Shown: one piece after another, positions 1 through 32,767 of the stretch | How the letters are laid out: each line of letters starts with the position of its first letter | Position numbering within the stretch: the stretch's first letter is position 1 | Source of the DNA: Octopus bimaculoides | Taxonomy: Eukaryota | Direction of reading: 5' to 3' | DNA: 32,767 nt | NCBI RefSeq assembly: GCF_001194135.2 | Contig: NC_068981.1 | Coordinates: forward strand, 71,860,701-71,893,467 | Notes under the pieces: generated by a model | The model's database searches: none | What the model was told of the DNA's origin: nothing | The model's input: the letters and a program-made list of their open reading frames with translations, nothing else | Translations under genes and position numbers: made by a program

Positions 1-49
<49 letters not shown>

Positions 50-90
50 GTATATGTATGTATGTATATGTATATGTATGTATATATGTA
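1..90. repeat. (TA)n / (TATG)n microsatellite
   Basis: Pure TA run to about 42, then TATG/TATATG units. Confidence 0.97.
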
Positions 91-722
91 GGCAGGGAAT
101 TACAATTTCAAAACACAAGAAAATTATAAGAGATGCTCATTCATATTCTATAGAAATGTGGTCCAAGTTCATTTTTTTTTCTTCTCTTTTTTCTTTTATA
201 TTCTTGATAAAAATGTTGTCTTTGAATCACTTCATTTCCACCAATATTTGCCAGTCTGGTAATTCCATCCATCTACCTTTGATTGTGCTGTCACCTAGTT
301 CGAAGTTAGTTTGTGTTTTGACCAGTTGACAATTGCTGGACAACAACAAAGGTAGCATTGATTGCATTGTCTGACAGGCTCCACTTGATATAAAATTAAA
401 TCTAATGCTTTTCTTTCATCATTTGAAATTCAGAGCTGTTTACTGTATTCTATTATTTTCTTAGAAATCAGGAGCCTTTTTTTCAGTCCTCTCTCCTCCA
501 GACCTATTACCAGTACTACTCTACAGAGAACTAATCTGGTTTGCTGCTGCTACTGTTTTGTTTTGTTTTACTCAATAGAGGAATATCAGGGAGACAGCTT
601 CAAACACCAGAAGCAGATAGTACATCTGCTACTCATAGAGATGCTTTGCAAATCCTTACTGAAAATTTACTGTGTGATGCAAAAATAAATAAATTCCAAA
701 AGTAAACTTAAGAATACAGAAA

Positions 723-771
723 GTGAGTGAGTGTGAGTGAAAGAGAGAGAGAGAGAGAGAGTGAGAGAGAA
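723..771. repeat. (GA)n / GTGA microsatellite
   Basis: gtgagtgagtgtgagtgaaagagagaga... run. Confidence 0.9.
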
Positions 772-1004
772 GAGGAAATAAGAAGAACATATATAATCTT
801 TTATACTTTTTAACCAATTACTAACTCCACATTTTGGAAGCTTTTATTTTTATTTTTATTATTTTGCTGGAGGTACTAGTTCTTGTTAAGTTTCTTTGCT
901 AAGTTATATGCTTCTATGATATCTACTGACCAGCCATATATTCAAATTGCAATGTAATACTGTGGCAGCGTCTTAAGACTTGTATGATTCCATGTTGTGT
1001 AAGC

Positions 1005-1284
1005 CTAGTTTGGTTGGTAAGAGCTACTGATACTGCTATTAATGTTCTCATTATTTGTTGCTGCTGATAATGATGATAATAATGATGATAGCTGTGGTGG
1101 TGGTGATAGTGGTAGTGGTGGTGGTGGTGGTGCTGATAGTGTCATAGTATTGTTACTGATGTAGATATAAGTAGAAATTGTAGGCGTGTGCCTTTGTACG
1201 GTGTGTTCCTTTTTCTCTCTGTTACTACCACTACTTCTATTACCAAGGTTTAATTTTCTGGAAGTGAAAAATCTGCCTATAAAG
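1005..1284 (-). CDS. candidate terminal coding exon of an unidentified minus-strand host gene (low-complexity Pro/Ser/Asn tail)
   Basis: Minus-strand acceptor actttttgcatttcAG immediately upstream of 1284. It is open as SFIGRFFTSRKLNLGNRSS...PPPPP...YQPN* to the stop at 1005-1007. AATAAA motifs on the minus strand lie near 843-860. Part of the ORF is a (GGT)/(GAT) microsatellite, so openness may be by chance; no protein family recognised. Confidence 0.3.
1062..1140. repeat. (GAT/AAT)n + (GGT)n trinucleotide low-complexity tract
   Basis: gataatgatgataataatgatgata...ggtggtggtgatagtggtagtggtggtggtggtggtg. Confidence 0.85.
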
Positions 1285-2589
1285 CTGAAATGCAAAAAGT
1301 GTATGTAAATACATTTATCTAGTTTCTTTTAAAATCTAATTAAATTTAGAATAGTCATTATGTACATGCATACACACGCATTTGATTGCATGTATGCAAG
1401 TGCATTGTGCTTTTGTGTGAGCACACATGTTTATATCTGGCATAAAAACTAGTTTGTGTTACTAGTGTTGTACGTACATATAAACAGTGTATTCAAATTT
1501 TATCACATTTTCAAATCTAATCTTTTCATATTCTTGTGAATTTACATTTTGCATATGTTGATAACATCTATTCTCTAATTGTGTCACTTAGTCTTTTTTT
1601 ATATTTCTTTAAGAAAATTGATGAGGGTAAAAGGAATAAGAATGAAAGAGAAGATTAGGGGGTAAAAAAAAGAAGACCTTAATTATCAACAAAGAAGCTG
1701 TCTATAAGGAGGCAATGACATGGCAGAAGGTAGGAGGAGATGTTGGAAGGGAAAGTGAGAGTAAGAGATGAAGGAATGTCATAAGTAAAAGTTAGTTGTG
1801 AAAGGCTATTTAGTGAGATGAAGTAGGAACTGCAGATAAGATGTAAGATGGTGAAGAGGTTTGGGGAGAGACTTATTTAGATTAGGTTCTTTGACTTCAG
1901 TTATCCTCCCCGTCCTCTTCTCTGATTTAATAACACCTGCTTTTCTAACATTTTATACTATGCTGTGGCCCCACCAAAAATACCATCTCGTATCAGAAAC
2001 CAACACACTGATTTGCTTGGTTTACAGTCACAGAGGAACCAAGCAACTGATACAGAATAAAAATAAACATTGGAGAAAAAAGAAAAAAAATAAGGAAAAT
2101 GAGGTCAGAGGTGATATTTAATGTCAGCTTGCCTTGTTGCTGTAGAATTTTGCCTAAATTCATTATTTTCCTTCTTAAATATTTTATATTTTGCTACAAA
2201 TATACCCAGTTTTCAAATCTAATTGTAGAAATCCTATCAGTAGGTGTTAGTGCTTATTTATGAATATTATTGCCACATTTTTTATTAAAATTTTGTTAAG
2301 ATAAATTGAGTTTTGTATTGTTTTGTATTTCTTATTTACTTTTATTCAACCATGAGTTTAGAAACATTGAACAGAGTTTTGAAATTTCTATAATTTTTTA
2401 AATTCAAGTTATAAAGCATACAGATGGTCTAAATCTGTTACTTAATCTACCATTAAATATTCTACAAAAAAAAAAATGACACTTTATTAATTATATATGT
2501 TCAAATATATATCTTTTCCATGTGTTTTAATTGTTATTCCACATATAAAATTTAAAGTGCCATATATTTGGCAAAATATATTCACAGCT

Positions 2590-2900
2590 CAATATCCAAT
2601 GTTATATCCTTTTTTCTCAATGAGTTAATGTCATTTGAGAGGATTAGACTTAATTAAGCTCTTGCAACAGAATATGAAAATTCATTCACAGGATTCTTTG
2701 ATCACATTGAACAGATGGCTGAGATTCAATAGTTTCTGAGTTTTGACATCATGATCAGCTTTATTCTAAAAATTATCCATAGGATTAAAATCAGAGTATT
2801 CAGCAGACCAGAACAGTAGCTCAATTTTTTTTCTATTGGAAATGAATTTGCTTAACTAAATGTTTGGTGCGTATGAAGTTGTTAACATGCACCAGCATCC
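2590..2900 (-). mobile_element. highly decayed Tc1/mariner transposase C-terminal relic (possibly maT/DD37D-like)
   Basis: Minus 2813-2766 reads FWSAEYSDFNPMDNF*, resembling WPPxSPDLNPxDYxxW. LIEKKGY near 2600-2625 resembles the terminal VIExKGG motif. No TIRs found. Confidence 0.3.
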
Positions 2901-3028
2901 CTTTGAACAGCGGTCATTAAAGTAATGCAAAAGAACATCTCTCTAGGAGCTTTTGTACCACTCCTTATCAATGATGTCAGTGATACAATGAACAGGTTTT
3001 GAACTGTGAGTTGAGAAATCACCTCGAC

Positions 3029-3327
3029 TGGTGGTTCTCAGCCAGGATCAATATGACCCTTGAGAGTCCATTTAAGATTTTTGGGAGTCCACGTAATAAA
3101 GTAGTAAATTGGGGATCCACAATGGCATTTTAAGGGTCCCTGCTAGGTTTCTTTTTCTAACATTTTATGTAGTTCAAACTACGGAAGTTAATTGAGTGAA
3201 AAACAAAACAAGAGTTTTGAAAGAAGTTTCTATAAAACTATTCTTTTAACATTGAATGGGTATCGGGTCCACCAGAATAAATTAAAATCAAAGGAATTCA
3301 TAGATAAAAAATGGTTGAGAACCCCTG
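3029..3327. mobile_element. hAT-Charlie-type MITE (299 bp)
   Basis: Left end tggtggttctcagcc; right end ggttgagaacccctg (reverse complement caggggttctcaacc). The 8-bp flanks acctcgac / tcctagac match at 6/8 and resemble the NTCTAGAN Charlie target. Confidence 0.8.
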
Positions 3328-3748
3328 TCCTAGACCATAATGCTGCTCTATACACCCATCATGGTGCTCTGGAAACAATTGATATTCAATTCTTCACTAC
3401 ATTCTGCCATAATGTCCAAATATTTTGAACTTGTATTCATTTACATAACGCTACTCAGCAGGAGTCTATCTAAACAATATAAATTGGCAGAGTTGTTCAA
3501 CATAAAGCCACCTGCCTAACACACCTATTTTCTATTGTTTAAGGAAAATTTCTTTTCCATTTAAAAATATTTTTTACCAGCCCTCAAACTCTCTGTTTCA
3601 GATATATAACCAGCAGTAACATTTCCATTTTTGACATTCTGTTCCAACATATTTTTTTCTCAATTGAATGTATTGAAAAATTGAAAAGGTAGAGGGGAGT
3701 GCTTATTGCATAACTCAGCTATATATCGTGTGTATATATATTTATATA

Positions 3749-3967
3749 CAAGGAGGTGCTGTAAAGTTCCTAGCTTTAAAGGCATCATGAAAGGCCTGGT
3801 TGGAGGCCCAAACTTTCAAGGTTCTTTTACAGAGCTTAGAAAAATTGAAGGATCGCTGCAATAAGCGTGTGAATCTATGAAGGGAGATATGTTGAATGAA
3901 CTCATAATCAACTGATCTGCCTGTCTCTTCTTTTACCCAAAGCCAGGAACTTTTCAGCACCCCCTCA
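3749..3967 (+). mobile_element. mariner internal-deletion derivative (219 bp)
   Basis: TA flanks at 3747-3748 and 3968-3969. TIRs caaggaggtgctgtaaagttcctagcttt vs reverse complement tgagggggtgctgaaaagttcctggcttt. The interior keeps the transposase C-terminus LEKLKDRCNKRVNL..RYVE* (cf. KLxxRWxKCIxxxGDYVE). Confidence 0.85.
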
Positions 3968-3977
3968 TATACATATA

Positions 3978-4205
3978 CATCATCATCATCATCATCATCA
4001 TTTAACGTCCGTTTTTATGCTGGCATGGGTTGGATGGTCTGACTAAGGTCTGGAGAACCAGTAGCTGCACCAAGCTCCAACCTGATCTGGCAGTGTTTCT
4101 ACAGCTGGATGCTCTTTCTAATGTCAATCACTCCAAGAGTGTAGCCGGTGTTTTTACGTGCCACTGGCACAGGAGCCAGTCAGGGGGTACTGGCATCGGC
4201 CATGT

Positions 4206-4207
<2 letters not shown>
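3978..4207 (-). mobile_element. (ATG)n-tailed short retroposon (SINE or RTE-LINE 3' end), copy 1
   Basis: On the minus strand: gccagtggcacgtaaaaacacc...cattagaaagagcatccagctgtagaaac...ccaacccatgccagcataaaaacggacgttaaatgatgatg. Aligns by eye with the copies at 26340-26524 and 30057-30321. Confidence 0.85.
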
Positions 4208-4209
<2 letters not shown>

Positions 4210-4250
<41 letters not shown>

Positions 4251-4285
4251 GTGTATGTATGTATGTATGCATGTATGTATGTATA
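4210..4285. repeat. (TA)n + (TATG)n microsatellite
   Basis: Direct reading. Confidence 0.95.
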
Positions 4286-4367
4286 TTGCCTTTCTTTTTA
4301 GAGCCAGTAAAGTTTCAAAAAGTATTAAAAAATTGCTTTTTTGTTACATACAATATAAACAATGCAT

Positions 4368-4754
4368 NNNNNNNNNNNNNNNNNNNNNNNNNNNNNNNNN
4401 NNNNNNNNNNNNNNNNNNNNNNNNNNNNNNNNNNNNNNNNNNNNNNNNNNNNNNNNNNNNNNNNNNNNNNNNNNNNNNNNNNNNNNNNNNNNNNNNNNNN
4501 NNNNNNNNNNNNNNNNNNNNNNNNNNNNNNNNNNNNNNNNNNNNNNNNNNNNNNNNNNNNNNNNNNNNNNNNNNNNNNNNNNNNNNNNNNNNNNNNNNNN
4601 NNNNNNNNNNNNNNNNNNNNNNNNNNNNNNNNNNNNNNNNNNNNNNNNNNNNNNNNNNNNNNNNNNNNNNNNNNNNNNNNNNNNNNNNNNNNNNNNNNNN
4701 NNNNNNNNNNNNNNNNNNNNNNNNNNNNNNNNNNNNNNNNNNNNNNNNNNNNNN
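4368..4754. other. assembly gap (387 N)
   Basis: Run of N; it generates the poly-X ORFs in the track. Confidence 1.
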
Positions 4755-5931
4755 TCCTAGACCTTAAAGAGTTAAAAGTTCTTGAAGTATAGAATAATGT
4801 ACACTGAGCTGGATTAAAGCCCAAAGAGGTCCTAAATACTTAAAAGATTTTGGTGCTTCCGTATTTATGTAATTCAAAATATAAGCAATAACAAATCATA
4901 AAATAAATTTTTATTTTTCAAAATGAAATAAAACTAACAGTAAGATGAAAAATAATGTTTATTTTTGTATATTTCCACTTTATCTTTATTTGAAAAGTTT
5001 TCTATTTTTTCAATTGCAACACATCTGATAATTATATTTCTGATCATATAAACCACTTTGAATATATCTTAGCAAGTTTAAAATGATTTCTTTTGTGCTG
5101 TAAACCATTTACCATTTCTATGATCCTCCTTTTCCCTTGATTCCCTAAGCATGTGCTTATTTCACTTAATGGTTCACCTAGTACTCAATGTACACCAAAA
5201 AGTGGGGTGGGAATTCTTACTAAAAACCGTTTTCTTGAAAGTCTGCAAGAATTAATTGCTCTTCTAATAAATTTCACAAATTTTGAATAGTTATTGACTC
5301 CTCTTCACCAATTGATAAATTGGTTTGATTGGTTTGAAACTGAATAATTTTGTTTGCTCTCTTGTTTATCATTAATACCACAACTATAAACTTGAAAAAG
5401 TATCTATTTTGTAAATAAATTTATTGAGGTTATTTGAACTGTTGTAATGTGCTTTAATCAAAGTCACATCACAATATTCATGAATTCATTAATTGTTTGT
5501 ACATTTTCTGACATTATATTCATTTAGTCATTATCTTTCTTGGAGTCACTGATTATTTATCAAATTTTCTTGTTATAATAACATTAATTTTTGCTATTAT
5601 TAATTTATTGTATAAGATAAATAAAATAAAATATATAAAGAGAAATGATATGCAACTCAAATGATTACAGTGATATTAGTTGAAATCAAAATAGACATCA
5701 TAAAAATACTTATTAAAATGGTTATAGTAGTAATAAAAGGCATATTCCAGTTATCAACTTATTCTACAAACTAAAGCAAATATCAGTAAATTTATTAGTT
5801 TACATAGAACTACACTGTAAATTTTTTGATATCTACTTATGTGAACTCTTCATTTTATTACATAAGTTGCTAAAAATTATTTCAAGTCATGTGAACACAG
5901 ACTTACATTTTTTAAATGTAGTGTATGTATA

Positions 5932-6040
<109 letters not shown>

Positions 6041-6163
6041 TGTATGTGCACACATGCATGTGCATGAGTGTGTTTTAAAAAAATGCAAGACATTTTAATT
6101 AAGTTACTTGAGTATGCCTTAAAACTCTGAAATAGTAAAGTTTCCAGTTAGTGGTCACATGTA

Positions 6164-7388
6164 CAGTGTGTCCCCAAAAATGTATATACACAGTGAATGT
6201 TTATGAAGTCAGCGTTTATTAAACTACATTTCATTTTCAAAATTTAATAGAATCTACTGACAGAATTATATTTTTTTCTGAATACCTCTTTTCAAACTGA
6301 TGACTGTGCTGGTTTGGGCACTGCTTATAATGTGAAGCAATAGAATTGCAAACATCAAGAAACATTTTGTTTGGTATTTGTGCACATTCTTCTTAAATGG
6401 TTGCCTTCAATTCATCAAGTGTCACTGGTTTTGTAGCATAAACCTTATTAAGTATCCCCACAAAAAAATGTCTAATGGTGTGTGGTCCAGTAAATGCCAA
6501 GGTTATTCTACTGAACCTCTTCATCCAATCCACCTGTTGGGCAAAATCTCATAAAAGTAAGTCTTTACATTACTAAGGTAGTGTAGGGGTGCCCTCTTGC
6601 TGGAGATAAAACTCCACATCTTCAAAGTCCTCTCGAATGCATGGCATAACAGTTTGTAGCAGCAAGTTCAAGTAAATGGGACCCGTCGTAGCTTCATCGA
6701 TAAAGTATGATCTAATTAATCCTTTTGATGATTAACCTCACCACACTCTAATGCCTGGTAAATTAACATGATATTCCTCTGTAATACGTGAATTCTTGGG
6801 TCCTCTGTAGGTGCAATTGTGGCTGCTAATTATGCCAGTTTATTTAAACGTAGTCTCTTCTCTCCAAATATTCCTCTTTTGGAAAGTATGCATCTTGTAC
6901 ACATCTTCAGTCTGGATCATCTTCATTGAGAGCATAGACTATTCTTGGAATGTGACTTTCCCAATGACAGTGCTTTCCAAATGTGATGGAGATTGATTTT
7001 GTAATTCCTATCTCATGACTCACTTGCTGCACTAATTTTCTTGAACTCTGGCAATATGTTTCTAGTACACTTTCTTGCTTTGTGGAGCTTGTCAACATCT
7101 GTGGCCTTCCAGAGCATTTCCTATCGACATTCTGAATAGTTCCATTTGCTTTAAACTTATCTGTAATTTAAGAGATGGAGTTATTTTGGACTTCTTTGAA
7201 ACTCTCTTCTAAATTGTCTTTGCCCTTTGACTGCATTTTCAAACTTCCAGTGGTACTTTAGGATAAATTTCCCCTGTTCAACGCTTAATCTGTCCCCTTT
7301 CATTATTTATAATAGGTTAAGTTTAAAAAGCAATGAAAGTTGAGTTATCATCTGTTAAAATGTGTATACATTTTTTGGAGACACCCTG
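6164..7388 (-). mobile_element. full-length inactive Tc1/mariner element, DD41D (rosa/Visitor) type, 1225 bp
   Basis: TA flanks at 6162-6163 and 7389-7390. About 28-bp TIRs cagtgtgtccccaaaaatgtatatacac / rc cagggtgtctccaaaaaatgtatacaca. The broken transposase from ATG 7303 down to about 6270 reads MKGDRLSVEQGKFILKYHWKFENAVKGQRQFRREF (DUF4817-like HTH), KFKANGTIQN..RKCSGRP, ALNEDDPD, WREETTFK (WSDE), FYLQQEG (QQDG), PNRWIG, DHTPLDIFLWGYL, KVYATKP, HQFE. There are 41 residues between the D2 position and the TPLD aspartate after repairing one frameshift. Confidence 0.9.
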
Positions 7389-7530
7389 TATACTTTACTC
7401 ACAAGATCATATAAGGCAAATTGTGACTAAAACATTAATAAGCTGTGAATGAATAAAATAAAAATAACAAATACTATCTACCTATGGTGATTTAGTAATC
7501 AACAAAACTAGGGACAGCATCTAAGCTTAC

Positions 7531-7569
7531 CTTTTGTATTTGAACAGATGTGATGGTCCCAAAGCGATC
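7531..7569 (-). CDS. candidate 39-nt internal exon of an unidentified minus-strand host gene
   Basis: Acceptor ctacatttttgttttacAG, then GATCGCTTTGGGACCATCACATCTGTTCAAATACAAAAG, then donor GTAAGC. All three frames are open (DRFGTITSVQIQK / IALGPSHLFKYK / SLWDHHICSNTK). Confidence 0.45.
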
Positions 7570-8483
7570 CTGTAAAACAAAAATGTAGTGATGTCTTTTT
7601 GATTCTTCTATTTTATTACTTTTACCCACTCTTAGCATTGAGCACATAACATTTAGGAATACAGATTCACATTAGGATTTTAGCCTTTCTGTTTTTTATA
7701 TCATTCTAGGATAATTGGGAGGCTTTTTGTTCATGGATCATTGCCTTACTTCACTAGACATGATTTCTACTGCTAACTACTTGGCTGTCAATGGTAAACC
7801 TTGGTTAAGTAGATAAAGTGGATACTACTTGAAATGTCTTAACTCCAATAGTTGGATGATAGGAATGTCTTTTCTCACAGTTTAGGAAATGAATAAATAT
7901 GAGTATGATACAACAATAGCAGATATACAAGTATCTCAAACCCATAAATGAAATGTCTACACTTAAAATGTGCAAAATTCTTCTCAAAAGTTTGCTGGAA
8001 GCATTAAATAACTTTTGATATGTATTTGTGCTGTGAGTGAAGCAGAAAAAAAATATAGCATGGAAAAAATCTAATCCTTTTTGTATTTCTGTTGAGATAC
8101 ACTGCCTTTGTTGCAGTTAATTTTGGAAATTAGAAGAATTAAGCATAATAACTTATAGAATAGGACCAAGGGCTCTCTCAGGTAGATTGGTATCATAGGG
8201 GTTTAAACTAACATCTTTGTTAACCTCGATAAAATTGTTCTTTTACACAACTGTAAGTACATGCATGAGTGGTGTGATTCAATATGGAAATAAAACAGGC
8301 AGGGAAGTCAGAATATTTGGAAACAATTAACTCTTATCTGTGGATTTAATAGACAAAGAAATACAAACCAGTTGAGAAAACATTTGTGTATCAGATGATA
8401 ATTTTTGTATAGTAGTGTTGATTGAACATTGTTTACCTTGCAAGACACTGATAAAATGAATGAATTAGTCACAACTCCTAGCC

Positions 8484-9126
8484 ATGGAAACTGACTTGGC
8501 GATAAAGTTTTGTATTAAACTGGGTAAAAATGCTACAGAAACTTATGAAATGCTCCAGATTCCTTATGGATTAATTAGTATGAGCCAAGAATCTGTTTTT
8601 CATTGGCATAAGAGACCAGCCAAAGCAAGTCCACTAGGAAGCTCATGACAATCCCCTTTTTTAACAGTAAGGGCATAATATACATCCACTGGGTTCCCTC
8701 TTGTTGGACGGTCAATAAAAAGTATTTTGTGGAAGTTTTGAAGGTGTTCAGAAAGCGATTTCATTGTAAAAGGCCAGTACACCTGCATCAGGACAATGCA
8801 CCATTCCAGAATTCCATTCTGGTAACCAACCACTTGACAGAGATGGGCATCAAAATTGTCCATCCCCACTCCCTACAGTCCAGACCTTGCTTCTGGTGAC
8901 TTTTTGTTGTTCCCTAAGCTGAAGGAGATGAAGGAAGCTATGCCAAGAATCCTTGACACCTCTACTTTGGAGAACATCCATGGAGTCTTTACGAAGTGGT
9001 TGGAGCACTACAAATGTATTGAAGTCAGAGGATCCTACTTTGAAGGAAATTAGTGTTTTATACTTCTTTGAAATTAATAAACATTCTCTCATGAAAAAGT
9101 CTCAAAACTTCTGGAATGCACCTTGT
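8484..9126 (+). mobile_element. DD34D mariner transposase relic with internal deletions
   Basis: METDLAIKFCIKLGKNATETYEML...SVFHWHKR (mariner HTH) jumps straight to LMTIPFFNSKGIIYIHWVP..TVN..YF.EVL, HQDNAP, PYSPDLASGDFLLFPKLK, KCIEVRGSYFEGN*. D..D spacing is 34 after one 1-nt repair. The 3' end ...aaaacttctggaatgcaccttgt is TIR-like; no 5' TIR seen. Confidence 0.9.
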
Positions 9127-9137
9127 CCATCCAAAGT

Positions 9138-9245
9138 GCTTCTTCCGGTCTTCATCTACCGAACCCACTCACAAGGCTTTGGTTGGTTTAGGGCTACATG
9201 TAGAAGACTCTTGCCCAATATGCCATGCAGAAGGACTGAACCCAT
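9138..9245 (-). mobile_element. tRNA-derived SINE family A, 5' fragment
   Basis: rc gggttcagtcc...ttgggcaagagtcttctac...aaccaaagccttgtgagtggg matches 14775-14850. Confidence 0.7.
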
Positions 9246-9696
9246 TGTTATAACTCTAGTTATTCTTTCATATTATGTTTTCACAATTCCAGGACATGAC
9301 TAAAAGTATTTCCCTTGGCTCTGCTAGGCAAAAGAATAGTAATATAATTCGAATTTAAAATCAAACATACCCATTTAAACTTCAAATAGCAAGAATTTTT
9401 CTGGAAGTACACAATATGATGACTTTCAATCATTAAAAATTCTATGTGCAAATGACTGTTCACATACATTTACAAATAAAACAACAAAAGGCTTAACTCT
9501 ACTTTTTTTTTACTACTAAAAAGTTCACAATAAATTCTGCAATCTGAAACTATCACAAAGCACTCTCATCAAACATTGCCAACATGTAGTGATTGTATCT
9601 ATTGACTATTGATTAAATTCAGCATGACTTACTAAAAAACTGCTGAACAGAGGTACTGCAATTGTTTGGCTCTCCAAACAAAAGGACTTTTTAAAA

Positions 9697-9884
9697 CCTT
9701 TACTTGTCTCAGTCATTGGACTGCAACCATGTTAGGGCACACCAACTTAAAGTAGATAGTTGAACAAATTGACCTCTCTATTTATTTTAAAGTTTAGTAC
9801 TTATTCTATCAGTCTGTTTTGCTGAACCACTAAGTTATAGGGACATAAAGAATCCAACACCAGTTGTCAAGCACTGGTGGGAGA

Positions 9885-9923
<39 letters not shown>

Positions 9924-9933
9924 NNNNNNNNNN

Positions 9934-9972
<39 letters not shown>

Positions 9973-10140
9973 TGTATATGATAGGCTTCTACACAGATTC
10001 TGGCTACCAAATTCCCTCAGAAAGCATTGGTTGACTAAGAGCTATAGTGGAAGATATTTGTCCAAGGTGCTGCACAATGGGACTGAACATGAAACCATGA
10101 GATTTGCAAAGCAAGTTTATTAACTATACAGCCATACCTG
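9697..10140 (-). mobile_element. tRNA-derived SINE family A (octopus OK/OR-like), near full length with internal (CA)n
   Basis: rc starts caggtatggctgta...catggtttcatgttcagtccc (A/B-box-like), has a central (TG)n with a 10-N gap, then gcttgacaactggtgttgg...aacttagtggttcagcaaaa...gcagtccaatgactgagacaagtaaa. Collinear with 14719-15118. Confidence 0.85.
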
Positions 10141-10340
10141 CATGTGTACAATAATTCTCTTGACTAGAATTAAAATTCTAGGTTGTACACTATTCAATCA
10201 GAATTAACTACTCAATTTTGAATAGAAAACTGCAACATGTAGTGTTGATACAATAAAAGGATATGAAATTCAACATAAAAAATATGCAACTTAGAGAAAA
10301 ACTAAAGCTTAAACAACTTTACAGATATTGGAAAATGTTC

Positions 10341-10482
10341 AACTGGTTCTTATTTTATCGACCCTGAAAAGATGAAAGGCAAAGTCAACCTCAACAGAAT
10401 TTGAACTCAGAACATAAAGACAGAAGAAATGCTGCTAAGCATTTTGCACAGCATGTTAATGATTCTGCCAGCTTGCTGCCTT
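10341..10482 (-). mobile_element. tRNA-derived SINE family B, 3'-truncated
   Basis: rc aaggcagcaagctggcagaatc...ctgagttcaaattctgttgaggttgactttgcctttcatc...gtcgataaaataagaaccagtt. B-box-like GAGTTCAAAT; matches 13254-13490. Confidence 0.8.
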
Positions 10483-10547
10483 CAGCTTTCCAGATATTAA
10501 CTATTAGAATCACTATCTGCCCTTTCTTTCTCTTTTGTAGTCATCAT

Positions 10548-10848
10548 TATTACCTTAGCGAAGGCAGAGGTATTGTTTTCAGTCATATTTGTTTGTTTTG
10601 TCTGTGGACAAGATATCTCAAGAACCGCTGGATGGATTCAGATGAAACGCTCAGGGGTGTTTGGCCTCGTAACTGGCACAAACTGATTAAATTTTGGGAT
10701 TGATCCGGATATAATTAAATTAAAAAAACCCCAAACCAAAACCAAAATTGTCTCAGTGTTTTCTGATGTTTAGGACTGCATCTGTAGTAGTAGTTCTTGA
10801 ACCATTTGATGGTGTATATGGTGCTGTCTGCTAGTGAGTGTAGCTTCT
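10548..10848 (+). mobile_element. probable non-autonomous Helentron-associated (HINE/DINE-1-like) element
   Basis: It starts ttaccttagcgaaggcagaggt (short hairpin cctt-agcg-aagg), followed by a gtttg/gtct micro-repeat and the recurrent gatatctcaagaaccgctggatggatt..gatgaaac...attaaattttgggattgatccggat block. A possible 3' motif gtctgctagtgagtgtagcttcta lies near 10825-10848. Family assignment is from recalled similarity only. Confidence 0.5.
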
Positions 10849-11000
10849 ATATTCATATTTTTTTAAAGAAAGTCTTTTGTTGTAAGATTGAATGTATTTA
10901 TATATACATATGTACATGTCACATGTGCATCATAACTCACTAATTGATACTTTACCCAATAATACTAATGCCTCTGAATACATGATGTAATGTATAAATA

Positions 11001-11002
11001 TA

Positions 11003-11059
<57 letters not shown>

Positions 11060-11070
11060 ACACACATACA
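11001..11070. repeat. (TG)/(TA)/(CA) compound microsatellite
   Basis: Direct reading. Confidence 0.95.
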
Positions 11071-11429
11071 TATCATGTCACCCATTTTAATACCAACTCC
11101 TGACTCATCTTAGGCTCACATCTAAAGAAAATCCAACTGGTACAATGTGGTTCACAAATATACTAGCCTGTAGCTATTACACATACTACTTTTTCCTTTT
11201 TGCTTTTTCTGTCACTGCTAAAATGAACTTTGTTCCTTGGAACTCATCAACCTTAGGTTACTTTAATTCAAGCACTTCCAACACCCTCATCTCTTCTCTA
11301 CTGACCATATACTTTATGCTGACTCCCACCAAGTTTCTCACTAATCATTATGTCCAGTTCTTTATTCCCAGGGCCACCTTCCGGGATCCCTTCTCTGCAC
11401 ATGCTTTTTATTCTGCAGCAGCAAACTTG

Positions 11430-12006
11430 GGATCTTTTTTAAAACGGGGGCCACATTTTTCATTAATGTTTTACGTAGTGTTTTTGGTACCGAAAGACTT
11501 TCAAACTTTGTATACTTATCTATTTTGTGTTATAGAACAGAAAAATATTTTTGTATTCGAATTTATTTCATGTAAAAAATTGTCTTATTTCGATAATTTC
11601 AACCAATCACTGACGTCCATTCAGCCGATATACATTAAGTGCCGACTACATAAACAAACGATTCTTCGTTTTATTTGCTTTTTTCATTTTAAATTTGCTT
11701 TAACCCTTACCCTAACCCTAACCCTAACCGTAGGGTTAGGGTTAGAGTTAGGGTTAGGGTTAGGGTTAATTGTTTCAGAATCGTTTGTTTATGTAGTCGG
11801 CACTTAATGTATATCGGCTGAATGGACGTCAGTGATTGGTTGAAATTACAGAAATACGACAACTTTAACATGGAATAATTTATGGATTTCTTTTTTTTTA
11901 AGAAGACTAAGAGAAAAAGATGTTTTATATGACACATTCTACCAGTGTTCCAAGTTTCAAAGTGTTTCGTTAATGAAAAATGTGGCCCCCGTTTTAAAAA
12001 AGATCC
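11430..12006. mobile_element. young non-autonomous DNA transposon (foldback MITE, 577 bp) with nested inverted repeats and a telomeric core
   Basis: Perfect 8-bp TSD CAAACTTG at 11422-11429 and 12007-12014. Perfect 37-bp TIR GGATCTTTTTTAAAACGGGGGCCACATTTTTCATTAA at 11430-11466 / 11970-12006. Perfect 72-bp inner IR at 11594-11665 / 11777-11848. Telomeric core at 11701-11768. No transposase ORF. Confidence 0.93.
11701..11768. repeat. interstitial telomeric repeat in divergent orientation: about 5 x TAACCC then 6 x TAGGGT
   Basis: taaccc ttaccc taaccc taaccc taacc g tagggt tagggt tagagt tagggt tagggt tagggt ta. Confidence 0.97.
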
Positions 12007-12768
12007 CAAACTTGCAACTGTCCAAATGGATTGTTAGCAGCACTAGTCTGAACAGTTATGCTGGGCCTGTGATGGTCATGTCAGCAATGAGCACATCTAC
12101 ATCTTCTACACTAAGTGAATTAGAAAGAAATGAACCAGACACTTGTAATTATAAACCAATTTGTTATAAAAATTTCAATCATTGTACAGTGACAATTAGA
12201 ACAACATGATTTCTTTCTAGTATTCAGTTCCTTTACTTTTAATTTTAGAGTTACAAGTCTGTCCGATATATAAATTATAAAAGCACATAATATTTTGCCT
12301 TCAATTTTATGCTAAATGACTCTATTGTAGATACATATATGTCATCTATAAGTCATTGCTTCAACTCACATATGACTAGATGTTTGTTTGATGGTGGATA
12401 TGTAATGTAAATACTCTTCTATATTAATTCATTTTAAACTACGACTATGCTACCTATATATACAAATAATAATACAAAATAGTTCAATTATTCATTTGCT
12501 GTAACAGTCCCAAATGTATAGTGTTTGGAATTATACTGAGTATTATGAATAGTAAAATTTATATATATTTGAATGCAAATAAACATTAAGCATTAAAAGC
12601 TAACTGTAAATTCATAGTTGTAATTTATTTATAAGGCTGGGATTTTCCTATCATGAATATTTTTTGGAAAAAAAATTACCACTCAATGACTTCACTTGAG
12701 AAATGCATGTGATTTGTTTTGTTGTTTTCCACTTGAATGTGTAGTATCACATGATCAGGAAGGAATAC

Positions 12769-12799
12769 CTGTTGGTAATATGTTCTAAATAACATCTGT
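12769..12799 (-). CDS. weak candidate 31-nt exon of the same minus-strand gene
   Basis: Acceptor catttttccctAG and donor CAG|GTATTC. Two frames are open (RCYLEHITN / QMLFRTYYQQ), both phase-compatible with the 7531-7569 exon. Confidence 0.2.
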
Positions 12800-13253
12800 C
12801 TAGGGAAAAATGAGTAAGCTTGATAGTGGTAGTACTACCTTATCATATTTTCTTTCTTCGCCTATTATTCCTCACTACCACTGTCTTCACTTACTTCATT
12901 ATATCAACAACTTCCTGTACAAGTAATCATAGTGATGATAATAATTAAGCATAGATACAGATATATTAGTTAAAAATAAACAATTTTTCGCGGAGTTAAT
13001 TGTGCCAGAGTGGGTTTATTACCTTTCTATTAAAGAAAAAAAGAATCAAAGTAGGAATATATTTTTCCTTCAGATGCAGAAATTCTAGAAGTGTGTTTGT
13101 CAGATGGTAAAGATTGTTGGCTCTACTTAAGAACTAAAAGCATTCCAAGTCAGTGATGAAAATAATCTCACAGTCTTATAAACTTCAACCAGAAAATGTT
13201 ATTTATATGACAAAAGACAACTTTTGATATTTTTGTTAAGATTAGTATATTAA

Positions 13254-13490
13254 GTTAGTGAGCTGTCAGAAGTGTCAGAGTGTTGGGAAAAATGGTTTTA
13301 CTTTGTTTACATTGTGAGTTCAAATCCTGCCAAAGTCAACTTTGCTTTCATCCCTCTGAGGTGGAGGGAGTCTATAAAATATAGTACCAGTTTTGTACTG
13401 CCATCATGTAACAGACTAACTCATGTTCCACTCAATCCCCTCAAAATTACTTGCCTTTTGTTTAAATTAGAAACAATTGTTATTTGTAAA
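13254..13490 (+). mobile_element. tRNA-derived SINE family B
   Basis: gtgagctgtcagaa...gtgagttcaaatcctgccaaagtcaactttgctttcatcc...agtaccagtt...cccctcaaaattacttgccttttg..aaattagaaacaatt. Confidence 0.75.
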
Positions 13491-13758
13491 TAATATCTGA
13501 TGGTTTGAGCATAAAGATGCAAAATATAAATTGGATTTACTTCACCATCAAAGACTAGATATTTCTATTCCATTCCATTCTTTCCCTAAATAATTTTTAT
13601 GATTTAAAGTTTCTTAAAACCTATATTAGTTTTAAGTTCTGAAAAATTCCTTGTTTAAAAATTAACTGATTAGAAATTTTTAGGTAAACTCAAAATTACA
13701 ATGTAATGTTGACCAAGTTAAATAATGATTTGTACTGAACTGAACTGCTATGGTTGAA

Positions 13759-13980
13759 CCCTTTTGATACCAATCTGGCTGAAATCGCCTCTGGCTCTGT
13801 AGTACAAATGTCTTGTTTTCAAAAGTTCTGAATTAAAATCATTCACTAGACCTTGGTCAAAATTTATGTTCCTAACACAAGCTTAATGATAACTAAGTTA
13901 TTTTACTAAATTCTTTGTTATATTTAAAATTAATTGAAAGAAACACAGAACATCTCAACAAGAATATGGTAACAAAAGGG
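13759..13980. mobile_element. piggyBac-type MITE (222 bp)
   Basis: TIRs cccttttgatacca / tggtaacaaaaggg (13/14 match, CCC termini). Right flank is TTAA (13981-13984); left flank is TGAA (13755-13758). Confidence 0.8.
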
Positions 13981-14117
13981 TTAAGGTTAAGGCTCTAAAT
14001 TACTCAACCATTTGTCAATCAGTTCAGATTGTACTGATGAAAAAAACTTAGTATAAGTTGTAGGCAGTTATGGGGACCCAAGCCATGTGTATTAGTGAAA
14101 TCCAACTAGTTGATATC

Positions 14118-14170
14118 CTTGCTGTTCTTACACCTTACTGTTCTTACACCACTTGCTGTTCTTACACTAC
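14118..14170. repeat. short tandem triplication of cttgctgttcttacac (16-18 nt units)
   Basis: cttgctgttcttacac / cttactgttcttacacca / cttgctgttcttacacta. Confidence 0.7.
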
Positions 14171-14221
14171 TGAATGAACATCCAAACCCTTTGTACATTT
14201 TCAGTGCATCTTCATGTATGT

Positions 14222-14285
<64 letters not shown>
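14222..14285. repeat. (CA)n(TA)n microsatellite
   Basis: Direct reading. Confidence 0.97.
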
Positions 14286-14436
14286 CTGCAGTCGCTAAAT
14301 TCCCTTTGAGAATTATTCGGTCTTAGTAGATACATGATATGTGATCTTCTTCTAGCACATTAGCAGTCCACCTAGTGTCCTCCTTTATATATGTTTTTAT
14401 GTATTTATATATATGTATATATATATATACCTATGT

Positions 14437-14650
14437 CTGTGTCTCTTTATGTCTGTGTTTGTCCCCCACCACCACTTGACAACTGGTGCTGGTGCGTTTA
14501 CATCTATGTAACTTAGTGGTTCAGCAAAAGTGACCAATAGAATAAATGCCAAGCTTTAAAAAAAAAAAATAAGTACTAGGGTCGATACATCTGATGAAAA
14601 ATTTCTTCAAGGTGGTGTTTCAGCATGGCCGCAGTCTAATAACTGGAACA
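14437..14650 (+). mobile_element. SINE family A, 3' half
   Basis: gtttgtcccccaccaccacttgacaactggtgctgg...aacttagtggttcagcaaaa...aagtactagggtcgat...cagcatggccgcagtc. Confidence 0.8.
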
Positions 14651-14718
14651 TTTTTTTTAATGACTTTTATGATATGTGCATAACCTAGGGAAATAATTTA
14701 GGCATGGCTGTGATTATA

Positions 14719-15118
14719 GGTGCTGGTATGGCTGTGTGGTAAGAAGCTTGCTTCTCAACTACATGGTTTCATGTTCAGTCGTAAAGTATGGCACCTTGGG
14801 CAAGGGTCTTCTACTAAAGCCCTAGTTCAACCAAAGCCCTGTGAGTAGATTTGGTTAAACAGATACCTAAAGAAACTCGTCATATATATTTATATATTTG
14901 TGTATGAGTGTCTTTGTGTTTGTGTTTGTCTTCCTTCTTTACCATTTAACAACCAGTGTTTGTTTGTTTACACTCCCCATAAATTAGCAGTTTAGCCATA
15001 AAGACTAAGAGAATAAGCACCAGACTTAAAAAAATAATTACTGGGGTCGATTTGTTTGACCCTTCAAGGGAGCACACCAGGATGGCTACAGTCCAGCAAC
15101 TGAAACAAGTAAAAGGTA
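14719..15118 (+). mobile_element. tRNA-derived SINE family A, full length
   Basis: A-box-like tggctgtgtggt, B-box-like ggtttcatgttcagtc, a central TA/TG micro-repeat, and the 3' actggggtcgat...ctgaaacaagtaaaag. Collinear with rc of 9697-10140. Confidence 0.88.
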
Positions 15119-15819
15119 AAACAGAAAAATTGTGTTTGAGAACATTTTATTATTATGATAAGTGATACTGGAAGATATTAAAAATGTCCAAGAAGGTGAT
15201 GTTACAAAGACTCTGGTTTAGGGTTGTGTGAAAAAAATGTCTGGGTTTGAATCAGAAAATGCTATAAATAGCGTTTTTTATCTTCCTGATAAAAACGAAG
15301 CATTTTTATCTTCTATGTTCAAGTTCAGATATAATTAGTTCTGTTATCAACATCACTGCATGTCTTATAAGCAATGCTGAAATAATTAATCATGGACTAC
15401 TAGCAGAGATTTGTCTGTCAGGGATCAGAAATTACTTTTAACCATAATCAAAAGATGTGTGTGCTTGTATATATATTTAGAATATATAACATTGAAAGAT
15501 TTAGATTGAATAAGTATTGTTATATATATATTGAAACATCATATTTGGCAACTGAAATGGTATCAAACACTCAAAGTATTTCACATTGCACTTTATTGTA
15601 CACTCAACATTCTACATTGCATAAAATAGAATTACTAGGAATTACCTAAAATAAGCCAATCATATTTGCAACACATGTAGAAGACAGCAACAAAAGCAAA
15701 AATAACCCCAGACTCAAAACTCTCATAGGCATCACATTTAACCAATTAAATGTTAACAATATTTATAATTTATGAGTATAACTTAAAAGTAAGTTATGCC
15801 TTTCATGCTTCTTTTCTTA

Positions 15820-16680
15820 CAACATATGCTCCTCTGCAGATGATACTGACCTTTATGTTTTTTTAAACCTCTCCCACCCAAACATCATTTACATATTAAA
15901 CGAATATCCTTTACCAGACTTTCACTACGCATATCATAAGAAATCTCAAACATATCCTTCAATGGGGATGTTAGTAACTTAGTCCTTTTCGGCATCAGAA
16001 ATAAACAATTGCTACACTTGTCAAGGAAGTGTCTCTTGTATTATACTTTCTCAATATCATTATCATTATAATCATCATCATCCATCTCTATTAACAGCAT
16101 AAAAATTAAACTATCAAAGTAGTTTCAAATTATGAGCCTCACACACCTTTATGAACTCTCATGGAAACCTCTTGTAGATAATATTTCTAAAACTGCATCT
16201 CAAACACAAAGATTCTTCTTCAGAGCAAGAAAATACTTCATATCTATTAAGTTAACTCTCCACAAATCGAAAGTTTTACACACTGAAGTATTATTCATAT
16301 GTAAGGTACTGTGCTGTTGGCACATGCATAAACATCTTAGACTGCTTTAAAAAAGAAGGCCAAATGGCTGATAGCTGAAGATTAACATATTTGCTAAGCC
16401 ACTGGCTCAAAGACTTGCAGTTTATTCTCTCTGCTTTGCTATCACTGATATAACAGCTTCTGTTGCTGAAGTATCTGACTGTATATTTCCTTGACATGAT
16501 GCACCATCCTCTCTTTCATTACTCTTACTGTGTCTCACATCCTAGAACCATGCTAATCATAATCCAATATTTTTTTCATAGAAACACTATCTCCTAGAAT
16601 TCCCACCCTACCAGCATTTTTCCTGTAGATTGACTTCCAGACATTTCAAATTCAATATCAAATACATTGATATCACTAGT
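15820..16680 (+). mobile_element. decayed non-LTR retrotransposon (CR1/L2/Jockey-type), RT C-terminus to ORF2 end
   Basis: Across frameshifts: SADDT.LY (15835), NLKHILQWG..NLVLF, ELSWKPLVDNISKTAS..RFFFRARKYF, EY.SYV, PLAQRLAVYSLCF, FHRNTIS*NSHPTSIFPVD..QTFKFNI. This is the usual LINE ORF2 tail order. Confidence 0.65.
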
Positions 16681-18289
16681 ATGGGAGGAAATTACAAATG
16701 TCTTAGGTACTACCCTTCACCATCTGACTTAAAAAAAGAATATGCTAGGTTCTTGTCAACTTTATTGTCATTTGAATTACAGAAATTTACAAGTAAAACA
16801 TTTAGAAGCAATTGTGCTTATCTTATGCCAAGAACACCATTGAAAGGGAGTTATATCTTCAGCATTATTCAACCTAAATTGGTTCCTAATGCTTGAAAAT
16901 TTGGTCCAGATCTACTAAACAATCACGACTTTACCTAGATATTTTGTTGACCTCTGTAATAATGTCCCACAGATAATTTAATCTTTATTCATTACGGTTA
17001 CCAGCATACATGGGAAAGATGCTATGGAATGCATTATCAGTAGATAATCATTTAGGAATTCAACTATTTCAGACTACCAAAACAATCTCGTCAGCTTTTG
17101 GATATAAATAAATAAATACGAAATTTGACTTTTAATTTGAAAGAGTTTATGTAATTGAGACATGTAATTTTGAGAAATTTTAATAGTTATTTTTGTTATT
17201 AAAGAAAATAGTGCCTTTTGAGAGTATCAGAGTGGATCAGATTCAGATCTAAATACTGAGGAAATTAGATATATTATTAAACAGTATATGATATGCTTGT
17301 AAGAAAAAATATACAATTAAAACTGATAAACTATAAAAACAAAGAACAAAGAACAAAGGCAAACATCTGTACACAGGGAAACTGAAGTATTTAGTGTTAA
17401 ACAATTTAGAAGGCAATGAATAGTATTAAGCTAAACTGCTGCCTAGAACATTTCTGTTTAAAGAAAATAACATACAATTCAGTGAAAAAAAACCCCTTAG
17501 AATAACATAAAATATTGACGACAATACTGCAAAGATATGTTGCTAGAATTTTTTTAAAAAATGAAAGAATTTAAAATACAAAAAAAATTTTAAGGTGGAT
17601 GTTGATATATCCAGCTTTCACCTATGATTTGGTCACATCTTGTTGGTTATTATATATATATTTGCAGCCTATTTTTAGGGATGAAAATATAGCTCTGTTT
17701 TGAGGCATGCCTGTATTGTGTTTTACAATCCCTATAACTCTTATTACAACATGTAACATAACCTGCATAGTTGCTTTCAACAAATTATCATACATTGTCT
17801 TTTAAAAGAAGATTTACTATTTAACACAATTTTAGCTTCATTTAATCCATGCTTTGAGAATAGTGTGTTTTTCACTTCCTCATTTTGTAAATCAGATACA
17901 TGGAACACATTTTAATATATTTCTATTCTGTTTCATATTAGGGTATTCTGTAATAGAGTTAGCCTTCATAAGCATTTTATTGAAAACATTTGATATTATA
18001 TATGAAATCAAATATAGATAAGGAGTTATTAACAAGCATAAGGCAAATCATAAAACTTAAAGCAGTTAAAGTTGGTTCAGTGGGACTTAGCTCAATACCT
18101 TTTTAGTATTTTGTGCCTGTATCGTTTTCTGGAATTGTCGTTTATCAACAGGTTATCCTTAATTAAGAAGACTAATGATCAAATGCATTCCAGCGGTGAT
18201 CATCCAATTTTGTTCAGATATAGTATATCTTGGACAGTAACTGCATCATAACTAAACTCTCTTTACTTCCTAAGCAACACACCCACAGA

Positions 18290-20050
18290 CTTCAACAAGC
18301 TAACAACTTGTCCCCTGATATCACATACTGTTCTACACCTAATTACCACAACTGCACAGCAAGCAATCTCCCAACACTTCTTTGACTATCTATTTATCAT
18401 CATCATTAAAATACACTTATATATCAAACTGAAAAGCCAACTTGAATGAAATTAAGGACAGCTTCAAACATGACTCACCAACACTACACAGTAGAAATGA
18501 ACTCAGTAAATAAAAAAGAAAAATCAGAGAAACTAAATGTAAGAAATACAGGAAATTGATGATATTTGTATTCAGTACAAAACAAGCCGTAAAACATAAT
18601 TATACAAAGTAATTAGCGGCATTAACAATTATAATTGCCATACCACACCTTATGACATAATAATAACCAACTTCTAAAAAGCATATTCTTACTCCAGTAG
18701 CAAGAAAATTAACTCAGCAAACATTAAAAACATAAAATAAGTCACCCAAAAGTTACACAAGAGAAACAATCACATAAAATGCAAAGTGTATAGTTTTCAC
18801 TTAGACAACAATGTGAGCCTTTTCCTTCAATGAGATACTAAAAAGTTATCAAGAAATCCCAAAACTCAAACTCTCAAGGGCCTGATAAAATTACAAACTC
18901 ATCTAAAACACTAAAAATCAACAAGGCTTATTGCATTCACAAATCGACTGAACTTCTTATATAAATTGCTAATTTCCCATAATGTGGAAATTGAGAAAAA
19001 TCATCAATTTTAAAACTCAACTGAAGCAGTATCACCTGGACCCATCACTACTCCATACATACTTTAAAAAGTCATAGAAAGGATTTTCTTAAACATCACC
19101 AGCCTACACACTTCCTTCTCCAACTTAGAATGTGGGTTCAGACTGTTAATTACAGTCAGCCATACACTTGCTCACAAACCTTGTATATAAAAAAAAAAAA
19201 TCCAAAACATGATGATTTAAAAAAACGCCTATATACCATCCTAACTACTATTGACATCAGCAAAACTGACAGTGACATTCTTGTTACTAGACTCAGAATA
19301 CAAATTATTCAATAATAAAACAAGAAACAGAACAAAATTCTTGCTAGAAAACTGTCTCTCTGGTCACCAAGGCCATGTAGTGTATAAAGAAAGAAATCAC
19401 TTTCATAATTTGTAATTTCTTAAATGGACTAGGTATTGGTTAAAAGTAACGTAAGAAAAGATCTATATTCGTACGCACTCTTTTTAACCTATATCTACAT
19501 GACCTTCCCACACCTCCATAAAGTATACACACAGCCTCATATGCAGATGACATCACACTCACATTTTTCCATCATTCTCTAGACACAGCTGCACAACTAC
19601 TCCAATTCTACGCCAATCACCTAGAAACCTAACTCTAAAACAACAAACTTAAAGAAGTACCTTCTAAATCTACTTTCTCATTTTGTACCAGCTTTACCAA
19701 AATATCAAATACAGCCAGCCATCACGTTCAAATAGTATAAACATATCACACATATTACAACGCTTCTACATTATTCACATTATACCGAAATGACAGGGTA
19801 AATGAAGCAAAATAATGCAGGAACATACTGAGACAATACATTGAATTCATTATGGATTATACCATTCTTGCTTGGGTTGCCAATCTCTCCATAATAACAT
19901 CAAATGATGCTCTTAGCATCATCACATACTGAATATAGATCACATTCATACATCACTGACACAGCATAACAATATGAAAACTAAAAGACAACTAGGAGAG
20001 GCAGAGTTTGTGGTGAAAACAAATTCCAATCCTAACAGTCCTTTCCACTA
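18290..20050 (+). mobile_element. decayed I/Jockey-group LINE ORF2 (endonuclease end + RT)
   Basis: SPDIT..S and DYLFIII (SDHLPII-like) near 18320-18400, KAN, SQGPDKITN at 18872-18898, IDISKT at 19250-19267, LFNLYLHDLPTP, SYADDIT with YADD at 19540-19551, AAQLLQ, DYTILAW..ALSIIT near 19855-19930. Many stops and frameshifts. Confidence 0.8.
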
Positions 20051-20436
20051 CATGCACACTCCCACCTATTAGAACATCTCTCTAATTCTATCCTCAAAAC
20101 ACTCCCTGCTACTCAACTCCTGATATACATTAAAGACATGTGCATGAAAAATAGCAATAGCAACAGTATCCTCATTAGTTTGCAAGCATTATATTTGGGT
20201 GCATACCGTCAATGACAAATGCAGAGGATGAGTAACTGTTGTGTTTTGATTGAGTCAACCTTGCCTGCTTCTGATGAACCTACCTCTAGAATCCCAAAAC
20301 ATATGGATATAGACTAGACTGTGAAGAGTGTATAATATGTTCAGATTATTACATTTCACCTCCTTATAATTAACCATTGCATGTTGGAATGTACAGAATA
20401 TTCCTTAGCTAGGCAAGGGGAGTGGTATATCTAGAA

Positions 20437-22335
20437 CAGTGGTTCTCAACCTTTTTCAAAATTTTTGCTTTGTGGTCTCCTGGCTATTTTTTGGAGGCCT
20501 CACAGTCCCTGGCCTATTTTGGCAGGAACAAGAGATTAATCAAATGCAAAATTTTCATGATTATACTACTATTAGGTTTAAGTAGTTGAATGCACAAAAC
20601 CTCATGCCATTAAATATAAATGTTAGATGTAAGCATAAAATAACAATAATGGCACTAACATGACACCAGATGTTGGTAAAATGATATGAAAAAAATTAAC
20701 ATTTTGTTTCTTTTTAGGCTATGAAGTAGGGCCACAGTTAACTATACCAAACTTTAATTATTCATCAGTAATTTATGCTTTCAAACCCATTTTCACAAAT
20801 ATTAAGTTCGGAGGCAAGTAAGGTCCAGTATAAAAAAGGGACCATTGGCATTGATGTAGCATTTAATTCTTTGTTTATTTTCTTCAATTCTTTCCTTGAT
20901 TTGCATATATATTTGCCGAAAACCGATAGAAGACAAGATATTTTTTGATATACAAAGAAAAATCATTAAACCTGTTCAAAAGAAGGATTAATGTGACTGC
21001 TGTATTTGCTTTAGCTTTACCAACTTGTCTATATTTGGCTGGGTTCTGGATAAAGCAACCCTCATCTCGTGTGTAACATCCAGGCTGTTTCGTTGTTTGC
21101 TTTTTATTGATTGAAGAGCCGAAAACACTAACTTGCACTCATAAGTGGTTGTGAAGGGAACCAGATATTTCAGTGCCATCTTTGAAATATCTGGATAAAG
21201 CTGTGCTGTCTGAATCCAAAAGTCACAACAACTCATTTCACGAAAGATCTGTTTTGCAACTCCATTATTCAACAATTCTATGAACTGCTCCTGCACAGTT
21301 ATGTCCTCAGAAGGGAGATCAGCAAGTGATATGGAAAATGGATTGTTCATGCAGCAGTAAAGTTGCTCAAATTTTTGCAAATTGGGAAAATATCGGGATA
21401 ATTCTTCCCTAAGAATGCAAATATGGTTTTGCATCACCTCAACCATATCATCATTGACGAGGAACTCGTTTTCATCAATAAATTTATTAAACTGAGGGGG
21501 AAAGGTGTAAAGTTTTTCTTTTGCTATTTTGAAGCCCATAGTTCCAGTTTCATTTTAAAAGCAGATATTTTTTCATGACAGTGGAGTACTGTTGCGCCTT
21601 TTCCTTGCAGGGTTAAGTTAAGAGTGTTGAAAGAGTCGAATATATCCACCAAAAATACCAGATATATAAGAAATCAGGCATCACAAAATTTAGCTCACAA
21701 ACAAGGCTTTGAGTCCTGAACAAATTCACATATTTTGTTTCAAAGCAAAAAAACTCACATCAGTGCTTTCCCTTTAGATAACCATCGGATGCGAGAGTGC
21801 AACAGAAGACACGAGAATTTAGTGCCCCAGCTTTGATGAAGTTGACTACAGCAATAACATCATTCAGAACATTTTAAAGTGTATCTGGTAAAGTCTTAGC
21901 CATAAGAGCTTGTCGGTGAATTGTACAATGTTTCCCAAGAGCATTCAGGGCTTTTGTTTGACAAGTGTTTGAAAACCCGAGTGGCAACCTGGCATGACCG
22001 GAGCGGCATCAGTGCAGACACCGATACAGTGCTCCCAATTGATGTCATGTGCACGAAAGAAGTTGTCAACTTTGACGAAAATGTCTTTTGCTGTCGTTTT
22101 AGAGTGGAGAGATTCGCAAAACAGAAAATCGTCTTCATACACTTATTGTGAATATACCGTACAAAGACACACAGTTGAGCCATATTCGCAATATCCGTAG
22201 ATTCATCAAGTTGGATAGAAAAAAGTTGAACGTGTCATTTGAAAGGGAGATATGTTTCAGTTTTGAAAGCTTGCATTGGTTGAAAACATTTGAAATAATC
22301 ATTCTGCCACAAGGCATGCATGGTAAGGTCACACT
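20437..22335 (-). mobile_element. hAT Charlie/Buster (ZBED5/SCAND3-like) transposon, 5'-truncated and internally deleted
   Basis: Terminal CAGTGGTTCTCAACC at 20437, preceded by ATCTAGAA (NTCTAGAN). Minus-strand transposase pieces: KLKHISLSNDT, SIQLDESTDIANMAQLCVFVRYI, EDDFLFCESLHSKTTAKDIF, CIGVCTD, HRQALMAK, RWLSKGK, LQGKG, PFTTTYEC, RVALSRTQPNIDKLVKLKQIQQSH* (stop at 20988). The second TIR is not found. Confidence 0.92.
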
Positions 22336-22699
22336 CATGAGTGCACACATGCGTATACAGTGCACTGTATCAGCCATTATGTTGGCAATTTTGGTCATGT
22401 CATAGTTCAGCTCTGGTCATTGGGTTATGCAACAGCTATTTTACCTAGAAGCTGGAGAATAAGAGGGATCAAATGACCTTTGCTGAATTCATTCTGGTTT
22501 GCACCAGTATAGGTTTAAGCTAAATGATTTTCCAATCTATAATTTTTTATAGAAGTACAACCCCCCCCCCCCTCAAAAAACTTATGATGGTAGTTGAAGT
22601 TGTAGTCATTTCCACATTTAAATATATATAGCAATCATTTTTTGTGAAAGAAGTTAGTGTGAGCATGTTTGGTGAGAAAAAACCAGTATTAGTTAACAA

Positions 22700-22812
22700 T
22701 TAATATTGATTTCAAATTTTGGCACAAGTCCAGCAATTTCAGGGGAGGAAGTAAGTTGAGTAGATCAACCCTAGTACTCAACTAGTACTTATTTTATCAA
22801 CCTTGAAAGGAT
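22700..22812 (-). mobile_element. SINE family B, 3' fragment
   Basis: rc catcctttcaaggttgataaaataagtactagttgagtactagggttgat...cccctgaaattgctggacttgtgccaaaatttgaaatcaat. Confidence 0.7.
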
Positions 22813-24521
22813 GGTTAATGCTTAATATTAGTTTCTGGTAACTATAGGAAACAGCTCCTGTCATGTTTTAATTTTGTTGTGGTCTCTTCAGGAAAATATA
22901 ATCTCCTTAGACTTGTTGAAGTAGAGTTGTATGAATCACTAAGTTAATATACAGGATCATACATTTATCGGCTTGAAAGATAGAATTGTTTTTAGAGATT
23001 AAGTAATTTAGAGATGCTATCTGCCTGAAAAATGACAGATAAGTTAGTTTTAATATATTTAACTTGAATATATTTAAGGGGAGAAAAAAAGAACAACAAA
23101 ATTAATCTGTGTCTAATATTTTCATTTTTGCCAGCTACAAAGAGAACTAATTTTATCACAAAACAAAGTATAGCAATTTTTTTTTATACAGAATGTATAT
23201 TATAATATAATAAGGTTTTGTGTGCTATGTTGATATATAGTTTGGTAAGATACAGAGCAATATGGTGTATACAACAATTCAATAAAATATATTGAAATAC
23301 ACTGAGAAATATATGAAGAAAACTAATTATTTTCATGTATGAAACTGTAGACAAAATTTCACCTAACACTGTCTCTCCGTTGAAGAAATACCCCTTAAAA
23401 TATTTGCTTTCGGTTGTATTTCTACTTTGGATAAGCTATATAAGAAGTGAGTTAGTATAAGCATTAGGTAGTGAAAGTGACAGAATTCCAACAAGGAAAG
23501 AAGTTTCGGAGCAAGTAACTGATAATAGAAGTAGGCCAAGCAAACTGTTGAGTAAGATAATTTGACATGACTACCAAAGAGCTAACATAAGACAGAGGTT
23601 GTATACTGATGGGGATTTGGCACGAAACTGAGAATATAAATTTCTGGTGGGATTCTTACTCTAAACTGAATTTGGGTATTGGCCAAAGATTGAATATATA
23701 ACTATGTGTCTTGTTAGTGTTTGAAAAAAACTTTTTTAAAAAATGCTCTTTATTTTTTTTTTTTTATAAAAAGAAAGAAAATTGCAGTGTGATAATTTTC
23801 ATCTTTGAAAAAAAAAAAAAAAACCAGAAAAAGGAAACAAAATGTATTGACTGTGGAAGATGTTAACAAAGTTTATGATTGATAATTAATTCTTGATGGT
23901 CACTCTATGGTAACTCATGTGTTTTCTGTTTACCTGTTACTCTAGTTTTCAATTCCTACATCAGAGATATTTTTCTGTTCAGTACATTCTTCTGTCTTAA
24001 CATTTCTATTTTTCTCATTGTTTTTAACCCACTATAATTATAACAATGAGTAACTATCTTTGTTTAATAAGAGCAACACTTTATTTGGCTGATGATAAAT
24101 GGTTGCTTATAGCAATATTTTCCAACCAGGTTGGGTTGTTATCTTATTTTTGAATCAGACATTTTCATATTAGAAATCAAAAAGAAGTTATCCTTTTAAC
24201 AGAGCTCATCAACTACAGTTACATTTAAAAACTGAATATTTGTTTATATTAATATATACTTTAAGAAACATGTAATATTCAAATTGGTGTGATTTTACAT
24301 TTTTATTCACATTTCAGTATGGTTGACAACAAGAGGTGCTGCCATACTTTTGGCAGTTACAAATCCCTGTTGGAAATGTTTGAAGTCATATTTATATTTC
24401 TAACACCTTAAGCAAAATATATGACACTTCGCATTCTCTTTCCTTGAAATTCAAGAATTCAAGTAATTTATGTGATAAATTATGATTCAAATCTTATTTG
24501 AATGATTTGCATCATCTAAAC

Positions 24522-24665
24522 CAGGCATAGGTAACCTCTTTTGAGAAGGGGGCCACATGAGACATTGCTCATTATGCAAGCTGCACTACTAAAAAAAATT
24601 TAAGGTAATTTTTCATTAGGCATGCCATTCAGAAAGTCTTGCAGGCCTCAGTTTGCTCACGACTG
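24522..24665. mobile_element. hAT MITE (144 bp)
   Basis: Ends caggcataggtaacct / agtttgctcacgactg (about 10/16 inverted match). The 8-bp flanks atctaaac / atttaaac match at 7/8. Subterminal gggccac / gcaggcc. Confidence 0.7.
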
Positions 24666-25799
24666 ATTTAAACATTATCTGCATCTTGTTTAAATGAAGG
24701 ACACACTAATTTTAGTGTTATATATAAGTGTATATATATTATATAGTATGGTTGTATTTTCTTTTATGTATAAACAAAAAGAAACATTAATAAAAAGAAC
24801 CCCAAAAATAGATAAGTAAATAAAAAAAAGTGTCTTGTGAATGACTGGTGGATAAAATGCTTTAAAGGATAGTTAATGAGGAGTTTGAAATGTTGAAAGT
24901 TAGAAAGTTAGAATATCTCAAGAAATACAATGCCATTTTTGGAATAAGTGTGGGTAGTGGGAAGTAGACAAGTAGGCACAATAAGTAGGTTCAAGTAGCA
25001 AACTCTGAAGAACAGTTTGCTATAGTTGTAATAGAAGAGGCATCCTGTTCTTCATTAGATTCTTTTGATTAAAACTTTATGTCTATATGAGAAGATGTAT
25101 TTAAACACATGGGAATAAAAGCAGAATAAAATCAGCTGGGTTTTTCAAAATATTTCTTTGAAAATTTTCAGATTCATATAATTAATTTACGGAGAATGTC
25201 TCAGTCATACATAAAAATATTTCCTTACAGCTGCAGTCGTCTTAACTGATTATCAATTTGATTAATCTCTGGAATTTTGTTTTAAGAAGATTATTCCATT
25301 TGACTTTAGTGCTAGTTGTTACTTTCTTATTCAGTGCATCACCACCAAAACATTTTCTTTTTATTGTTACCTGCTCTGCTGTGAAATAAGTATAATGAAA
25401 GAAAAATTGGTTCCTTACTCAGTACACCCAGTGCTTATGTATGATATGAACTCATAATAATTTTAAACAGATATATTACTCAATGAACCATTGAAACTCC
25501 TTGCAAAAAATAAACAGCTTGATACTTTTTGTGACAAACAATATAAATAAGGAAAAATTTCTTCTTCCTTTACTCTGTTTTATTCTGTTTTACTTATTTT
25601 CATCTGTATAGCTTGCACTTAAGTTCATTCCAATTTTTACAATTTTAGATAATTAGAAGCTCTAGAGAAGTGCTTTGATAGAAACAAAACTTTAAATTGC
25701 ATTATTACTTTTAGTACTGTAAGTATTTCTTGTATCTGAAGTTACCATTAGATGAATACGAGAAATTTCCTTAAAACCCAAACAATGAATTATAAGAAA

Positions 25800-26930
25800 T
25801 GATGCTAGACAGGAAATAAGAAAATAGATTTATTCAGCATGAAAAAGAGGCTGAGAGCAAGAAGTTTAGTAATGTAGCAAAGAGAATGAGAGGTAGGAAC
25901 TATTCCAAATAGCTGAGCAGTGAGTTCATATGAACCAAAATTTAATTGACAATTGTGTCTGAAATGACAATTGTGTATTGTACGCAATGACTGAACAGTA
26001 AGGATCATGGAAGTATTATTCTGAGAAGTTATTAAAAACAAATCTTTGATAATGAAAATGACTAAATGAAAGTAGGGAAAAGCTGTTGGCTATCAAGCAT
26101 AGGTGTAGAGAATGTGAATGCATCGGTCTTTGTAGATATTATTCTAGTTAATCAAGTGGTTCTCAGAGCATTGGAATGAAATTACCATTGTAAACTGCTA
26201 CAAGAGCAAAGAAGATAGATGCACTGAAGGGGTGCAATTATAGTACATTAAACTGGAAAAGTAGTTGGAATAGGGTTAGAGAAACTGGAACAAGACAGAG
26301 TTAAATTATTTAAGTTACTGCTCGAATGTATGCAAGATCACACATGAAAAGCACCCATTATCTTCTCAGAGTAGTTGGTGTTAGGAAGGGCATCCAGCTA
26401 TAGAAACCATTCCAAATCAGACAGGAAACTAGTGCAGCCCTCTGGATTACCAGATCCAATCAAACCATCTAACCCATGCCAGCATGGAAAATGGATGTTA
26501 AATGATGGTGATGATGATGATGTTGTAGAACCACAATGCTCTCATTCTAGTGATCTTGACTAAACATAAATAACAATATAAGCCCTTTATTGATCAAGAG
26601 AAAACTTTTGATTGTGCTCCATATTCTGTATAGTTTGGTGGATACTTTTAGATTTAAGGTTAGATGTTCAAGATATAAAAGTGTTTTGTAAACAAAATAA
26701 TGGTTGAAAGCATGTTGTATAAAGAATTTAGAGTACAGGTTGCTGTTAATGAGGGCTCAGTTTTTAGTCCTATTTCATCTTATAATTCTTAAATCAATAA
26801 GGTTGGATTTAAAAACTAGGTGTTAATATGGATTTTAATATATTAATCATTTGATTTTCATATTAGAATCTTTCATAATACTGTTTAGAAAATGGTCATG
26901 CAATGGAATCTCTGACAGGAAATGAGGACT
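25800..26930 (+). mobile_element. old RTE-clade LINE relic (RT region), interrupted by a younger retroposon
   Basis: In order: ARQEIRK*IYSA..EAESKKFSNV, FQIAEQ..MNQN, WNEITIVNCYKSKED..NY..IKL, [insert], GRT..ALILV, FIDQEKTFDCAP, EFRVQVAVNEGSVFSP, RC*YGF*YINHLIFILES..FRKW. These match RTE motifs IVNCYKGKGD, GRSTTDAIF, FVDLEKAFDRVP, VGVHQGSVLSP and LLYADDL. Confidence 0.8.
26340..26524 (+). mobile_element. (ATG)n-tailed short retroposon, copy 2 (nested in the RTE relic)
   Basis: aaaagcacccatta...gttggtgttaggaagggcatccagctatagaaac...aacccatgccagcatggaaaatggatgttaaatgatggtgatgatgatg. Confidence 0.85.
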
Positions 26931-27260
26931 TTTGATGTGCTATCACTAGTGGAATGAAAATAGTCCAAGAAGTGCTCAGTTGGGAGACAAACACATTCAC
27001 AAAAATGCACATGTAGATATATACATATTTAAAGGTTAGTAGAGTTAAAGGTTGGAATCATCATCTAAGGGATAAAAATATCCCTTGTACTACTGGTATA
27101 ATTACCTATGTTAACCCTGGACATACATATGCAAGCATATTATGCTCATAGGTTACAAGTTATGACAAAAATAAACATGAGTTTATCTCGAATCAAATTT
27201 AAAGTAAACAGAAAATGGAGAATGTTTACTTTATATACATATTTATATATATAATGAGCT

Positions 27261-27400
27261 TCTTTCAGTTTCTACCTACCAAATCCACTCAAATGGGTCT
27301 GGTCAAACAGGGGCTATAGTAGACAACACTTACCCAAGGTACTACACATTGGGACTGAACTTGATTGGGAAGCAGGCTTCCTATCATAATACCACATCTA
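27261..27400 (-). mobile_element. SINE family A, 5' fragment
   Basis: rc gcttcccaatcaagttcagtccca...accttgggtaagtg..tctactatagcccc..gacc...gagtggatttggtaggtagaaactgaaag. A further matching piece (gggagacaaacac) lies at about 26982. Confidence 0.7.
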
Positions 27401-27983
27401 CTTACTGGTATTATAGTTTTGTAATCAGTTAATATTATTGATTTCTTTTGACCACATTCACCCAGAATAACATATTTTGTTCAGAGGAAGTGTAATAATC
27501 AGCTGAATAAAATCAAATTAATGCCAAAATAATCATAGAGGAAATTTGAACTTAAAATGTTAAATTAGGGAATTACTGACTGAGAAACAATTATTTAATA
27601 ATTTATGAAAAAATATTTCTATAGTTTTTATTTTATCAAACAATAAAATTTCAAGCTCATGTGATGTGATGCTAGGTAAAATAATTTGATGATATCAAAG
27701 GTTACAAAATCTTCTTACTTTAAAATACTTTCATACTTTTAATCTCTATATTTTTTCTATTCTCATTTGTGATTTTTTAAAGCGTCTGTTTAAGTAGCTG
27801 TAGTTGAAAAAATAAATTTTGACAGAATGGACAATAGAGACATGGATGAATTATAAGAGAGATGTTTGGAAAGAGGGACATACTAGAGGGGTGAATCATA
27901 GAGAAGTAAATGATTGATATTTTTGAGAAATGAGAAGCTACCCAAGAGGACAAAGATGAAGACTTAACAATATGGATATGTCT

Positions 27984-28215
27984 GTGTGTGTGCTTGTGTG
28001 TGTGTGTGCTTGTGTGTGTGTGTGCTTGTGTGTGTGTGTGCTTGTGTGTGTGTNNNNNNNNNNGCTTGTGTGTGTGTGTGCTTGTGTGTGTGTGTGTGTG
28101 TGTGAGAGAGAGTGTGTGTGCATGTGTGTGTATGTGTGTGTGCATTATTTGGGTATGCGTATGTATGTATATGTATACCCATATACATGCACACACAAGT
28201 ATATGTATATGTATA
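27984..28215. repeat. compound (TG)n satellite with a higher-order (GTGTGT..GCTT) unit of about 12-14 nt, 10-N gap, then (GA)/(TATG)
   Basis: tgtgtgtgtgctt repeated about 6 times around the gap at 28054-28063. Confidence 0.9.
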
Positions 28216-28746
28216 AATATTTGTATCCTGCCAAACCTCTGACCTTAATTCTTATCTACCTGTTGATCACCTCTCTTTCCCACACATTTCAATAATCTCA
28301 ACTCTCTATCAGTCATACCTCACTCCATCTCTTACCTCTCCACTACCTATGAAGCTCACAAACTATAAATGTTTGCTCTGCATACTGTCACAATGTTCTA
28401 CCTCTCCATCCTTCACTAAACCTATGTATGAGAGACTACAGTCCATCCTGATTGTTCTACCTGTGCCCAGTTTCTCTTCCTCCACCCATCTTGCTATTTC
28501 AATAATCACTCGACCAATCATACCTCTCATTTCACCAGTTGTGATGCTCACTCATTCTTGCACTACCACCCATCACTCCCTCTTTTCCTCTCATTGTCCT
28601 CCCCGACAGTTCTTCACCTCAACACCCTCTCATCCGTCCAGTTTTCCCACAATGAAACACCCCCACTCCTTCCTCTGTATTTGGTTTAAACCAATTTACT
28701 AAAATTTGTTTAATGCTAAGTGTACACATCAAATGCAGAGGCAGAC

Positions 28747-29175
28747 TGCTCATTCAGAGGTATTGTCAAGTGTCCACAAAGAAGTCAATGTCATACCAAA
28801 GTTACTGTGTATGAGGCAAGTTAGCATCAAAGGATTCCAGTGGAACAATGCAGGTACAGAGATATGTAGGTACTACAGAATGACTCTTCAAAATCAGATT
28901 GAACAACCACAGCTCCTCTTTTAAAATCCAGGAGAGATGTAATATCACAACATTAGCAAGACACATATGGCTATTGAAAGATTATGCAACACAATATAAT
29001 GTAATGTCAACTGGAGGATACTGGAAAAGTGCAGACCATGCTTCAACAGCAGAGATGTAAATTTTGTTTAGTAGAGGGAAAAAAAACTGATAAGAAGATT
29101 CCCTCCATCTAAGGGCATACCTGAAATCTAAAAGCAAGTTGTTTCTTCCTTGTTCTCATGAACAAGTATATACCT
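28747..29175 (+). mobile_element. Penelope-like element relic: C-terminal GIY-YIG endonuclease (Naiad-like)
   Basis: With frameshifts and one internal stop: CSFRGIVKCPQRSQCHTKVTVYEA...RYVGTTE*LFKIRLNNHSSSFK....ITTLARHIWLLKD...YNV.WRILEKCRP...RCKFCLVE...LKSKSKLFLPCSH.NKY. This follows the PLE pattern CxCx5CP..C..VVY..YVG..FK.R..NH..SF..LS.HIW.LK..W.IL..C.LC..E..LN.R.EL...C.H. Confidence 0.8.
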
Positions 29176-29744
29176 TAACTAGCTGGTTAGTTCCACCCTA
29201 GCAGTAAGTTTTGTTACCCTACAATAAATAATGGGTTGGTTTTCTCTATACCCAGCACTTAGACACACCCATACATATATGTTAACATACATGCCCTTCA
29301 AAAGTCTCTTCTCCCCATTGAAATCTCTTTGTTTTCTTGCCCACCCATACTCTGCACATCACCCCGCTCCCTGTTCATCCAATAACCCCATATACAAAAA
29401 CTAGGTTAGACAGTTACCACTCAAATGCTGACATGCTGAAGAATGACTAAAAGAAATCAATCAAATGGACATAACTCTAATGAATCTAAGAGCCAGCCTA
29501 AATTTTTCGAGATGTTCTGACTGTTTCATATATGTGTTGTTTATTTTTGACAATGTCTCTGAGACCTATAAACTAGATGTCGTGGTTTCACACCTCTACT
29601 TATTAAGAACCCCAATTATAGTATTCTATTCATCCATGTGTGATGATTGGTCATTTACCTTTCCACAGTTAGCTGGTTCTTCAACGTGAAACTATTTAGT
29701 AACATTAATTAGCTGTTATGAAACTAAATTTATAAGATATAAAT

Positions 29745-29971
29745 ATGTATGTATGTATGTATGTATGTATGCATGTATGTATGTGTATGTGTATACATAT
29801 ACACATATACATACATACATATGTATGTGTATGTGTATATTTACAAATACATTCCCTCTCTCTTTGGGAGAGAGGCACAAGCACATACACAGACATATAC
29901 ACACACGGCAGTAACTTCCGCCTACCAAATTCAATCACAAAGCTTCAGTCAGCTGTATGTATGTATGTATA

Positions 29972-30055
<84 letters not shown>
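29745..30055. repeat. (TATG)n, (CATA)n, (TA)n, (CA)n microsatellite cluster
   Basis: Direct reading; source of several YIYI/VCMY ORFs. Confidence 0.92.
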
Positions 30056-30056
<1 letters not shown>

Positions 30057-30057
<1 letters not shown>

Positions 30058-30321
30058 AGCACCATCTGAACATGGCTGATGCCAGACCCACCTTACTGGT
30101 GGCACGTAAAAGCATCATCCAAATGTGGTCAATGCCAGTCCCCTCTGGCCCCTGTGCCGGTGGCATGTAAAATCCACCCACTACACTCTTGGAGTGGTTG
30201 GCGTTAGGAAGGGCATCAAGCTGTAGAAACACTACCAGATCAGATTGGAGCCTGGTGCAGCCTCCTGGCTTGCCAGACCCCCAGTCAAACCATCCAGCAA
30301 TGATGAAGATGATGATAATGA
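30057..30321 (+). mobile_element. (ATG)n-tailed short retroposon, copy 3
   Basis: Two tandem 5' units (..atggctgatgccag..ggtggcacgtaaaagcatc / ..gtggtcaatgccag..ggtggcatgtaaaatccac), then ggttggcgttaggaagggcatcaagctgtagaaac and a gatgat tail. Confidence 0.85.
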
Positions 30322-30324
30322 TAC

Positions 30325-30374
30325 ATATACACATATATATGTGTGAGTGTGTGTGTATGTATATATATACATAC

Positions 30375-30406
<32 letters not shown>

Positions 30407-30445
30407 NNNNNNNNNNAACACACACACACACACACACACACACAT
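30325..30445. repeat. compound TA/TG/CA microsatellite with a 10-N gap (30407-30416)
   Basis: Direct reading. Confidence 0.93.
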
Positions 30446-30461
30446 ATTTATATGAATGATA

Positions 30462-30789
30462 ACACAAATGGGTTGCAGTTCACTACAGCCGTTTCAGATG
30501 TGTTCTTTATTGACGAACAAAATTGTTTCATCATGCAAAAAACAAAAACAAAACAAAAAAAAACATTTTCATCAAGTGAAGACTGGTAAGAATTAACAAC
30601 AAGAACTCTCCTATCGAAATCAGTCCAGTCAAGTCATCTGGCACTATGTTCGGTTTGTGAGAAGTTCCTATTGTTAATTCTTACCTGTACACATCTGATG
30701 AAAACAAGATTTTTGCATGGTGTAACAGTTTTGTTCATCAATAAAGAACATGTCTGAAACAGCTGTAGTTAACTGCAACCCATCTATGT
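30462..30789. mobile_element. foldback MITE (about 330 bp) with about 140-150-bp imperfect TIRs
   Basis: Left arm acacaaatgggttgcagttcactacagccgtttcagatgtgttctttattgacgaacaaaattgtttcatcatgcaaaaa vs rc of right arm acatagatgggttgcagttaactacagctgtttcagacatgttctttattgatgaacaaaactgttacaccatgcaaaaa (about 10 mismatches in 80 nt). The match continues to ggtaagaattaacaa..gaac. TA on both sides (30460-30461, 30790-30791); spacer of about 48 nt. Confidence 0.85.
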
Positions 30790-31532
30790 TATTTATTCTT
30801 CATCTAACTTGGAACCTTCCATACATTTGGATCTGGAGTCTATAGTTGACATGAAATATATGCAGTGGGTGTACTCCTGTATGACTTTGATAACACATGT
30901 ATTCAGTCTATTACTTGTGAATGTATGCATAACTGGAAGAACAAATCTGTATTTACTTTAGTAAGTATGTATATGTCAGTATATATTGTTGGTATACAGG
31001 TGTGCTATCTCCAACTCTACCCTGGTGCTTTTACTTTTTAAATACCTGATATTTTCAAATCCTGAAAAGTTACACACACACACACACATATTCATGCATT
31101 TATGTATAAATTTCATTGTACTTTTGACTAAAATACTTAACCCTTAGAACTTATTCAATCAAAAAGTTGAATAATTAAAATAGCTCTTGAATAATTAAAA
31201 TGACTCTTCTAAAATAAACCATAATAAAGACACAATTATTGCTATCAAATTTCCCACGGCTAAAACATTTCTTTTTATTCATTAATCTATAATAGAAAAG
31301 CAAAGCACATGGATGGACAGCTTTTAAGTTTAATGTTGTTAATAAGGTTCAGGTAGTGCTAAGAATGAATGATAATCGTAACTAAGACAAAAGAATTCTA
31401 ATTTCTTTGTTATATTTTATTAAGTGTCTCACATTTCTGATTTGAAATCCTCTTGGAACAAATTAAAATTCACTATAATTCTCTCTGATTAAATATATTT
31501 TTCTCAAAAGATATCTTAAATTTTAAAGAGTT

Positions 31533-31851
31533 AAAGACCCCTCTTTGGTCATGAATGACTATAGGATTACATGTAGAAAGTTACCCTCCGAGGCACAAGT
31601 CCAGGCAAGGTTGTTTACAGAAGACAAGAAGTGACCCTTGCATACCAGCCTCCCCTCTCCACACCACCGATGTTATCTAAGGGAAAGGCAGGGGCCAGTA
31701 TGGCTTGGCACCAGTGACGTCACAACTCATTTCTACAGCTGAGTGAACTGGAGCAAAAAAAGAAAATGTCTTGCTCAAGAACACAACTTGGTCTGGGAAT
31801 CGAAACTCACTATTGTAAGCCTGATGTTCTAACCACTAAGCCATGTGCCTT
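31533..31851 (-). mobile_element. tRNA-derived SINE family C with a CORE-like central block
   Basis: rc gaaggcacaTGGCTTAGTGGttag (A box)...gaGTTTCGATTCCc (B box), then gtgttcttgagcaagacatttt...ttgctccagttcactcagctgtagaaatgag, and a distinct 3' tail ending ...tcattcatgaccaaagaggggtcttt. Confidence 0.8.
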
Positions 31852-32313
31852 CACATCTTAAATATATTATTCTATAAAAAATACATGAGTGAATACATGC
31901 ACCAAAATATGAAATATGTCTTATCAAAAAAGATTAGGTTATTCAGAAAACGATGAAAATATGAACATTAAAATTTTGAAAAAATTGTGCCTGAACAATG
32001 ATTAATGTCTGTAGAAAATGTATTAGTAACCATATGGGTGTCTTTTAGTCTGAAATGTAAGATGTAAACAAGAGCAATGTAAACTTAATATAGTTGTTAC
32101 ACTTATATATTATTTAACTAAACGTATGGAAGTGTCTAGCAGAAATATACTGCTGTTTTCTTCATAGGTATCATTTTACAAAGTTTGGTACAGCAAGCTC
32201 ACTTCTGTTTGCTCTACTTTATATTAAGCTAATCCCAAAATATAGTAACCTGAGTCTGCTTTATCAAAAATAGAGAAGTCATCAGACTTCACTGTAAAGA
32301 AAACTAAACAAGA

Positions 32314-32428
32314 TGTATGTATGTATGTATGTATGTATGTATGTATGTATGTACGTATGTGCATACGTATGTATGTATGTATGTATATTATAAATATGTG
32401 TATATATATGAATATTTATATATATATC
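32314..32428. repeat. (TATG)n + (TA)n microsatellite
   Basis: Direct reading. Confidence 0.95.
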
Positions 32429-32432
32429 ATTC

Positions 32433-32767
32433 CAGGGTGAAAAACTAGAGGTAGTCGATAGCTTCCGCTATCTGGGCGACCAAGTTAGTAGTGGGGGTGG
32501 GTGCGCTGAAAGTGTAGCTGCTAGAATAAGAATAGCCTGGGCAAAGTTTAGAGAGCTCTTACCCCTGCTGGCGACAAAGGGACTCTCACTCAGAGTAAAA
32601 GTCAGACTGTATGACGCATGCGTACGAACAACCATGCTACATGGCAGTGAAACATGGGCTGTAACTGCTGAGGACATACGTAAGCTCGCAAGGAATGAAG
32701 CCAGTATGCTCCGTTGGATGTGTAATGTCAATGTGAATACCCGTCAGAGTGTAAGTATCTTGAGAGA
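32433..32767 (+). mobile_element. young 5'-truncated RTE-clade LINE (ORF region just C-terminal to RT), runs off the window
   Basis: 111 uninterrupted codons: QGEKLEVVDSFRYLGDQVSSGGGCAESVAARIRIAWAKFRELLPLLATKGLSLRVKVRLYDACVRTTMLHGSETWAVTAEDIRKLARNEASMLRWMCNVNVNTRQSVSILR. The F.YLG, RI..AW..F, Y...V...MLHGSETW and MLRWM motifs are typical of RTE. Confidence 0.92.

What the first reader, a model, noticed from the sequence alone, without database searches (positions are those of the whole stretch)
11430..12006. Very young transposon built from three nested inverted repeats around a telomeric core
Seen: TSD - 37-bp perfect TIR - spacer - 72-bp perfect inner IR (imperfect out to about 11559/11880) - AT spacer - (CCCTAA)~5/(TTAGGG)6 - inner IR - spacer - TIR - TSD. 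There are no mismatches in the TIR, inner IR or TSD, and CpGs are intact, while the neighbouring elements are heavily decayed. Inference: this is a recently or currently active non-autonomous family that spreads telomeric repeats to interstitial sites and can fold into a long hairpin or cruciform. Telomere-like repeats inside transposons are known in other taxa (e.g. ciliate TBE elements), but I do not recognise this element as a described family.
Basis: partly seen in the sequence, partly recalled or inferred. Interest (0 to 1): 0.85.

Follow-up and report, generated by a model that had tools for sequence, protein, structure and literature searches.

The report
Young palindromic transposon carrying telomere repeats
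A 577-base non-coding "cut-and-paste" transposon, probably of the Merlin type, inserted recently into this (probably octopus) genome; the telomere-type repeats at its centre are an unusual passenger, but nothing here shows it is more than an ordinary mobile element.

Summary
There are 8-bp direct repeats (CAAACTTG), 37/37-bp terminal inverted repeats and a 72/72-bp perfect inner inverted repeat. At the centre is (TAACCC)4.8 | (TAGGGT)6.3. The element has 18 CpGs (observed/expected 1.19) in a window at 0.22.

It is not really "three nested repeats". The whole 577 bp is one old, degenerate palindrome (about 70% self-complementary). Two blocks have stayed perfect while the segments between them diverged.

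A TIR starting 5'-GG, 37 bp long, with an 8-bp duplication fits the published Merlin superfamily signature. It fails the hAT terminus rule. The repeated elements in the window look like octopus SINEs (from memory), and Merlin is reported to be abundant in Octopus bimaculoides.

The telomeric tract is oriented CCCTAA then TTAGGG, the opposite of a telomere fusion. It is best explained as the axis of an inverted duplication of a half-element.

Recent insertion is well supported. Copy number, current activity and "spreading telomeric repeats" could not be tested: no second copy is in the window, and no accessible database holds this genome. Repbase and Dfam could not be searched, so whether the family is already catalogued is unknown.

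Verdict: a young member of a known kind with odd cargo; moderate interest.

The parts
11422..11429 (.). Left copy of the 8-bp target-site duplication, CAAACTTG
   Evidence: Exact direct repeat with 12007-12014 (D14).
11430..11466 (+). Left terminal inverted repeat, 37 bp, starting 5'-GG
   Evidence: 37/37 complementary to 11970-12006. Its first 25 bases occur only at the two ends of the element in the window; 0 matches in shuffles.
11467..11575 (+). Left subterminal segment, diverged from its partner on the right arm
   Evidence: 61 matches over 134 alignment columns, 56 of them gaps. It is still significantly homologous to the reverse complement of 11867-11969: local score 21 against 9.4 +/- 1.6, 0 of 1000 shuffles.
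11576..11665 (+). Left arm of the inner inverted repeat. The perfect 72-bp box is 11594-11665 and carries CCAAT (11603), TGACGTC (11611) and TATA (11629), all facing the centre
   Evidence: 90 nt at 96%, inner 72/72 perfect. The ordered motif pattern occurs only here and on the other arm in the window; 0.03 expected. The pattern was chosen after seeing the sequence.
11666..11700 (+). Left AT-rich spacer with T-runs. It has no counterpart of equal length on the right arm
   Evidence: 9 matches over 36 columns against the right arm; sequence.
11701..11729 (+). C-strand telomere-type repeats, (TAACCC)4.8, with one variant unit (CCCTTA)
   Evidence: Tandem Repeats Finder: period 6, 4.8 copies, 91% matches.
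11731..11768 (+). G-strand telomere-type repeats, (TAGGGT)6.3, with one variant unit (TTAGAG). The palindrome axis lies at about 11730-11736
   Evidence: Tandem Repeats Finder: period 6, 6.3 copies, 93% matches; inverted-repeat pairs I3-I9.
11769..11776 (+). Short right spacer (ATTGTTTC)
   Evidence: Sequence; arm asymmetry.
11777..11866 (-). Right arm of the inner inverted repeat; the perfect 72-bp box is 11777-11848
   Evidence: (I1).
11867..11969 (-). Right subterminal segment, diverged from the left one
11970..12006 (-). Right terminal inverted repeat, 37 bp
12007..12014 (.). Right copy of the 8-bp target-site duplication, CAAACTTG
   Evidence: D14.

Best explanation
This is a recent insertion of a 577-bp non-autonomous cut-and-paste DNA transposon (a MITE-like element). 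It most likely belongs to the Merlin superfamily.

**Transposition (inferred).** A transposase encoded elsewhere in the genome binds the two identical 37-bp ends. For Merlin this would be a DDE_Tnp_IS1595-type enzyme. It excises the element and inserts it at a staggered 8-bp cut, and repair of that cut produced the CAAACTTG duplication.

**Origin of the body.** The body is shown to be an old palindrome. The inferred origin is an inverted duplication of one half-element: TIR, subterminal region, 72-bp box, spacer, (CCCTAA)n. The axis of that duplication fell inside a telomere-type hexamer tract. That by itself yields the head-to-head (CCCTAA)n(TTAGGG)n centre, so the telomeric repeats are most likely passengers rather than a relic of chromosome ends.

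**Later divergence.** The arms diverged afterwards, except for the TIRs and the 72-bp boxes. The inferred reason is that these blocks are needed for mobilisation (transposase binding or pairing), or are kept identical by conversion within the hairpin.

**Confidence by step.**
- Real transposon insertion: about 0.85.
- Young insertion: about 0.8.
- Merlin rather than another superfamily with an 8-bp TSD: about 0.5.
- Telomeric tract is a passive passenger: about 0.6.
For: - **Anatomy.** Perfect 8-bp TSD, 37/37 TIR and 72/72 inner box. The first 25 bases of the TIR occur only at the two ends of the element in the window, with none in shuffles.
- **Non-coding.** The ORFs across it have no Pfam match and no homologues.
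- **One palindrome.** It aligns to its own reverse complement along its full length. The subterminal arms are still significantly homologous at about 71% identity. The block pattern is 37/37, 61/134, 14/18, 72/72, 9/36, 27/32.
- **Merlin criteria, as quoted in PMC8101967.** TIRs of 24-462 bp with a conserved terminal 5'-GG-3', and 8- or 9-bp TSDs. All three are met.
- **Merlin in octopus.** The same paper reports that Merlin is unusually abundant in Octopus bimaculoides, with 191 sequences. PMC13282606 lists recently active Merlin and MITE families in O. vulgaris.
- **Youth.** No substitution in 234 paired or duplicated bases, an upper bound of about 1.3% divergence. CpG observed/expected is 1.19 against 0.22 for the window. 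SINE-like copies nearby differ from each other at TG/CA sites typical of CpG decay.
- **Not an artefact.** The two arms are clearly different sequences, and no N-run is nearer than 9933.
Against: - Only one copy is visible. No relative and no autonomous partner could be retrieved, so mobility as a family is inferred from anatomy alone.
- GG plus an 8-bp TSD is a thin diagnostic. Mutator-like and other superfamilies with roughly 8-bp TSDs cannot be excluded without the transposase.
- The 14 bp outside each TIR are also partly complementary (10/14; the arms extend to 51 nt at 92%, I2). They begin CAG...CTG, which could mean the real ends lie further out. The 8-bp direct repeat is itself 6/8 palindromic, so only its two central bases tell a direct repeat from an inverted one.
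- The octopus origin of the window rests on my memory of octopus SINE sequences. It was not tested.
- A passive-passenger reading does not explain why exactly a 72-bp, promoter-like box stays perfect.
Confidence: 0.6

Rival explanations
1. It is the same kind of element (a young non-autonomous cut-and-paste transposon) but from another superfamily that makes roughly 8-bp duplications: hAT, Mutator-like, P, or Zisupton/Novosib.
For: - An 8-bp TSD is the classic hAT and P length (established knowledge).
- The window holds a decayed hAT transposase at 20988-22400.
- PMC13282606 lists many recently active hAT and Mutator families in O. vulgaris.
Against: - The terminus GGATC does not fit the hAT consensus YARNG or the P consensus CANRG (my knowledge of those families; sequence).
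- The TSD CAAACTTG does not fit the weak hAT target preference nTnnnnAn.
- Mutator-like elements usually make 9-10-bp duplications.
- The hAT relic in the window has no sequence link to this element.
Confidence: 0.22
2. The real ends are the outer CAG (11416) and CTG (12020), a hAT-like terminus. On this reading CAAACTTG is part of an imperfect 51-bp TIR and not a target duplication. The element would then be older, with its inner blocks kept identical by conversion within the palindrome.
For: - The arms extend to 11416-11466 / 11970-12020, 51 nt at 92% (I2).
- The outer 14 bp match 10/14. I estimate chance at about 0.002 from simple binomials.
- The grammar CAG...CAAACTT...GGGCCACAT resembles hAT-type MITE ends as I remember them. 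That is a lead from memory, not a test.
- A similar end-like relic, CAGGCATAGGTAACCTCTTTTGAGAAGGGGGCCACAT, lies at 24522-24558.
Against: - Identity drops abruptly from 37/37 to 10/14 exactly at 11430/12006.
- No duplication flanks the outer ends (TTATTCTG against TCCAAATG).
- An old element should have lost CpGs as its surroundings have.
- Palindromic target sites are common for dimeric transposases.
- The relic match is not significant (E about 0.2) and has no partner.
Confidence: 0.07
3. The inner module is functional cargo. On this reading the two perfect 72-bp boxes are inward-facing promoters (CCAAT, CRE-like TGACGTC, TATA). They would transcribe across the telomeric palindrome and give a hairpin RNA made of telomere repeats. 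Alternatively, each arm derives from the 5' region of the telomerase RNA gene or its cDNA, as in TERC-flanked interstitial telomeric sequences.
For: - The motif order CCAAT-TGACG-TATA occurs only in the two boxes in the window (2 found, 0.03 expected).
- The perfect block spans roughly -65 to +5 of the start site that the TATA predicts (my reading).
- The box is an island of perfect conservation between diverged segments.
- The inner 326 nt fold as RNA at -202 kcal/mol, z = -26.
- TERC-flanked telomeric insertions exist in vertebrates (PMC8537989, listed).
Against: - The motifs were picked after seeing the sequence.
- There is no expression data.
- Rfam gives only far sub-threshold hairpin hits and no telomerase RNA match.
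- Telomerase RNA templates are 8-11 nt, not 5-6 repeats (PMC8480181).
- That paper's text and supplement name no cephalopod telomerase RNA and print no sequences, so the idea cannot be tested here.
Confidence: 0.07
4. The centre of the element is an assembly artefact. In a canonical k-mer graph (CCCTAA)n and (TTAGGG)n are the same nodes. A short-read assembler could therefore have collapsed a longer internal region, or mis-set the repeat number, between the two telomeric tracts.
For: - The window comes from a gapped draft assembly, with N-runs at 4368-4754, 9924-9933, 28054-28063 and 30407-30416.
- Palindromes and telomere-type repeats are known trouble spots for assemblers (established knowledge).
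Against: - The arms are different sequences, with 35-nt against 8-nt spacers, 4.8 against 6.3 units, and different variant units. This is not a read folded back on itself.
- Matching TSDs tie both ends to a single insertion.
- The telomeric tract is only 68 bp, which ordinary reads can span.
- There is no N-run within 1.5 kb.
Confidence: 0.05

Closest known systems
Merlin superfamily DNA transposons and their non-autonomous derivatives (Feschotte 2004, as summarised in PMC8101967; for example Merlin1_HS, listed in PMC5753468)
   Same: TIR begins 5'-GG. TIR length (37 bp) lies within the 24-462 bp range. The TSD is 8 bp. The likely host lineage (octopus) is reported to be rich in Merlin.
   Different: No DDE_Tnp_IS1595 transposase partner was found or could be looked for. 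I found no report of Merlin elements with a telomere-repeat palindrome at the centre.
hAT-superfamily MITEs
   Same: 8-bp TSD; small, non-coding, TIR-bounded; hAT relics are present in the same window.
   Different: The terminus GGATC does not fit YARNG. The 37-bp perfect TIR is longer than typical hAT TIRs. The TSD does not fit nTnnnnAn.
Palindromic / foldback-type MITEs, and the tandem-repeat-bearing MITEs described in molluscs (pearl, DTC84; recalled from memory)
   Same: The whole element is self-complementary and folds into one long hairpin. It carries a short tandem-repeat tract internally.
   Different: The arms are not built of subrepeats as in Foldback elements. The internal repeat is the telomere hexamer in mirror orientation, not a satellite or an ordinary microsatellite.
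Ciliate telomere-bearing transposons
   Same: A DNA transposon associated with the host's telomere repeat.
   Different: In those elements the telomere repeats sit at the termini. Here they sit at the axis, 270 bp from either end.
Interstitial telomeric sequences: fusion type (human 2q13) and repair- or telomerase-inserted type, including TERC-flanked ones (PMC8537989)
   Same: A short TTAGGG-type tract at a non-terminal site. Fusion-type sites also contain two arrays in opposite orientation.
   Different: Fusion junctions read (TTAGGG)n(CCCTAA)n. This element reads (CCCTAA)n(TTAGGG)n. The tract lies inside a TIR/TSD-bounded element, so it arrived by transposition and not by break repair at this site.

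Membership tests
Merlin superfamily (non-autonomous member) | TIRs with a conserved terminal 5'-GG-3' | tested here: met
   Both ends read GGATC.... The criterion is quoted from PMC8101967.
Merlin superfamily (non-autonomous member) | Target-site duplication of 8 or 9 bp | tested here: met
   CAAACTTG x2, 8 bp (D14). Caveat: the repeat is itself 6/8 palindromic.
Merlin superfamily (non-autonomous member) | TIR length 24-462 bp | tested here: met
   37 bp perfect.
Merlin superfamily (non-autonomous member) | Shares its termini with an autonomous element that encodes a DDE_Tnp_IS1595 transposase | not testable with these tools
   The TIR occurs only at the element's own ends in the window. The source genome is in none of the searchable collections.
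hAT superfamily | 8-bp TSD | tested here: met
hAT superfamily | TIR terminus (T/C)A(A/G)NG | tested here: not met
   The terminus is GGATC. The consensus is from established knowledge of hAT elements. It would be met only if the ends were moved out to CAGCA at 11416, where no TSD exists.
MITE (generic) | Short (under about 800 bp), non-coding, with TIRs and a TSD | tested here: met
   577 bp. The ORFs have no Pfam match and no homologues. TIR and TSD.
MITE (generic) | A multi-copy family with independent insertions | not testable with these tools
   One copy in 32.8 kb. There is no access to the rest of the genome.
Telomere-telomere fusion relic | Head-to-head arrays reading 5'-(TTAGGG)n(CCCTAA)n-3' | tested here: not met
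   The order here is (TAACCC)4.8 then (TAGGGT)6.3.
Telomere-bearing transposons of ciliates (TBE/Tel-1 type) | Telomere repeats at the element's termini | tested here: not met
   The termini are GGATCTTTT.... The repeats lie at 11701-11768, at the centre.
TERC-flanked interstitial telomeric sequence | The sequence next to the repeats derives from the telomerase RNA upstream of its template | not testable with these tools
   No cephalopod telomerase RNA sequence is available (PMC8480181). Rfam gives no telomerase RNA match.

The most novel reading that the evidence does not exclude
The element belongs to an active Merlin-type MITE family. Its two perfectly conserved 72-bp boxes are inward-facing promoters that transcribe a telomere-repeat hairpin. 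Each new insertion would then plant, at an interstitial site, a telomere-repeat (potential telomere-protein-binding and G-quadruplex-forming) palindrome together with a source of telomeric double-stranded RNA.
Probability: 0.07. Interest if true: 0.7.

Novelty: new member of a known kind. Interest (0 to 1): 0.35.

Why it matters
If the family proves to be multi-copy, it would be a concrete mechanism that scatters short telomere-type tracts through a cephalopod genome. Such tracts are potential fragile sites, G-quadruplex formers and protein-binding sites, and they are usually read as scars of chromosome rearrangement. That would affect how interstitial telomeric signals are interpreted in mollusc karyotype evolution. 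It would also flag a currently mobile DNA transposon in a lineage where mainly retroelements have been discussed as active. As a single copy with no demonstrated function it remains a curiosity: a well-preserved example of how a palindromic MITE keeps its ends and one internal box intact while the rest decays.

Tried and rejected
**Searches for relatives. All came back empty.**
- Exact-pattern scans with the TIR and with the 72-bp box found nothing in metagenome contigs or prokaryotic genome contigs.
- In viral contigs, the TIR 16-mer gave 4 hits that do not extend beyond the 16-mer (20-24 of 37 positions), so they are chance matches.
- I translated the element's ORFs to fish for other copies among predicted proteins. 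There were no hits and no exact-match contigs.

**Attempts to identify the organism. Failed.**
- The hAT ORF gave one weak JGI hit and no contig.
- The octopus assignment therefore rests on my memory of octopus SINEs.

**RNA gene. Rejected.**
- Rfam found nothing at gathering thresholds.
- A permissive scan gave only sub-threshold hairpin and miRNA-like hits on the telomeric palindrome.

**Nested insertion into an older palindromic element. Rejected.**
- The flanks beyond +/-14 bp show no complementarity above shuffles.

**TIR-like relic at 24522-24558.**
- No partner was found and the match is not significant.

**Telomere fusion or chromosome healing as the origin of the core. Rejected.**
- The orientation is wrong. 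Telomerase adds TTAGGG to 3' ends, which would give TTAGGG then CCCTAA.

**Capture of the telomerase RNA gene. Untestable.**
- No cephalopod telomerase RNA is named in PMC8480181, and the paper and its supplement print no sequences.

**Literature searches for DNA transposons carrying internal telomere repeats.**
- No matching description was found.
- Feschotte 2004 itself is not held in the library.

Full report
**1.

Reading 11300-12150 and comparing the element with its own reverse complement shows a perfect 37-bp terminal inverted repeat. It reads GGATCTTTTTTAAAACGGGGGCCACATTTTTCATTAA and lies at 11430-11466 / 11970-12006. It is flanked by an exact 8-bp direct repeat, CAAACTTG, at 11422-11429 and 12007-12014 (D14). 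The first 25 bases of the TIR occur nowhere else in the window and never in 100 shuffles.

The inner inverted repeat has arms at 11576-11665 and 11777-11866 (90 nt, 96%). Its inner 72 nt are perfect. Tandem Repeats Finder reports (TAACCC)4.8 at 11701-11729 and (TAGGGT)6.3 at 11731-11768.

The element has 18 CpGs, observed/expected 1.19. The window is at 0.22 and the immediate flanks at 0.15-0.16. As single-stranded DNA it folds into one long hairpin at -182 kcal/mol, z = -29.

**2. It is one old palindrome, not three nested repeats.**

The whole 577 bp aligns to its reverse complement at 69.8% over 610 columns. Broken down by block:

| Block | Matches / columns |
|---|---|
| TIR | 37/37 |
| Subterminal segment | 61/134 (56 gap columns) |
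| Outer part of inner repeat | 14/18 |
| Inner box | 72/72 |
| Spacer | 9/36 |
| Telomeric tract | 27/32 |

The diverged subterminal segments are still significantly homologous: about 71% identity, local score 21 against 9.4 +/- 1.6, 0 of 1000 shuffles. The two halves therefore descend from one sequence and have had time to diverge. Two blocks, the TIR and the 72-bp box, have stayed identical. The telomeric arms also differ, in unit number and in one variant unit each.

I infer that the family began as an inverted duplication of a half-element whose axis fell inside a telomere-type hexamer tract. I also infer that the TIRs and the box are either needed for mobilisation or are kept identical by conversion within the hairpin.

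**3. Orientation of the core.**

The tract reads 5'-(CCCTAA)n(TTAGGG)n-3'. Chromosome ends run 5'-TTAGGG-3' outward, so a telomere-telomere junction, or two telomerase-healed ends rejoined, would read (TTAGGG)n(CCCTAA)n. This is established knowledge. The core is therefore not a fusion or healing relic. It is what an inverted duplication of "...box-spacer-(CCCTAA)n" produces.

TTAGGG is the only experimentally determined cephalopod telomere motif, according to PMC13218726.

**4. What kind of transposon.**

The element is non-coding. The two chance ORFs that cross it have no Pfam match and no homologues.

An 8-bp duplication narrows the superfamily. PMC8101967 summarises Merlin as having TIRs of 24-462 bp with a conserved terminal 5'-GG-3' and 8- or 9-bp TSDs. 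All three criteria are met. The hAT terminus rule (YARNG, from my knowledge) is not met by GGATC.

The same paper singles out Octopus bimaculoides as unusually rich in Merlin, with 191 sequences. A 2026 O. vulgaris repeat annotation lists recently active Merlin, hAT, Mutator and MITE families.

The window is a eukaryotic draft assembly: 32.6% GC, many microsatellites and four N-runs. Its repeated SINE-like elements match my memory of octopus SINEs. That identification is a recollection, not a test. The protein collections evidently lack this genome.

**5. A caveat on the boundaries.**

The 14 bp outside each TIR are also partly complementary: CAGCAGCAAACTTG against CAAACTTGCAACTG. The arms extend to 51 nt at 92% (I2). 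The "TSD" is itself 6/8 palindromic.

There are two possible readings. Either the target site is a palindrome, which is common for dimeric transposases. Or the true ends are the outer CAG/CTG.
- Identity drops sharply from 37/37 to 10/14 at 11430/12006.
- No duplication flanks the outer ends (TTATTCTG against TCCAAATG).
- The flanks further out are not complementary.

Other copies would settle this.

**6. Age.**

No substitution has hit the 2x37 + 2x72 + 2x8 = 234 paired or duplicated bases. That bounds post-insertion divergence at roughly 1.3%. The bound is tighter still because 12 of the CpG dinucleotides lie in those blocks.

The neighbours are decayed:
- a frameshifted hAT transposase at 20988-22400;
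- a mariner relic at 8469-9050;
- SINE-like copies at 77-86% identity whose differences are TG/CA sites typical of CpG decay.

Recent insertion is therefore well supported. Current activity is not shown.

**7. The 72-bp box.**

On each arm the box carries CCAAT, then TGACGTC, then TATA, all pointing towards the centre. This ordered pattern occurs only there in the window (2 found, 0.03 expected). The perfect block spans about -65 to +5 of the start site that the TATA predicts.

This could be the promoter end of an autonomous parent, copied into both arms by the duplication. More speculatively, the boxes could be a pair of convergent promoters that transcribe the telomeric hairpin; the inner 326 nt fold as RNA at -202 kcal/mol. 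The motifs were chosen after seeing the sequence, and there is no expression evidence. I give the functional reading about 7%.

The idea that each arm derives from the telomerase RNA 5' region could not be tested. The telomerase RNA paper checked (PMC8480181) names no cephalopod and prints no sequences, and Rfam gives no telomerase match.

**8. Artefact?**

The arms are distinct sequences, and the matching TSDs tie them to one insertion. A folded-back read or a false join is therefore unlikely. Only the length of the centre is open to doubt in a short-read assembly, because C-strand and G-strand telomere k-mers are the same graph nodes. Long reads would settle it.

**9. What could not be done.**

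No second copy is in the window. None of the accessible collections holds relatives. Copy number, family boundaries, the transposase partner, insertion polymorphism and catalogue status (Repbase, Dfam) are all open. Literature searches found no description of a DNA transposon with a central telomere-repeat palindrome. That is weak evidence for novelty.

**10. Verdict.**

This is a real, young, palindromic non-autonomous DNA transposon, probably Merlin-type, with telomere-type repeats at its axis as probable passengers. It is a new member of a known kind unless already catalogued. The claims that would make it remarkable (an active family, dispersal of telomeric sites, a function for the core) are untested. 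The core's orientation argues against any link to chromosome ends.

Noticed in passing
window 11410-11429 and 12007-12026: The reconstructed empty site, CAGCAGCAAACTTGCAACTG, is itself a 14/20 palindrome centred on the 8-bp duplication. This suggests a symmetric target preference, or else casts doubt on the exact element ends.
   Followed up: partly
window 20988-22400 (- strand): Decayed hAT transposase. A 183-aa ORF has a Dimer_Tnp_hAT match (E = 2e-8). The upstream fragments are in other reading frames, so the gene is frameshifted. It is unrelated in sequence to the finding.
   Followed up: partly
window 8469-9050 (+ strand); also 6396-7167 (- strand): Decayed mariner-type transposase, with weak Transposase_1 and HTH_48 matches. 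The 6396-7167 pieces look Tc1/mariner-like by eye, but the three scanned against Pfam gave no match.
   Followed up: partly
window 9772-9912 and 14434-14574 (inverted, 77%); 4064-4155, 26347-26457, 30170-30280: Two families of SINE-like repeats, each next to AC/TA/TATG microsatellites. From memory they look like octopus SINEs. The copies differ from each other at TG/CA sites typical of CpG decay.
   Followed up: partly
window 30459-30792: A second hairpin-type element: 83-nt arms, 88% complementary, 168 nt apart, with ends reading GGGTTGCAG.../...CTGCAACCC. No clear target duplication. Possibly an older MITE whose ends also start GG.
   Followed up: no
window 24522-24558: CAGGCATAGGTAACCTCTTTTGAGAAGGGGGCCACAT resembles the finding's TIR (19/23 over ...CTTTT..GGGGGCCACAT). 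It has no inverted partner in the window and the match is not significant.
   Followed up: yes
window 32412-32765 (+ strand): An open frame running off the window end reads like the C-terminal part of a LINE reverse transcriptase (...VDSFRYLG...). It has no Pfam match at E <= 0.01.
   Followed up: no
window 4368-4754, 9924-9933, 28054-28063, 30407-30416: Runs of N: one of 387 and three of exactly 10, the short ones inside dinucleotide microsatellites. The window therefore comes from a gapped draft assembly.
   Followed up: yes
window 11701-11768: Each strand of the telomeric palindrome has at least four GGG runs, so each could form an intramolecular G-quadruplex on either side of the axis. Rfam's permissive scan returns sub-threshold miRNA-precursor-like hits on this 67-nt hairpin.
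   Followed up: partly
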